This document shows positions 1 to 64,000 of a DNA stretch of 64,000 nt, in pieces. The DNA is taken from the NCBI GenBank assembly GCA_963677595.1, contig OY782041.1, forward strand, positions 1,120,001 to 1,184,000, read 5' to 3'. Below the pieces are notes generated by a model. That model had not been told where the DNA came from, made no database searches, and saw only the letters and a program-made list of their open reading frames with translations. Numbering within the stretch: the stretch's first letter is position 1; each line of letters begins with the position of its first letter. The position numbers and the translations under genes were made by a program. Source of the stretch: Spirochaetia bacterium (lineage in GTDB: Bacteria > Spirochaetota > Spirochaetia > CAKZLE01).

Positions 1-200
1 CAGCCAACATCTACGATTTGTCAATAAAAAAATTCAAAACATAACCTTTTTTACCTTCAATCGAAAGTATATAGCAATTCGGACACAATAAATCATTACT
101 ACACATGACTCACAACCGGTGTTTCACCGCTGTCAGCAGGGGAGATCCCCCTATAAACAGGATAATTCCTGCAAGCTTATCTCTTTTGAAAGAATGCATA

Positions 201-229
201 TTGACTTACGAATGAAACAATCATATACT
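201..229 (+). promoter_or_regulatory. sigma70-type promoter of the ROK-GRE-GMC operon
   Basis: TTGACT (201-206), 17-nt spacer, TATACT (224-229) upstream of the ROK kinase. Confidence 0.7.
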
Positions 230-279
230 TTCTTTACAATCTCATACAGTGATAAACCTATCAGGGAATGGAGTGTTGG

Positions 280-1251
280 ATGGATAAGCAAGATGTGATT
301 TGTGCCGTTGATATCGGGGGGACGAAACTCAGTCTCGCCCTTGTGAACAGGGACGGGACCACGATCGAGACCGTGACTGTCTATGACCATGTCTCATTGA
401 CCCCGGACGAGTTCGTCGATTATATCGGCGAGAAGACCGAAGGCCTCCTTGCGGGCAATAACATACCGAAGTCCAGGCTCGCTGCGATCGGCGTAGCGAC
501 TGCCGGGCACCTGAACTACGAGACAGGTACCCTCATAGCCATGTCGAACCTGAACGGCTTCACGGGATACCCCCTGCGGGACAGGCTGCAGGAGCGGCTC
601 TCGGTACCGGTCGCCATAGACAACGACGCGAACTGCCAGGCTGTCGGGGAGCTCAAATTCGGGGCGGGACGCCCCTATAAGGACTTCATATTCATCACCA
701 TCAGTACACAGATCGGGGCTGGTATCGTGGTCAACGGCGATATCTTCCGCGGGCACCACGGGACAGCCGGTGAGATCGGCCATACCATCGTCGAACCGGA
801 TAGTGATGCCGTATGCCTCTGCGGCAACCACGGCTGCCTCATCTCGGTGGCATCAAGCGTGGCCTTCCCCTATACCGCAAAGAAGTTCTACGAGCAGGGG
901 ATCCCTTCATCACTGATCGGCGGACCAGACTTCGATTACAGCACGGTAGACGGGAGGCTGGTAGAGGACGGGATGAACGCAGGGGATGAGCTGTGCACGG
1001 CGATCGTCGATGAATACGCACGGTACATGGGAATCGCGTGCTACAACCTCTTCCAGGTATTCGATACGCAGGCCTTCGTGATAGGCGGCGGCCTCGCATG
1101 CTGGGGAGATCGGTTCTTCGACGGCATCAGGGCGCAGTTCCAGAAGCTGGTACGGCATATGGCCCTCGAGGATATCACGGTCATCCCCGCAGAACATACA
1201 AAGGACTCAGGAATCCTGGGAGCGGCAGCACTGGCGCTGTCCCAGGCCTGA
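280..1251 (+). CDS. ROK family sugar kinase (glucokinase-like)
   Basis: DIGGT ATP motif, NDAN, GEIGH and CxCGxxGC Zn motif; no N-terminal HTH; ATG 280 has a GGAG RBS (ORF track starts at 268). Confidence 0.9.
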   Translation: MDKQDVICAVDIGGTKLSLALVNRDGTTIETVTVYDHVSLTPDEFVDYIGEKTEGLLAGNNIPKSRLAAIGVATAGHLNYETGTLIAMSNLNGFTGYPLRDRLQERLSVPVAIDNDANCQAVGELKFGAGRPYKDFIFITISTQIGAGIVVNGDIFRGHHGTAGEIGHTIVEPDSDAVCLCGNHGCLISVASSVAFPYTAKKFYEQGIPSSLIGGPDFDYSTVDGRLVEDGMNAGDELCTAIVDEYARYMGIACYNLFQVFDTQAFVIGGGLACWGDRFFDGIRAQFQKLVRHMALEDITVIPAEHTKDSGILGAAALALSQA

Positions 1252-1274
1252 TCGACTATAAGGAGACATGAGAG

Positions 1275-3698
1275 ATGAATGAGACCATACAGCATACACA
1301 AGCTACAGGATACACGGACCGGATCATAGCCCTCCGTGATGAGGTACTGTCGGCTAAACCGACGATCTGTATCGAACGGGCACGACATTATACCAATGTA
1401 TACCGGGAGAACCCGGACAAGCCGGTCATCACCGTCAGGAGCCTTGCGCTGGAGAGGACCCTCAAGGAGATGACGATCTTCATCGAAGACGGTGCATTGA
1501 TCGTCGGGAACCAGTCCTCCCAGCTCCGTGCAGCCCCGATCTTCCCGGAGTATGCCGTAGAATGGATCACGAAGGAGATCGATGAGTTCGAGAAGCGGCC
1601 CGGCGATATCTTCTACCCGAGCGATGAGGTGAAGAAGGAGCTCCTGGGGATCTGCGACTGGTGGCAGGGAAAGACGACCCTCGATAAGGGCAGGTCGATG
1701 ATGGCCCCGGAGTTACGGGAGATCCATGCTGCCGGCATCATCCGGGCTGAGGGGAACCTCACCTCCGGGGACGCCCATATCGCGGTTAATAACGAGCGGA
1801 TCCTGCAGGATGGTCTCGGGGCATTCATCAGCCGGGTAGCGCAGAAGATGGATGCGTGCGACATCAGCACACGGGACGGCCTGAAGAAGAAGGTCTACTA
1901 CGAAGCGACCAAACGGGCACTGCTCGCACTGCAGACATTCATCCTTCGTTATGAGGAGCTTGCACGGGCGAAGGCTGAAGTCGAGGCTGACCGTACCAGG
2001 AAGGCTGAGCTCATACGTATAGCCGAGAACTGCAGGAACATATCCGCAGCGCCACCACAGGGCTTCTACGAAGCTGCGCAGCTCACCTACTTCATCCAGC
2101 TGGTCCTCCAGATCGAGAGCAACGGCCACTCGATGTCCCTCGGCAGGATGGACCAGTACCTCTATCCTTTCTATGCTGCCGACAAGGCGGCAGGGACCAT
2201 CAGTGAGAACTTCGCGATGGAGGTCCTGGAGAACATCTGGGTCAAACTGCTCTCTGTCCACAAGATCCGTTCATGGTCACATACCCGATACTCTGCCGGC
2301 AGCCCGCTCTACCAGAATGTGACGATAGGCGGCCAGACCCGTGACGGGAAGGATGCAGTGAATGAGCTCAGCTACCTCATCCTGCAGTCCGTGGGAGAGA
2401 CCCGGCTGACCCAGCCGAACCTCTCCGTACGATACCACAGCAATTTATCAGAGGAGTTCCTCCAGGCCTGTTTCAAGGTCATCGAGAAGGGCTTCGGCAT
2501 GCCGGCGTTCAATAACGATGAGATCGTGATCCCCTCCTTCATCGACCTCGGTGTCGAGCCGGCTGATGCCTATGACTACAGCGCTATCGGCTGTATCGAG
2601 GTAGCGGTTCCCGGGAAATGGGGCTACCGATGCACGGGGAAACATTTCATCAACTTCATGCGAGTCTTCATGGCGACCCTGAACGACGGTACCGACCCGG
2701 AGAGCGGGAAGCAGTTCTTCAAGGGTGACGGCACCCTAGAGGATTTCGCCGACTACGACGAACTGCTGAATGCCTGGGGGAATCAGATCCGCCAGTACGC
2801 GAAAGCGGGGATATCGATCGATACAGCCATCGATACCGTGCTGGAGGCTGACGGGCCGGACCTCCTTGCCTCGGCATTCGTGGATGACTGCATCGAACGC
2901 GGCCTGACGATCCACGAAGGCGGCTCCAAATACGACTTCGTATCCGGGCTGCAGGTCGGCATCGCGAACCTGGGGAACTCGCTTGCAGCGATCAAGAAAC
3001 TGGTGTTCGAGGAGAAGAAGATCCCCGCATCACTCCTCATGGAGCACCTACGGGATGACTTCGCCGGCGAGGAGGGGGAACTCATACGACAGCAGCTGCT
3101 GAACCTCGCCCCGAAATACGGCAACGATGTCGATTACGTCGACGACCTCGTTACAGAGGCATACAAACTCTATACAGATGAGCTCCCGAAATACCGGACC
3201 ATCCGGGACGGGCGAGGCCCGATCGGGTGTCGATGGTATGCCGGGACCTCGAGCATCTCCGCGAATGTCCCCTCAGGGGCAGTGGTAGGCGCCACCCCCG
3301 ACGGGAGACATGCTGGGAAACCGCTGGCCGAGGGTGCATCGCCTTCAAGCGGCACGGACGTGAACGGGCCGACTGCGGTCTTCCGTTCCATCGCGAAGCT
3401 GCCGACCGACAAGATCCTCGGAGGCGTCCTGCTGAACCAGAAGACGACACCGGCGATCCTGGCTGAACCCGCGAGCAAGAAGAAGCTCAGCTCCATGCTG
3501 CACGCCTTCTTCTCCGACCTCAAGGGCTGGCATGTACAGTACAACGTGGTGAACCGGGAGACCCTGCTCGAGGCACAGAAGAACCCGGAGGAACACCGTG
3601 ACCTGGTTGTCCGGGTAGCCGGCTACTCCGCATTCTTCAACACCCTCTCGCCGGAGACCCAGGATGACATCATCGCGAGGACAGAGCAGAAGATATAA
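1275..3698 (+). CDS. Glycyl radical enzyme, YbiW/PflF (PFL2)-like
   Basis: C-terminal RVAGYSA glycyl loop, single-Cys GCIE loop; KIRSWSHTRYSAGSPLYQNVTIGGQ and GKWGYRCTG resemble E. coli YbiW as recalled. Confidence 0.9.
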   Translation: MNETIQHTQATGYTDRIIALRDEVLSAKPTICIERARHYTNVYRENPDKPVITVRSLALERTLKEMTIFIEDGALIVGNQSSQLRAAPIFPEYAVEWITKEIDEFEKRPGDIFYPSDEVKKELLGICDWWQGKTTLDKGRSMMAPELREIHAAGIIRAEGNLTSGDAHIAVNNERILQDGLGAFISRVAQKMDACDISTRDGLKKKVYYEATKRALLALQTFILRYEELARAKAEVEADRTRKAELIRIAENCRNISAAPPQGFYEAAQLTYFIQLVLQIESNGHSMSLGRMDQYLYPFYAADKAAGTISENFAMEVLENIWVKLLSVHKIRSWSHTRYSAGSPLYQNVTIGGQTRDGKDAVNELSYLILQSVGETRLTQPNLSVRYHSNLSEEFLQACFKVIEKGFGMPAFNNDEIVIPSFIDLGVEPADAYDYSAIGCIEVAVPGKWGYRCTGKHFINFMRVFMATLNDGTDPESGKQFFKGDGTLEDFADYDELLNAWGNQIRQYAKAGISIDTAIDTVLEADGPDLLASAFVDDCIERGLTIHEGGSKYDFVSGLQVGIANLGNSLAAIKKLVFEEKKIPASLLMEHLRDDFAGEEGELIRQQLLNLAPKYGNDVDYVDDLVTEAYKLYTDELPKYRTIRDGRGPIGCRWYAGTSSISANVPSGAVVGATPDGRHAGKPLAEGASPSSGTDVNGPTAVFRSIAKLPTDKILGGVLLNQKTTPAILAEPASKKKLSSMLHAFFSDLKGWHVQYNVVNRETLLEAQKNPEEHRDLVVRVAGYSAFFNTLSPETQDDIIARTEQKI

Positions 3699-3711
3699 AG
3701 GCAGGAAGGAG

Positions 3712-5262
3712 ATGGGACTTCTAGAGAACTATGACCTGGTCATCATCGGTGCGGGAATGGGTGGGAGCGCACTCGCTTACGCCCTTCGCCATACCAGTCA
3801 CTCGATCCTCATCCTCGAACGCGGGGAGTACATCAGGCAGGAGGACGAGAACTGGGATATAGACGCTGTCATCACGCAGCGCAGGTACGACCCTGATGAT
3901 ACCTGGGTCGATGCTGATGGGCAGGAGTTCACCCCACGGGTCTACTACAATGTGGGGGGCTCGAGTAAGTTCTTTGGGGGCTCTTCCTTCCGGTACCGGG
4001 AAGTGGACCTTACCGGCAGGGTATACCCTGAGGGGGAGACCGTCCCCTGGCCGGTCAGCTATGAGGACTTATCCCCCTACTACGATGAGGCAGAACAGGC
4101 CATGAAGGTCCGCGGCCTAGCCGGGGCCGATCCCACGGAACCACCAAGGGGAGCGTATCCGTTCCCGCCGATCGAGAGCGAACCGCCGATCGCCCAGCTT
4201 GCCGAAGGGTTCAGGGAACGGGGACTCACACCCTTTCCCCTGCCCATAGCTGTCTATCAGGGGACGAACGGCCACTGCCGGAAGGGGAGTCCCTGTGACG
4301 GGTTCCCCTGCAAGATAAGGGCTAAGGGAGATGGGGAGAATGCCTTCTTCCGCCCTGCCCTCAAGGATAAGAAGGATATTACCGTCATCACATCAGCCCG
4401 GGTGACCAGGCTGCACCATGACACTGCCGGTGACAGGATCTCCCATATCGAGGTCATGGTCGACGGGAAGGTCCAGACAGTCAGCGCACGGCTGTTCGTC
4501 CTAGCAGCAGGGGCAGCCAATACGGCGGCATTGCTGCTGGGCTCTGCTTCTGATAGGTACCCCCACGGGATCGCCAACGGATCGGGCCAGGTCGGGAAGA
4601 ACTTCATGGCCCATAACAACACCGTCCTGATGGCCTTCTCCCTGTTCCGGAAGAACCCCACACGATTCCAGAAGACCATCACCCTGAATGATTTCTACCA
4701 CGGTGATTGCCCACAGGGTCCTGGTGCCGGGAATATCCAGATGCGGGGGAAGGTGCAGGCTGCGAACAATGCACGGCATGCCAATCCCCTCGTCCGCCTC
4801 TTCGCCGGCTTCATCGCGGCACGTTCGTTCGATTTCTGGCTGATGTCCGAGGATCTCCCCTCAGCAGAGAACCGGGTCGAGGTGGTCCCGGCAGCTGGCG
4901 GGGGGACTCGTATCCGGCTCAGCCGGAGACTCAACAACCTGTCGGTCCATCGGGACCTGGTGAGATCGTTCAGGAAGATCCTGCGTTCCATGGGATTCAG
5001 CTTCATCATCGAACGGACACCGTCCCCATCGGTGATCCAGCATCAGGTAGGGACTGCCCGCGCAGGGCATGATCCTGCCACCTCTGTGGTGAACAGCTCG
5101 TGCAGGGCACATGAGCTTGAGAACCTGTACATCGTGGACGGGAGCATCTTCCCCTCCTCCGCTGCTGTGAACCCGGCACTGACTATCGCCGCGAACGCGT
5201 TACGCGTCGGTTCGATCCTCGCTGAGGAATTGGACCGGGCTGCAGGGAAGAGTGGGAATTAA
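3712..5262 (+). CDS. GMC family FAD oxidoreductase
   Basis: GAGMGG FAD motif, VGGSS, HQVGTAR, NLYIVDGS, NPALTI; start 3712 after an AGGAG RBS. Confidence 0.9.
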   Translation: MGLLENYDLVIIGAGMGGSALAYALRHTSHSILILERGEYIRQEDENWDIDAVITQRRYDPDDTWVDADGQEFTPRVYYNVGGSSKFFGGSSFRYREVDLTGRVYPEGETVPWPVSYEDLSPYYDEAEQAMKVRGLAGADPTEPPRGAYPFPPIESEPPIAQLAEGFRERGLTPFPLPIAVYQGTNGHCRKGSPCDGFPCKIRAKGDGENAFFRPALKDKKDITVITSARVTRLHHDTAGDRISHIEVMVDGKVQTVSARLFVLAAGAANTAALLLGSASDRYPHGIANGSGQVGKNFMAHNNTVLMAFSLFRKNPTRFQKTITLNDFYHGDCPQGPGAGNIQMRGKVQAANNARHANPLVRLFAGFIAARSFDFWLMSEDLPSAENRVEVVPAAGGGTRIRLSRRLNNLSVHRDLVRSFRKILRSMGFSFIIERTPSPSVIQHQVGTARAGHDPATSVVNSSCRAHELENLYIVDGSIFPSSAAVNPALTIAANALRVGSILAEELDRAAGKSGN

Positions 5263-6017
5263 TCGGTATCGGTACTGTCGCTGATGAGCACCGTGATGCC
5301 GGCAGCCTCGAGTGCGGCTTTCTGGCCGGTCGTGATCCCATTATCGGTGATGAGGAAATCGATATCCTTGATAGAGCAGATCTGGCAGAGGGAGGTCTTC
5401 CCGATCTTGGTTGAATCCGAGAGGACATAGGTCGTCTTTGCCTTCCTGGCTGCATTCCTCGCTATATCAGCACGCATCATGTTCGAGCAGGTGAAGCCCT
5501 GTTCTGCAGAGATCCCGTCCACACCGATGAAGGCTTTCGAGAAGTTCAGGTGCTCGAGACCGAGCTGGGCAAGGGTACCGACCACGCATTCGCTGTCATA
5601 CTGGTAGACGCCGCCGAGCAGGATGACGTCGATCGAGGACCCTTTCAGCTGTCGTGCCACGAAGGTGTTGTTCGTCACGATCTGGATCCCGTTCCTCTTC
5701 ATGAGATGGCGGGCAAGGAGGACGTTCGCAGAGCCGGAATCGATGAACACGATATCACTGGTATCGATCTTATTCGCGGCAAAGGCTGCTATAGAGGTCT
5801 TGACGGCAAAGTTGATGCCGATACGACGCATGATATCATCCTCGTTATTGAGGACTGCCCCGCCGTGGACCCGTTTCAGGAGTCCGTGATTCTCAAGGTA
5901 GTCAAGGTCCCCCCGTATCGTCACAGCACTCACGTTGAAATGCTCTGAAAGTTTGTTTACCGAGATCTCCTCATTCTCTCCAAGCATCTGGAGAATCTTC
6001 CCTTGTCGTTCGTTCAT
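5259..6017 (-). CDS. DeoR/GlpR family transcriptional regulator
   Basis: VSAVTIRGDLDYLE HTH, RVHGGA, FIDSGS, DSTK sensor-domain motifs. Confidence 0.92.
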   Translation of the reverse strand: MNERQGKILQMLGENEEISVNKLSEHFNVSAVTIRGDLDYLENHGLLKRVHGGAVLNNEDDIMRRIGINFAVKTSIAAFAANKIDTSDIVFIDSGSANVLLARHLMKRNGIQIVTNNTFVARQLKGSSIDVILLGGVYQYDSECVVGTLAQLGLEHLNFSKAFIGVDGISAEQGFTCSNMMRADIARNAARKAKTTYVLSDSTKIGKTSLCQICSIKDIDFLITDNGITTGQKAALEAAGITVLISDSTDTD

Positions 6018-6090
6018 AATCATTCCTCACGGCATAGTAATATGTATCAGGCTCTCTGTCCAGCCGGCTGACCTACCAGCGGTCTTGCTA

Positions 6091-7023
6091 TCACCCGGTA
6101 AAGAGCCTTGCCCCGGCGTCAGCTAACACCTTCCGGAACGCTTCCATCTCATCTTCTGCATACGGATACTTCTGTTCCGTGAACTGCCAGGTCTTCCCAA
6201 GCGCATGGTACTTCCCCTTGGGAAGCGGGTTGAAGTTGACCAGCTCTATCGGGATGTCGCCGGGAAGGGACGCGACGAAGCGTGCCGTCGGGTCCAGATT
6301 CTCCTCCCTCGTCGTGATCCCGGGGATCATGGGGATACGGATCACCATGTTGGAGGTATGTTCCGCGATGAACATGATGTTCTTCAGGATCTGCTCGTTC
6401 CGAACCCCGGTATAACGCAGGTGCTCATCTGAATCCCACAGTTTGATATCGACGAGGAACTGGTCGATGAACGGAAGTGCTGCAGCAAGGAGCTTCTGGC
6501 TGTAGGAAGCTGTGGTCTCGACAGCCGTGTGGACCCCCTGCTCCCTGCAGGCCTTCAGGATCGCCAGGGTGAACTCATACTGGACGAAGGGCTCCCCGCC
6601 TGAGAGGGTCACCCCGCCTCCGGAGCGCTTATAGAAGGATTCATCCCGCCTGATGACATCCACCAGCTCAGGGACCGTATAGGACTTGCTGTCCCAGTCC
6701 AATGCGGAGACCGGGCAGGCAGAGACACAGGTCCCAGCGTTCGTGCATCGGTTCCGGTCGATCCTGATGAAATTGACTTCCCCGGGGTGTGCCGAGAGTG
6801 CCTTGTTCGAACAGGCATCGACACATCGCTCACATTGTATACAGCGTTCGTGGTAGTACCAGAGATCAGGCTTCCGAGCTATCCCCTCAGGGTTCTGGCA
6901 CCAGATGCAGGATAACGGGCAGCCTTTCAGGAAGACGGTCGTACGGATCCCGTCGCCGTCGTGGATGGCGAACCGCTTGATATCGAATACATCCCCTCTC
7001 AGTTCATGCGTGCTTCTTTCCAT
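6091..7023 (-). CDS. Glycyl-radical enzyme activating enzyme (radical SAM with ferredoxin insert)
   Basis: HDGDGIRTTVFLKGCPLSCIWCQNPE, two ferredoxin-like Cys clusters, GGVTLSGGEP; TGATG overlap with the upstream gene gives start 7023. Confidence 0.93.
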   Translation of the reverse strand: MERSTHELRGDVFDIKRFAIHDGDGIRTTVFLKGCPLSCIWCQNPEGIARKPDLWYYHERCIQCERCVDACSNKALSAHPGEVNFIRIDRNRCTNAGTCVSACPVSALDWDSKSYTVPELVDVIRRDESFYKRSGGGVTLSGGEPFVQYEFTLAILKACREQGVHTAVETTASYSQKLLAAALPFIDQFLVDIKLWDSDEHLRYTGVRNEQILKNIMFIAEHTSNMVIRIPMIPGITTREENLDPTARFVASLPGDIPIELVNFNPLPKGKYHALGKTWQFTEQKYPYAEDEMEAFRKVLADAGARLFTG

Positions 7024-8159
7024 CACGGCACCTTGGTCCATTGCCCATCCGCATCCGCAGACCGCTCTATCGCATCAAGGATGTACTGGACCTTCAGCCC
7101 GTCCTCGATGCCCGGGGAGGGCTGTCGCCCTTCGGACACTGCCCTTAGGAACTGGTACTGGCTCTCGGCATGGGAGCGCTCCCAGCCGATTGGGGCCCTC
7201 GGCGGCGGCGTCTTCGCACCAGGGTAGTTCTGCATGCATTCCAGCCGCTGCCAGCCCCTGTCTCCCCCATAGGTCTTCGCACCCTTGGTATCGTCATAGA
7301 AATAGAGGTAGCCTGGTTCCATGAGGTCGAACTTGAGCGCGCCGTATTCCCCATGGATCACGATCTTCAGGTCATCCAGGGTCCCGGTAGCGAAGCGGGA
7401 ACACTCTATCGACCCGACCGCACCATTGGCCATACGCCCATGGACCCATGAGACGTCATCGACGGTCACAGTCCCGTACCGGCTCCGGTCCTCGACGAGC
7501 GGTCGGGAATTGATGAAGGTATGCAGCAAGCCCTGCACAGATTCGAAGTCACCGAGCAGGTAGCGTACAAGGTCGAGCACATGGGAACCCAGGTCCCCAA
7601 GGGCCCCTGACCCGCCCTGTTCCTTCTGCATCCTCCAGCTCAGTGGACGGTCCGGGTTGTGGTAGCCCGAATGGAGGTACTCAGCCCGGTAGGTGAAGAT
7701 CCTCCCGATCAGCCCCTCGTCCAGGATCTGCTTCGCCCGTATGATCGCGGGGAGGAAGCGGTACTGGAATACCATCCCGAAGGAGGCTGAGGATTTCGCG
7801 GCCAGTTCCGCTATCTCCAGCGCTTCGCTGATCGTACCGGCAAGGGGTTTCTCACAGTATACCGCCTTCCCCGCTTCCAGTGCCTCCCGGATGACCGGCA
7901 GGTGGAGCTGGTTCGGCAGCGTGATATCGACCACGTCTATATCTGGGGAAACAGCAAGCTGGTGCACGTCCCCGTCGGCATGGAGGAACCCTGCCTCCTG
8001 CCTGGCTGTATCAGCAGTCTCCTGCCTCGATGTGCCGACCCGCTGCAGGACGGGACGGATCCCGCCAGGATAGATGATGGGGATCGTCCTGTAGCCGAGT
8101 GCATGGACCCTGCCGATACCGCTGTAGCCTGCCATCCCGATCCTTATCTCATTCTTCAT
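7023..8159 (-). CDS. Gfo/Idh/MocA family NAD(P) oxidoreductase (levoglucosan/inositol dehydrogenase-like subgroup)
   Basis: GYSGIG Rossmann, CEKPL, GALGDLGSH, VDD...GAVGSIECSR. Confidence 0.88.
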   Translation of the reverse strand: MKNEIRIGMAGYSGIGRVHALGYRTIPIIYPGGIRPVLQRVGTSRQETADTARQEAGFLHADGDVHQLAVSPDIDVVDITLPNQLHLPVIREALEAGKAVYCEKPLAGTISEALEIAELAAKSSASFGMVFQYRFLPAIIRAKQILDEGLIGRIFTYRAEYLHSGYHNPDRPLSWRMQKEQGGSGALGDLGSHVLDLVRYLLGDFESVQGLLHTFINSRPLVEDRSRYGTVTVDDVSWVHGRMANGAVGSIECSRFATGTLDDLKIVIHGEYGALKFDLMEPGYLYFYDDTKGAKTYGGDRGWQRLECMQNYPGAKTPPPRAPIGWERSHAESQYQFLRAVSEGRQPSPGIEDGLKVQYILDAIERSADADGQWTKVP

Positions 8160-8953
8160 ACTAGTGTGCCGTCCTCGTTCCGATATTTCTCACTCAATCT
8201 CTCGAGATGCGTTCTCAATTCACGGGTCTTCTCAGCGATCTTCCCGCTCCCCGGTTTCAGGATCCCCTCAGGGCCTTTCAGCAGGGGAGACGAGAACTCC
8301 CCGACACTCATCCCGCGGGAAACGAAACTCTCCAGGTTGGAAGCATTGAGCCCGCCGTCTTCCATGAGGTCGACATCCTTCTCACGACCCCGTTCTTTGA
8401 GCATCTCATACATCTTCGCGACGTTCTCAATGACGATATCATCGATGATGTGGGGACTCCTGCCCTGTACCGGCGGTTTCCAGAAGGGGTAGCGGCATTC
8501 ATACTCGATGATGTCCACGAACGGGATACATTCAGCGAACGGATGGACCGGGGCCCCCTGCCATGCCCACACCCCGGTCTTCAGCCCAAGCTCCTGGATG
8601 TAGGTGAGGTTCTGGACGATGGTCTCGCCTGTGGTCTCTATGGGAACGGTGATCAGGTCTGCACCTGCATCACTGAGCTGGCTGAACAGGTCAAGCGTAG
8701 GCCGCTCCATCTGGAGCTGCACCTCGATCTCCAGGTTCGTATACTTCCTGATCCCGGTCAGGATATCGATCCCGCCCCGTGGGACATTGAACTGCATATA
8801 TCGTCCATCGCGCATCTCGATATGGATCCAATCCGCACCGCCTGCCTCGAGTTCGGCAACAGTATCAGCCAGGTACCCGTAGTCAGCCCAGAACAATCCT
8901 GCTGCGATCTTCACGTTCTTCTGAGGATAACCTATTTTCTTCGTTTTCATCAT
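8156..8953 (-). CDS. Ribulose-phosphate 3-epimerase family protein, divergent
   Basis: GADWIHIEMRDG, GADLITVPIE and MEDGG echo the RPE TIM-barrel motifs, with substitutions. Confidence 0.78.
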   Translation of the reverse strand: MMKTKKIGYPQKNVKIAAGLFWADYGYLADTVAELEAGGADWIHIEMRDGRYMQFNVPRGGIDILTGIRKYTNLEIEVQLQMERPTLDLFSQLSDAGADLITVPIETTGETIVQNLTYIQELGLKTGVWAWQGAPVHPFAECIPFVDIIEYECRYPFWKPPVQGRSPHIIDDIVIENVAKMYEMLKERGREKDVDLMEDGGLNASNLESFVSRGMSVGEFSSPLLKGPEGILKPGSGKIAEKTRELRTHLERLSEKYRNEDGTLV

Positions 8954-8995
8954 TCTTTCCTTGCGTTTGGAATAATTTTGCTTTTATTCGATAGT

Positions 8996-9024
8996 ATTAT
9001 AGCCTATCATCGTAAGTTACGCAA
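8996..9024 (-). promoter_or_regulatory. sigma70-type promoter of the epimerase-oxidoreductase-activase operon
   Basis: Minus strand TTGCGT, 17-nt spacer, TATAAT. Confidence 0.65.
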
Positions 9025-9108
9025 TGATTACTTACTCCTGGATGCATACTTCTCCACTTTCCAGGCTGGGACCATACCAGAGAGCGGGCGTTAGACAAGC
9101 CGGGCATC

Positions 9109-10272
9109 TCACCCCCGGACCAACCTGTTCAGTCTCTCCGAGAAAATGAACTGCATCCCGATGAGCACGCTGATCAGTATGGGGAGCATGAAAGCACCCG
9201 TATGATCGATGAGCACTCCCATCACCGGGGGCACTGCCGCTGCCCCGATATACGCGAACCCCATCTGCAGGCCGATGACCTTCTGGGAGTTCTCCACCCC
9301 GAACCGGACCGGGGTCTCATGCAGCATCGCCGGGAAGACCGGGGCGAATCCCAGGCCTATGAGGACCAGGAGGAACCCGGTGAGTACGGGAGGGAGCGGT
9401 ATCATGAGGAGGAGTCCTCCCGCTATGGCGATGACCAGGCCCAGCCTGATCATCTGGGGGTTGGTCAGCCTGAACGAGAAGAACCCGGAGAGGAACCTCC
9501 CGATCGTGATCCCCCCGTAGTACATGGACATCCAGAGCGCTGCGGCCTCGACGGAATACCCGCGCTCGAGGCTGAGGAAGCTGCTCCCCCACAAGCCGAC
9601 CCCCACTTCCGCTGCACAGTAGCAGGCCATGACGACAAGGGCTGCAGGGACTCCCGGGATCCGGAAGGCCGGCCGTCCTGACGGCGTACCCGCATTCTCT
9701 AGTACGTGATGGCTCACCTCCGGCTTATGCCGTTTCCAGAGCGGGAGGCTCAGCAGCAACAGTACTGCCATGCTGAGCTGGATGATCCCGATCAGGCGGT
9801 ACCCCGACTGCCAGGTCCGGCTCACGATCATGGAACCCATGATCAAAGGACCTACCGTCGCCCCCACCCCCCAGAAGGAGTGGAGCCAGTTCATGTGGTG
9901 GGCCTTGAAATGCATGGCTACGTAGTTGTTCAGTGCGGCATCGACGGCACCCCCGCCGAGCCCGAGGGGGATTGCCAGGGGTATCATCCAGTAGAATGAC
10001 GGGACCAGTGAGATCCCCAGGAGGGAAGAGCCAGTCATGAAGCAGCTGATGAAGACGATCCTGCCGGTCCCGACCTTGCTGATGAGCGCGGCGCTGGTCA
10101 GGCTCGATATGATCGTCCCGATCGTGATGACGATCGAGATCGTGCCGAAGAAGCTGACGGGAGTCCCCCAGGCTAGGTGGATGGCAGGGATCGCAGCCCC
10201 GAGGACTGCATCAGGCAGCCCGAGGCTGATGAATGCAAGATAGATGATGCCAAGCAGCAGCAGTGTGATCAT
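9109..10272 (-). CDS. MFS transporter (fucose permease-like)
   Basis: ~12 hydrophobic segments; LGLPD, GAVDAALN, HSFWGVGA. Confidence 0.88.
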   Translation of the reverse strand: MITLLLLGIIYLAFISLGLPDAVLGAAIPAIHLAWGTPVSFFGTISIVITIGTIISSLTSAALISKVGTGRIVFISCFMTGSSLLGISLVPSFYWMIPLAIPLGLGGGAVDAALNNYVAMHFKAHHMNWLHSFWGVGATVGPLIMGSMIVSRTWQSGYRLIGIIQLSMAVLLLLSLPLWKRHKPEVSHHVLENAGTPSGRPAFRIPGVPAALVVMACYCAAEVGVGLWGSSFLSLERGYSVEAAALWMSMYYGGITIGRFLSGFFSFRLTNPQMIRLGLVIAIAGGLLLMIPLPPVLTGFLLVLIGLGFAPVFPAMLHETPVRFGVENSQKVIGLQMGFAYIGAAAVPPVMGVLIDHTGAFMLPILISVLIGMQFIFSERLNRLVRG

Positions 10273-10281
10273 GTCGTCCCC

Positions 10282-11298
10282 CTATGTCCTCTCAATGAGC
10301 CTGTACTTACATGAGAGTTCCTGCATAGCCAGGTACGTGAGGCCGGCAACGAAACTGTCATGGATATCTTCCTCGAACAGGATCTCAGGGACCTGGGACC
10401 CCTGCCTGGATGCTGCAGTCAAGGCCACGATCCGCTGCTTCAATGCCGGGTTGAAGAATATCCCGGTGAGCATGACTCGTGCGGGATTGACCACACAGTT
10501 CAGGGCAAGGACCATGTGGGAAGCCAATGCGGCAAAAGCATCCATATCTTCCTGCACCTGAGCCTGGTTGAGGCCTTCGAGGCCCGGCAGGTATGAGAGT
10601 TCGCCGGCAAAGTCGGCATATCCTCGGATGAGCTGCCCGTTGATGATGATCCCGGAGCCGGCACCCCCAGCCTCCGGGTAGTAGATATAGGCGAAACTCT
10701 CTGACGGGTCCTCACCCAACGACACATACTGCCCAAGGGCAGTAGCATTCACGTCATTCTCCGCGATAGCCGGAATACCGTACCGGTCACTGAGGTAGTC
10801 AACGATCCCGATCGTGGGGAATGATGCGATATCGCAGGTCATGATCCTGCCGTCATGGACGATGCCGGGAATGCCCAATGCCAGGACACGTATCGACGGG
10901 TAGGCGACCAGGGCCTGCCCGATCACCTTGTCCAACTCTTCGAGACCCAGGGCCGTACCATGGACGATCTCAGTGGCTGCCGTCCTCCCGAGTGCATCCA
11001 CGACCTGGGAGAAGAGGATCTGCCGTTCACCCTCCTTACGCAGGTAGATCAGGAGGGCATGGAAATGATCGGGGTTGTAGGAGAACTGCTTCGAGGGTCG
11101 TCCCCCGGTGGAGTCAGCCGGTTCGACCTCAAACACCTCCCCAGACTGGAGGAGGTCGGTGATGATGTTCTTGCAGGTCGCCACGCTCAAGCCTGACTGT
11201 TCCGCAAGCACGTTGTGCGTGACACTCCCCTGCTGTCTCATGATATCCCGTATCAGGTCCGTATGGATCTTTCGTAAACGCTGTGTATTCCCTACCAC
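10282..11298 (-). CDS. ROK family transcriptional regulator
   Basis: N-terminal HTH (SGLSVATC), STGGRP, ENDVN, GSGIIING...AGEL. Confidence 0.88.
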   Translation of the reverse strand: MVGNTQRLRKIHTDLIRDIMRQQGSVTHNVLAEQSGLSVATCKNIITDLLQSGEVFEVEPADSTGGRPSKQFSYNPDHFHALLIYLRKEGERQILFSQVVDALGRTAATEIVHGTALGLEELDKVIGQALVAYPSIRVLALGIPGIVHDGRIMTCDIASFPTIGIVDYLSDRYGIPAIAENDVNATALGQYVSLGEDPSESFAYIYYPEAGGAGSGIIINGQLIRGYADFAGELSYLPGLEGLNQAQVQEDMDAFAALASHMVLALNCVVNPARVMLTGIFFNPALKQRIVALTAASRQGSQVPEILFEEDIHDSFVAGLTYLAMQELSCKYRLIERT

Positions 11299-11427
11299 TT
11301 TAGTTACCTCTTAACGTAAGTAGTATATAAAGAGACCTGACCCAAGTCAAGTGTCTTCAGGACCATAGCATTCAAACCGATTCAAGGGTATACTTCTCTC
11401 TATGTATACCACAGTGAACAGGAGGAA

Positions 11428-11802
11428 ATGTACATGAAGTTCATCTGGACTACCATCAACGTCAAGGACCTTGAGCAGTCGCTGGCATTCTACACGGAGG
11501 TCATCGGCTTGGAGGTGAACCGGCGGTTCACCCCCATGGAGGGGAATGAGATCGCCTTCCTCGGGAAGGAGGAGACCCAGGTCGAGCTGATCGCCAACAC
11601 GAAGAATCCCGACCCAGTGTACGGCAGGGACATCTCCCTGGGGTTCGAGGTGGAATCCCTCGAGGAGACCATGGCCATGCTCGAGGCTAAGGGGATAGCG
11701 ATCGCTGCCGGCCCCTTCCAGCCTGCACCGTACATCAGGTTCCTGTATGTAGTAGATCCCAACGGGCTGCGGGTACAGCTAGTGGAGAACATAGCCCCTT
11801 AG
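11428..11802 (+). CDS. VOC/glyoxalase family protein
   Basis: INVKDLEQSLAFYTEVIG and DPNGLRVQL; AGGAGG RBS. Confidence 0.88.
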   Translation: MYMKFIWTTINVKDLEQSLAFYTEVIGLEVNRRFTPMEGNEIAFLGKEETQVELIANTKNPDPVYGRDISLGFEVESLEETMAMLEAKGIAIAAGPFQPAPYIRFLYVVDPNGLRVQLVENIAP

Positions 11803-11987
11803 ACAGATCCTGGACCTCCGCTGTAGTGATGTGAACGATAGCGCGGAATATGGTGCATACGGCCCCTTGGGTTCAGCAGTCTCATCTGTGATGTGGTATA
11901 CTGTCAACACCAACCACTGCACTGACTGATCTGAAGCCCGAACATGATCACCTACTGGAAGAATTCATGTACAAGGAGCTGCAAGCT

Positions 11988-12683
11988 ATGTCAAAGACCA
12001 GATGGATCCTGACCATTCTCCTCATATGCCTCGATATCACGTCCCTGTATGCATACCAGATGGTGTATACCCCCGATTCGAGTTTCAACTACACCATCGA
12101 GAACGGGGAGGTGACCATTGACCTCTTCACCGGGACCGAGGATGACGTGCGGATCCCCCCGACCATCGAGGGGTATCCCGTCACCGCCCTCGGGGATATC
12201 GTCTTCGCCGCGAATGAGGAGGTCGTCATCGTCACCATCCCCGAGGGGGTGAGATCGATCGGGTACGGGGCCTTCCTGTTCTGTGAAGGACTGCGGGAAG
12301 TCAACCTGCCCGACTCGCTCACTGTCCTGGGAGAAGAGGCGTTCGGGAACTGCACGGACCTGCCGAAGATTCGATTACCCGACGGGGTGACCGCGATCGA
12401 GGCGTACACGTTCGCCGAATGCGAGCACCTGGATTTTGTCCGCCTGCCTGGGAACCTCAGATCGATCGGGTCACAGGCGTTCCTGGCCTGCAGGGACCTG
12501 GACCAGATCCTGATACCCCGGAGTGTCGAGACGATCGCAGCCGATGCATTCCTCTACTGTGATATCGACTATTTCTACTGCGAGGCTCCCGAGAAGCCTG
12601 CGGGCTGGGCAGAGAGCTGGGCAGAGGACGGGCTGAGTTTCTCATACGGCACGAAGATCATCTGGGGCTATGAGCGGCAGTGA
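11988..12683 (+). CDS. Secreted BspA-type leucine-rich repeat protein
   Basis: Signal peptide; repeats of IPEGVRSIGYGAFLFC / LPDSLTVLGEEAFGNC / LPGNLRSIGSQAFLAC. Confidence 0.88.
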   Translation: MSKTRWILTILLICLDITSLYAYQMVYTPDSSFNYTIENGEVTIDLFTGTEDDVRIPPTIEGYPVTALGDIVFAANEEVVIVTIPEGVRSIGYGAFLFCEGLREVNLPDSLTVLGEEAFGNCTDLPKIRLPDGVTAIEAYTFAECEHLDFVRLPGNLRSIGSQAFLACRDLDQILIPRSVETIAADAFLYCDIDYFYCEAPEKPAGWAESWAEDGLSFSYGTKIIWGYERQ

Positions 12684-12713
12684 GCTTCCTGTCCATTCCC
12701 TTGATGGGAATCC

Positions 12714-13232
12714 TCATGCCGGGTCTCCCGGCATGCTATCGGGGAACCTGAGCTGCAGGTGTATGTTCCCGTTCCCCGATACCCTCTGGTCTTCTCTGAA
12801 GCCGAACTTCCTATAGTACTCGACGAGGTGCTGCCCTTTATCATTGATCCATTCGGTGTCGAGGGCAAGCCCGGCCAGTCCCTGCTTCCGGGCGGACTCA
12901 ATCAATGCCTCCAGGATGCTCGTCCCGGTCCCCCGGCCGGGGACCATGACGGCAAGCGTATCGATGAAGACCATCCCCGGTAGTGCATCCGCATAGACCA
13001 GGAGCACAGCTTCAGGCCTGTTCCCATCGTAGAGGAAGAGACCCTCGAACCCTGCTTTTCTTTCCCGTTCGGCAAGCTCCCCTTCCGTGTAGACCAGCTC
13101 CCTGCCGAAGCTCTTCCGGTCGATCCGGGAGAAATCCTTCAGCAGTGCATCATCCCACCTCCTGAAGCAGCGGGTCCGCAGGTGCGTCCCCTGCATCTCC
13201 AGGATACGGGCAGTCTCCTCGAGGATCGTCAT
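12714..13232 (-). CDS. GNAT family N-acetyltransferase
   Basis: IDTLAV..GRGTGTSILE acetyl-CoA motif, YYRKFGF. Confidence 0.82.
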   Translation of the reverse strand: MTILEETARILEMQGTHLRTRCFRRWDDALLKDFSRIDRKSFGRELVYTEGELAERERKAGFEGLFLYDGNRPEAVLLVYADALPGMVFIDTLAVMVPGRGTGTSILEALIESARKQGLAGLALDTEWINDKGQHLVEYYRKFGFREDQRVSGNGNIHLQLRFPDSMPGDPA

Positions 13233-14218
13233 AAGCCGTACCGGGCGGCGGCAGAGTCGATCAGGGCCCCGACCAGGGAATCGTAGTCGTAGCCTGCCCT
13301 GAAGGCCATGAGGGTGTAGAAGGAGAAATCCTTCACCGATTCATCATAGTCTATCCCCGGCAGCGGGTTGATCTCGAGGAACCAGATCCGTCCTGCATGG
13401 TCGACCCGGAAGTCGAGGCGGGCGAAATCGCGGATCTTCAGGACCCGGCAGATCCTGACGGCATACTCTTCCAGGGACTGTTCGAGCTCCTCGTCTATGC
13501 GGGCGGGACAGATATAGTTCTCCAGGTCGTCATAGACGGTCTTGGCGATCTGTCCGAACACATTGCCGGCCCCATCCGGCATGCGTGAGAAATCGACCTC
13601 GAGGATGGGGAAGACCTCTACCGGTGAGTCAGGACGCACCAGCACCCCGATACTGAACTCTCTGCCGCTGATGAAGCCTTCCACGAGGATCTCCCGGGCA
13701 TACTGGCTGAACATGAGTCCTGCCTTCCGTAAGAATCCCTCCCGGTCATACACCACATTGTCCGCGTTGATGCCGATGGAGGATCCCTCCATATTGGGCT
13801 TCAGGATTACCGGGAAGGCCGGGTCGAGCCTCTTGGCCTCTGCCAGTGATGAGATCACCTGGTGGTCAGGGGTATCAAGGCCTTCGGCCCTGACGAAGAG
13901 CTTGGTCCAGCCCTTGTTGAGGCATACGGCCAGCGTCCCGGGACCTGACCCGATATAGGGGATCCCGAGCATCTCGAGGATCGCCGGTATATGGGACTCC
14001 CGGCTTTCGCCCCGCAGGCCTTCCGACCGGTTGAAGACGAGGTCAGGCCTGACCCGCTTCAGTTCCTCCGCCACCTGCTCATCCGCCTCGATGAACACAT
14101 ACTCATACCCGGCAGCCTCGATACCGTGCCGTACCAGCTCGATCGTGTGGGGAGGGTCGAACTCGACCTGGAATTCGTCCTCCTCGTGCCTCGTGTTCAG
14201 GACCAGTGCTATCTTCAT
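13229..14218 (-). CDS. D-Ala-D-Ala ligase-like ATP-grasp enzyme
   Basis: LEMLGIPYIGS, KPNMEGSSIGI, EGFISGREF, RLDFR, LEINPLPG; lacks the canonical Ddl GGxSxE N-terminus. Confidence 0.88.
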   Translation of the reverse strand: MKIALVLNTRHEEDEFQVEFDPPHTIELVRHGIEAAGYEYVFIEADEQVAEELKRVRPDLVFNRSEGLRGESRESHIPAILEMLGIPYIGSGPGTLAVCLNKGWTKLFVRAEGLDTPDHQVISSLAEAKRLDPAFPVILKPNMEGSSIGINADNVVYDREGFLRKAGLMFSQYAREILVEGFISGREFSIGVLVRPDSPVEVFPILEVDFSRMPDGAGNVFGQIAKTVYDDLENYICPARIDEELEQSLEEYAVRICRVLKIRDFARLDFRVDHAGRIWFLEINPLPGIDYDESVKDFSFYTLMAFRAGYDYDSLVGALIDSAAARYGL

Positions 14219-15621
14219 ATTCCCTCGTATAACCTCATGAAATGGTCGATCTCCTCGGTGTAGATCCTCTTCAGGTCAACACCGAGCTCCACAGGAACAG
14301 AGATCGCCGGATACTGCCTCACGAACCGGGCAAGCAGTTCCCCCTCCCTATCCCGTGCTTCTTCTGCAAGCGCTGAGGTCTTGAACCGCTCCACCAGCGG
14401 GTCTTCTGCCCCGAACCGGGCTGCACAATGGAAGGCGAAGAGCTGCTCATCCCTGGCAAGTCCCGTCCGGGCATAGGGGAATCCCGACTCCCCGCCGAAG
14501 ATGGGGAAGAACCTGAGCTGCTCTTCGGTCAGCATGGACCGCTTGAAGCCTACAGCGGCTGGGTCCACGCCCCCGCCGAGGCACATCAGGTACATCTTGG
14601 CACAGATGGAGCACTCGTGGCACCACCGGTCATGCTTTCCGGCCTCCCCTTCTGCGAAGCAGCTCATCTGGTACTTCGCATATGCAGGGTAGCGCCTGAC
14701 GAGCATCCGCTGGATCATCATATCCATGAGGGGCTCGATCAGGCTCCCTGTCCTGACAGGATCCTCTCCTGTCAACGATGCGGTCATCGCGTCGATATGG
14801 CCTGTCCAGAGGTGGGTCTGGTCATAACAGGGATAGACCGTCCACCTCCCGGATGCATCCCGGTAGGAGGACCCTGCCGACTGCTCGTTCCCGAATAAGA
14901 TGTACCCTGCCCCAAATGCCCTGGCATAGGGGAGCATCATCAGGGCATACTCCGTGGACTGCAGGCCCCAGCCGTACTCATCCTTCCCTGTCCCGAGGTG
15001 TTCATCATCCCTGAGCAGACCGGTACTGTGTTCCAGGATGTTCAGGTCCTTCCCGAACTCCTTCAGGAACTCTTCTGCCAGGACCTCCTTGTGGGCTCGT
15101 TCCTGGGAGAAGCCCGGCTCATCCACGAAGACCGGGACTGGATCGAGCCCGAGCTCCTCACTGAGTGCGAAGGTCAGCAGCGAATCCTTGCCGAAGGAGA
15201 GCGGGACCAGCGCCTTCACCGGCCTGCCCGCTTTACCAGACGGCCAGGGAGCCGGAAGCCGCATGCGCCCAACATCGAAGCTGAAGGAGAGCTCCAGGAA
15301 CCGCTGAGTCTCACCAGCGATGTCGATACCGTCCATGTCGCAGCAGGAGGGGATGTCACGGAGGAAGTTCTGGAGGAAGTAGGGTTCGAAGAAGGGACGC
15401 CCCGAATGGAAGTGCAGTCCCTTCACACCCTTCAGTTTCATGGGCAGGTGCATGGCGGCTGCATAGGAGAGGTTGTCGAGCAGCAGCAGCTTCACCGCTT
15501 CCGGGACAGCTTCCCAGATCTCCTGCGGGTATGCTATATGGTAGGATCTGCCCCTGAATGTGAGGCATATCCCCTGCCTGGTCAGGGAGGGGAAGAGCTC
15601 AAGTCGTCCTCCCCTACTCAT
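14215..15621 (-). CDS. MurL-like ATP-dependent peptide epimerase (PP-loop, Cys-rich C-terminus)
   Basis: ALVPLSFGKDS PP-loop, FGNEQSA, SLIEPL, SC, RWCHECSIC follow the order of recalled MurL motifs (GGGKDS, FSNERSA, SLLRPL, RWCxxCPKC). Confidence 0.65.
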   Translation of the reverse strand: MSRGGRLELFPSLTRQGICLTFRGRSYHIAYPQEIWEAVPEAVKLLLLDNLSYAAAMHLPMKLKGVKGLHFHSGRPFFEPYFLQNFLRDIPSCCDMDGIDIAGETQRFLELSFSFDVGRMRLPAPWPSGKAGRPVKALVPLSFGKDSLLTFALSEELGLDPVPVFVDEPGFSQERAHKEVLAEEFLKEFGKDLNILEHSTGLLRDDEHLGTGKDEYGWGLQSTEYALMMLPYARAFGAGYILFGNEQSAGSSYRDASGRWTVYPCYDQTHLWTGHIDAMTASLTGEDPVRTGSLIEPLMDMMIQRMLVRRYPAYAKYQMSCFAEGEAGKHDRWCHECSICAKMYLMCLGGGVDPAAVGFKRSMLTEEQLRFFPIFGGESGFPYARTGLARDEQLFAFHCAARFGAEDPLVERFKTSALAEEARDREGELLARFVRQYPAISVPVELGVDLKRIYTEEIDHFMRLYEGI

Positions 15622-16796
15622 GACGACTGCTTCCCTGTGATGACCGCGACATACCGGTCTCCCGGGAGGTGCTCGGCATGATGGAGGTTGATCAGGGCGA
15701 GGAGCCCTGCCGTGGATGCCGGCAGCACCAGCAGCCCGTCGGTCTCCTTGAGCATCTTCGCAGCCGACTTCATCGCCTTGTCGGAGACATAGGAGGCAGA
15801 CCCGTTGCTGTCATAGATCGCCTTCAGCGCCTCATCCCCGTCGATGGAGTGCCAGTTGATCAGGGGCTCGTTGATGGGGGTCTCCTTGACCGAACCGGGT
15901 TTGAGGTCCCGACACTCATTGTGCTTCCGCAGGAACGAGTCGATGATAGGGTTCTTCCGGTAAGAGGAACCGGCTATGATGCGCGGGATCCTCGAGGTCT
16001 TGCATCGCCTGTAGAGGCTCAGGAATCCCATGTAGATCCCGGCAAGGGCTGTCCCGTTGGAGACAGGCACCCCGACCGCCGCAGGTGCGTCCCTGAGTTC
16101 GTCATAGATCTCATAGGCGATCTGGGCATAGGCCTCCATCTGGAGGACCGTGTTCCGTCCCCCGGGGTTTGCATCGTAGATGTCATCCCGCTCGGAGCGG
16201 TTATGGGACTCCTGGCAGGCCTCCTCATAGTCGGAGCCTGCGAAGATGATCTCAGCCCCGTAGCCCTGCATCTCGCTGATCCTGTGGGTGCGGTACCCTG
16301 CCGGGATGTAGATGATGCACCGCAGGCCGGCAAGCCTGCAGGCGAGCGCCATCGCCGCCCCGTAGTTACCGCAGGTAGCCGTCGTCACGGCATCATAGCC
16401 CCGCCTGATGGCATCATGCGCCTGGGCGAAGGCGATCCGGTCCTTGTGGGTGCCCGAGGGGTTTCCCCCCTCGAACTTGAGGTAGAGGTTCCGCAGGTTG
16501 ATCTCCCGCTCGATGTTCCGCCCCCGCGTCAGGGCAGTATCACCGATCTCCCGGTCCATGATGTCGCGGAAGGCCTCGATACGCTCGATGGTCGTCAGGC
16601 TGATGTCAGAGGAGGTCCGTATCTGTTCATTGAGCAGGGGATCGATGGCAGGAGACTGGGAGGTCGCACCGTCCAACAGCGGCTCGCCATCCTCGGAGTC
16701 AGACAAATCAGCGGTACTCGAAGCCCTGAAGGCCGGTGCCGCATTCCCGTTCCCTGACATATTCAGGTTCCGGGTAAACGAAGGGGTACTACCCAT
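15618..16796 (-). CDS. Threonine synthase-like fold-type II PLP enzyme
   Basis: LKFEGGNPSGTHKDR (PLP Lys), ATCGNYG, VPVSNGT, VITG; ~70-aa N-terminal extension, start uncertain. Confidence 0.85.
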   Translation of the reverse strand: MGSTPSFTRNLNMSGNGNAAPAFRASSTADLSDSEDGEPLLDGATSQSPAIDPLLNEQIRTSSDISLTTIERIEAFRDIMDREIGDTALTRGRNIEREINLRNLYLKFEGGNPSGTHKDRIAFAQAHDAIRRGYDAVTTATCGNYGAAMALACRLAGLRCIIYIPAGYRTHRISEMQGYGAEIIFAGSDYEEACQESHNRSERDDIYDANPGGRNTVLQMEAYAQIAYEIYDELRDAPAAVGVPVSNGTALAGIYMGFLSLYRRCKTSRIPRIIAGSSYRKNPIIDSFLRKHNECRDLKPGSVKETPINEPLINWHSIDGDEALKAIYDSNGSASYVSDKAMKSAAKMLKETDGLLVLPASTAGLLALINLHHAEHLPGDRYVAVITGKQSS

Positions 16797-16948
16797 CTTT
16801 GCCTCGTGCGGACAACCTTGAGTCCCTCGAGGGACGTATCCGCTTCACAACAGCTTTGATATACTTCCAAACAAGGTAAAAGTCAAGAGATCCGAGGACT
16901 GTTTGTCTGCAGATTCCTCTCTACTTTTTCCTGCAGGTCCCGACAAGC

Positions 16949-18235
16949 TCACTCGTCCTCGAACAGGAGCTGGTAGTACTTCACCGGGCGGCCCCGCCCG
17001 ATGTGATTGTTCTCGCTGTAGCTGCGTGCACCCCCATGCTCGACGAGCCGGTTGAGCAGCCTGCTGCCTGACCGTACGGTGACCCCCAGGTACTCTGCCA
17101 GCTGGGCTGCCGTGAACTGGTCGGAGCCGGTGACACGGCTGAAGGAGATGATCTTCTGCAGGTTCCCGGAGTCCATGTGGTACCTCTCTGAGAGGGCTAT
17201 GAGCGTATCATCCGGCCGGGTCAGTCCGCGAGGCATCCCCTCCTTACCGAGCGGCCCGATCAGCTCATTGGTCTCCGAGGCGTAATAGCACTCACCCTGG
17301 TCGTTCATGGAGGCATCCAGGGCTATGCGGGCATTGAAGCGTGCCTGGAAGTAGCTGCTGCCGCTGCCGAATCCCAGAAAGACACGGCTCCCGGCCGTCT
17401 CACCCAGCTTCAGGCTGAGGGAGTCACGCCTGAAGTTCCCGGTGAAATCCTGGATGTCCTCGAACCTCGTCAGGATCATCAGGGAGTCACCCTTCAGTTC
17501 CGGGGTGAAGTCATAGCCCCTCAGGCGGGCGATCTCGTTCAGCTCATCCATCACCCGCTTACTGATCCCTGTATCAGAGAAGCCCCAGGTCAGGGCGATC
17601 ACGCCGGGGTGGAAGGAGCCTGTTCTCTTAAGATTCACGGCGATCTGCATGAAGAAGTTCACGATATACTCACGGGAGGGGAAGAGATAGATATATGGGA
17701 TCCCCTCCCGTTCGAGGTCCCTCAGGATGAGCCCATGCTTCGTGATGGAGAGGTCGACCTTTTCCTCGCGATGCAGTCGTATATGGGTGTCGAGCACCCG
17801 GGAAGTGACCGTGTGGAGATCCTCGATCACCACAGGCTCGAGGTGGGGCAGCTGGTCCTCACTGAAAAGCTCCCTGATGCCGAGGTAGTCATTCTCCTTC
17901 ACGGCGAAGTCGATATAGACCCGGCTGAAGTCATAGTCGCGATCTCTCAGGACCAGGGAGAGGAAGACCGCTGACAGGTCCCCTTCGAGCTCGTCGAGAA
18001 TATAGAAGGGCTTCTCAGGGAAGATGGAACGTGAGGAGAGATCGTAGTAGAGGCCGCGGCCGGTGAAGACGAAGCAATCCACCCGGTCAAGGTAGTCCTG
18101 ATAGAGCCTGTGGGGTTCATCCTGTTCATGTACGATGAGATACAGCAGGTTGAGATGGGACTGGAGTTCGCCCTCCAGTCCCTTGATGAACCCAGCCATG
18201 GGCTCTGATGTGATCAGCCCAAGGGTCATGCTCAC
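16949..18235 (-). CDS. Putative transcriptional regulator with C-terminal HTH
   Basis: C-terminal LAEYLGVTVRSGSRLL...GRGRP; degenerate GGDEF-like centre (GFGSG). Confidence 0.65.
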   Translation of the reverse strand: MSMTLGLITSEPMAGFIKGLEGELQSHLNLLYLIVHEQDEPHRLYQDYLDRVDCFVFTGRGLYYDLSSRSIFPEKPFYILDELEGDLSAVFLSLVLRDRDYDFSRVYIDFAVKENDYLGIRELFSEDQLPHLEPVVIEDLHTVTSRVLDTHIRLHREEKVDLSITKHGLILRDLEREGIPYIYLFPSREYIVNFFMQIAVNLKRTGSFHPGVIALTWGFSDTGISKRVMDELNEIARLRGYDFTPELKGDSLMILTRFEDIQDFTGNFRRDSLSLKLGETAGSRVFLGFGSGSSYFQARFNARIALDASMNDQGECYYASETNELIGPLGKEGMPRGLTRPDDTLIALSERYHMDSGNLQKIISFSRVTGSDQFTAAQLAEYLGVTVRSGSRLLNRLVEHGGARSYSENNHIGRGRPVKYYQLLFEDE

Positions 18236-18238
18236 GTC

Positions 18239-18970
18239 CTACTCGTCCCCTGCGGTCTCATCCCCGGGCAGGGCCACGGTGATCTTCCCCTTCTTATAAA
18301 GCCACCTGGATCCGAAATAGGTGATCGGCAGGCAGATCAATACCAGGAATCCCTGCAGCTGGTGTGCCAGCTGCGAGGAGATGATGTAGACCACTATTAC
18401 CAGCAGCGTAGGGACGATGGCTCCAAGGAGCCGCCCCTTGATGATGATCCCGCCGCCGACATGGCTGCTCAGGATCCCCAGCCCCATGGCCCCGAAGAGG
18501 GCCGGCAGGATGTTCGCAGTCGCGACCTGAACCGGTGCTGAGGTGAGGACCGGTTTCAGCGGTACCAGCAGCAGGGTGCCCAGTGCGATGAGCAGGATGG
18601 TGAGCAGGGAGGAGACACTTACCGCGATGGTAGCGATGACATCACCCTTCTCAGTCCCGGGTTCGGCATTCCCCACCTTTTGGGCATTCGCCACGACGGG
18701 GAGCTTGAGGTTGAGGATGTTCCCGGTGATGAAGGTCAGGTAGGCAGAACTCCCCAATACCGGGGTATAGGAGATCACTTCCGAGATCGTGACGGGAATG
18801 AAGATTGCCAGCAGCCCGGTAGCCGCTGTCAGGATGCGCAGGAATCCCGGGAACGTACCGAACACGATACTGATCACGGTCGGGATCCCCAGCATGATCA
18901 GGATAGCCGCGATCGCGCAGGCCCTTCCCAGCCGGTGTATGGAATCAAAATACTCTTTCGTGCTTCTCAT
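18239..18970 (-). CDS. Membrane protein, partner of the DUF5058-like protein
   Basis: Hydrophobic; YLTFITGNILNLKLP motif. Confidence 0.75.
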   Translation of the reverse strand: MRSTKEYFDSIHRLGRACAIAAILIMLGIPTVISIVFGTFPGFLRILTAATGLLAIFIPVTISEVISYTPVLGSSAYLTFITGNILNLKLPVVANAQKVGNAEPGTEKGDVIATIAVSVSSLLTILLIALGTLLLVPLKPVLTSAPVQVATANILPALFGAMGLGILSSHVGGGIIIKGRLLGAIVPTLLVIVVYIISSQLAHQLQGFLVLICLPITYFGSRWLYKKGKITVALPGDETAGDE

Positions 18971-18979
18971 GGCCCCCTC

Positions 18980-19687
18980 CTAGCCTAACAGGTTGGTCCA
19001 GAGGACCGACGATGCCATAGCCCCGATGAGGCAGATGGCAAGGACGAAGTTCGAGAGCCACGTCAGCCCTGCCCGCTTCACGAGCAGCGACAGGATGACT
19101 GCCAGGGCGGCACTCGTCAGCAGGGTCAGCAGGGAGGCCCCGCCGTCCAGGATCAGGGGAGTCACGAGGACGACCACGATGGTGAGCAGGAAGGTACTGT
19201 TCCCTAACGCTCCCAACCGGGGGTCCCTCGTCTTCATGTTCATCGTCCCGTCCATGATCCTCTTCCCGAAGAAGATGAGGATGACGATCCCCCCGAGGAT
19301 GGAGAAGCTCATGACATACATGATCAGCGTGAAGTCCGTCATGGTCGCGGTAGCCATCTCCTTGCCGATGGAACCGAGGGCCATGTCGGCTGCCATGATC
19401 TCATAGCCTACCGAACCGAGGACCGAGAGGCGGTACCAGGGCCAGGGGACTCCCAGCATGGCGGCAAGGCTGAAGAAGCCCACCACGATGGCGACTGACG
19501 GCACCAGTGATACTGACAACGTCGATTTCACCACGTTCATCAGCTCGGTCCGTTCGATCCCGAGTTCTTTCGCCCTGCTCCAGGACTTCCTCAGGAACAG
19601 CAGGGTCATGAGGACCACGGCACCGATGCCGATCACCCCGACCAGGAAATAGAGCAGAGGACTCTCCGCTATCTTCAGATACTCCAT
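18980..19687 (-). CDS. DUF5058-like membrane protein
   Basis: PWPWYRLSVLGSVGYE motif, ~6 TM segments. Confidence 0.7.
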   Translation of the reverse strand: MEYLKIAESPLLYFLVGVIGIGAVVLMTLLFLRKSWSRAKELGIERTELMNVVKSTLSVSLVPSVAIVVGFFSLAAMLGVPWPWYRLSVLGSVGYEIMAADMALGSIGKEMATATMTDFTLIMYVMSFSILGGIVILIFFGKRIMDGTMNMKTRDPRLGALGNSTFLLTIVVVLVTPLILDGGASLLTLLTSAALAVILSLLVKRAGLTWLSNFVLAICLIGAMASSVLWTNLLG

Positions 19688-19716
19688 ATAACCTCCCTGT
19701 ATATGTGTGTTTTTTG

Positions 19717-20916
19717 TTATGCGTTACGCTTCAGCCACTCGAGGGCGAACCCGACATAGGCCGCAGACCCGCGGAAGAGCACCGACTCATCGAAGATCGC
19801 CTTGGGATGGTGCATCGGGAAGGCATAGCCCTTCCTGGCATCCCCTGCGACGAGCATGGTCATCACGCTCGGGACCTGTTCCGTGACGAAGGCAAAATCC
19901 TCGCTCCCCATCATCTTCCCTCCGGGCAGCACGTCATCGATGAAGATGAGGTCCTCCTCACCGAACAGGTCAGCCATGATCGAGTTGAAGGAAGAAACGG
20001 CATCAGCCGTTGTGGTAACTGAAGGACAGCCGTTGCTGAAGATGACCTCTGCCGTACAGCGGTAGCTGGCCGCGATCCCCTCCGAGATCTCGGTCATCCG
20101 CTTCTTGATGAACGCCCGGTGGTCGTTGCTGAAGGTCCTGATGGTCCCCATCATGGAGGCAGTGTCCGAGATGACGTTCGCCGTCGTGCCCCCGCAGTAC
20201 TTCCCGACCGTGACCACGATGGCATCGCCTGCACCGGTCTCCCGGCTGTTGATAGCCTGCAGGCCAAGATGGATGGTAGAGGCTGGGATCAGGGGGTCTA
20301 TCGCCATGTTCGGCATGGCCCCGTGGCCCCCCTTTCCCTGGATCCTGATCTCGAACCAGTCGGAGGTCGCAGAGAGCGCCCCGGCCATCGGCTTGAGGAG
20401 CTTCCCCGCAGGAAGCGGCATCCCCGATGCAACATGGATCATCATCGCGATATCGACGGAGGGGTTCTCAAGGATCCCGGCAGCGACCATGGCCTTCGCT
20501 CCGCTGAGGGTCTCCTCAGCAGGCTGGAACATCAGTTTCACCGTGCCCTCGATCTCGTCCTCATGCTCTTTCAGGAGCCTCGCGGCACCGAGGAGCATCG
20601 AGGTATGCAGGTCATGCCCGCAGGCATGCATGTTCCCCGTCTCGGACCTGAAGGGGACCTCCGTGGCCTCCTCGATCGGGAGGGCATCCATATCGGCACG
20701 GAGCAGGACCACCTTCCCCGGTTTCTTCCCCCCGGCGATCGCCAGTAATCCTGATTGGCAGATCTCCTGCGGCTCATAGCCCATCTTGATGAGCTGCTCC
20801 TTCACATAGGCAGCAGTCACCGGCAGTTCCATCCCGGTCTCGGCATGCTGGTGCAGGTAGTGCCGATGGTCAACCAGCAGGCCCTGTATTCCTTGAGCTT
20901 CCTGAACGAGTGTCAT
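19717..20916 (-). CDS. M20D amidohydrolase (hippurate hydrolase-like)
   Basis: LRADMDALP, MHACGHD, FQPAEE, GGHGA, SEDF, MHHP. Confidence 0.93.
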   Translation of the reverse strand: MTLVQEAQGIQGLLVDHRHYLHQHAETGMELPVTAAYVKEQLIKMGYEPQEICQSGLLAIAGGKKPGKVVLLRADMDALPIEEATEVPFRSETGNMHACGHDLHTSMLLGAARLLKEHEDEIEGTVKLMFQPAEETLSGAKAMVAAGILENPSVDIAMMIHVASGMPLPAGKLLKPMAGALSATSDWFEIRIQGKGGHGAMPNMAIDPLIPASTIHLGLQAINSRETGAGDAIVVTVGKYCGGTTANVISDTASMMGTIRTFSNDHRAFIKKRMTEISEGIAASYRCTAEVIFSNGCPSVTTTADAVSSFNSIMADLFGEEDLIFIDDVLPGGKMMGSEDFAFVTEQVPSVMTMLVAGDARKGYAFPMHHPKAIFDESVLFRGSAAYVGFALEWLKRNA

Positions 20917-21070
20917 GATATCCCCCTCTTTGATTATTAGACATTTTTAGACGTCCTAGGAGAAGCATAGCATGCTGCTGGAAGATCTGTCAAACTCTTT
21001 TTCAGAGGATATCAACACAGGAGAAATAGAGTGAAGAGGAGATGAGGTGCGTAACGATCGGGGAACAGTC

Positions 21071-22717
21071 CTACCCCGAATACATCCCTGCCCGTTCCAC
21101 GGCATCCCGGAAGAGGTCCACGAGATTCTCCTCCATGCAGAACCTCGTGATGCCGTTGCGCAGGAGCTTCTCCTTCACCTCAGGGTTCATCCCCGAGATG
21201 ATGACGGTCACCCCCATCCTGTGGAAGGACTCGAGGGTATCGAAGAGGTTCTTCATGCCGGTCTGGTCGACGAAATCGACATGACGCATCCTGATGATCA
21301 GGACCTTTGTCTTCTTGCCGGCATCCTTCATCAGCTCGGCATACCGTTTAGCGGTACCGAAGAAGAGCGGGCCGCTGATCTCGAAGATCCTGACCGTCCC
21401 CGGCAGGTAGGAGTAGTCCTCGAGCACATCGGTGTCCACGACATGCTCGATCCGCTTGTCAGCGATGTCGGACATCCGCTTCATGAAGAAGAGGCTCGAG
21501 AGCACCACCCCGATCTCGATGGCAGCCACGAGGTCGATGAAGATCGTCACGAGAAAGGTCGTCAGCAGGATGAGACGGTCATAGATGTTCCCCTTCAGGA
21601 TCGACCGGAAGGAACGGTACTCACTCATGTCATAGGAGACGACGATCAGGATGCCTGCGAGGCAGGCCATCGGTATATAGACCACGAACCTGCCGAAGAA
21701 GAGCAGGATCAGCAGCAGTACCACGGAGTGGGTGATCCCCGCTATCGGGGTCCTCCCGCCGTTCCTGATGTTCGTCGCCGTCCTCGCGATAGCTCCCGTG
21801 GCGGGGATCCCGCCGAAGAAGGGGGAGACGATGTTCGCCAGTCCCTGGGCGATGAGCTCGGTATTGGAGCGGTGATTGCCGCTGATCATACCGTCAGCGA
21901 CTGAAGCAGAGAGGAGAGACTCGATCCCGCCGAGCAGGGCGATCGCCAGGGCCGGCTGGAGGAGCGATAGGAAGCCGGATTCGGGGATGCCCGGCAGCTG
22001 CAGCTGCACGGTACCCGAGATCTCCCCATAGAGCGAGCCGATGGTCGCGACTGGGAGATCGGCAAGCAGGACGGTGATACTCGCGATGATGATGGCGATG
22101 ATCGATCCCGGCACCTTGCGGATGTACCGCCGGCTGAGGATGAGGGTCAGGATCGTGAAGGCCGTGATCCCGAAGGCATAGAAGTTCACACCCACGATAT
22201 GCTCCCCATAGACGAGGAGCTTCTCGATGAACTCCGAGGGGACCTGGTCGATCTCCAGTCCCAGGGCATCCTTGACCTGCGTGAAGAAGATCACTACGGC
22301 GATCCCGCTCGTGAACCCCACGGTGAGAGAATGGGGGATGAACTTCAAGAGGGTCCCGAGACGCAGGAGGCCCATGAGGACCAGCAGGATCCCGGCAAGG
22401 ACCGTAGCATAGAAGAGCCCGTCGATCCCGTGCTCTCCGACGATACCGAAGATGATGATGATGAAGGCCCCGGTAGGCCCGCCGATCTGGACACGGCTGC
22501 CCCCGAGGACCGCGATGATGAACCCGCCGATGATTGCGGTGATGATGCCCATGACCGGGGGGACGCCGGAGGCGACGGCAAAGGCGATCGAGAGCGGCAG
22601 GGCGACGATCCCGACCACGATACCCGCCAGGATATCGGAGGAGACCGTATGGAGGGGAATACCATGCTTGAGAAGAGAGAACATCTTGGGCTTGAATATA
22701 TCCTGCATTCGTTTCAC
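21071..22717 (-). CDS. SulP family anion transporter with STAS domain
   Basis: VALPLSIAFA, GPTGAF, TGAIARTA, GPLFFG, DQTG. Confidence 0.93.
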   Translation of the reverse strand: MKRMQDIFKPKMFSLLKHGIPLHTVSSDILAGIVVGIVALPLSIAFAVASGVPPVMGIITAIIGGFIIAVLGGSRVQIGGPTGAFIIIIFGIVGEHGIDGLFYATVLAGILLVLMGLLRLGTLLKFIPHSLTVGFTSGIAVVIFFTQVKDALGLEIDQVPSEFIEKLLVYGEHIVGVNFYAFGITAFTILTLILSRRYIRKVPGSIIAIIIASITVLLADLPVATIGSLYGEISGTVQLQLPGIPESGFLSLLQPALAIALLGGIESLLSASVADGMISGNHRSNTELIAQGLANIVSPFFGGIPATGAIARTATNIRNGGRTPIAGITHSVVLLLILLFFGRFVVYIPMACLAGILIVVSYDMSEYRSFRSILKGNIYDRLILLTTFLVTIFIDLVAAIEIGVVLSSLFFMKRMSDIADKRIEHVVDTDVLEDYSYLPGTVRIFEISGPLFFGTAKRYAELMKDAGKKTKVLIIRMRHVDFVDQTGMKNLFDTLESFHRMGVTVIISGMNPEVKEKLLRNGITRFCMEENLVDLFRDAVERAGMYSG

Positions 22718-22965
22718 CGCCTGAGTCTACCCTGTTTTACTGGAATCAGCTCTATATACGCCTTGTACAGAAAAAAATCAAGCATATCCCGCTCAGTTTC
22801 AGTGAGAATTCTCAGCTATGTGCTAAAAGCATCCGCCCCCTGTCATCTACGAGCTGCTGTACTCAGGGATAGCTGATGAAAGGGTAGATGGGGGGATTGG
22901 GACTGGATGGAGGCGCCCCGGTCTTCCCGGGAGGAGATCCCGGGAAAAGCGGGGGTTATATGCAG

Positions 22966-23697
22966 CTATTCTTCGTTAGTCACCTGCCGGAGGAACTGCC
23001 TGGTACGCTCTTCCTTCGGATTGGTGAAGATCTCATCCGGCGTGCCCTGCTCGATGATCATGCCGTCATCCATGACGATCACCTTGTGGGCTACCTTCTG
23101 CGCGAACCAGATCTCGTGGGTCACGACGACCATGGTCATCCCTTCCCTGGCAAGCTCCTCGATCACGGAGATGACCTCCCCTACCAGTTCCGGGTCAAGG
23201 GCACTGGTAGGCTCATCGAATAGGATCACATCCGGGTCCATGGCCAGGGAACGGGCAATGGCTACCCGCTGCTTCTGCCCGCCGGAGAGCATCTCCGGAT
23301 AGACCTGGGCCTTCTCTTCCAGCCCGACCTTGCGCAGCAGGTCCATGGCGATCTTCCGTGATTCCTTCTTCGGGATGTTCTTCACCTGGACGGGTCCTTC
23401 CATCACATTCTCGAGCACCGTCATATGGGGGAAGAGGTGGAAATGCTGGAAGACCATGCCGACCCTGGCCCGCAGGCTGTCGATGTCATGGTTCTTATGC
23501 TTGATCTCCTGTCCATCGATGAAGATCTTCCCCTTATCGGCGATCTCAAGGAAATTGAGGCAGCGGAGGAAGGTACTCTTCCCGGAACCGGAAGGACCGA
23601 TGATGACGATGATCTCCTTCTCCTCCACGGTCATGTCGATGCCCTTCAGTACATGGAGGTCCCCGAAGTTCTTATGTATGTTCTCAGCTTTTACCAT
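22966..23697 (-). CDS. Polar amino acid ABC transporter ATPase (GlnQ-like)
   Basis: [27 protein letters not shown]. Confidence 0.95.
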
Positions 23698-24377
23698 ATC
23701 TTCCGAGCCTCTCTCTTGCCTGATGCCAGCTTCTTATCGATCCTGGACAATACCATATTCAGGATCGAGGTTAGGAGCAGGTAATAGATACCTACGATGA
23801 TCAGCATCTCCATATACATGAATGTGGAGCTTCCCAGCTGCCTGCCGCGGAGCAGCAGTTCGGGAACCGCAATCGTACTGGCAAGACTGGAATCCTTCAG
23901 TGCGATGATGAACTGGTTACCCAGCGGGGGTATCGCCCGCTTGAGGGCCTGGGGCAGGATCACCCGCTGCATCGCCTTCCGGTGGCTCATCCCGATAGAC
24001 CGGGCAGCCTCCATCTGGCCTACCGGTATCGATTCTATAGCTCCCCTGAAGATCTCGGCGATATAGGCACCGTTATGGAACCCGAGTGCGAAGATCGCGG
24101 ACGGGTACGGCGGGATCGCGACCACGGTCGTCAGCCCATAATAGATGATGAACAACTGAAGGAGGAGCGGCGTGCCGCGCACAACGAAGATATAGGCGGA
24201 AGCGATCGCTTTCGGTACCCTGTTGTGGGACACTTTCATCAGTGCAAACACGAATCCCACGACCACGCCGCAGATGATACCTGCGGCTGTGATCTCCAGC
24301 GTGATCAAGGCTGCCTTAGCGAAGTCAGGGAACCTTGTCACGACTACTGTTAGATCCCAGGGGAAAAAATCAGACAA
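23691..24377 (-). CDS. Polar amino acid ABC transporter permease
   Basis: [25 protein letters not shown]. Confidence 0.95.
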
Positions 24378-24392
24378 TGATGTTCTCCTGTA

Positions 24393-25160
24393 TTACGGGT
24401 TGGTGATGTCGATACCGTCGAACCAGTCACCGCTGATCTCTGACAGGGTACCGTCTGCACGCATATCAGCGAGGGCTGCATTCACGTCATCGGTCAGTGG
24501 ATTGTCTTTCTGGAAAGCGATCGCACACCGTTCCTTTCGGAGAAGCTCACCGGTGAGGACCAGGTCACTGCCGCCGTCGATCTGGTTGATCGCATTGACT
24601 GCTACCACACGGTCTGAGATGACTGCATCGATCCTGCCGTTGATCAGCTCCATCAGGGTCTGGTTGTCATCCTCATACAGGCGGGCCTTTGCCCCCATAC
24701 CTTCCACATCGGTGACGAAGGTAGTACCGGTGACGACACCGATCACGGTATCCGCATCGATATCATCGAGCGACTTGATAGCAGAATCCTTCCTGGTGAT
24801 CACCTGTGCACCTGAATAATAGTAGGGTTCTGAGAAATCGACGACTTTCAGCCTCTCATCGGTGATGGCCATACTCCCGAGGATCCCGTCATACCGACCT
24901 GCACGAAGGCCCTCGATGATGCCGTCCCAGGCGGTCGTCACATAGTCCAGTTCCAGATCAAGACGACTGGCGATCTCGGCTGCCACATCGACGTCGAACC
25001 CCTCGACCCCGTCATCGGTGATGAAGTTGAACGGGGGATACCCGCCGGACCCGGCGAACTGGATCACTTCCTTCGTCTCCTCGACCTGCCCGTTCGCGAA
25101 CACGACGGCAGGGATAACAGCTACCAATACCAATGCTATCAACAGATTTCTTATTCTCAT
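24393..25160 (-). CDS. Polar amino acid ABC transporter substrate-binding protein
   Basis: YPPFNF, GFDVD, ITDER..VDFSEPYY; start 25160 after GGAGG. Confidence 0.93.
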   Translation of the reverse strand: MRIRNLLIALVLVAVIPAVVFANGQVEETKEVIQFAGSGGYPPFNFITDDGVEGFDVDVAAEIASRLDLELDYVTTAWDGIIEGLRAGRYDGILGSMAITDERLKVVDFSEPYYYSGAQVITRKDSAIKSLDDIDADTVIGVVTGTTFVTDVEGMGAKARLYEDDNQTLMELINGRIDAVISDRVVAVNAINQIDGGSDLVLTGELLRKERCAIAFQKDNPLTDDVNAALADMRADGTLSEISGDWFDGIDITNP

Positions 25161-25449
25161 GATTCCTCCGATTGTTTCGACCACGTACTACGTAATTACT
25201 ATGTAGACTATGGTTATAGGCGTATTTACCATATAGTTGAAACACTTATTATTTAGTACTCTAACAATTTATACCGCACCTTGTCAAAGCAGATCGGCGA
25301 TTTTATTACACTTTGTCAACGAAATACTCCGTTTTTGCCCGACCATCTCTTGGCATTAACACGTTTTAATGCGAATATTCTCATAGTTCGATCAGTTACG
25401 TTTGATTAGTAGTATAATTTTTATAATTAGAACTGGGGAGTACACTACC

Positions 25450-27906
25450 ATGCATGAAGACCATCCAGCTATCATCACAAACAGGCAGCGGTTCTCAGGA
25501 AAAGAGGTCAGTATCTCTGTCGCGGAACTGCAGCGGCACACCATCGAGTTCCTGGAGCACTACGCCACACCGGCCTTGACCGGCAACTCCTTCTGCCGAA
25601 TGATCGGGAGTGGGCGCGGGTCCGAGAAGTTCAGGAACCTGCTGCAGGCGACCGGCTGCACTGATGACCCTCTCGGGTTCTTCACCGAGATCACGTCGAT
25701 CCTCATGGAGCCCCATGAATCGGCCATATCGATCAACGGGGTCGAGCTGCCGTACAGGTTCCTCGTCTCGATCCTTGAGGTACTCATACCGGGACACGGC
25801 TACCTGACCATCCGGAACAGTGAACACCTCATGCAGGTCTCCAATATGGAGATCCCGGATGAGCAGCGGAAGGAGATCGATGAGGTCATAGAGACCTTCC
25901 CGGTCAGGCTCTCGTACCACACGATCCGCCAGATGATGGTCTCGAAGGATGTCGCCTACCAATACCTCCCATTCGAGGAGGAGCTCGACCCGGTCGGGCA
26001 CAAGAACACCTGGATCGGGCAGTTCCACCAGGGACTGCTCGAGCAGATGTACCAGAACCGGGTCATCTTCCTGTTGAACATGAGCTGCCCCGTATACTGC
26101 CGGTTCTGTTTCAGGAAACACAAGGACTCGAGGAACGAGCAGAACCCGACGGTAGAGGATGTGAAACGAGCCATCGACCATGTGGCAGCATCGCCCACCA
26201 TCAAGGAGATCGTCGTGACGGGAGGGGACCCCTTCATGAACCGGAAGAACATGATGGCGACGATCGACGGCTTGATGAACATCCCCCACGTGCAGACGAT
26301 CAGGCTGGCTACCCGTTCAGTCGCCTATTACCCCGACCTGTTCCTCGGGAAGGATGAGTGGTACCTCAAGTACCTCAAGGAGCAGAACATGGAGCTGCAG
26401 ATGAACGGGAAACGGCTCGAGGTCGCCACCCACTTCATCCATCCCGATGAGGTCTCGCCCGAGAGTCTGTCGATCATAACTGACCTGGTGAACTCCGGTA
26501 TCGCAGTCTATATCCAGACACCCTTCCTCAAGGACTGCAATGACCAGGGCCCTGAGCTGAAGCAGCTGTTCAGCCTCCTGCGGGGAGCAGGTGCTGAGAT
26601 GCATTATATCTACATCCCCTGCAGCCCGATCCATGGGAACAGTGTCTACTGGTCCACGATGGCAGAGGGGATCGATATCGCGGAGTACCTCAGGGCACAC
26701 CTCTCCGACCGGAGCGTGCCGAAGATCTGCACCGCTACCCCTATCGGGAAGATGGAGTGGTACACGAGCGGCTGGGCAGTCGAACCGGTCGAGGGGGAGG
26801 ACAGCTTCATCTGGATCCGCACCCCCTATACCCCCGACTACTTCAAGTCCTTCGCCCCGCTGGCGAATGAACTGCCGAACATCCGGGTGAATACAGAAGG
26901 CACCCTCGATATCCAGTATATGGCGAAGATGGGGAATGACGACTACTTCCTCGGGTCCCGGCCGCTGAGGATCAAGCGGACCAGCATCCCGATCGAGCTT
27001 CCCGAAGCGTTGTCGGCAAAGAGGATCGCCCCGCTGCTGGAAGGCAGCTCGATCGTCGATACCGGCCTGCCCAAGGTGAAACGGGTCCATGAGACCCGCG
27101 TCCAGCTCAGCTCGGATGCCGGGGAGGCTGAACTTGCCTATATCCGGGAACGAGAGCATATCAGTGATGTGGTGATCATCCCGGAGACCACCATCCCCGA
27201 AGCCCTCTATGATATCGAGAGGATCGCGGAGGTGTTGAAGAAGATCCCCCATGTGACAGCCCTCAGGCTCCGTTCACTGGAGTTCAACTATGACCCCAAG
27301 GCGTTCTCCTCCTCGATCATCACCAGGCTCGGCGACATCAACAAGCTGACCGTGACCAATCCCCTGCGGCTGGAGCTTGAATCCTGGTTCCTCGCACCCG
27401 GGGAGCTGCAGGAAGAACATATCCAACTGACCAGACGGCTTGCAAACAAGGGCATCACCGTCTACTGCAACACCCCCCTACTCGGCGGGATCAACGACTC
27501 CCCCGACATCATCCAGGGGCTGACCTACAAATACCGGGAAGCAGGGATCGAGTTCCACCACCTCTATGTCGCGGGATTGCCTGCCCAGGACCAGTGGAAC
27601 AGCAGCCACCCGATAGACCTCTATGACATCATCGATATCGCCTCCAAGATCCGCAGGGAGGGAAGCGGGCGGGAAGGCCCGCGTTATATCATCCAGACGG
27701 CCCTTGGGGAAGTCTACTACGGCCTGACCTCCTCGTTCGAGACGACCGAGGACGGGATCCGCATGAAGTGTGAGAGTTACCATCTCTCCTACTACCAGGA
27801 TATAGAGCCTGACTTCATCCTCCCTGACGAGTTCGAGCTGGATGAGGACGGCAAGATCGTCCTGCAGGTCCCCGGCCTGGTCAACCCGACCGGGTTCAGG
27901 ATCTAG
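25450..27906 (+). CDS. KamA-family radical SAM protein with a duplicated, degenerate second domain
   Basis: CPVYCRFCFRK, VTGGDP, IRLATR, HFIHP, QTPFL..ND; the pattern recurs without Cys in the C-terminal third; start 25450 after GGGGAG. Confidence 0.85.
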   Translation: MHEDHPAIITNRQRFSGKEVSISVAELQRHTIEFLEHYATPALTGNSFCRMIGSGRGSEKFRNLLQATGCTDDPLGFFTEITSILMEPHESAISINGVELPYRFLVSILEVLIPGHGYLTIRNSEHLMQVSNMEIPDEQRKEIDEVIETFPVRLSYHTIRQMMVSKDVAYQYLPFEEELDPVGHKNTWIGQFHQGLLEQMYQNRVIFLLNMSCPVYCRFCFRKHKDSRNEQNPTVEDVKRAIDHVAASPTIKEIVVTGGDPFMNRKNMMATIDGLMNIPHVQTIRLATRSVAYYPDLFLGKDEWYLKYLKEQNMELQMNGKRLEVATHFIHPDEVSPESLSIITDLVNSGIAVYIQTPFLKDCNDQGPELKQLFSLLRGAGAEMHYIYIPCSPIHGNSVYWSTMAEGIDIAEYLRAHLSDRSVPKICTATPIGKMEWYTSGWAVEPVEGEDSFIWIRTPYTPDYFKSFAPLANELPNIRVNTEGTLDIQYMAKMGNDDYFLGSRPLRIKRTSIPIELPEALSAKRIAPLLEGSSIVDTGLPKVKRVHETRVQLSSDAGEAELAYIREREHISDVVIIPETTIPEALYDIERIAEVLKKIPHVTALRLRSLEFNYDPKAFSSSIITRLGDINKLTVTNPLRLELESWFLAPGELQEEHIQLTRRLANKGITVYCNTPLLGGINDSPDIIQGLTYKYREAGIEFHHLYVAGLPAQDQWNSSHPIDLYDIIDIASKIRREGSGREGPRYIIQTALGEVYYGLTSSFETTEDGIRMKCESYHLSYYQDIEPDFILPDEFELDEDGKIVLQVPGLVNPTGFRI

Positions 27907-27918
27907 GGGGGAGAGCAG

Positions 27919-28581
27919 ATGCGATACCCATACCTGGCATACCATCCGGGGATCACGATCCACCCGGTATTCCTGCACCTCCAAGGGGAGCCCTATATCC
28001 TGGACCTCTCCTCCGAGAGTGCACTGCTGCGCATCCCGGGGTCTGAAGACCAGCGGGTCTTCCAGCAGATCCTGGACAGGGAGATGGAAGGCTTCTCCTG
28101 GGGTGTCTCATCCTACCTCGAAGACAGGAGGCTCCTGCTCAAGGACTGCCCGCAGATGATGCAGGAGAAGCGGTTCTACCATCTTGGCCTGGATGTGATC
28201 GTACCGCCGGGGACTGCGTTATGCGCCCCGCTGCCCGGGACGGTCCATGACAGCGGGTATGAGGAGGGCAGCGGGAACTACGGCGGGTATGCTGTCCTCA
28301 AGCATGACAGTCTCCCGGGAGACCCGTTCTACTCCCTCTATGGACACCTCAAGAGGAACTCCCTGCCGGTACCAGGCAGCACTATACCCGCAGGAGCAGT
28401 GTTCGCCGAGACCGGTGAGTTCGGGGAGAATGGCGGCTGGTTCTACCATACCCACATACAGGTCCTGACAGAGGCAGGGATGGAAGCAGGCATGCAGTCC
28501 AAGGGATACTGCAGTGAAGGGATGCTCTCATGCATAGACGCACTCTGCCCATCACCACTGTCCCTGTTCAGGATAACCTGA
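27919..28581 (+). CDS. M23 peptidase-like protein
   Basis: HLGLD (HxxxD), YGHL, HTH (HxH) Zn motifs; no signal peptide. Confidence 0.82.
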   Translation: MRYPYLAYHPGITIHPVFLHLQGEPYILDLSSESALLRIPGSEDQRVFQQILDREMEGFSWGVSSYLEDRRLLLKDCPQMMQEKRFYHLGLDVIVPPGTALCAPLPGTVHDSGYEEGSGNYGGYAVLKHDSLPGDPFYSLYGHLKRNSLPVPGSTIPAGAVFAETGEFGENGGWFYHTHIQVLTEAGMEAGMQSKGYCSEGMLSCIDALCPSPLSLFRIT

Positions 28582-28667
28582 AATACACCCTACTAGAGCC
28601 TGTTTTTTCCAAACTATTCTTTGAGATCCACCATTTTTCTGGTATTATCCTCTATAGAGGGAACTTC

Positions 28668-29825
28668 ATGCAGTTAGACTTTTTCACGGCATTCATCATG
28701 ACCGCCATCATCATCGGGACGATCGGCTTGTCAACCCTACTCTTCAGCCTTCTGACGAAGGAGAACCGCCCGTTCATCTGGGCGGCGATCGCGGGTTTCC
28801 TCTTCTCAGCCGCGTTCTTCCTCGGGGGTTTCAGGTCGGTCATACCGGACTACTTGAGCATCATCGTCTTCAACCTGCTCTGTGTCCTTGCCATGATCTC
28901 CTACAGTGAGCTGTTCTGCCGGCTCCTGTCGTTCTATCCGAAAAGACGATACCTGCTGCTCATCCTCCCGGTCGTGCTGCTCATCGCCAACTTCTGGCAC
29001 ACCTACCAGGAACCGAGTTTCAGGGCCAGGGCTATCACCTTCGATGTGACCATCCTGGTCGTCTGCTTTTATACCATCAGGGTCCTCATCATCGGGTCGA
29101 ACCCGAGACAGCTGCTCATCCACGTCCTTGCTGCCTCTGCCTTCATCCTGATGGGATCGATCGGGTTCATACGGATCCTCTACCTCCTCTTCTGGGACGG
29201 GTCAGCTGGGACATCGTTCACTGGCCAGACGAACCTCCTGGCGAACATCGCCTACCTGGACTCCACGGTCCTTGCGACCGCCTCAGCGATCCTCCTCATC
29301 AGCGACAGGCTCCATTACCAGATAAAGCAGAACGCCCGGCTCGACCCGCTGACCTCGATCCTCAACAGGAGAGTCCTCCAGGAGGTCTGCGAACGGGAGA
29401 TGTCCCTTGCAAGACGGGGCGGAGTCCCCCTGAGCCTGGTCATCTGCGACATCGACCATTTCAAGGTAGTGAATGACTCTCATGGCCACCTGACCGGTGA
29501 TGCCGTCCTGGTCCACTTCGTCGGTATCCTGCAGAGATGCCTGAGGAACACGGACCTGCTCATCCGGTACGGCGGTGAGGAGTTCGTCTTCATGCTTCCG
29601 CAGACCGACCGTGCCAATGCCATGATCACAGCTGACCGTATCCGCAAGACCGTGAAGAACTCACCTTATACCGAAGGAGACATGGTGGTCTTCCTTACCG
29701 GGAGCTTCGGGGTGACAGGTTTCGACCCCGAGTCTGACACGCTGGACGACATGCTGCACCGGGCTGACAGGGCAATGTATGATGCTAAAGACCAGGGACG
29801 CGACAGGGTCTGCTCACGTCCGTGA
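28668..29825 (+). CDS. Membrane-bound diguanylate cyclase
   Basis: ~7 TM segments, DPLT..LNRR, DIDHFK, RxxD I-site (RNTD), RYGGEEF. Confidence 0.92.
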   Translation: MQLDFFTAFIMTAIIIGTIGLSTLLFSLLTKENRPFIWAAIAGFLFSAAFFLGGFRSVIPDYLSIIVFNLLCVLAMISYSELFCRLLSFYPKRRYLLLILPVVLLIANFWHTYQEPSFRARAITFDVTILVVCFYTIRVLIIGSNPRQLLIHVLAASAFILMGSIGFIRILYLLFWDGSAGTSFTGQTNLLANIAYLDSTVLATASAILLISDRLHYQIKQNARLDPLTSILNRRVLQEVCEREMSLARRGGVPLSLVICDIDHFKVVNDSHGHLTGDAVLVHFVGILQRCLRNTDLLIRYGGEEFVFMLPQTDRANAMITADRIRKTVKNSPYTEGDMVVFLTGSFGVTGFDPESDTLDDMLHRADRAMYDAKDQGRDRVCSRP

Positions 29826-29831
29826 GTACCC

Positions 29832-30296
29832 TCAGTACTCCCCCTTGATCACGAAGAAGGAGCCCCGGATCGTCCCGGCGAGTTTCGACTTCTGCCTGGC
29901 GAACTTGAACCGCCCTTCGAGTTCTGCGGGGATCTCCATCCCCTCGGAGAGCTTGAACCCGACCGCACGCTTCTTCGCATCATCAAGGGTGTACATCACG
30001 TTCACCGCCAACCCGTCCTCGTAGAAGATATAGGCGAAGGAGATGTTCTCCACCTGGAATCGGGACGTCTCGAGCGGTTTTGCGGCAAAGCTGATACCGC
30101 GTTCGGATTCGAGGACCTGCTTCACGTAGGCAACAGTCTCACCGCTCTCGGCTGCAGGCAGGGTCTCGAAGAGGTGCTTGTATTTGTTCATGAAGTACCT
30201 CGCCTCATTCGCCCGCAGACCGGCCAAGGCTTCAGCGACAGGAGAGGACTCCAGCCCGACGGTCGACACATCCTTGAAGTCTACGATATATGACAT
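29832..30296 (-). CDS. Conserved hypothetical protein
   Basis: Strong AGGAGG RBS, host-like codon usage; LAGLRANEARY motif. Confidence 0.75.
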   Translation of the reverse strand: MSYIVDFKDVSTVGLESSPVAEALAGLRANEARYFMNKYKHLFETLPAAESGETVAYVKQVLESERGISFAAKPLETSRFQVENISFAYIFYEDGLAVNVMYTLDDAKKRAVGFKLSEGMEIPAELEGRFKFARQKSKLAGTIRGSFFVIKGEY

Positions 30297-30367
30297 CTGA
30301 ACCTCCTTGCAGTATGCTGTATTCAATATAGGGATAGGATGCATCAGACGGCAAGCAGTACCTGAAG

Positions 30368-31072
30368 CTATGGCAGGAACGGGGCAGCACGGTCGATCAG
30401 CACCCCGATATACCCATAGTAGAGCAGGAGGATGACTACGAGAAAGGCGAATAGCCTGCGGTATCCCTTCGGGTCGGCCTTGTCCCAGCCTGCCCCCATC
30501 CTCCAGAGCACGAGGGAGTCTGAGACGGTGAGGACCAGCCCGGCGATCCCGAGGGAATCGAGACCTGAGACGAGTGCTGATACCGCCCCGGCTGCAAGCA
30601 CAGCCAGCCCGACGGCATAGACAGTGACCTGGAACCTGACCGTGTCGGGTATCACATAGGTATGCCGCAGCAGCAGGACCATCAGGATGACGGCTGCAGG
30701 ACCAAGGATTATCCCGATGATCGAGAAGCTGTCAACCAGGAGGACAACCCCGAGCGTGACGTTGACCATCAGGAACAGGACGCCGGCAGCCGTGACCGTC
30801 CAGGGAGTCTTTGCCTCAGGTGCTTCGGTTCTTGCCTCCACCACCTGGGAACCCTCGATCCCGATCTCCCCGAGCCCCATGGCCAGGAGGATCGAGCATT
30901 CGAGGAGGGCGAACCTTCCCGTCGTCATGAAGATGACTGCCGCCCCGCCCCAGAGCATGGCCGGGGTCGTGATGCGTTTGGCAAGGTAGAGCGTAGGTGA
31001 GGGATTCCTGAAATAGGTTAGCTGTATGATGAGGTTGGCGATGATGAGCAGTATCCAAAGAAGATGGAACAT
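30368..31072 (-). CDS. YhhN/lysoplasmalogenase-like membrane protein
   Basis: Multi-TM; VTVYAV and GLVLTVSDSLV motifs. Confidence 0.55.
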   Translation of the reverse strand: MFHLLWILLIIANLIIQLTYFRNPSPTLYLAKRITTPAMLWGGAAVIFMTTGRFALLECSILLAMGLGEIGIEGSQVVEARTEAPEAKTPWTVTAAGVLFLMVNVTLGVVLLVDSFSIIGIILGPAAVILMVLLLRHTYVIPDTVRFQVTVYAVGLAVLAAGAVSALVSGLDSLGIAGLVLTVSDSLVLWRMGAGWDKADPKGYRRLFAFLVVILLLYYGYIGVLIDRAAPFLP

Positions 31073-31125
31073 AGCTCATTATACTGCGAAGATTTTCCCA
31101 TTGTCCATGATTATATGGGATGAGC

Positions 31126-31542
31126 CTAATCGGGATCGACCTTTCCCCTGCGCTGCTTCTTCTCACTCTGCTTCCGTTTCGTGTCGAGCCTGCGCTGCTG
31201 GGCAGCCTTGGAGGGCTTGGTCTTCCTGCGCCGTTTCTGTTTCCTGAGGGCATCGGTGATCAGCATGGTCATGCGAATGACCGCCCGTTCCCGATTCTGG
31301 AGCTGGGAACGCTCCTCCTGTATCTGGATGAAGAGCTCACCATCACTGTTCATCCGGTTCTGGAGCTTTGTCTTGACCCGCTCCCGCTGTCCGTCATCAA
31401 GACAGGTCAGCAGGTCGGGATCGATGGTGAGCAGGACCTTCGAGTTCACCTTGTTGACATTCTGCCCTCCCGGCCCGCCGGAACGGGCAAAGGAGAAGCG
31501 TGCCTGCTGTGCGATCTCTTCACGAAGGCCTTCGGTCGTCAT
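31126..31542 (-). CDS. arfB: Alternative ribosome rescue peptidyl-tRNA hydrolase
   Basis: RSGGPGGQNVNKV, RSQLQN, basic C-terminal tail. Confidence 0.93.
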   Translation of the reverse strand: MTTEGLREEIAQQARFSFARSGGPGGQNVNKVNSKVLLTIDPDLLTCLDDGQRERVKTKLQNRMNSDGELFIQIQEERSQLQNRERAVIRMTMLITDALRKQKRRRKTKPSKAAQQRRLDTKRKQSEKKQRRGKVDPD

Positions 31543-31549
31543 GGTTCAC

Positions 31550-32014
31550 TTAATGGACGTGTCCGTGGTCGAGCTCCTCAGGGGTAGCCTCACGGACCGA
31601 GACGATCTCGATCTCGAAGTTGAGGACCTTGCCTGCCAGCGGGTGGTTGCCGTCGAGTACGACGGAATCCTCTTTCACCTCTGCGACCATGAGGACCTGG
31701 ATGGAACCGTCGGTGTTCTCAGCCTGGACCGGCATGCCGGCCTGGAGTTCCATATCTTCCGGGAAATGCTTCTTGTCTACCTCACCGACGAGCTGCTCAT
31801 TGTAGAGGCCGTACCCGTCCTCGGGCTTCACGGTGACTTCCAGTTTATCACCGGCAGCCTTCCCGGCGAGTTCCCTCTCGAGCCCGGGGATGATCATGCC
31901 CTTGCCGTAGATGAACGCCAGGGGGTCCTTGCCCTGGGATGAGTCGATGAGCTGCGCCTGGTCATCGGTCAGGCTGTAATGCATCGATACCACGCTGTTC
32001 TCTATAATATCCAT
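31550..32014 (-). CDS. slyD: FKBP-type peptidyl-prolyl isomerase SlyD
   Basis: IIPGLE, DGNHPLAGKVLNF, REATPEELDHGHVH; start 32014. Confidence 0.92.
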   Translation of the reverse strand: MDIIENSVVSMHYSLTDDQAQLIDSSQGKDPLAFIYGKGMIIPGLERELAGKAAGDKLEVTVKPEDGYGLYNEQLVGEVDKKHFPEDMELQAGMPVQAENTDGSIQVLMVAEVKEDSVVLDGNHPLAGKVLNFEIEIVSVREATPEELDHGHVH

Positions 32015-32150
32015 AGTTCTCTCTCCTTCGCATCGCACCTGTATTTCAGCCTCTGCCGAAGGGACAACACGTGTAGCTGCACCATAACAGGTATGGCTCA
32101 AAGTTAAAAGGGGAAAGACTGGGAATACGGGAAAGTATAGAGACACACCG

Positions 32151-32768
32151 TTATCGGGAGTGGCGCTCCTTCAGTACCCCGAGCACCTCTTCGAGCGTGT
32201 ATCCCTTCTGGGCTAACAGCACCAGGTAGTGGTAGACCAGGTCGGCAGCCTCACCTAAGAAGAGGTCCTTGTTGTCATCCTTCGCCTCGATCACCAGCTC
32301 GACGGCCTCCTCACCGACTTTCTGGGCGATCTTATTGACCCCCTTGTTGAAGAGGTGGTTGGTATAGGAACCCTCGACAGGGTTCTCCTTCCGGTCACGG
32401 ATGACCCCCTCGAGGTATGCGAGGAACTCGATCCCCTCATGGGCCTTCGGGTCATTGACCTCGGCGAAGCAGGTGTCATCCCCGAGGTGGCAGACCGGGC
32501 CTGCCGGCACTGCTGTCACCAGCAGGGTATCGCCATCGCAGTCGACTTTGATATCGCGGAGATTCAGGACGTTCCCAGAGGTCTCCCCCTTCGTCCAGAG
32601 CGTCTCCCGGCTCCGTGAGTAGAAGGTGACCAGCTTTGTCTCGAGTGTCTTAGCGAGGGACTCCTCGTTCATATAGGCGACCATCAGTACCTTCATGGTC
32701 ACCGCATCCTGCACGACCGCAGGGACTAATCCTTTTGAGAAATCGACTTCTCTGTCTCCAATCTTCAT
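32151..32768 (-). CDS. hisIE: Bifunctional PR-AMP cyclohydrolase/PR-ATP diphosphatase
   Basis: [21 protein letters not shown]...TCF, KVGEEA, EAADL. Confidence 0.96.
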
Positions 32769-32780
32769 AGTATGTTCTCC

Positions 32781-33533
32781 TTAGCGTACGTTCACGCCGT
32801 TATTTCGTATATAATCCTTCAGTTCCCTGATATCGATCTCATGGAAGTGGAAGATACTCGCGGCAAGCGCGGCATCGGCCTCCCCCTCGGTGAAGATATC
32901 GACGAAGTGGCTCATGGCTCCTGCGCCGCCGGAGGCGATCACGGGGATGGTAACCGCCCTGCCGACCTCTCGCGTGAGCTCGACTGCGAACCCGTCCTTC
33001 GTCCCGTCGTGGTCCATCGAGGTCAAGAGGATCTCCCCGGCTCCCCGTGCTTCCACTTCCCTGACCCACTCCAGGGTCTTCAGCCCGGTAGGGGTCCTCC
33101 CCCCATGGACGTAGACTTCCCAGAACTCGCCGTTGAACTTCGTGTCGACGGCGCAGACCACGCACTGGGACCCGAACTCCAGGGCCATGGCATCGATGAT
33201 GCCGGGGTTCCTCACCGCCTCGCTGTTGATCGATATCTTGTCTGCACCGGAGGAGAGCATGACATTCACGTCCTCTACGGTCCTGATGCCCCCGCCCACG
33301 GTGAACGGTATGTTGATATGCCGCGATATCCTCTTCACCAGTTCCGAGAGGGTCTTGCGCCGTTCGACGGTTGCCGTGATGTCGAGGAAGGTCAGCTCAT
33401 CAGCCCCTGCCTCGGCATAGAGGGCCCCGAGTTCCACCGGGTCACCGGCATCCCTGAGGTCGACGAAATTGACTCCCTTCACGGTCCTGCCGTCCTTGAT
33501 GTCGAGGCAGGGTATGATTCTCTTCGCTAACAT
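32781..33533 (-). CDS. hisF: Imidazole glycerol phosphate synthase cyclase subunit
   Basis: [32 protein letters not shown]. Confidence 0.97.
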
Positions 33534-33548
33534 GTTCTTTCCTCTCTC

Positions 33549-34298
33549 CTACAGGCAGTGGTGCTTGAAATCTGCAAGCTGCTTGAGGGTGATCCGTCCC
33601 TCGTAGATCGCCTTCCCGACGATGACCCCGGAGAGCCCAAGCTTATAGAGCTTGACCACATCCTTCATGGTGGTCACCCCGCCGCTGGCGATGAGCTCAA
33701 GCTTCGTGTAGCCAGACTCGATCACATACTCGGTGATGTTCCGGTAGAGTTCATATGAGGGTCCTTCGAGCATACCGTCCTTCGAGATCTCGGTGCTGAT
33801 GACCTTCCTGATGCCGTGCTTCATGTATGAGAGGATCAGCTCCTCCCCCCTGACATCCGAGGACTCCATCCAGCCGGAAACAGCCACCAGGCCGTTCTTC
33901 ACATCGGCTCCAAGGATCAGTCGGTCAGGTCCGTAGCGGTCGAACCAGTCAAGGAAGGTCCCAGGTTCCTTCACCGCGATACTCCCGCCGGTGACCATGG
34001 CAGCACCGCTCTCGAAGGCTATCTTTATATCCTCATCCTTCTTGATCCCGCCGCCGAAGTCGATGACCAGGGAGGTCTTGGAGGCTATCCGCTCCAGCAC
34101 GGGATAGTTCACGATCCCGCCGGACTTTGCCCCGTCCAGGTCGACGAGGTGGAGCCGTTTGAGTCCTGCATCCTCGATCTGCTTCGCGAACTCGAGCGGG
34201 TCCTCCCCGTAGACCTTCTTCTGGTCATAGTCTCCCTTGGTCAGGCGGACGCATGACCCGTCGATCAGGTCTATCGCCGGTATGATGTCGTATCCCAT
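33549..34298 (-). CDS. hisA: ProFAR isomerase
   Basis: IIPAIDL, HLVDLDGA, DFGGG, IASGGV. Confidence 0.95.
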   Translation of the reverse strand: MGYDIIPAIDLIDGSCVRLTKGDYDQKKVYGEDPLEFAKQIEDAGLKRLHLVDLDGAKSGGIVNYPVLERIASKTSLVIDFGGGIKKDEDIKIAFESGAAMVTGGSIAVKEPGTFLDWFDRYGPDRLILGADVKNGLVAVSGWMESSDVRGEELILSYMKHGIRKVISTEISKDGMLEGPSYELYRNITEYVIESGYTKLELIASGGVTTMKDVVKLYKLGLSGVIVGKAIYEGRITLKQLADFKHHCL

Positions 34299-34310
34299 CT
34301 CTTTAATCTC

Positions 34311-34910
34311 CTACTCGCAGACCCTGATGAAGTTCTCCAGGATCCTGGCCCCCACAGTCCCGCTCTTCTCAGGGTGGAACTGTACCCCGTAATAGTTATC
34401 GCGCTGCAGGGATGCGCTGAACGGCACGCTGTACCCGCAGACTGCAGCAGTATCATCCCCCACGGCAGCGTAGTAGCTGTGGACGAAGTAGACATACTCA
34501 TCGGTCTCGATCCCGTCAAAGAGCGGGGTACGCATAGACTCTAGCGTATTCCAGCCCATATGGGGGACTTTCAGGGTATCAGGGAACCTGCGAACCTGCT
34601 CGGAAAAGATCCCGAGGCATTCGGTATCGTTCTCCTCACTGTAGGAACACATCAGCTGCAGACCGAGGCATACCCCGAGGAACGGCTGCTCCAGCGAGCA
34701 GAGTACCTCATCGAGCCCATGCTCCCTGAGGTACTTCATCGCGGTGCTGGCCTCCCCGACCCCGGGGAAGATGACCTTGTCAGCATTCCGCAGTGCTGCG
34801 GGATCATCGGTGATCACCGGCTCGATCCCGAGCCTGTTCAGGGCACAGGTCATCGAACGGATGTTACCGGCATTGTACTTGACGATAGCGATCTGTGAAC
34901 TCATCAGCAT
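34311..34910 (-). CDS. hisH: Imidazole glycerol phosphate synthase glutaminase subunit
   Basis: FPGVG, GVCLGLQ, PHMGWN, FVHSY, QFHPEKS. Confidence 0.96.
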   Translation of the reverse strand: MLMSSQIAIVKYNAGNIRSMTCALNRLGIEPVITDDPAALRNADKVIFPGVGEASTAMKYLREHGLDEVLCSLEQPFLGVCLGLQLMCSYSEENDTECLGIFSEQVRRFPDTLKVPHMGWNTLESMRTPLFDGIETDEYVYFVHSYYAAVGDDTAAVCGYSVPFSASLQRDNYYGVQFHPEKSGTVGARILENFIRVCE

Positions 34911-34967
34911 AAAACTCCTTCTCTCTTACAGGGATCCCTGGCCTCACTACAGGGACCCCGAGGTCCC

Positions 34968-36104
34968 CTATAGTGAGCCCTTGGTTGACGGCAACCTCAT
35001 GTTATCGAGGTCCCGTGCAACAGCACCCTTGATCGCCCGTGCGAATCCCTTGAAGACCGCCTCGATGATGTGGTGGGAATTGTTCCCATGGGCGGATATA
35101 TTCAGGTTGCACCTCGCCTCATCGCTGAACGACTTGAAGAAATGGTAGAACATCTCCGAGGGGACATCCCCGATCATGTCCCGGGTGAACTCCACATCCC
35201 AGACCAGCCATGGGCGGCCCGAGAAGTCGATCGCCACCTGGGCGAGGGAGTCATCCATGGGCAGGAGGAAGCCGTACCGGCTGATGCCCCGCTTGTCCCC
35301 GAGCGCCTCGAGAAAGACCTTGCCTAACGTGAGGGCGGTATCCTCGACGGTGTGGTGCTCATCGACCTCAAGGTCCCCATCCACGTCGATGTGCAAGTCA
35401 CAGCCGGAATGCCGGGCGACCTGGTCGAGCATGTGGTCGAAGAAGTGGAGGCCGGTGGAGATCTCGGAAGACCCTGTCCCGTCCAGGTTCAGGTCTATGG
35501 ATATCTTCGTCTCCTTGGTCTCCCGCCTGCAGGAAGCAGTACGGGCAAGCAGCTTGCCCTGAAGGAAGCCCAGGACCTCCTTCCAGTCATCCGAAGCAAA
35601 GGCACACACTTCCCGGAGCTCCTCGTCAAGCGATGAGAGCTTCTCGGTTGTGGAGAACCAGACAGCTCTGCAGCCGAGGTTCTTCGCCAGCTGGAGGTCG
35701 GAGGTGCGGTCGCCGATCACGAAGGAGGAGGTCAGATCATAGGTGGTACCGTTCCCCTCGATGTACTCACCGAGCATCCCGGTCCCCGGCTTCCTCGTCC
35801 AGGCATGCTCCTCCGGCATCGTCGGGTCGATATGGATCGCATCGAACTCGAAACCCTCACCCTTCAGGGTCGAGAGCATATGGTTATGGACCGGCCAGAA
35901 GGTATCCTCCGGGAACGAGTCGGTCCCCAGCCCGTCCTGGTTGGTCACCATGACGAAGTGGGCATCGGTAGTCCTCCTCAACTGCGAGAGGGCGCCGATG
36001 ACACCCGGGACGAACGCATACTTGTCGTAGGAATCCACCTGGTAGTCTACCGGGGGCTCCTGGAGGATCACCCCGTCCCGGTCTATGAAGAGTATCGTTC
36101 TCAT
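34968..36104 (-). CDS. hisB: Bifunctional histidinol-phosphatase/IGP dehydratase
   Basis: FIDRDG HAD domain plus [21 protein letters not shown]. Confidence 0.96.
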
Positions 36105-37177
36105 AGTGTTCCCTCCAGTGACTTCATTGCTGTGAGCAGCTGCGTATTCTCAGCTTCTGAACCGATCGTGATCCTCACGCAGTTGGTGCAGCCGGCTTCA
36201 CGGGTCCGGTTCCGGATGATGATCCCCATCTCCTTGAGGGTCCCGTAGAGTCGGTCGGCATCAGTCACCTTGACCAGCACGAAATTGGCTGCCGACGGAT
36301 AGACCCGCTGGACATAGGGGATGCGTTCAAGCTCGTTCACTAAGCCCTCTCTCGAGGCGATGATCGTCTCGATCCCCTCCCTGACGGCGTCTACCTTGGA
36401 CAAGGCCGCAAGGGCTGTCTCCTGTGCCGGGCCGCTGATGTTGTAGGGGTACTTGATGTTCGTGAGCACCCCGATGAGCTCCTCATGGGCGAAGGCCATC
36501 CCCAGCCGGGCATTGGCAAGGCCCCAGGCTTTCGACAGGGTCCTCAGCACGACGAGGTTCTTGTACTCGCTGAGCAGCCCGAGGGTCGTCTCACGTGATG
36601 AGAAGTCCTGGTAGGCCTCATCCACCACGACGATCCCGGGGAAGAAATCCAGGATCTCCCTGATCGCCCCCAGGTCGATATCATTGGCGGTGGGGTTGTT
36701 CGGGGAACAGATGAAGATCAGCTTCAACGATGGCCCGTAGAGGGCCACGGTGTTCCTCACCCCCTCGACGTCCATCTGGAACTCATCATCGAGATCGACC
36801 GATACCATGGAGACCCCGTTGAGGTTGGCGAAGACCGAATAGACCCCGTAGGTCGGCGGCATGATCACCGCATTGTCCCTCCCCGGCTCGGTGAAGGCCC
36901 GGTAGAGGAGATCGATCGCCTCATCGCTCCCGTTACCGAGGAAGATGTGCTTCTCGTCGATCGAGAAGACCCGGGAGACTTCCCGCTTCACCGACCGCTG
37001 CAGCGGGTCTGGATACCGGTTCCTCCCGGCTCCTCCCACGAAATCCTGGTAGTTCTCGTTGGCGTCGAGGAAGACCTCCGCGGTGCCGGAGAACTCGCTC
37101 CGTGCCGAGGAGTAGGGTTTCATGTCTCGTATGTTGTCTCTCAGGAGTTCTGAGATGCTGAATTCTGTCCTGCTCAT
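36101..37177 (-). CDS. hisC: Histidinol-phosphate aminotransferase
   Basis: [31 protein letters not shown]. Confidence 0.96.
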
Positions 37178-38484
37178 TTCACTTCTCCATCCTTCAGGGC
37201 ATCCAGCCGGATAGATACGGCTGCCTTGTGGGCGCCGAGTCCTTCCGCTGAAGCCATCGTCTCTATCGTCGGCCCCAGGTTCCTCAACCCTTCAGGGGTG
37301 ATCCTCTGGAAGGTGACCTTCCTGATGTAGCTGTCGAGGCTCACACCGGAATAGGACCTCGCCCAGCCGGAGGTCGGCAGCGTATGGTTCGTCCCCGAGG
37401 CATAGTCACCTGCAGATTCAGGTGTCCAGGCGCCGATGAAGACCGACCCGGCATGCTCGACCCGGGATAGCCATGCATCCGCATCCGCAATATTGAGGAT
37501 CAGGTGCTCGGGCGCATAGCGGTTCGAGATCCTGAACGCTTCCTCCAGCTCTTCCACGATGATGATGCTGCTGCTTGCCAGGGAAGCTACGGCATACTCC
37601 ACCCGGTTCAGGGCGGTAAGCTGCTGCTCTATCTCCGTGATGACATGGCCTGCCAGGGGTCGGCTGGTCGTCACCAGGAGTACCTGGCTGTCAGCCCCGT
37701 GTTCTGCCTGGCTGAGCAGGTCAGAAGCGACAATCGCGGGGTCTGCGGATTCATCCGCGATGACGAGCACCTCTGAGGGACCTGCCGGCATATCGATGGC
37801 GACCTGGTCAACGGAGACCAGCTGCTTGGCTTTCGTCACGAACTGGTTCCCTGGCCCGAAGATCTTGTCCACGGCAGGGACACTCTCGGTCCCGTAGGCC
37901 ATGGCCGCGATCGCCTGGGCTCCGCCGGAGGCGATGCAGGTGGTCACGCCGCTGATCTTGGCAGCATAGAGGATCGCGGGATTGATCTTCCCGTCAGCCC
38001 CTGCAGGGGATGCAAGCACGATCTCCCGGCATCCTGCGATCGATGCGGGGACCGCCAGCATGAGAACTGTCGAGAACAGCGGAGCCGTCCCGCCGGGTAT
38101 GTAGATCCCTACCCGCTCGACTGGTCGAACCTCTCTCCAGCAGGTCACTCCCACTTCGGTCTCGATCCGTTCTGAAACCGGCACCTGGGCAGCATGGAAA
38201 GCCTGTATATTCCCGTATGCCCGGTCGATAGCGGTCTTGAGGTCATCAGGGATGGCATCGGCTGCTGCGAGCAGCGCCTCCTCAGGGATGAGGACCGACT
38301 CGAGCTGTGCCGAGTCGAACTGCTTGGCGTAGTCCAGCAGTGCAGCATCTCCCTCTGCCCGTACCCGTGTGATGATCTCTTTGACGACCTGCTCGAGCTC
38401 ATCCCGCTCCTTCTGGGGCCGGGAGAGCAGCATCTCCAGTTCCTGCTGGGTCGGGTTCTCGTATATCCTGACAGCTGTGTTCAC
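37174..38484 (-). CDS. hisD: Histidinol dehydrogenase
   Basis: YIPGG, GPGN, MPAGPSE, SQAEH, PEHL, GTNH; GTG 38484 after GGAGG preferred over 38496. Confidence 0.96.
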   Translation of the reverse strand: MNTAVRIYENPTQQELEMLLSRPQKERDELEQVVKEIITRVRAEGDAALLDYAKQFDSAQLESVLIPEEALLAAADAIPDDLKTAIDRAYGNIQAFHAAQVPVSERIETEVGVTCWREVRPVERVGIYIPGGTAPLFSTVLMLAVPASIAGCREIVLASPAGADGKINPAILYAAKISGVTTCIASGGAQAIAAMAYGTESVPAVDKIFGPGNQFVTKAKQLVSVDQVAIDMPAGPSEVLVIADESADPAIVASDLLSQAEHGADSQVLLVTTSRPLAGHVITEIEQQLTALNRVEYAVASLASSSIIIVEELEEAFRISNRYAPEHLILNIADADAWLSRVEHAGSVFIGAWTPESAGDYASGTNHTLPTSGWARSYSGVSLDSYIRKVTFQRITPEGLRNLGPTIETMASAEGLGAHKAAVSIRLDALKDGEVK

Positions 38485-38504
38485 GTCTTCCTCCACACCA
38501 GGGG

Positions 38505-39383
38505 CTACAAGGTCATCTGCTCGATGCCGGTGACCAGGATCCCCTGGGCCCCGAGTGCCTTCAATGCCTCGAAGACATCCCAGAAGTCATCCTCCTGCAC
38601 CACGGTCTGGACCGAGCTCCAGCCAGCTTCCAGCAGGGGGGTAACCGTCGGGCTCTTCGCTGCCGATATGATAGCCTGGACTTCCTGTACCTTATCGGTC
38701 GGGAGGTTGAACAGGATGTATTTATAATGACGGGCCCGCATGACCGCATCGATCCTCAAGAGCAGCCGGTCGAGGATGAGCTGCTTCTCGGCACTCTCCT
38801 CAGCCAGTCCCTTCCTCGTGATCATCACGGCTGAGGACTTGTAGAGGACATCGACCTCCTTGAGGCCGTTGCTGATCAGGGTACTGCCCGTGCTCACGAT
38901 ATCGAAGATGGCATCGGTGAGCCCGATGGTCGGGGCGATCTCCACGGACCCGCTGATCTCGTGGATACCCGCGCTCACCCCCTGCTCTGCAAGGCAGTTC
39001 TTCAGGATGTTCGGGTAGGAGGTCGCGATCTGCCGCCCCTCGAGGGCTGAGAGCCCGGTGTACTCGAAACTGTTGGGGACGGCTATGGAGAGCCGGCACT
39101 TGGAGAATCCCAGGTCCCTGACGATCTCGACGTCGTAGCCCTTCTCATCCTTCTCATTCAGTCCCACGATCCCGATGTCGGCGATGCCGTCATAGACGTA
39201 GCCGGGGATGTCATCATCCCGGAGGTAGAGGAACTCTATCGGGAAGTTCTCCGCCTTCGATTTCAGGACCCTCGACCCGTTGTTGAAGTCGATCCCGCAC
39301 TGACTTATGATATCGAGTGATTTCTCACTCAATCTTCCACTCTTCTGTACTGCGACCCGCAGGACGGTATTGCTGGTAAACAT
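38505..39383 (-). CDS. hisG: ATP phosphoribosyltransferase, long form
   Basis: AVQKSGRL, RDDDIP, GSVEIAP, DIVSTG and C-terminal regulatory domain; ATG 39383 after GGAGGA. Confidence 0.96.
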   Translation of the reverse strand: MFTSNTVLRVAVQKSGRLSEKSLDIISQCGIDFNNGSRVLKSKAENFPIEFLYLRDDDIPGYVYDGIADIGIVGLNEKDEKGYDVEIVRDLGFSKCRLSIAVPNSFEYTGLSALEGRQIATSYPNILKNCLAEQGVSAGIHEISGSVEIAPTIGLTDAIFDIVSTGSTLISNGLKEVDVLYKSSAVMITRKGLAEESAEKQLILDRLLLRIDAVMRARHYKYILFNLPTDKVQEVQAIISAAKSPTVTPLLEAGWSSVQTVVQEDDFWDVFEALKALGAQGILVTGIEQMTL

Positions 39384-39412
39384 CTGTTCCTCCATATGCT
39401 ACAGGTAAAGCC

Positions 39413-39442
39413 AAAAAAAAATCTCCACATGAATTGCGGAGA
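39413..39442 (-). terminator. his attenuator (intrinsic terminator)
   Basis: Minus strand TCTCCGCA-ATTCA-TGTGGAGA followed by T9. Confidence 0.85.
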
Positions 39443-39482
39443 CTTCCCGGTATTAAACCATTATCAAACGCACTTCATGTGT

Positions 39483-39536
39483 TCACGAGAAGAGAGAATG
39501 ATGATGATGGATTCGTTTAACTGTATAATTATTCAT
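39483..39536 (-). CDS. hisL: his operon leader peptide MNNYTVKRIHHHHSLFS
   Basis: 17-codon ORF with four consecutive CAT codons directly upstream of the antiterminator/terminator and hisG. Confidence 0.85.
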   Translation of the reverse strand: MNNYTVKRIHHHHSLFS

Positions 39537-39543
39537 TACGTAT

Positions 39544-39573
39544 ACCATACCTAAATAGGAAGAAGAAAGTCAA
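39544..39573 (-). promoter_or_regulatory. Putative his promoter
   Basis: TTGACT, 18 nt, TATGGT; 7 nt upstream of the leader ATG. Confidence 0.55.
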
Positions 39574-39595
39574 GAGATGAAAACCGATAGTATCA

Positions 39596-40195
39596 CTATT
39601 CAGCGGCTTCCCCGCTGTTCACATGGGTTCGTATTGCCTTGATGACCAGGATCAGCCCATAGGCGAAGATGATGAACCCGACGACCCGGATGATGGTCAT
39701 GCCGATCTCCTGGGGCATGGTGAATATAAGGAAGGCAAGCAGCAGGGAGATCACGATCTCGATGATGTATCCCAGGATGGGGTAATCGACCTTCTTCATC
39801 TCTATGGCAAGGTAGGTCTGCAGCCCTGCTGAGCCGAGCAGGCCGACAGCCAGGATATAGAGGGTGAAGGTCCAGGTGATCTTGATGAAGAGGATCGGCA
39901 TCAGGATGGCTACCGCACCGATTCCCAGGGAGACCAAGCCGCGGATGACCATGGCTTTCTTGATGCTGCCGGAGAGGTTCGTCTTGAACGAGGTCACGAC
40001 GACCACGATCCCGTTGACGATCGCATAGATACCGATAGCCACTGCGAGAAACATGGTAAAATCTTTTGTCTGAAAGAAGATGAACGCACCGACTATCATC
40101 GTGCACATACCGATCGTCAGTCTCTGCATCCATGCTTTATCTGTGAACATCAGCGAGGCTCCCCATGACTTTGTTTGATTGGACACTACTCCCAT
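39596..40195 (-). CDS. HdeD/DUF308-like membrane protein
   Basis: Six TM segments with repeated GIYAIVNG/GLVSLGIG pattern. Confidence 0.7.
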   Translation of the reverse strand: MGVVSNQTKSWGASLMFTDKAWMQRLTIGMCTMIVGAFIFFQTKDFTMFLAVAIGIYAIVNGIVVVVTSFKTNLSGSIKKAMVIRGLVSLGIGAVAILMPILFIKITWTFTLYILAVGLLGSAGLQTYLAIEMKKVDYPILGYIIEIVISLLLAFLIFTMPQEIGMTIIRVVGFIIFAYGLILVIKAIRTHVNSGEAAE

Positions 40196-40308
40196 ACACC
40201 TGATTAAACAAAATACCTGTACGATGGTTTCAAAATACCTGAAAATATTTATAATCTATAAGAGATACAAACTGTTGATTATCAAACGCCCTGTATGAAG
40301 GAGTCTTT

Positions 40309-41007
40309 ATGTCCTATTCCCTGATCATCTACGATGCCGACGGTACCCTCTTCGATTATGATTCCGCGGAGATCTGGGCATTCCGCATGATGTGTGAGGA
40401 CCTCAGGATACCATTCACACCTGAATTGCACCAGTCATACCGGTCAGTCAACCATGCCATCTGGAAGGAGTTCGAACAGGGTACGATAACCAGCGGGGAA
40501 TTGAAACCCGAGCGATTCCGAAGGCTGTTCGCCGTTAACGGGATCGATGCAGACCCCACTGCCGCATCCCCGGCCTACCTGGAGAGGCTCGGGGAGACCT
40601 GGTTCCTCCTTGAAGGGGTCCTCGAGCATCTGGAGAAGGTCTCGAAGCAGTACTCGCTCGCCCTGCTGACCAACGGCCTCGCTGCGACCCAGCGGGGGAG
40701 GCTCAAGGCCTCAGGGATCGGGAGATTCTTTGACCCGGTCATCATCTCCGAGGAGGTCGGCTGCCAGAAGCCCGACCCCAAGATCTTCGAGGTCCTCATG
40801 GGGAAGACCCCTTACTCCAACAAGGACGAAGTCCTGATCATTGGGGACAGCCTCTCTTCCGATATCGCGGGAGGTGTTGCCTACGGGATAGATACCTGTC
40901 TCTACGACCCGGGGAACCTCTATGGAACGATCCCAGAAGGGGCGGCAGTCCCTACCTGCAGGATGGGCAGTTATGGGGAGATCGAGAAGCTGCTGGGGTT
41001 GGACTGA
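40309..41007 (+). CDS. YjjG-like HAD nucleotidase
   Basis: DADGTLFDY, LTNG, KPDP.IF, IGDSLSSDI. Confidence 0.9.
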   Translation: MSYSLIIYDADGTLFDYDSAEIWAFRMMCEDLRIPFTPELHQSYRSVNHAIWKEFEQGTITSGELKPERFRRLFAVNGIDADPTAASPAYLERLGETWFLLEGVLEHLEKVSKQYSLALLTNGLAATQRGRLKASGIGRFFDPVIISEEVGCQKPDPKIFEVLMGKTPYSNKDEVLIIGDSLSSDIAGGVAYGIDTCLYDPGNLYGTIPEGAAVPTCRMGSYGEIEKLLGLD

Positions 41008-41106
41008 TACATGCTGCTGCATGATCATTCACTCTCCCCTTCCCTTATGAGACATTTGCCTATATGATATAAGACTTGAGGGATATATCTGATTAGGAGA
41101 GATGTT

Positions 41107-42739
41107 TTGTTTCCTGTAAAGAGCAAGGCAGCTGCCATGCTGTGCATCCTCATTCTGGCGTTAACCACAGCTGCTGCCGGAGAACACTCCAGAGTGGCAC
41201 CCCCATCTGCCGCCTATGATTCATTGGTCGTCCTCTGCATAGAGACCGGGATAGTTCCACCTCCGGGGGGACACTCCTATCGGCTCAGCTGAACTTGATT
41301 TCTTCCTCCAGAAGATCGACCCTGAACGGCTCTCTGAGTCCAGCAGGGAGCTCTTAGCCTCCCTCAGGGAAGCCTTGGACCGAGAGCCGCTTATACGCTC
41401 TGATGGACCTGCTTCACTGGATATCCACCCTGCATATACGTTCGAGGCGTATGCCCATACGAACAGTGCTGAGTTCACAACAGAAACCGACTGGGCACAG
41501 CGATGGGTCGACAGGGCGCCCATCATATCCATCCCCTTGGAGATCTCCTTCGGGAGGTTCCATGGGTATACCGACTTCATCATCAAACAGCGACTCCTCG
41601 ATTCCCTCACCAGTCCTGTTGGATTATATGAGGTGCCGTTCAGGACGAACAACACAATAACGGATTTCTTCCAGCTCGACCTGAATTGGCCCTATACGGC
41701 ATACGTAGCTGCCAACGGAAAGAACTGGGATCTCAGGATGGGGAGGGACCGTATCAGCTGGGGAAACGGGCATACCGGAAACCTGCTTGTCTCAGACCAC
41801 CAGCCCTTCCATGATATGCTGCTCTTCTCGGCTTGGAGCGACCTGATCGGTTATACTACCGGGCTGATCAGGTTCACCCCGCCGGACTGGGGTGACGGAT
41901 CAGGCCCAGGGCAGACCGAGACATCACTTGATGACTACAAAGCCCTGGTCGCCCATCGTCTGACGCTCCGCATTCCCGACAGCATCCAGCTGACGGTCAC
42001 CGAGGCGATGATGTTCCAATCCGATCACCTTGATATTGCCTTCCTCAATCCGGCGATGATCTACCACCAGTACTTCATGCGATCGATCTCCAACTCGATG
42101 CTCACCTTCGAGCTGGAGTGGGTACCTGTCAACAACCTCATGCTCTATGGCCAGTTCGGCATCGATGAACTGCAGATCCTCGGTGAGAGTACCTCAACGA
42201 CTCCCAATGCCCTCGGCTATCTCCTCGGAGCGGATTATATCCTCCCGCTGTCAGGCTCCCTCCTCAGGTTCTGGGGAGAGTTCGTCCACCTTGATCCCTG
42301 CTTCTACCTGCGGGACGGCGTGAACTTCATCACGCCGATACGGAGCCAGTATCCTGAAGGGAACTTCACCATGGTGGACTACTACCTCGGGTATCCCTGG
42401 GGCGGGGATCTCCAGACTGTCGCCTGCGGGGTTGACTGGGTCCCGGGTTCCGGGACGACAGCCTCCTTGAGCTATACCTACCTGGCCAAGGGCGAGACCT
42501 CACCGTCTTCAGCCTACCCTCCGGTGAATCCCCAGGCGACGGCCCCGAGCGGGATACCGGAGTATCGCTCGATCCTATCACTCGAAGGGGAGTTCCTGCT
42601 CTCCCAGAAGATCATCCCTGGGGCCGACCTGACCCTTGGAGCTGGATTAGCATGGTATGTAGTCCGGAACCGGGACCATGTCATCTCAGGTCCGGAAGCT
42701 GACCTGCAGTCTGTCATATCTGCATCAATACGATTTTAG
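41107..42739 (+). pseudogene. Outer-membrane beta-barrel-like protein (Wzi-like), paralog 1, frameshifted at G6 (41265-41270)
   Basis: Signal-peptide ORF 41107-41292 joins the downstream frame if G6 is read as G5; GRD..SWG, HRL, DP..YLRD shared with paralogs; ends ASIRF. Confidence 0.75.
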
Positions 42740-42750
42740 GAGAAAGAACT

Positions 42751-44481
42751 ATGAAAAAGATCCTGTACGTACTAATCATCTTCGGCGCAGCACTCTCATG
42801 CCTCCAGGCTGAGAACCTGCAGAAACTGTATGAGATCGGGGATCCTGTGTATACAGAGATGAAAGCGATCTACCTGGATGCAGGGATGGCCCCGCCGTCT
42901 TCGAGCGGCCCCTGGACCAGCGAGGAGATCCTGCAGATGCTTGACAGGATCGACAGGACAGAACTCTCTGACGGCATGAAAGACCTGTTTGACAATGTAC
43001 AGGGACGCCTGGACACCCCCGACATGAGCAAGAGAACATTCCAGGGGAGCCTGAGGGCATACCCGATCCTGGAACTCTATATGCACACAAACCCAGATGA
43101 CTATACGCAAGATGAGGACTGGGTATATGACTATGATGCCAGGCAGCCCCTGGTCGACATTCCCATCGAGACGTACATGACAGACTACATCTATGGGGCG
43201 ACCGACTTTGCTATCCTGAAGAACCGCTTCGGGATTGACGGGCAGGATGATGACATCTTCAGCCCTTCCTTTAGTACGAATTTTCCCTTCGACGAGGCTG
43301 TCGTGAACCACCTGGATCTCAACTTCCCAGAGAGAGCTGTTGCCAGTATCGGGATCGGGCAGCTGAATCTCTCGTTCGGCAGGGACGACCTCTTCTGGGG
43401 AAGCGGGCATACAGGCAGCATGACGGTGGGGGACCATCTCGACTATTATGAGTTCATACGCTTCATGAGCTTCCATGACAACTTCAAGTACACAGCGTTC
43501 TATGCCGGTTTCGACTCTCCGAGCTGGACTGATGCAGACCAGAACTCAACGATGGATGACAACGATACAGTTGGTGCACTTTACGATCCTGAAACTGAGA
43601 CTGTAACAACTACACCTCCACAGGATAATGATAACATCAAGCTCTATGCAGCACACCGGTTCGAGTTCAGGTGGTTCAATGATCGGGTCAACTTCAACCT
43701 CACCGAAGGCATGATCTACCAAGGTTCCACCATCGATTTCAGGTACCTCTCTCCGACCATGTTCTGGCATGACCAATTCATCAGGGGCAATGCGAACTCC
43801 ACCCTGGCCCTGGAACTCGAGGTCAACCCCTGGCGGTATATAAACACCTATGCCACTGTGCTGCTCGATGAGTTCCCCTATCCCGGGGAGGACCAGACCG
43901 CAGCAGGGGCCCATCCGAACGGTATAGGGATCCTCGGCGGGGTAGAGACACTCTATCCCCTCGGCCCGGGAATCCTGACCGGCTGGGTCGAATATGTCCA
44001 TACTGATCCTTACCTCTACCTGCGGGACAATGTCGATTACATCGTGAACCGGAGGATTTTCAATATGGAATATGGCTTCAGCGTCGATCGTAATTTCATG
44101 GGGTATGAGTACGGCAATGATGTCATCGTCCTGGCGGGCGGGTTCGAGTATGACTGGGCAGATATCCTGTCGGCGGAACTCAGCCTGACCTCTATGCAGC
44201 ACGGTGAGTTCTCTATGGATACGGATTGGGAAAAAGGTCCTGATGCCGTGAATGCCACAACACCCTATGATGACCCACTCACCCCGGAAACGATAGAATC
44301 TGCGTTGATCGTCACTGCCGGTTTAAAGCTATTCCCATTCCGCCTGATCGGGTTCGACCCGCTTGACGGCATGGGCCTGAGTGGCTCCTGCTCACTGCTT
44401 TCCCATACCAATAAAGACAACATCGACGGAAACAACACTTTTGACACCCAGATAACTGTCGGTATGAGTTACAGTTATTAG
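42751..44481 (+). CDS. Outer-membrane beta-barrel-like protein (Wzi-like), paralog 2
   Basis: Signal peptide, AENLQ, PSSSGPW, GRDDLFWGSG, HRFEF, TDPYLYLRD, C-terminal YSY. Confidence 0.8.
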   Translation: MKKILYVLIIFGAALSCLQAENLQKLYEIGDPVYTEMKAIYLDAGMAPPSSSGPWTSEEILQMLDRIDRTELSDGMKDLFDNVQGRLDTPDMSKRTFQGSLRAYPILELYMHTNPDDYTQDEDWVYDYDARQPLVDIPIETYMTDYIYGATDFAILKNRFGIDGQDDDIFSPSFSTNFPFDEAVVNHLDLNFPERAVASIGIGQLNLSFGRDDLFWGSGHTGSMTVGDHLDYYEFIRFMSFHDNFKYTAFYAGFDSPSWTDADQNSTMDDNDTVGALYDPETETVTTTPPQDNDNIKLYAAHRFEFRWFNDRVNFNLTEGMIYQGSTIDFRYLSPTMFWHDQFIRGNANSTLALELEVNPWRYINTYATVLLDEFPYPGEDQTAAGAHPNGIGILGGVETLYPLGPGILTGWVEYVHTDPYLYLRDNVDYIVNRRIFNMEYGFSVDRNFMGYEYGNDVIVLAGGFEYDWADILSAELSLTSMQHGEFSMDTDWEKGPDAVNATTPYDDPLTPETIESALIVTAGLKLFPFRLIGFDPLDGMGLSGSCSLLSHTNKDNIDGNNTFDTQITVGMSYSY

Positions 44482-44516
44482 GATCACAGACTAGGAATCG
44501 TATTCCCTTTGATTGT

Positions 44517-44544
44517 GAGCTGTCCAGAATCATCTGGGCAGCTC
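44517..44544 (+). terminator. Hairpin after paralog 2
   Basis: GAGCTGTCCAGA-atca-TCTGGGCAGCTC; weak U tract. Confidence 0.45.
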
Positions 44545-44654
44545 CATCCTATCCGGAATGATTTATTTTACTCATTAATAGTAAATACCTCTTGGGTCAT
44601 CCGCACATCAAATGGTACAATGGGAGCAATTGAACATTCAGGAGAGAAATTCCA

Positions 44655-46433
44655 ATGAAAAAACAACTCATCTTTCGACTGTGCGCACTAGCCCTATTCC
44701 TATCCCTGGTCATTGCGCCTCTGGCAGCAGAGAATTACCAGAAAGTGTTCCCGATCGATGCTGAAGAATACGATGCCGTCTGCTACCTGTATACCATACA
44801 GGGCTTGAGCCTCCCCTCGAGTTCCGGTCCCTGGAGTGCGGCGGAGCTTGCGAATATGCTGGACAAGATAGACAGGTCTGACCTCTCAGACGGTCTGAAG
44901 GCAGTCTATGATTTCGTCGATGAATCCATCAATGAAGTGAAAGACCATAGGATGTCCGACTCCCTGGCGATGTCCTATGACAATACACTCTCAGTAGAGG
45001 GGTATTACCATACCAACACGGACTCCTATATCGATGAGGATCTCTGGAGAATGGACTACGAAGCACGGAACGGTCTGTACAAGGGAGAGTTCGAGACCTG
45101 GGCTGCCGATATGTTCTACGGGGACTTCGACCTCGAGCTGAAGATAAACCCGTTCCGTGAGACGAATGACACCAGTGATATGTTCGGGGACTCGGCGATC
45201 ACGACGAACATCCTGATGGTCCCGCCATCAGTCCTCAATGACCTGAACATGAACATCCCCTACCGGGCCTTCGGGTCAGTCGGCGGGGAGAACTGGAACC
45301 TCCAGTTCGGACGAGACAACCTCTCATGGGGATCCGGGGAGACCGGGAACCTCATGCTCGGCGGCCAGCTGAACTACCAGGACTTCATCAAGTTCGCGAC
45401 CTTCCATGACAACTTCAAGTTCACCCAGGTCTACTCGTTCTTCCCGCACTCAATGAATTACCTACCTTCCAGTACTGCAGCTGTCTCCAGCATCACCCCT
45501 CTTGGGCAAGCGGACCCATGGCAGGGCATCAGGATGTTCATCGCCCACAGGCTTGAGTTCAGGATGTTCGACGACCTGCTCAACTTCGCGATCGGTGAAT
45601 CCATGATGTACATGTCAGAAGACAATACCTGGAACCTCGGGCTGCTCAACCCCTTCATGCTCTACCATGATAACTACATCCGGGCAAACTCGAATTCGAT
45701 GCTCTCCATGGAGCTGGAAGCCACACCGATCGACAACTGGAGCCTCTATGGCCAGATGGTCGTCGATGAATTCGCTCTGCCTGGGGAAGATAGTACAGGG
45801 GGGGATGCTCATCCAACTGCTTTTGGATACTTGGGAGGAGTGAAAACCGCCTATCCAATAGGAGATGGGATCTTCTACGGTATACTTGAAGGAGCTAAGA
45901 CGGATCCATATCTCTATTTGCGTGGCGATGGTCTCTCAGACTCAGATCAGGGTTATAATGAATATGGTATAAACTACGTTGTCGGTGTCCGATCATTCTC
46001 ACCGGACGGCAACATCTCGATCGATGAGGACTTCCTCGGCTATGAGTACGGCTGTGATGCCATAGTCTTGAACCTTACCGGTGGATACAAGGTATTCAAG
46101 AAATTCTATGTAGAGGGGACATTCTTCTACATGCTGCATGGAATCAATGACCTGCATACCCTTTGGGATAATGGAGCTGATGGAGAGGATGATCCTTGTC
46201 TTTACACAACCCCGAACACCAATGAAACAAACAATATCCTGATCTCAGGGGAAGCCAAAGACGCTGTCGAGACCACCCTCCTCCTCGAACTCAAGGGAGG
46301 CTACAATATCCTGCCCAACCTCGAGGTCTACGGGCAGCTTGACTGGGTAAGTAAGCAGAACTTCGGCAATGTCGAGACTAACGGCACCCAGACTGATACC
46401 CAGGTATCTATCGGTACCACCTTCTCCTTCTAA
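44655..46433 (+). CDS. Outer-membrane beta-barrel-like protein (Wzi-like), paralog 3
   Basis: Signal peptide, AENYQ, PSSSGPW, GRDNLSWGSG, HRLEF, TDPYLYLR, C-terminal FSF. Confidence 0.8.
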   Translation: MKKQLIFRLCALALFLSLVIAPLAAENYQKVFPIDAEEYDAVCYLYTIQGLSLPSSSGPWSAAELANMLDKIDRSDLSDGLKAVYDFVDESINEVKDHRMSDSLAMSYDNTLSVEGYYHTNTDSYIDEDLWRMDYEARNGLYKGEFETWAADMFYGDFDLELKINPFRETNDTSDMFGDSAITTNILMVPPSVLNDLNMNIPYRAFGSVGGENWNLQFGRDNLSWGSGETGNLMLGGQLNYQDFIKFATFHDNFKFTQVYSFFPHSMNYLPSSTAAVSSITPLGQADPWQGIRMFIAHRLEFRMFDDLLNFAIGESMMYMSEDNTWNLGLLNPFMLYHDNYIRANSNSMLSMELEATPIDNWSLYGQMVVDEFALPGEDSTGGDAHPTAFGYLGGVKTAYPIGDGIFYGILEGAKTDPYLYLRGDGLSDSDQGYNEYGINYVVGVRSFSPDGNISIDEDFLGYEYGCDAIVLNLTGGYKVFKKFYVEGTFFYMLHGINDLHTLWDNGADGEDDPCLYTTPNTNETNNILISGEAKDAVETTLLLELKGGYNILPNLEVYGQLDWVSKQNFGNVETNGTQTDTQVSIGTTFSF

Positions 46434-46457
46434 TACGCTATCAACCATACCAAGTAT

Positions 46458-46496
46458 GACCTGTGGGAATACCCAATTCCCACAGGTCTTCTTTTT
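46458..46496 (+). terminator. Intrinsic terminator
   Basis: GACCTGTGGGAAT-accca-ATTCCCACAGGTC then TTCTTTTT. Confidence 0.85.
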
Positions 46497-46713
46497 GCTT
46501 GAATCACATCGAATAAAAACGTGATGTTTGATCGCAGTGATAAGAGGTTCTTTCGGTGAGCAACTGGCGAACATGGTCAGGAGTTCTTCCTGCAGTGGCT
46601 CTAGAGATACTACCTTGTACCCCGTATGAAACCTTACGGCAACAGGACAAACTAAGATTTCTCTTGCCCCCTACTTCCCATCATATGGTAAGATGGTCTG
46701 GAGTAGGTATGAG

Positions 46714-48207
46714 ATGAAACGAGTTGTGATTGTAGAAGATGAGATATTAGTGCTGATGGGGATCGTATCCCTATTCGACAGTCGGGAAGATTATATTGTT
46801 ACCGGGAAGTATACAAACCCTGTTAAAGCACTGGATGAACTCATGTTCACGAAGCCGGATATCCTGATTACCGATATCAAGATGCCGAAGATGGACGGTC
46901 TCACATTGATCAGAAAGGCAAAGGACGTCTACCCGAACCTGCCGATCATCGTCCTGACCTGTTATGATGATTTCAAGACCGTGAGCAGTGCGTTCAAACT
47001 GGGTGTCCAGGACTATCTTCTTAAACATGAGATTGATGAATCGAATCTGTTCACCCAACTCGATGCCATACAAACTTGTCGGGATAGAGAACCATCCGTA
47101 CCCCAGCAGACATCGCTCGGGTTCACAGATTTCCTTAATCAGAAAGCCCAGTTACCCTATACCCAGGGAGTCTGTATTGTCCTGATCATGTTCAAGAAGA
47201 TCTATAATGACCATGCAGAACCTATACCCTCCTCGATCAACCTCCAATGGGCCCTTAACACGGTTCAGGAGATGATCCCCCCCTCCATTGGTTCAGTATT
47301 CATCTCAGGAAATAAGGATATCATCTGCATCCTCAATGCAGATACGACACTTACAGAAAAGCGCAACAGGATCATCCATGAGTTCCATAGACAATTATCT
47401 ACCGTGATCAACAGGCCTGTGATCATCATACGGAGCAGGAAAGCGACAAGCGACTCAATCTCGGAGGTCTGGTCTGAACTCAGTTCCAAACGGGCATGTA
47501 TCTATTACCGTACCTCAGGGGAGATCCTCGCAGCTGATTCTGACCGCTGCAGGATAACCAGGAGACAGCTTCAATTCCCGGATCCTCTCCTGATGTTCTC
47601 AGAACCAACAGAAGCCTCATGGGTTTCCGGTATGTCAGAACTTCATAGAGTTGCCTGTACTGAGAGAGTGGATCCCTCCATGCTAGCCTTGCAGCTTCTC
47701 CTGTACTGGAATTCTGTCAATACAATCATCTCTTCAGTGATCGACGTCCAGCAGAACGATCAGACCCCATCGATCTATGATTCGATTCAGCGTTACGATG
47801 ATACAGACATGCTCATGACCTGGTATATACGCATGCTCTCACAGCTTATCAGGGATATGCGTTCTTTCTCGGGCAGGAACCATACCATTATACATATCAA
47901 GATATACCTGCACAGACACTATCAGGAACATATTACGCTTGCATCCTTATCCAGGATGTTCAACCTGAATGAAGCATACCTTTCCGAACTCTTCAAACGG
48001 GAAACCGGGATAGGATACCTGGAATTCCTTACCTCCATCCGCCTGGATCATGCCAAGCGATTACTGCGGGAATCTGAAAAGACAGCTGAAGAGATTGGCT
48101 TCCTGACAGGGTTCCCCAATGCAAGCCATTTCTCAAAGACTTTCAAGCGGTTAACGGGAAAAACCATCACCGAATTTCGCGAAATACCCGTCCTACCTGA
48201 AGAATAG
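46714..48207 (+). CDS. YesN-like response regulator (REC + AraC HTH)
   Basis: VEDE, ITDIKMPKMDG, YLSELFKRETG, GFPNASHFSKTFK. Confidence 0.92.
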   Translation: MKRVVIVEDEILVLMGIVSLFDSREDYIVTGKYTNPVKALDELMFTKPDILITDIKMPKMDGLTLIRKAKDVYPNLPIIVLTCYDDFKTVSSAFKLGVQDYLLKHEIDESNLFTQLDAIQTCRDREPSVPQQTSLGFTDFLNQKAQLPYTQGVCIVLIMFKKIYNDHAEPIPSSINLQWALNTVQEMIPPSIGSVFISGNKDIICILNADTTLTEKRNRIIHEFHRQLSTVINRPVIIIRSRKATSDSISEVWSELSSKRACIYYRTSGEILAADSDRCRITRRQLQFPDPLLMFSEPTEASWVSGMSELHRVACTERVDPSMLALQLLLYWNSVNTIISSVIDVQQNDQTPSIYDSIQRYDDTDMLMTWYIRMLSQLIRDMRSFSGRNHTIIHIKIYLHRHYQEHITLASLSRMFNLNEAYLSELFKRETGIGYLEFLTSIRLDHAKRLLRESEKTAEEIGFLTGFPNASHFSKTFKRLTGKTITEFREIPVLPEE

Positions 48208-48354
48208 GACAGTATTCCTGAAAATCAGAACATATATGGTTGAGGTGTCCTGAAGAATGGGAAAGAGCATCAGAACAACCGCTATGGCATGGTATAGGAG
48301 GCAATACTAGACTGTAAAAAAACAGTTCAGTATTGAACAAAAGGAGATTCACGT

Positions 48355-49605
48355 ATGAAAAGATTTCTGACGATCTTCATGGTGCTGCTATGCACGATGG
48401 GAATGCTCTCCGCTATGGCTCAGCAGGAGAGTACCGATACTGCCGAACCCACGGTCATCACGATCTGGGAACATACTCCCCATTTCGAGCTATCACTCAA
48501 GAATACCCTGGAACGATTCATGGAACTCAATCCTGACATCAAGGTTGAGTATGAGATCAAAACACCTGACAATTACCTGTCCCTGCTGACCACTGCTATC
48601 CAGGCCGGGGAAGCACCAGATCTATTCTGGCACCATGGAACAGCCACCAGTGACATGGATAATCTCACAAGTCAGGGAGCTCTCATGGATCTCACTTCCT
48701 ACCTTGACCTCGATGGGTACTCTGAGATGTCCCTCGACAAGGTGCGTGTGAACGGGACAGTATACCAGACTCCTGCTGCCACCATCGACACCCGTGCTAC
48801 GTTCTATGACAAGGACCTGTTCGCTGAGAAGGGATGGGCAGTACCCAAGACGTTCGCCGAGTTTGAGGCACTTCTGCCGAAGATCAAGGCTGCAGGATAC
48901 ACCCCGATCAGCCTAGCCGGCCGGGATAACTGGGATATCCTCTTCCTCTTCGAACCCATCCTTGCCGCTATGCATCCAGACTGGATCCAGGAAGCCGCAA
49001 CCGGTTCAGCCCGCATCAACGACCCGAGGGTGATCGACGCATTGAACAAGATGATCGAATGGGGTAATAAAGGCTACTATGGGAGCAACTTCCTCGGTGT
49101 AGATGATGCAGGTCAGCTGCTTGCATTCTCCAAAGGTCAGGCTGCCATGACGGTTGCTGGATCATGGACGGCAGATACGCTTACCAAGAACAACCCTGAC
49201 ATGAACATAGGGGCATTCCAGATGCCTACTCAGGATGGTCGGTCCCCGATCGTCCTCACCTATGCAGCAGGGTTCTCCGTATATTCAAAGACACAGCATA
49301 AGGATGAGGCTGTTCGGCTTGCACAGTACCTGACAACAAAAGAATCCCAGCAGATCTGGGTAGACGGCCTAGGGGCCATAGCTGGACTGAAGGGTATTAA
49401 CTCAGGAAGCAAATTAGCTGATGAGATCGCAGACGCGAATCTTGAACTGGAGAGCTTCTACAACATCATGGTTCTTTACCATGCTGATGGCCAAGCCCCG
49501 ACAAAGGTCTGGGAGGAGGATAACCCGAAACTCCTTTCAGGTTCACTCACAGCCGAAGCTCTTGTGGAGATGATCGACCCCATGATGGATTATCCAAATC
49601 TGTAA
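48355..49605 (+). CDS. Carbohydrate ABC transporter substrate-binding protein
   Basis: Signal peptide, AGEAPDLF, FYDKDLF, PKTFAEF, AAMTVAGSW. Confidence 0.92.
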   Translation: MKRFLTIFMVLLCTMGMLSAMAQQESTDTAEPTVITIWEHTPHFELSLKNTLERFMELNPDIKVEYEIKTPDNYLSLLTTAIQAGEAPDLFWHHGTATSDMDNLTSQGALMDLTSYLDLDGYSEMSLDKVRVNGTVYQTPAATIDTRATFYDKDLFAEKGWAVPKTFAEFEALLPKIKAAGYTPISLAGRDNWDILFLFEPILAAMHPDWIQEAATGSARINDPRVIDALNKMIEWGNKGYYGSNFLGVDDAGQLLAFSKGQAAMTVAGSWTADTLTKNNPDMNIGAFQMPTQDGRSPIVLTYAAGFSVYSKTQHKDEAVRLAQYLTTKESQQIWVDGLGAIAGLKGINSGSKLADEIADANLELESFYNIMVLYHADGQAPTKVWEEDNPKLLSGSLTAEALVEMIDPMMDYPNL

Positions 49606-49616
49606 TGCCCACTGTT

Positions 49617-49644
49617 TCACAGGAGGGAATCTTCCCTCCTGTGA
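49617..49644 (+). terminator. Stem-loop after the SBP gene (stabiliser/terminator)
   Basis: TCACAGGAGGGA-atct-TCCCTCCTGTGA perfect 12-bp stem. Confidence 0.6.
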
Positions 49645-49678
49645 TAGGATAACTCTAGCTATCTGGAAGGACTGACTT

Positions 49679-50602
49679 ATGCGAAGATCACGTGCATACT
49701 GGGGATTCATCACCCCGGGTTTTCTTATTTACACACTATTCATGATAATCCCTCTCGGTATTGCATTCTATTACAGCTTCTTTTCCTGGTCAGGGATGGG
49801 CAGCATGACATTCATCGGACTGGATAATTTCAGGAAGATATTCCTTGAACCCAGGATGTCCTCAATCTTCTGGAATGCCTTGGGAAATAACTTCACGTAT
49901 CTGCTGGTCGCCGTGTTCATCTTCATCCCGATCCAGATCCTACTCGCCTACCTGATCCATATCGAGATCTCAGGCCATAAACTATTCAAGCTCATGATAT
50001 TCCTTCCCTATGTCATCAGCCCCTCCATCGTGGGTTTCTTCTCCCTGCTGGTATTCGACCCGAATATCGGGATGCTGAACACCCTGTTCTTCAACCTGGG
50101 ACTGAACCAGCTCGCAGGTGCATGGTTCGGTGATCCTGATATAGCCTTTGGCCTTCTCGTATCCATCATAGGCTGGCAGGGAATAGGTGTTGGCATGGTA
50201 ATCATCCTTGCAAACATGAAGAATATCCCCCAGGAGGTCATTGAGGCGAGTATCATAGACGGAGCAGCTTCCTGGAGACGCTTTTGGAGCGTGGAACTCC
50301 CCTTCCTCAAGCCATCCATCTTCAATGTCATTGTCCTCAGCTCGATCTTCGCCCTCACGCAGTTCGACCTGCCATTCGTGATCGGCGGGCTCAACGGCGG
50401 GATAGATGGAAAACTTGATTTCCTGAATCTGGTCTTCTTCCGGTACACATTCGGAGATTCCTATAATGGGGAGACGGCAATAGGCTTCGGGGCGGCTATC
50501 AGTGTCGTCCTGTTCTGCATCATCCTACTGATCTCCCTGACTCAGAGACTTCTCCTTACCAGACTGCTATTCAAACATGATACTGAGACGGGGGCTGCCT
50601 GA
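49679..50602 (+). CDS. Carbohydrate ABC transporter permease
   Basis: FIGLDNF, EASIIDGA (EAA loop). Confidence 0.93.
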   Translation: MRRSRAYWGFITPGFLIYTLFMIIPLGIAFYYSFFSWSGMGSMTFIGLDNFRKIFLEPRMSSIFWNALGNNFTYLLVAVFIFIPIQILLAYLIHIEISGHKLFKLMIFLPYVISPSIVGFFSLLVFDPNIGMLNTLFFNLGLNQLAGAWFGDPDIAFGLLVSIIGWQGIGVGMVIILANMKNIPQEVIEASIIDGAASWRRFWSVELPFLKPSIFNVIVLSSIFALTQFDLPFVIGGLNGGIDGKLDFLNLVFFRYTFGDSYNGETAIGFGAAISVVLFCIILLISLTQRLLLTRLLFKHDTETGAA

Positions 50603-51432
50603 TGATCATAAGAAAGAAATCAACCGGCAGAATTATCGCGACTGTCCTGCTGACCCTGTATTGCCTTATCGCAATCATCCTGATCGGGAATATGGTGATC
50701 TCTTCGTTCAAGACCAAGCAGGATCTTCTGTTCAACACGTTCGGCCTTCCCGCGGAGATAACCTTCGGCAATTACCAGAAGGTCATCATCGAAGATGAGT
50801 TCTTCAGGAACTTCTTCAACAGCCTGATCCTAACAGCCCTTTCGATCACGTCGCTTGTCTTCTTTTCCTCAATGACTGCCTATGGGTTGGCTCGCTTCCG
50901 TTTCCGTGCCCGGGGGCTGCTTGAGACCTATTTCCTCCTGGGACTCATGTTCCCGATCCAGATAGCCATCCTGCCGCTATTCATCATCATGAGAACACTC
51001 CACCTGACGAATACGTTTATCGGCATGATCATTCTTTATACAGCCAATATGTCGTTCTCCCTCTTCATATTCAACCAGTTCTTCAAACAGCTGCCTGGAG
51101 CCCTTCATGAGAGTGCATTGATTGACGGTGCTGGTGAATTCACCATCTTCTTCCAGGTCATGATGCCTATATCAAAACCAGTGATCTCGACTGTCGGACT
51201 CATCAGTTTCGTGCAGATATGGAATGACTTCTACCTTCCGCTGGTCTTCCTGACAAAGAAGGCTCTCCATACCATAACCTTGGCTATCTACCAATATCTG
51301 GCAAATTTCCTTGCGTACTGGAACTATGTCTTTGCAGCAGCTTCCATTGCCCTGATTCCTATCATCATTATCTTCTTCATATTCTCAGACCAGATCATCG
51401 CCGGATTGACAGCCGGGTCGATCAAGGAGTGA
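50602..51432 (+). CDS. Carbohydrate ABC transporter permease
   Basis: ESALIDGA, WNDF, GLTAGSIK. Confidence 0.93.
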   Translation: MIIRKKSTGRIIATVLLTLYCLIAIILIGNMVISSFKTKQDLLFNTFGLPAEITFGNYQKVIIEDEFFRNFFNSLILTALSITSLVFFSSMTAYGLARFRFRARGLLETYFLLGLMFPIQIAILPLFIIMRTLHLTNTFIGMIILYTANMSFSLFIFNQFFKQLPGALHESALIDGAGEFTIFFQVMMPISKPVISTVGLISFVQIWNDFYLPLVFLTKKALHTITLAIYQYLANFLAYWNYVFAAASIALIPIIIIFFIFSDQIIAGLTAGSIKE

Positions 51433-51435
51433 GTG

Positions 51436-54060
51436 ATGCCAGAAGAGAGACTCCAACCAGGCTGGCTTCGCTGTGAGTATCAGGAAGAACCCCTTGGTAT
51501 AGACCAAACGACTCTCCATTTCGGATGGAACAACCATGTAAGGATTATCACACAGAAGTTCTTTCGCATGGAGATAACAGACTCACAGGATCGACTGGTG
51601 TTCGATTCAGGGATTATCGAATCATCGTATCCATGGACTGATGTTGACTGCAGTCCATTCCTCACCTCCTATTCCCGTTATCGATGGAGAGTCACAGCTG
51701 GAGAGGTCCCAGGGAGATCGACCCCTTCACCCTGGGCCTGGTTTGAGACAGCGGACCTTAGAAAGTCTCTCTCCCCTGCCGTATGGATCACCTCGTTACA
51801 GGATTCATGGTATAAGACTTCCTCCTGGGAAAGCGGGACACCGCAAGAGATGACATCCCAGGATATGGCAAGACACTACCATGGCATCTACCTGGGGACG
51901 ACCTTCAGATTGGAACAACCGGTCAGGCAGGTAATCAGGGCTCGATGCTATGTAACGGGTGTCGGCTGCTGCAGCCTTAGTATAAATGGATCAGTATGCA
52001 GTCCAGGCATCCTCTCCCCGGCCCAGACAGACTACCATAAAAGAGTATGGTATGATGTGATCGATATAGACCAAGCGCTCAGGGGTGATAACCAACTGAC
52101 AATCCTCCTTGGGAACGGGAGACATATTGCCTTGTACGGTTTCGGCAAACCGCGTGCAGTCTGTCTTGTACGAATCGAATACCAGGATGGTTCCTTACAG
52201 GTGATCGCGTCTCGAGAAAGCTGGTTCAGCGGATTCGGACCAGTACGTGAAAACAGCATCTTTGATGGGGAACACTATGATGCGAACATTCCCATCACGC
52301 TGAATGATCCAGCTGTCATAGTCGATGGGTATCCCCTGCAAAGCAGTACGCTTCCACCTGTTACCGTTGACAGGGTTGTCAAACCGAAACGTATCAACAG
52401 TACCCCGGATGGGTACATCATCGATTTCGGGCAGAACCTCTCAGGGTATGTTGAGATCTGCGGGGGACAGGCAAAAGGGACTGTTGTCACTATCGAGCAT
52501 GCAGAACTCCTCCATAGGGATGGAACCCTGAACCCAGCTTCCAACCGTGCAGCACAGGCCCTGGACTCCTATACATTTTGCGGGGATGATGAAGAGCGCT
52601 GGCGCCCTTCCTGTACCTACCACGGGTTTCGATATGTCAAGCTCACAGGCTGGGAAGGTTCCTTGGACAGAGACTGCATCGCTGCCCATTTCATCCATAC
52701 CGAAACAGAGAAAATCGGGCAATTTCACTGCAGTAATGAGGATTTCAATGCAGTGCACCAGGCTATCCTCTGGGGACAGCAGTCGAATATGATGGGGATC
52801 CCCACAGACTCGCCCCAACGGGATGAACGGCACGGCTGGCTCGGGGATGCCCATCTGTCCTGTGAGGAAGCACTCCTGAACTTCTCCCCATTCAGGTTCT
52901 ATCGCACCTTCCTTAGGGATATCGCGGACACGCAAGCTGAAGATGGGGCGATCACCGATGTTGCGCCTGCGTTTTGGATGGACAAACCGGCCGACCCTGC
53001 CTGGGGCAGTGCGTTCATCACCATAGGGTATCTTGTGTACTACTATAGCGGCGACATCACCGTTCTGGGAGAATACTACGAACAATTCGCTCAATACATT
53101 GCATTCCTCTCTTCCCATGCGGATAACGGGATCATCAAGGATCTCGGGACCTTCGGTGACTGGTGTGCACCGGGACTGGTGACTTCCAAGAAGACCGGAC
53201 TTGAGTGTATCTCGACACTCTATTTCATACATGACCTGGAGCTTATGGCCAGGATCTCCAACATCCTCGGGATGCGGGATGGGGTTTCCCACTATACACA
53301 GCTAAGATCATTTGTCATAGGCAAGTTCAGGGAGACCTTCTACGATGGAACGGCTATCATCAGCCAGGAAATGAGCCCCTGGGACTTCCCTGATGTGACA
53401 TCACAGGTCCTGGCCCTAGCTTGGAATATTCTGTCTGGAGAGGATCACACCAATCTGGCTGCAGCCCTGGACACCCTGGTTACCAGGACGGCAGGTAACC
53501 ACGTCAATACCGGGATTCATGGGACTGCACACCTCCTGCCCACGCTCTCAGCGGCAGGGTATGAGGAGAAAGCCTATATCATCGCGAACCAGGAGAGCTA
53601 TCCGGGCTGGATCTATATGATCCGAAACGGGGCGACGACCCTATGGGAACGGTGGGAGTTGATCGAATGTGAGGGCATGAACTCACATAACCACATCATG
53701 CTCGGCTCAATAGACACATGGTTCTACCAGTTTATTGCCGGTATCTCCCCGTTAGGACCCGGTTGGGAAAGCATAGGGTTCTATCCAGGATATTTCAAGG
53801 AGATCACACACGCAGAAGCAGGTGCAAGGACACCGTATGGCCCGGCAGCTGTTCAATGGACCCGGGATGACGGGATACTGCAGGTGCATATGACGATACC
53901 ATCTGGTGTCAGGGGCGAATTATATCCCCCTGCCGGTTATACCATCGACAGTTCACTGAAGCCCCTGGACCGGGGTACCTTTCGGAGTCGATCAGCCCAC
54001 CCCGGGTACGTATTGGAACCAGGTACATATGACATCCTACTGCGGGAGTTAACCTTATGA
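51436..54060 (+). CDS. GH78 alpha-L-rhamnosidase-like glycosidase
   Basis: DFGQN, YHGFRYV, PTDSPQRDERHGWLGD, FGDW, GATTLWERW, NSHNH. Confidence 0.92.
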   Translation: MPEERLQPGWLRCEYQEEPLGIDQTTLHFGWNNHVRIITQKFFRMEITDSQDRLVFDSGIIESSYPWTDVDCSPFLTSYSRYRWRVTAGEVPGRSTPSPWAWFETADLRKSLSPAVWITSLQDSWYKTSSWESGTPQEMTSQDMARHYHGIYLGTTFRLEQPVRQVIRARCYVTGVGCCSLSINGSVCSPGILSPAQTDYHKRVWYDVIDIDQALRGDNQLTILLGNGRHIALYGFGKPRAVCLVRIEYQDGSLQVIASRESWFSGFGPVRENSIFDGEHYDANIPITLNDPAVIVDGYPLQSSTLPPVTVDRVVKPKRINSTPDGYIIDFGQNLSGYVEICGGQAKGTVVTIEHAELLHRDGTLNPASNRAAQALDSYTFCGDDEERWRPSCTYHGFRYVKLTGWEGSLDRDCIAAHFIHTETEKIGQFHCSNEDFNAVHQAILWGQQSNMMGIPTDSPQRDERHGWLGDAHLSCEEALLNFSPFRFYRTFLRDIADTQAEDGAITDVAPAFWMDKPADPAWGSAFITIGYLVYYYSGDITVLGEYYEQFAQYIAFLSSHADNGIIKDLGTFGDWCAPGLVTSKKTGLECISTLYFIHDLELMARISNILGMRDGVSHYTQLRSFVIGKFRETFYDGTAIISQEMSPWDFPDVTSQVLALAWNILSGEDHTNLAAALDTLVTRTAGNHVNTGIHGTAHLLPTLSAAGYEEKAYIIANQESYPGWIYMIRNGATTLWERWELIECEGMNSHNHIMLGSIDTWFYQFIAGISPLGPGWESIGFYPGYFKEITHAEAGARTPYGPAAVQWTRDDGILQVHMTIPSGVRGELYPPAGYTIDSSLKPLDRGTFRSRSAHPGYVLEPGTYDILLRELTL

Positions 54061-55124
54061 CATCGAAAGAACGGGTCCAAGCAGCCTTGAACCACCAGAT
54101 ACCTGATCGTGTACCTATCAACTACCTTGCGAATCCAGGTATCGATACGGCCCTGAAGCAGTCCTTCAAGCTCGGGGCACAGGATACGGACCTGCTGCTA
54201 GAGAAGCTGCAGGTTGATATCAGGGAAGTGGCACTCCCCTATTTGGGCCCCCCGCTTCATGCACCTAGGCCTGGCCGCAGTGTAGATGAACAATGGGGTA
54301 TCATCAAGCGATGGGTTGAACATGAGACCGGAGGGTATTGGGATTATTGTGACTTCCCGCTGCACATACTGGATGAGGAGAAAGCTGAGTCCTGGCCTAT
54401 GCCGGAACCTGATGATTTTGCTTATTCAGCCATCCTTGATCAAGTCGACAGGTACAAAGAGAAAGCCCTCTTTCTCGGGAATCCGGGTCTTGCGGACATC
54501 CTCAACACCACAGGGATGTTATGCGGGATGGAAACGGTATACATGGCCCTAGCCCTGCAGGACCCGAACTGGCTGCATCTCGTAGACAGGCGCTTGGATA
54601 TCCAGCTTGAGATCACCCGCAGGGCCCTTGAGACAGCAGGCGGGTCGATCGACTGCCTCTGGATCGGGGAGGACCTCGGTTCCCAGAATGGACCGTTGAT
54701 CTCAACGACCCATTACCGGTCCGTGATTCGCCCGAGGCACCAGAAGTTCGTGGACCTTGCCTCCTCCTTTAACATTCCCGTCATGATACACAGCTGCGGT
54801 TCATCGTCCTGGGCATTTCAGGATTTCATCGAGATGGGAATAGCCGCTGTAGACACCCTGCAGCCTGAAGCTGCCCACATGAAGCCTGAATTCCTGAAAG
54901 GGACCTACGGGAAGGACCTGGCGTTCCATGGCGGGTTCTCCACTGCGGGTTCAGTAGTGGAAGGGACCAGGGAGGAAGTTATTGCCGACCTGGAAGGATT
55001 ATTGGCAACTATGATGCCCGAAAGCGGATACCTCTTTTCCCCTACGCATATGTTTCAGGACAATACATCCCTGGAGAACCTGATCACCGTCTACTCATTG
55101 TTACCCGAACTGGGCAGGTATTGA
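54057..55124 (+). CDS. Uroporphyrinogen decarboxylase/MtaA-CmuA superfamily protein
   Basis: MTSKERV..ALNH..PDRVP, EDLGSQ, HSCG, FHGG. Confidence 0.85.
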   Translation: MTSKERVQAALNHQIPDRVPINYLANPGIDTALKQSFKLGAQDTDLLLEKLQVDIREVALPYLGPPLHAPRPGRSVDEQWGIIKRWVEHETGGYWDYCDFPLHILDEEKAESWPMPEPDDFAYSAILDQVDRYKEKALFLGNPGLADILNTTGMLCGMETVYMALALQDPNWLHLVDRRLDIQLEITRRALETAGGSIDCLWIGEDLGSQNGPLISTTHYRSVIRPRHQKFVDLASSFNIPVMIHSCGSSSWAFQDFIEMGIAAVDTLQPEAAHMKPEFLKGTYGKDLAFHGGFSTAGSVVEGTREEVIADLEGLLATMMPESGYLFSPTHMFQDNTSLENLITVYSLLPELGRY

Positions 55125-56854
55125 AATCCAGGCTGCCGCATCAGGGGCTGCCTGAACCAGACTGTACAGCCGTCTCCCTCATGTGATGCGATATGAAGGG
55201 CATACTGCTCACCATGATAGAGGCGTAAGCGGTACTGAATGTTCCGCAGTCCGATATGCCCTTCCTGAGCATCGGATGGTTCCGAGTCAATCGACCTGTT
55301 CTGGTCCAGCAACTCCTGTATCTCCAGAAGCGTATCGGGGGGGAACCCAACACCATTATCATTGATAGTAATCACCAGGTCATCAGCGTCCTTACGTACC
55401 GAGATGGTAATCTGCCCAGCTCCCTCCTGCTCACTGAATCCATGGATGATGCTGTTCTCTACGATATTCAGGATCATGAGTTTATGGATCTTTTCCTTTT
55501 TAAGGTACTCAGGGATCTCGTACGTAATTGAGAACTCCCGATACCTGTAGAGCTGGATTGTCGCATAGGCCTCTATGAGGGCTATCTCCTTCTCCAGTGG
55601 GATGAATTCGCTCTCGATATCTGTCAGGCTTTTCAGGTACCCGATCAGAGCTTTCGTGACGGACATGATATTCTCCTGTCCGTTTATCTGTGCCATCCAA
55701 CGAATCGTGTTGAGCGTGTTATAGAGGAAATGTGGAGTCAACTGCAGTTGGAGATTCTGTAGATACGCTCTCCGTTTCTCTTTCTCAGTCCTCCTGATCT
55801 CATCCAGCAATTGCTGCACCCGGTGGGTCATGCTGTTGAACCCCATACTCAGCTGCCGGATCTCATCGATATGGTTCTCCTCGACTGTTATATCGAGATT
55901 ACCGTCCCCGACCTGATTGATTGCATCGGTGAGGTCCTTCAGGGGTTTCCCAAGCTTCTTTGAGACCATGTAAGACAGGTAGAAGAAGAACAGGAAATAA
56001 CAGACCAAGCTGATATAGAATATTCTCTGGATAACTGACAACTCATCCGAGATCTGCCTGGGAGAAAGCGACAAAATTATTATCCAGTCAGAGAGCCTTG
56101 ATCGAGAGGATAGGATCAGGACATCCTCCCCATCTGCCCCGGAAGATGAATATGCACGTGCAGCATGGTAACTGTTCTCAAGCATCTCCTTGTCTAACAG
56201 AGGCTCTGCATCCACACCATTTGATGCGATCAACTTGCCTTCTGACTGATAGATTGAGATACCGTGACTGTTTTCGAAGGGGGTATACTGGAAAAAATCC
56301 GAGAAGAACATCCCGCTGAATCCGAGGCAAAGGGTAGCAATCGGTTTCTCATCCTGTCTAATATGCCTCATTCCGAAGAAATAGCTGTCATTCAAACCGA
56401 AGTTGGTCTTCAGTGGATACGATGTTGTCCAGAGGATTCGTCCATCCTGTTCAATCAGTTTCTCCTGGTAGCTTTCAACAATCTGATCTATCTCACGGAG
56501 GCCATGGCCGCTGTACAAGGAGCCTTTTTCAGTAAACAGGTAGGCTGAGGATATAAGTCGGTTGGCATTGACAAAACTGTCAAGCTGACTCTGCACCGCA
56601 GTACAGTCCAGGATATCAGTCTCGGCAGTTATCTCTTCCATGGCTTCAGCATTCAGGTACAATTCCATGGTCAACTGCTGATAATGGAGGAGCTGCGTGT
56701 CCAGGTTCTTCCGCATCTCGTCAATAAGTTGAGTGTTGGTCGCTATCTGTTTGTTGACAGCATAATTCAGAAAGAAGTTATTTGCCAGAAAGTAGATGAT
56801 ACCGCTTGGTATAACAACGATCAGGACAAACCAAATAAAGATTCGCTTCTGCAT
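55091..56854 (-). CDS. YesM-like sensor histidine kinase
   Basis: 2 TM segments + HAMP, QLTPHFLYNTL, VENSIIHG, DNGVG, IGLRNI. Confidence 0.93.
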   Translation of the reverse strand: MQKRIFIWFVLIVVIPSGIIYFLANNFFLNYAVNKQIATNTQLIDEMRKNLDTQLLHYQQLTMELYLNAEAMEEITAETDILDCTAVQSQLDSFVNANRLISSAYLFTEKGSLYSGHGLREIDQIVESYQEKLIEQDGRILWTTSYPLKTNFGLNDSYFFGMRHIRQDEKPIATLCLGFSGMFFSDFFQYTPFENSHGISIYQSEGKLIASNGVDAEPLLDKEMLENSYHAARAYSSSGADGEDVLILSSRSRLSDWIIILSLSPRQISDELSVIQRIFYISLVCYFLFFFYLSYMVSKKLGKPLKDLTDAINQVGDGNLDITVEENHIDEIRQLSMGFNSMTHRVQQLLDEIRRTEKEKRRAYLQNLQLQLTPHFLYNTLNTIRWMAQINGQENIMSVTKALIGYLKSLTDIESEFIPLEKEIALIEAYATIQLYRYREFSITYEIPEYLKKEKIHKLMILNIVENSIIHGFSEQEGAGQITISVRKDADDLVITINDNGVGFPPDTLLEIQELLDQNRSIDSEPSDAQEGHIGLRNIQYRLRLYHGEQYALHIASHEGDGCTVWFRQPLMRQPGFQYLPSSGNNE

Positions 56855-57080
56855 AGGTTATTCTACTCGCTCCAAGCTGTAATTGTAAACCATAATACTC
56901 TTCCATACTGTGATGCACACAATTTTCCAAAAATGAGGAACAAGCAAGTACAATTACACACTGATCCTTACTGGTGTGGGGGGAAAGACCGTCAGGTTTT
57001 TCGTCGATCGCAGCATGCTTTTAAATCAAATCGACCTGAATCCTGTTTGTAGTAGATATACGAACACAGGAGGAACCCGC

Positions 57081-58022
57081 ATGTTTAAAGAGATAAAGTA
57101 CGGGAACAGCACCTTACTGCCGCTAACCAGTGACATCGTCTTCAAGGCGATCTTCACCAAAGAAGAGAACAAGGACCTGCTGCTCTCCCTGCTCACCGCC
57201 TACCTCGACATCTCCCCGAAGAGCCCGGAGGACATCACCATCATGACCACGGAGAAGGAACGGGATTACCCCGATGACAAGCTCTTCCGCCTTGACCTGC
57301 GGGTCAAGACCGCAGGCAACGAACACATCGATGTCGAGATCCAGGTCCGCAATGAGTTTGACATCATTCCCCGCAGCCTGCATTACCTTGCCCGCCTCTA
57401 CTCAAGCCAGATCAAGAGGGGAGATCGATATGCAGCCTCAGGAAAAGCCATAACTCTCAACTTTCTGTGCTATAATCTGATAGAGACGGAAGAAGAGAAG
57501 AACGGAGAGAACTACGAAGAGAAGCCGGATACGACAAGGTCCTATATACGGCACATAACCTTCCATGACCGGGAGACGAAAGAAGAGTTCACGGACCTCA
57601 TGGAGATGGTCTTCGTGGAGCTTAAGCGTATGGACCATGATGATCCCGAAAGCCTGAGGGATCAGTGGACGAGGTTCTTCAGGGCTGAAGACTTGGAAGG
57701 GTTGGAAGAACTCTCCCATCAGAACAGGATCTTCGAGGAGGCGATGAAGCAGATGGTACATGTAAGTGCGGATGAAGAGCTCCGGTATGCATATGTCCGG
57801 AAGAGTATGGCGGAACTCGATGAAGCTGCCCGTGAGGCGGCACTCGTAGAGGATACTGCTACTACATACCTGGCTAAAGGCAAAGCTGAAGGAAAAGCTG
57901 AAGGCAAGGAAGAAGAGAAGGAAGCGACAGTCAAGCGGCTTGCGGCTGAATCCGCCGATATATCCATGATCGCACGTGCGACGGACTTAACAGAGTCTGA
58001 AGTCCTGAAGATCCTGGGCTAG
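57081..58022 (+). CDS. Rpn family recombination-promoting nuclease / PD-(D/E)XK_2 putative transposase
   Basis: SDIVFKAIF, RLDL, DVEIQ, RSLHY, C-terminal GKAEGKAEG repeat and HTH-like tail; AGGAGG RBS before ATG 57081. Confidence 0.88.
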   Translation: MFKEIKYGNSTLLPLTSDIVFKAIFTKEENKDLLLSLLTAYLDISPKSPEDITIMTTEKERDYPDDKLFRLDLRVKTAGNEHIDVEIQVRNEFDIIPRSLHYLARLYSSQIKRGDRYAASGKAITLNFLCYNLIETEEEKNGENYEEKPDTTRSYIRHITFHDRETKEEFTDLMEMVFVELKRMDHDDPESLRDQWTRFFRAEDLEGLEELSHQNRIFEEAMKQMVHVSADEELRYAYVRKSMAELDEAAREAALVEDTATTYLAKGKAEGKAEGKEEEKEATVKRLAAESADISMIARATDLTESEVLKILG

Positions 58023-58111
58023 AAGCCAGATGCTCAGCTTGTCGGGGGACTAACGAGCTGAGAGCATGATCTTCGAGGAGTCTGTTGAGCAGGGCTTCGT
58101 CATGTATGGAG

Positions 58112-59779
58112 TCACAGGGAGATGGAAGCCCCCACACTGCACTGGAGGTCCTGCTCCCAGTCAGTATAGACTTCCGTACTCTTCGTGTAGTCTCTCCGGT
58201 TAAGCCAATCCACCTGGTACCATAGACCGATCGCCTCGAGTGCGGGAAGTTCCAGCTCCCCAGCCGTCGAGGCAATGACCGTTTGGCTGATGGTATCACC
58301 GCTCGGAGAAAAGGATACGTCCTCATAATCACCAAATTCTTCAACTACCGTGTTTATGTCCTTGTCCCCATGGAGCATCCCGAAGAGGGAGGCGGAGAAA
58401 GAGCCTATGCCCGGCAGACGATACTCGGTCGAGAGCTGCCCCACGATCGCATCACAGCCGTAGGGATAGCCGAGGAAGTCTATATGGGGTGAGAGGTAGT
58501 CGATCGTCTGTCCGATCGCGAAATGCCTCTGGTAGACCTTGAACTCCACTTTGTCTCGAAGGTACATATAGGGGTCAGTATAGGCGAACTCCAGGTTCAT
58601 CGTCAGGATACCGTTACCGGCACTTCCTGTCTGGGTCCCCCCCAGCATGTAGGCGAAGGAGCCCGGTTGGGTCGAAGCTTCAAGCGGGGCCCGAGCCTGG
58701 TCGATCGCGAATTGTGCGTAGAGGTTAAACCCCGGGGTAACCGCAGCATTCAGTTCAGCATAGGCAAGCGCATTGAACATACTCCGGTTGTTGAGGTTGT
58801 GGAAGATGTAAGCCGGGTTCAGATACTTGATGTCAATGAACGACTGCTCGTACATGACATTCTCCGAGAGGGCGAAGCTGAGCCAGTCCAGAGGAGTGAA
58901 CTCGATCCGGTGAGCCAGGTACATATCCATTCCGTTGAATTCGGATTCATTCATATAGGATCCTGCATCCTCGGGATAATCGAAGAACGAATAGAGGATC
59001 TCATACTTGAAATGGTCATGGTAAGAGACGAACCGCAGGGCATCATAGTAGTCGAGGTTGTCGCTTATCGCGAAGTTCCCGGTCTGCCCGGGACCCCAGG
59101 AGAACATGTCACGGCCAAACTGCAGGTTCCAACCGTCACCACCGGCAGAGATGAACGCCCGGTACGGTGTCTCGAAGTTTATATACTGCAGGTCGAAATA
59201 GTTCGTGCTGAAGGTGTCCTTGTAGAGGTAGGAGGCCGTCAGGTTCTGCAGGGTATCTCCGATCTCGGTGTCTTCCGCAGCGAACAGAGCCTTCGCATAC
59301 TCCATCTCGGAGTATGTGTAGAACCAGTCATGGAGCCCCAGCTCGATATAGGCCTTTATGACGGGAGCCCGGTCCTCATAGCCAAAGACCCAGTCATCCT
59401 CCAGGATGAAGTCAGTGGCGTTCGTATGGTAATAGGCTTCCCCGTAAAGGTCGAGACCAAGCCCGAGCTGGTAGCCGTCCTCTACAGGGAACCGAAGGTC
59501 AGTGTCATAGACCCGTTCCCGTAAATCCTCATACAGATTTTTGTAGGCCCCGTGCATACGCTGTTCCGGGATCAGCTCAAACAGGTTCTGGGCTTCCCCG
59601 TAGGACCAGGGTCGTGATGTGGAGGGCAGGGCCCTGCCTCCCGCGATGAACAGGGAGTCCATATCAGCATAGACACTCTCGTCAAGTGGGATGATACTCT
59701 GCAGATTCTCAGCAAAGAGTGTTCCACTGTACAGGAACAGTACCAGGATCAGCATACAGAATACATAAGACTTTTTCAT
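58112..59779 (-). CDS. Outer-membrane beta-barrel-like protein (Wzi-like), paralog 4
   Basis: Signal peptide, AENLQ, PSTSRPW, GRDMFSWGPG, HRIEF, TDPYMYLRD, ends SISL. Confidence 0.8.
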   Translation of the reverse strand: MKKSYVFCMLILVLFLYSGTLFAENLQSIIPLDESVYADMDSLFIAGGRALPSTSRPWSYGEAQNLFELIPEQRMHGAYKNLYEDLRERVYDTDLRFPVEDGYQLGLGLDLYGEAYYHTNATDFILEDDWVFGYEDRAPVIKAYIELGLHDWFYTYSEMEYAKALFAAEDTEIGDTLQNLTASYLYKDTFSTNYFDLQYINFETPYRAFISAGGDGWNLQFGRDMFSWGPGQTGNFAISDNLDYYDALRFVSYHDHFKYEILYSFFDYPEDAGSYMNESEFNGMDMYLAHRIEFTPLDWLSFALSENVMYEQSFIDIKYLNPAYIFHNLNNRSMFNALAYAELNAAVTPGFNLYAQFAIDQARAPLEASTQPGSFAYMLGGTQTGSAGNGILTMNLEFAYTDPYMYLRDKVEFKVYQRHFAIGQTIDYLSPHIDFLGYPYGCDAIVGQLSTEYRLPGIGSFSASLFGMLHGDKDINTVVEEFGDYEDVSFSPSGDTISQTVIASTAGELELPALEAIGLWYQVDWLNRRDYTKSTEVYTDWEQDLQCSVGASISL

Positions 59780-59906
59780 AATTCTCCCCACCACACACGT
59801 GTAACCCCTCACTCATTTCCTGACCATACTACTGGTTCACACCGTGTGTTTCAACCGTTATCACGGACTACTAGAGAGCTTATTGGATTTTTTCTTACTG
59901 CAAGTT

Positions 59907-59932
59907 AAAAAAAGAGGCCATTTCTGACCCCT
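59907..59932 (-). terminator. Intrinsic terminator of the FKBP gene
   Basis: Minus strand AGGGGTCA-GAAA-TGGCCTCT then a T run. Confidence 0.65.
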
Positions 59933-59959
59933 TTCTTTGTTTCCTAAAAAAGAAATGTA

Positions 59960-60733
59960 TTACTCGCCGTCCCCGATACTGAGCAGCTCGACCTCGAAGA
60001 TCAGCAGCTGGCTCGGTCCGATGACCGGTGCAGAACCTGTCTCACCGTAGGCAAGATCAGGATGGAGGAAGAATCGGTACTTGCTTCCTACCGACATCAG
60101 CTGTACACCCTCTACCCAGCCGTCAATCACGCCGCCGAGTGCGAAGGTCGCGGGAGTGCCGCTGTCATAGGAACTCTCGAAGACGTTACCGTCAAGGAAC
60201 GAACCCTTGTAATGGACGGTGACGACATCGTCGGCTGTCGGTTTCTCACCATCACCCTCGACGACGACCTCATACTGGAGACCGCTGTCTGTCGTGGTCA
60301 CCCCGGCCCGGGTCTTATTGGTAGCGAGGAATGTCTCAGCCTCTTCGAGGTTGGCTGCTGAGATCTCTGCCTGTGCAGCCTGCTCCTGCTCCATGAGCAC
60401 CGTCTGGTACTCCATGAGGATCGAGTTGATCTCATCCTGGGAATAGATGCCTGCGTTGCCGGCGATCGCTTCCCTCATACCCTGGATGAAGTAGTCCGCG
60501 TTGAACTCGACACCGTCTGCCATATAGCTCTGGGTGAAGAGATATCCGAATGCATAGCTGAACCGGTCGATCAGCTCTTCAGGCGCATCAAGGGTACCGA
60601 CGGGAGTCTCTATCACTACCTGGTTCTCTGCTTGTGCAGCCTCTTCCAAAGCACTCTTCTCCTTATCCCCACCGGCAAACACCAGGGTTGAGATAAGCAG
60701 GAATGCCATACATAATCCAAGAATCCGTTTCAT
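59960..60733 (-). CDS. FkpA/Mip-type FKBP peptidyl-prolyl isomerase
   Basis: SYAFG, SGLQYEV, VHYKG, VIDGWVEG, LAYG, LIFEVEL. Confidence 0.93.
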   Translation of the reverse strand: MKRILGLCMAFLLISTLVFAGGDKEKSALEEAAQAENQVVIETPVGTLDAPEELIDRFSYAFGYLFTQSYMADGVEFNADYFIQGMREAIAGNAGIYSQDEINSILMEYQTVLMEQEQAAQAEISAANLEEAETFLATNKTRAGVTTTDSGLQYEVVVEGDGEKPTADDVVTVHYKGSFLDGNVFESSYDSGTPATFALGGVIDGWVEGVQLMSVGSKYRFFLHPDLAYGETGSAPVIGPSQLLIFEVELLSIGDGE

Positions 60734-60858
60734 AAAGGTCCTTCCTTTCTAGCTGTATAAGTACTCAAGTATCAAATATAACAAGATACCCTATAAAAGG
60801 AAAGGTGAAATCAAGAGACGGATTATGGTTTTACATTCTGGTTACAAAGGGGAGCTGC

Positions 60859-61392
60859 TCAGGTGTAGTCCCGGTAGACCGAGCCGCCTGCGGCATCCAT
60901 CGCGACGATGACGGGAAAGTCCTTCACCGTGAGGCGGTAGAGGGCTTCAGGGCCGAGATCCTCGAATGCGATCAGCTCTACTGCCTCGACGCAGTCGGCA
61001 TAGAGTGCGCCGCAGCCGCCGAAAGCAGTGAAGTAGACAGCCTGGTTCCGTTCTACCGCCTTCAAGACCTCGGCAGACCTCGGGCCTTTCCCGATCATCG
61101 CCAGCAGCCCCTCCTCGAGGAGCATCGGCGCGAAGGGGTCCATCCTCGCTGAGGTGGTGGGACCGCAGGAACCTATCACGAAGCCTTCCGGGGCCGGGGC
61201 CGGCCCCATGTAGAAGATCGTCTCCCCGGCAAGATCGACCGGGAGGTCTTTGCCTTCCTTCATCAAGGTCGTCAGCCTCAGGTGGACCTGATCCCGTCCT
61301 ACGAGCATATCGCCAGTCAATGAGACCTCATCGCCTACTCTCAACTCTTTGACGGCTTCCGGGTCAAGCGGCAGTCTCAGATCATATCTCAT
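60859..61392 (-). CDS. Class I fumarate hydratase beta subunit (TtdB/FumA-C family)
   Basis: GRDQVH, GPTTSARMD, IGKG, DLGPEA. Confidence 0.9.
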   Translation of the reverse strand: MRYDLRLPLDPEAVKELRVGDEVSLTGDMLVGRDQVHLRLTTLMKEGKDLPVDLAGETIFYMGPAPAPEGFVIGSCGPTTSARMDPFAPMLLEEGLLAMIGKGPRSAEVLKAVERNQAVYFTAFGGCGALYADCVEAVELIAFEDLGPEALYRLTVKDFPVIVAMDAAGGSVYRDYT

Positions 61393-62261
61393 ATGGTATT
61401 CCCCTCGCTGTCGATCTCTATATGAACCTTCCGGTCCGCCCAGCAGTTGATGCTCACAGCTACCGGCAGCCCTGCTATATGGGTGGCCTCTTCTTCGATC
61501 ATCAGGCCCAGAGCAGTGATCTTCCCTCCAAGGCCTCCTGACCCGATCCCGATCCCCTGGACCTTTTCCAGGACTGACCGCTCGAGTTCAGCATACCGCT
61601 CGTCCGGATTGGCTGAGCCGATCTCCCGCAGCAGTGCCCGTTTTGATAGGAGGGCTGCCCGGTCGGATGTGCCCCCGATCCCCACGCCCACGACGATAGG
61701 GGGACAGGGCTTGCCGCCTGCCTTCTTGATGACCGAGAGGATCGCCTCCTCCACCCCGGCAGCCCCGGTGGTCGGGTTGAGCATGGCAAGGCCTGAGCAG
61801 TTCTCACTGCCGAACCCCTTCATGAGGAGGTGTATGGAGATGGTGTTCCCCGGCACTGATTCGATATAGGAGATGAGCGGCAGGTTGTTCCCCGTGTTGA
61901 CCCGTTCGAAGACCGGTTCGGTGACCACTGACTTCCTGAAGGAGCCGTCTTCATAGGCCCTCTCAGCCCCCTTCTCGACTGCCTTCTTGATCCTGCCGAC
62001 CGGGAGGCAGAGGTCCTCCCCGATATCGATGAACGCCATCACCATCCCGGTGTCCTGGCACATCGGCAGGCGGGTTCGCTTTGCGGTCTCGAGGTTCTCG
62101 AGGATGCGCTTCAGTACCACTGCCCCGCTGGCTGCAGGGTCCTCCTGCTGTACAGCAGTCTGCAGTGCCTGCATGACATCACCGGCAAGCTCGACACCGG
62201 CTTCCCGCAATCCCCGGTAGACCACCTCTTCTATTCGTGAACTCATTTCCCTGCTCATCAT
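61389..62261 (-). CDS. Class I fumarate hydratase alpha subunit (TtdA/FumA-N family)
   Basis: PMCQDTG, KGFGSEN, PCPP..VGVGIGG, HIAGLPVA, CWA; start uncertain. Confidence 0.9.
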   Translation of the reverse strand: MMSREMSSRIEEVVYRGLREAGVELAGDVMQALQTAVQQEDPAASGAVVLKRILENLETAKRTRLPMCQDTGMVMAFIDIGEDLCLPVGRIKKAVEKGAERAYEDGSFRKSVVTEPVFERVNTGNNLPLISYIESVPGNTISIHLLMKGFGSENCSGLAMLNPTTGAAGVEEAILSVIKKAGGKPCPPIVVGVGIGGTSDRAALLSKRALLREIGSANPDERYAELERSVLEKVQGIGIGSGGLGGKITALGLMIEEEATHIAGLPVAVSINCWADRKVHIEIDSEGNTI

Positions 62262-62368
62262 GCTGTCAATATAACGATTTTCCGCTCCAGGTAAAAGATA
62301 TCTCTTGATGTATTGGACCATTCTTATGATAATAGGGGGTAATCAACCACGGTGAGAGGAGACCCATC

Positions 62369-62713
62369 ATGACCTTACAGGAAGTACTGGATTGCATAGA
62401 CGGAACTGCCGTATGCGGCAGCGAGCAGCTTGACCGGACCGTCCAGCTGGGGTTTGCCTCCGACCTCATGAGCGAGGTACTCACCCTGCTCGACGATGAC
62501 ATCCTGCTGATCACGGGCTTGTCGAACATCCAGTCGATCAGGACCGCCGAGATGTCCGATATATCACAGATCCTCTTCGTCCGCGGGAAGGTCCCGACCC
62601 CGCAGATGGTCAGCCTGGCTGAGGAGAACGGCATCGTACTCATGACCACGAAGTATTCCATGTTCCGTGCCAGCTACCTTCTTCACCATGCGGGGCTGAA
62701 TCCTGTCTACTAG
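62369..62713 (+). CDS. DRTGG-domain protein
   Basis: FASDLMSEVL, LLITGL, IRTAEM, VRGK. Confidence 0.85.
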   Translation: MTLQEVLDCIDGTAVCGSEQLDRTVQLGFASDLMSEVLTLLDDDILLITGLSNIQSIRTAEMSDISQILFVRGKVPTPQMVSLAEENGIVLMTTKYSMFRASYLLHHAGLNPVY

Positions 62714-62727
62714 GATCAGATGAACCC

Positions 62728-63147
62728 ATGAAGAAGACGTATGCCATACCATCAGGTGATTTCTCCCATGCAGGCCAGGCCTCGAGTGAGATCAAGAGCC
62801 TCCTGAAACAGCTGAACATCCCCCCGAGGATCATCAAGAGGGTCGTCGTGGCCCTCTACGAGGCAGAGGTGAATGTCGTCGCCCACTCGCTCGGCGGAAC
62901 GGTTTCCTGCGAGATCTGCCCAGACCATATCCAGGTCACCGTAGCCGATAGGGGGCCTGGCATCCCCGATGTGGATCTTGCCATGTCCGAGGGCTACTCC
63001 ACCGCATCGCCTGAAGTACGGGAGATGGGGTTCGGGGCTGGGATGGGACTACCGAACATCAAGAACAATACCGATGACCTCACCATCGACACATCGCCTG
63101 AAGGGACGGTCATCTCCATGCACATCTCCTTCTCAGGAGCTGAGTGA
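62728..63147 (+). CDS. Anti-sigma/Ser-Thr kinase (HATPase_c)
   Basis: YEAEVNVVAH, DRGPGI, GYST, GAGMGLPN. Confidence 0.88.
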   Translation: MKKTYAIPSGDFSHAGQASSEIKSLLKQLNIPPRIIKRVVVALYEAEVNVVAHSLGGTVSCEICPDHIQVTVADRGPGIPDVDLAMSEGYSTASPEVREMGFGAGMGLPNIKNNTDDLTIDTSPEGTVISMHISFSGAE

Positions 63148-64000
63148 TGACCTCCCACCACGTCCTGACAGTCAGGGAGGATATCTGCCGGGGCTGTACC
63201 AGGTGCATGAGGAACTGCCCGACCGAGGCGATCCGCCTCATCCACGGGAAGGCCCATGTCCAACCCGAGAAGTGCATCGACTGCGGGCAGTGCATGGATG
63301 CCTGTCCCTACTCCGCCATCGTCGTGGAACAGGATGACTTCGAGAAGATCCTCGACTACAACTACCGGGTCGTCATCCTCCCCTCAGTCTTCATCGGCCA
63401 GTTCGCCGACGACATCCCGGAACGGTACATCTACCAGTCCCTGATGGACATCGGGTTCAACGAGGTCTACGAGGCCGAGTTCGGCGTCGATATCCTCAAG
63501 ACCATCGGGAACCGGTTCAGCACCTACGCTGATGAGAAACCGGTCATCTCCTCCTACTGCCCGGCGGTCGTGCGACTCATCCAGATCAAGTACCCGACCC
63601 TGGTACGGAACATCAACCTGCTCAGGCCGCCGGTCGAGATCACGGCCATGTACATCAGGAAGAAGCTCATCGACCGCGGGATGGACCCGGAGGAGTTCGG
63701 GATCTTCTATGTGACCCCCTGCGTCGCCAAGATCGCACAGATCAAGTCACCCGAGCAGACCCATAACCGCGACATCTTCAACGGGGTCATCAACCTCGAT
63801 TATATCTATAACCTCGTCCAGCGGAACATCTCGAGGAACCGGAAGAAGCTTGCCGAGACCTCGGCAGAGACACCGATCCCCCCGCTCACACCCGAGGCAG
63901 GGTTATGGAGCCTTACCACCGGGGAGTGCAGCACGGTCTCAGGCAGGACCCTCGCAGTCGACGAGATACACAACGTGATCGAGTTCCTGGAGAAGCTTGA
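63147..64000 (+). CDS. [FeFe]-hydrogenase-like Fe-S protein, group D/HfsB-like (truncated by window end)
   Basis: Not in ORF track; MTSHHVL..CRGCTRCMRNCP..CIDCGQCMDACP (2x[4Fe-4S]), SSYCPAVV (P1-like), TPCVAK (P2-like); TGATG overlap. Confidence 0.82.
   Translation, partial: MTSHHVLTVREDICRGCTRCMRNCPTEAIRLIHGKAHVQPEKCIDCGQCMDACPYSAIVVEQDDFEKILDYNYRVVILPSVFIGQFADDIPERYIYQSLMDIGFNEVYEAEFGVDILKTIGNRFSTYADEKPVISSYCPAVVRLIQIKYPTLVRNINLLRPPVEITAMYIRKKLIDRGMDPEEFGIFYVTPCVAKIAQIKSPEQTHNRDIFNGVINLDYIYNLVQRNISRNRKKLAETSAETPIPPLTPEAGLWSLTTGECSTVSGRTLAVDEIHNVIEFLEKL

Follow-up and report, generated by a model that had tools for sequence, protein, structure and literature searches.

The gene cluster at the beginning of the window (the whole 64,000-nucleotide stretch of spirochaete DNA analysed here) probably represents, as a whole, a form of anhydroglycolysis that is independent of a phosphotransferase system (PTS). 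We favour this explanation because its glycyl radical enzyme GRE1 belongs to the YbiW clade, its ROK-family kinase has lost a motif glutamate, the genome showed no PTS permease of three families searched and no Fsa-type aldolase, and 67 of 80 loci from different phyla combine kinase and GRE. In the proposed pathway, 1,5-anhydrohexitols would enter the cell through an ABC importer and receive a phosphate at C6 from the ROK kinase; ring opening of 1,5-anhydroglucitol-6-phosphate by GRE1 would then yield 1-deoxyfructose-6-phosphate (DF6P). A second radical enzyme (GRE2) and a 603-aa ROK-fold kinase would perform the parallel step for the manno epimer. Finally, a ThDP/lipoamide complex whose E1 is fused would convert DF6P to acetyl-CoA and erythrose-4-phosphate. 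The GMC, Gfo and RPE-fold proteins would form a feeder module that acts on the 6-phosphate of a keto-anhydrosugar, either 1,5-anhydrofructose or the 3-keto tautomer of it, and that delivers DF6P or GRE substrates by way of a 2,3-enediol and redox steps with NAD(H).

The full cluster spans about 21.5 kb (G000:1107433-1128953), and the window carries its second part. The seven genes of the original prediction were all confirmed as real open reading frames at their places and on their strands (ROK, GRE and GMC on +; RPE-like, Gfo, activase and DeoR on -):

201..229, + strand: sigma-70-like promoter match (10/12) upstream of the kinase, a consensus match only
280-1251 (reading frame open from 268), + strand: ROK-family sugar kinase, predicted 1,5-anhydrohexitol 6-kinase (PF00480, 1.6e-61; alignment to 3VGK/2QM1)
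1275-3698, + strand: GRE1, YbiW-clade glycyl radical enzyme, predicted 1,5-anhydroglucitol-6-phosphate C-O lyase (PDB match 8ID7; tree)
3712-5262, + strand: GMC flavoprotein, nearest to the large subunits of fructose/glucose dehydrogenases (fructose dehydrogenase, 117 bits)
5259-6023, - strand: DeoR-family regulator; best family model YciT, below cut-off
6091-7041, - strand: AE1, GRE-activating radical SAM enzyme (TIGR02494, 333 bits; activase tree)
7023-8159, - strand: Gfo/Idh/MocA oxidoreductase (Gfo; family models and similarity scores)
8156-8953, - strand: RPE-fold protein of an isolated family (fold match and residue conservation)

Promoter matches were not above chance (four sites versus 4.3 ± 2.1 in shuffles), and a terminator scan yielded nothing above chance. 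The cluster begins 12.5 kb ahead of window position 1, at about G000:1107433. The original prediction had pointed to the genes upstream of position 1, where a PTS or Fsa would have indicated the known pathway. This stretch of about 12.5 kb adds a sugar ABC importer, the PflD-related GRE2, a second activase and the 603-aa ROK-fold protein. No aldolase or PTS gene was found in it or among the nine annotated ORFs of window positions 1-11300, and the cluster contains no glycosidase. The layout with two opposing operons is present here, but gene order varies among relatives, so the arrangement is not conserved and was dropped as a meaningful trait.

A neighbourhood search showed that the gene combination is conserved, with a ROK gene near the GRE1 orthologue in the 67 loci mentioned above. 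In 80 loci of the RPE-like gene, Gfo was present in 54, GMC in 26, GRE1 in 16 and GRE2 in nine. Hence, the association of these genes is not due to chance. Most GRE1 loci lack the GMC, Gfo and RPE-like genes (present in eight, five and four of 80, respectively), and these genes are therefore accessory; the DeoR gene was found in 43 of the same 80 loci. The carriers of this locus and its relatives comprise spirochaetes, Bacteroidota, Victivallales, Vecturithrix and some clostridia.

GRE1 shares 56% identity with YbiW of E. coli, and its best PDB match is YbiW (8ID7, 954 bits), ahead of glycerol dehydratase (594) and PflD (514). It was placed in the YbiW clade with a support of 0.83-0.99 in a tree of 31 sequences, which contained no glycerol/propanediol dehydratase or other outgroups except GRE4. 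Match, identity and tree thus bear out the predicted YbiW-type identity. The positions of YbiW H165, H281, S282, R453, T455 and S662, which we take to be substrate contacts by analogy with glycerol dehydratase, are identical in GRE1, whereas two segments near the site differ. Cys440, Glu442 and Gly783 of GRE1 align with Cys441, Glu443 and the RVAGY motif of YbiW, of which Cys441 and Glu443 are named in a review (PMC13450708). After Thr455, GRE1 has K-H where YbiW has M-S. This variant occurred in 14 of 96 motif matches, all of spirochaete origin where the origin is named, both with and without RPE/Gfo/GMC genes. It tracks the spirochaete lineage and was ruled out as a marker of a new substrate. 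The earlier suggestion that the GRE opens a different anhydrosugar is not indicated for GRE1, which very likely acts on 1,5-anhydroglucitol-6-phosphate.

The ROK kinase keeps the DxGxT, catalytic Asp, ExGH and CxCGxxGC motifs of ROK glucokinase, but the Glu that closes the CxCGxxGCxE motif is replaced by Ile (residue 188, counted from position 280). None of the 99 motif matches kept this Glu, and all 99 had Met, Ile or Phe, whereas eight of the genome's own 11 ROK paralogues retain it. The Glu contacts the anomeric 1-OH of the sugar (PMC3553997), and we read the Glu-less motif as a signature of 1-deoxy-sugars. Given this loss and the proximity of ROK to GRE1 in 67 of 80 loci, the kinase very likely feeds GRE1. 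The three PTS permease families searched, PF02378, PF02302 and PF03609, had no match in the genome (95.4% complete, single contig). With a ROK kinase, ABC uptake and no member of these three families, the predicted independence of a PTS is supported. Proteins with Enzyme-I domains are present in the genome despite the lack of such matches.

An Fsa-type aldolase was likewise not found. The cluster contains no Fsa-type aldolase, and the best tblastn match of FsaA in the genome reached 47 bits. Three long proteins of the TAL/FSA family are encoded in other sugar loci, none with Tyr131/Arg134, which we take as the Fsa signature; both residues are present in FsaA, FsaB and three GRE-linked Fsa proteins. 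Genes of the TAL/FSA family, some of them short, occurred in 27 of 31 GRE1 genomes examined. A ThDP/lipoamide complex with E1 alpha and beta domains, E2 and E3 is encoded at G000:2064163-2069386, 940 kb from the cluster; its fused E1 of about 815 aa scores below the PDH cut-offs. DF6P is a methyl ketol, like acetoin. Of 49 GRE1 genomes, 39 have an orthologue of the complex, but the four in which Fsa lies beside GRE1 all lack one, and hence it may replace the aldolase. Its enrichment in GRE1-bearing Bacteroidota (22 of 24, versus 33 of 250 in a Bacteroidales sample) is confounded by lineage. The complex lies inside RPE-like clusters in eight of 80 loci, two of these with GRE2, and within 10 kb of GRE1 in none of 80. 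Furthermore, the complex often occurs where GRE1 is missing, as in 25 of 40 spirochaete relatives. It usually sits among sorbose-pathway-like reductase/dehydrogenase and rhamnulokinase-like genes, whose products would likewise form a 1-deoxyketose phosphate. We tentatively suggest that this complex, rather than Fsa, cuts DF6P to acetyl-CoA and erythrose-4-phosphate; it could also simply be a pyruvate or acetol dehydrogenase.

GRE2 is more likely than GRE1 to be the bearer of a new specificity. Its best PDB matches are PflD structures (658 and 637 bits) and it is sister to PflD in the tree, but on a long branch, with 43% identity and with 788 bits against a cut-off of 1109 for the curated PflD model (PRK09983 / NF007437). 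The 603-aa protein has a ROK fold without a Pfam match, and adjoins a GRE2-type gene in 12 of 15 loci. AE1 groups with activases beside GRE2-type enzymes, apart from YbiY of E. coli. The chances are about even that GRE2, with the 603-aa protein as its candidate kinase, acts on the manno epimer, 1,5-anhydromannitol-6-phosphate. GRE2 may instead, though we hold this reading with some reserve, differ from PflD in function and act on another phosphorylated polyol or anhydro-polyol supplied by the 603-aa protein, such that the cluster joins two pathways. Besides the distance to PflD, its altered site motifs (W-S-D for L-H-D; K-D-H-A for T-D-K-G) point in this direction, as do loci with GRE2 and the 603-aa protein but without GRE1 in the stretch examined (L237, L238, L240, L242, L243). 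Moreover, a paralogue elsewhere in the genome (GRE3, 61%) has a different setting of what presumably are PfkB-like kinases and a lyxose-isomerase-like gene. However, the N-A-S-S, R..S-A-x-Y-F-A-G-F, C-x-E, Asp and Y-T-V-S-A-H motifs are common to GRE2 and PflD, and GRE2 shares a cluster with GRE1 in L005, L008, L013, L025, L042, L144, L233-L236, L244 and L246.

The RPE-fold protein matches 2FLI with a TM of about 0.75/0.91, has about 25% identity to RPE-type enzymes and scores 72 bits against TIGR01163 (cut-off 213); a separate canonical RPE is encoded at 3850379-3851077. It retains the DGG and SS phosphate-site motifs. Its metal ligands are His44/Glu46/Gln79/Asp199, versus His/Asp/His/Asp in RPE, and three methionines, which in RPE form a proton-free cushion against isomerisation (PMC9978339), are replaced by Arg48, Gln81 and Glu152. 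The rebuilt residues are invariant in 119-120 of 120 homologues. The family is isolated (one full-length 50%-cluster at 434 bits, the next full-length one at 102), and it is rare and patchy: besides the source genome it occurred in none of 400 genomes of a phylum sample, yet it was present in G004 and two further members of the class. A tblastn search of plasmids gave no match. The gene is linked to Gfo, which follows it in 40 of 45 loci with room, and not to GRE; the family also occurs in GRE-free clusters.

A feeder role for the GMC, Gfo and RPE-fold proteins is possible, and several other roles have to be weighed against it. One alternative, which seems unlikely, is that Gfo and the RPE-fold protein together open the ring without a radical, the GREs being a parallel anaerobic route. 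In this scheme, C3 oxidation (or 1,5-anhydrofructose-6-phosphate directly) would lead to a 2,3-enediolate, beta-elimination of the C1-O5 ether to 1-deoxy-2,3-hexodiulose-6-phosphate, and C3 reduction to DF6P. The invariant replacements of the cushion methionines are consistent with such a pair, as is the fact that the characterised enzyme closest to Gfo is a C3 dehydrogenase of sugars, with which an oxidation-elimination-reduction sequence begins. Clusters with the RPE-like gene, Gfo and the E1 complex but no GRE (L120, L128, L130, L132, L159, L163) also argue for it, although this GRE-free status covers about 10 kb around the locus. The Glu-less kinase is retained in two GRE-free loci (L154 and L159), while 13 more distant ROKs in RPE-like loci, mostly of the E1/Zn-dehydrogenase type, keep the Glu. 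GRE1 (16 of 80) and a Zn-dehydrogenase (19 of 80) never occur together in RPE-like loci, but this exclusion tracks lineage. Furthermore, the pair would be redundant beside one or two GREs in spirochaetes, and we know of no RPE-fold enzyme that opens an ether ring by beta-elimination. The RPE-fold protein might also act after the GREs, as a 1-deoxyketose-6-phosphate C3 epimerase resembling allulose-6-phosphate epimerase or as a metal-dependent retro-aldolase replacing Fsa; otherwise, an unlinked transaldolase-family protein would end the pathway. Its fold with both phosphate-site motifs, the lack of an FsaA homologue in all 80 RPE-like loci and the three TAL/FSA-family genes of the genome favour this option. 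We nonetheless find it improbable, as the RPE-like gene occurs in only eight of 49 GRE1 genomes, which rules it out as a general Fsa substitute, and is tied to Gfo rather than GRE, and as the TAL-family proteins lack the signature and sit in other sugar loci.

Least probable is the version of the original prediction, in which GMC and Gfo perform 3-oxidation of glycosides or levoglucosan and supply the kinase and a GRE with ring-opening activity on a different anhydrosugar. GMC is a sugar-dehydrogenase-type flavoprotein, with His444 in its catalytic region and a three-Cys motif that is present in 32 of 32 full-length locus homologues. The best NCBIfam model of Gfo is levoglucosan dehydrogenase, and the K-H variant of GRE1 might hint at another substrate. 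Yet Gfo reached only 254 bits against a cut-off of 650, and the K-H variant is found with or without the RPE/Gfo/GMC genes. With 215 bits to levoglucosan 3-dehydrogenase and 67 bits to 1,5-anhydrofructose reductase (2GLX), Gfo is a member of neither family. A hexokinase-type kinase would find no free 6-OH on levoglucosan. None of the 21 genome matches to PF01261, the family of LgdB-type eliminases, falls in the cluster, which also lacks a glycosidase. In contrast, the genomic regions presented in PMC10066097 have lgdB1 as a conserved neighbour of lgdA. Hence, oxidative processing of levoglucosan or glycosides is not supported; we tentatively retain the keto-anhydrosugar feeder.

Two reviews date the description of anhydroglycolysis to 2024, as a pathway of gut bacteria that starts with a PTS (PMC13450708, PMC12441222), and the latter notes the lack of any described oxidative or aerobic route for 1,5-anhydroglucitol. 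The literature searched contained nothing on GRE, ROK kinase and anhydrosugar in spirochaetes, and nothing relevant on rhamnose/sorbose-type clusters with E1; Ma et al. 2024 may already show kinase-containing or Fsa-less clusters. Our results indicate that environmental anaerobes of the groups listed above may carry out anhydroglycolysis through a dedicated kinase, identifiable from a single residue, and in most cases have no aldolase linked to it, which would add to the known sinks for anhydrosugars from starch and glycogen. They single out four candidates: the kinase for 1-deoxy sugars, the PflD-related GRE together with its no-Pfam kinase, the RPE-fold enzyme with rebuilt catalytic residues, and the complex for oxidative cleavage. 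Two new leads emerge, the isolated RPE-fold family tied to Gfo and the E1 complex as a possible replacement of the aldolase. The GRE-free clusters are candidates for an oxidative or aerobic 1,5-anhydroglucitol route. It is quite improbable that both parts of such an architecture hold jointly, with radical-free ether opening by the RPE-fold protein and Gfo, and oxidative cleavage of DF6P by the fused-E1 complex, where the products would be acetyl-CoA and erythrose-4-phosphate rather than hydroxyacetone and glyceraldehyde-3-phosphate. If true, GRE-free and possibly oxygen-tolerant bacteria could use 1,5-anhydroglucitol, -mannitol or -fructose.

In E. coli, as the reviews report, YbiW/YbiY form the 1,5-anhydroglucitol-6-phosphate C-O lyase and are accompanied by fsaA, while PflD/PflC act on 1,5-anhydromannitol-6-phosphate and are accompanied by frw PTS genes, fsaB and gldA (Ma et al. 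2024, doi 10.1021/jacs.4c07718, via PMC13450708, PMC12441222). This E. coli gene order was checked. The cluster studied here resembles this system in its YbiW-clade GRE1 with the CxE motif, its PflD-related GRE and its activases. It differs in having an ABC importer and ROK kinases instead of a PTS, both GREs in one cluster, no Fsa or GldA, GRE2-type instead of YbiY-type activases, and extra GMC, Gfo and RPE-fold genes. Compared with the levoglucosan pathway LgdA/LgdB1/LgdB2/LgdC (PMC7676230, PMC10066097), Gfo is a distant relative of LgdA, far below its cut-off, and the accessory module may follow a like oxidation-elimination-reduction scheme, whereas the cluster lacks a PF01261 eliminase/hydratase and contains a kinase and GREs. 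The 1,5-anhydrofructose reductase route of Sinorhizobium also uses a Gfo-family reductase that handles 1,5-anhydrofructose, but Gfo has only 67 bits to 2GLX; according to the review, that route ends in oxygenation to mannose and not in ring opening (PMC12441222). With ribulose-5-phosphate and D-allulose-6-phosphate 3-epimerase the RPE-fold protein shares the barrel, His44, Asp199 and the phosphate-site motifs, but it has Asp replaced by Glu, His by Gln and all three cushion methionines exchanged, at only about 25% identity. Similarly, the candidate cleavage complex has the E1 alpha, E1 beta, E2 and E3 components of acetoin and pyruvate dehydrogenase, but differs from them in its fused E1 and in its setting in deoxy-sugar operons.

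The seven genes of the original prediction were all present in the window as described, with family matches to ROK, PFL-like/Gly_radical, GMC, DeoR, radical SAM activase, Gfo/Idh/MocA and Ribul_P_3_epim. Examination of the 20 kb upstream of the window revealed that the cluster runs on for 12.5 kb, with genes for an SDR, a lactonase, a second glycyl radical enzyme (GRE2), an activase, a 603-aa protein, an AraC regulator and a four-gene ABC importer for monosaccharides. Related loci rarely had counterparts of the SDR, lactonase and AraC genes, which may not be cluster members.

G000:C1:1120001-1184000: the window
G000:C1:1109482-1114597 (L001:9482-14597): GRE2, its activase and the 603-aa protein, upstream of the window
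G000:1109482-1111839: GRE2, upstream of the window
Window 7023-8159, minus strand: Gfo/Idh/MocA oxidoreductase (Gfo)
Window 8156-8953, minus strand: RPE-fold protein (RPE-like)

An MFS transporter and a ROK-family regulator adjoin the cluster (window 9109-11298, minus strand); neither was seen in related loci, and they probably form a separate unit. A four-gene operon (window 12714-16796, minus strand) includes a 468-aa protein without assigned function and what we take to be a GNAT, a D-Ala-D-Ala-ligase-like ATP-grasp and a PLP threonine-synthase-like enzyme. Its role is possibly small-molecule or cell-wall modification.

Among solved structures, the glycyl radical enzyme of the window (GRE1) matched E. 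coli YbiW best (954 bits, versus 594 for glycerol dehydratase and 514 for PflD), with 56% identity to YbiW and 38% to PflD, and its nearest relatives were in spirochaete genomes. Cys440, Glu442 and Gly783 were all in place in the alignment. A FastTree tree of 31 sequences, hand-chosen among the fetched loci and with the genome's fourth GRE as root, placed GRE1 in the YbiW clade. For the window GRE, a new chemistry on a different anhydrosugar is not indicated. Two segments near the site differ between GRE1 and YbiW; 14 of 96 motif matches shared one of these differences, K-H for M-S, which tracks lineage, not gene content. According to the review PMC13450708, YbiW opens 1,5-anhydroglucitol-6-phosphate and PflD 1,5-anhydromannitol-6-phosphate by means of this Cys and Glu, each yielding 1-deoxyfructose-6-phosphate (DF6P), which is cleaved by aldolases. 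Both routes begin with PTS phosphorylation (PMC12441222).

The idea that a kinase stands in for the PTS gained support. PF02378, PF02302 and PF03609, the three PTS families searched, had no match in this one-contig genome of 95.4% completeness; enzyme-I-domain proteins were present. Of 362 GRE1-related genome loci, the 80 best (up to 10 kb), whose records bear the labels Spirochaetota, Bacteroidota, Victivallales, Vecturithrix and Bacillota, had a related ROK kinase near GRE1 in 67 cases and DeoR in 43. ROK kinases have a CxCGxxGCxE motif (PMC5458393), of which the final Glu touches the 1-OH of glucose (PMC3553997). The window ROK has Ile at this position, and all 99 locus ROKs fitting the motif pattern have Met, Ile or Phe. 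In the alignment, Glu was kept in none of the close ROK homologues, in 8 of 11 genome paralogues and in 13 more distant ROKs in RPE-like loci. The replacement of this residue argues independently for a kinase substrate that lacks an anomeric hydroxyl, and it fits 1,5-anhydrohexitols.

GRE2 had PflD as its nearest structures and was sister to PflD in the tree, with only 43% identity, a score under the curated cut-off and changed motifs. The 603-aa protein lacked Pfam and NCBIfam matches, had at least 1,276 homologues at E<=1e-30, and lay near ROK clusters by its Atlas features. Its confident model (pLDDT 89.6), with ROK glucokinases as top Foldseek matches, points to a ROK kinase fold. Besides the source genome, 16 of 300 genomes of the class had the protein, and its gene adjoined a GRE2-type gene in 12 of 15 stretches fetched. 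Both cluster activases grouped with activases beside GRE2-type enzymes, not with YbiY; the window's cluster contained no YbiY-type activase, and one activase may serve both GREs.

Several other GRE loci were observed. A third GRE of the genome (G000:C1:3500731-3512722), 61% identical to GRE2, lies with an activase and an ABC importer; its neighbours are presumably two PfkB-like kinases, an amidohydrolase-like gene and a lyxose-isomerase-like gene. The fourth, divergent GRE (motif GCSE; ~32% identical to YbiW and PflD) and its activase are at G000:C1:4056995-4060411. At L171 (G033:C13), two ROK genes and an ABC importer flank a more distant GRE (motif A-N-G-K-S-K; 44% identical to GRE1), which possibly has another substrate. 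At L013:5123-12421 and L144:11300-18633, two different GREs flank a single activase gene. Genes near GRE1 loci at L010:2907-3902 and L030:4402-7332 are presumably dihydroxyacetone-kinase-like. Related GRE clusters, often those lacking the RPE-like/Gfo pair, repeatedly carry RmlD-like reductases and a 287-aa protein (L233:17592-18455) that we take to be shikimate-dehydrogenase-like (L233-L236, L243, L097, L098, L100, L101).

RPE-like has the RPE fold, with 678 homologues at E<=1e-20, and formed a single isolated full-length cluster at 50% identity. Compared with the genome's canonical RPE, its metal ligands are His/Glu/Gln/Asp and the three methionines are replaced by Arg48, Gln81 and Glu152; site residues were invariant in 119-120 of 120 homologues. 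Since these methionines form a proton-free cushion that prevents isomerisation (PMC9978339), plain epimerisation is doubtful. Of 223 metagenome loci with RPE-like, the 80 best were surveyed, many of them short and some near-duplicates; Gfo was present in 54, close ROK in 33, GMC in 26, Zn-dehydrogenase in 19, GRE1 in 16, RmlD-like reductase in 15, GRE2 in 9, fused E1 in 8 and FsaA in none. Where there was room, Gfo directly followed RPE-like (40 of 45 loci). The predicted combination of genes is thus conserved, though as an accessory feature: such genes occurred in only 4-8 of 80 GRE1 loci.

Levoglucosan or glycoside processing, as originally proposed, was rejected. Gfo was closer to levoglucosan dehydrogenase than to anhydrofructose reductase, yet under the family cut-off, and the cluster has no PF01261 eliminase, unlike the lgd loci shown in PMC10066097 (for the lgd pathway, see PMC7676230). 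Instead, the accessory module would act on a keto-anhydrosugar phosphate by way of a 2,3-enediol. The boldest version of this reading, in which beta-elimination opens the ring, would account for clusters that combine RPE-like with Gfo, ROK and E1 genes and have no GRE in the sequenced locus stretch.

Three long TAL/FSA-family genes were present in the genome, all in other sugar loci. None of the three proteins has the Tyr/Arg of FsaA, FsaB and GRE-linked Fsa proteins, a pair that we take to be significant as an Fsa signature. The candidate substitute is the fused E1 of a ThDP/lipoamide complex:

G000:2066933-2069386: fused E1 orthologue, 58% identical to the E1 of RPE-like clusters, with E2 and E3

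A DeoR-E2-E3-fused E1-PHP-like-SrlD-like-SorE-like-rhamnulokinase cluster adjoining rhamnose isomerase (G000:C1:2063376-2077942; L167, L168) is a candidate for oxidative cleavage of 1-deoxyketose phosphates. The neighbours of fused E1 are a sorbitol-6-P-dehydrogenase-like SDR, a Zn-dependent reductase (presumably SorE-like), a rhamnulokinase-like kinase and rhamnose isomerase, a context common, in whole or part, to most of 12 other genomes fetched. By analogy with acetoin dehydrogenase, we infer that the complex may cut DF6P into acetyl-CoA and erythrose-4-P, which is chemically sound because DF6P is a methyl ketol.

The distribution of fused E1 is consistent with this role in part. It was found in 39 of 49 genomes picked from the 80 GRE1 loci (a 40th match reached only 35-37% identity) and in none of the four with Fsa beside GRE1, counts in which kin are not independent and MAGs are incomplete. 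The Fsa query matched 5 of 31 chosen genomes, all E1-negative. Fused E1 occurred in 22 of 24 GRE1-bearing Bacteroidota and in 33 of 250 sampled Bacteroidales, including both GRE1 carriers of that sample. However, it is also common without GRE1, as 25 of 40 spirochaete relatives have it, with a GRE1 orthologue at >=60% in only two of these relatives. TAL/FSA-family genes occur in 27 of the 31 chosen genomes. Presumed DeoC-like aldolase genes beside GRE2 (L237:5752-6504) and near GRE1/Fsa (L039:6047-6814) suggest a possible third way of cleaving the product.

Of interest in the cluster are the PTS and Fsa substitutes, GRE2 and its presumed kinase (both uncharacterised), and the RPE-fold enzyme with its rebuilt site. 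We found no description of these in the literature searched, but the supplement of a 2024 paper may cover the kinase variant. Taken as a whole, the cluster is probably a real, conserved, PTS-independent variant of anhydroglycolysis, the YbiW/PflD route that in E. coli is fed by the PTS and ends with the Fsa aldolase.
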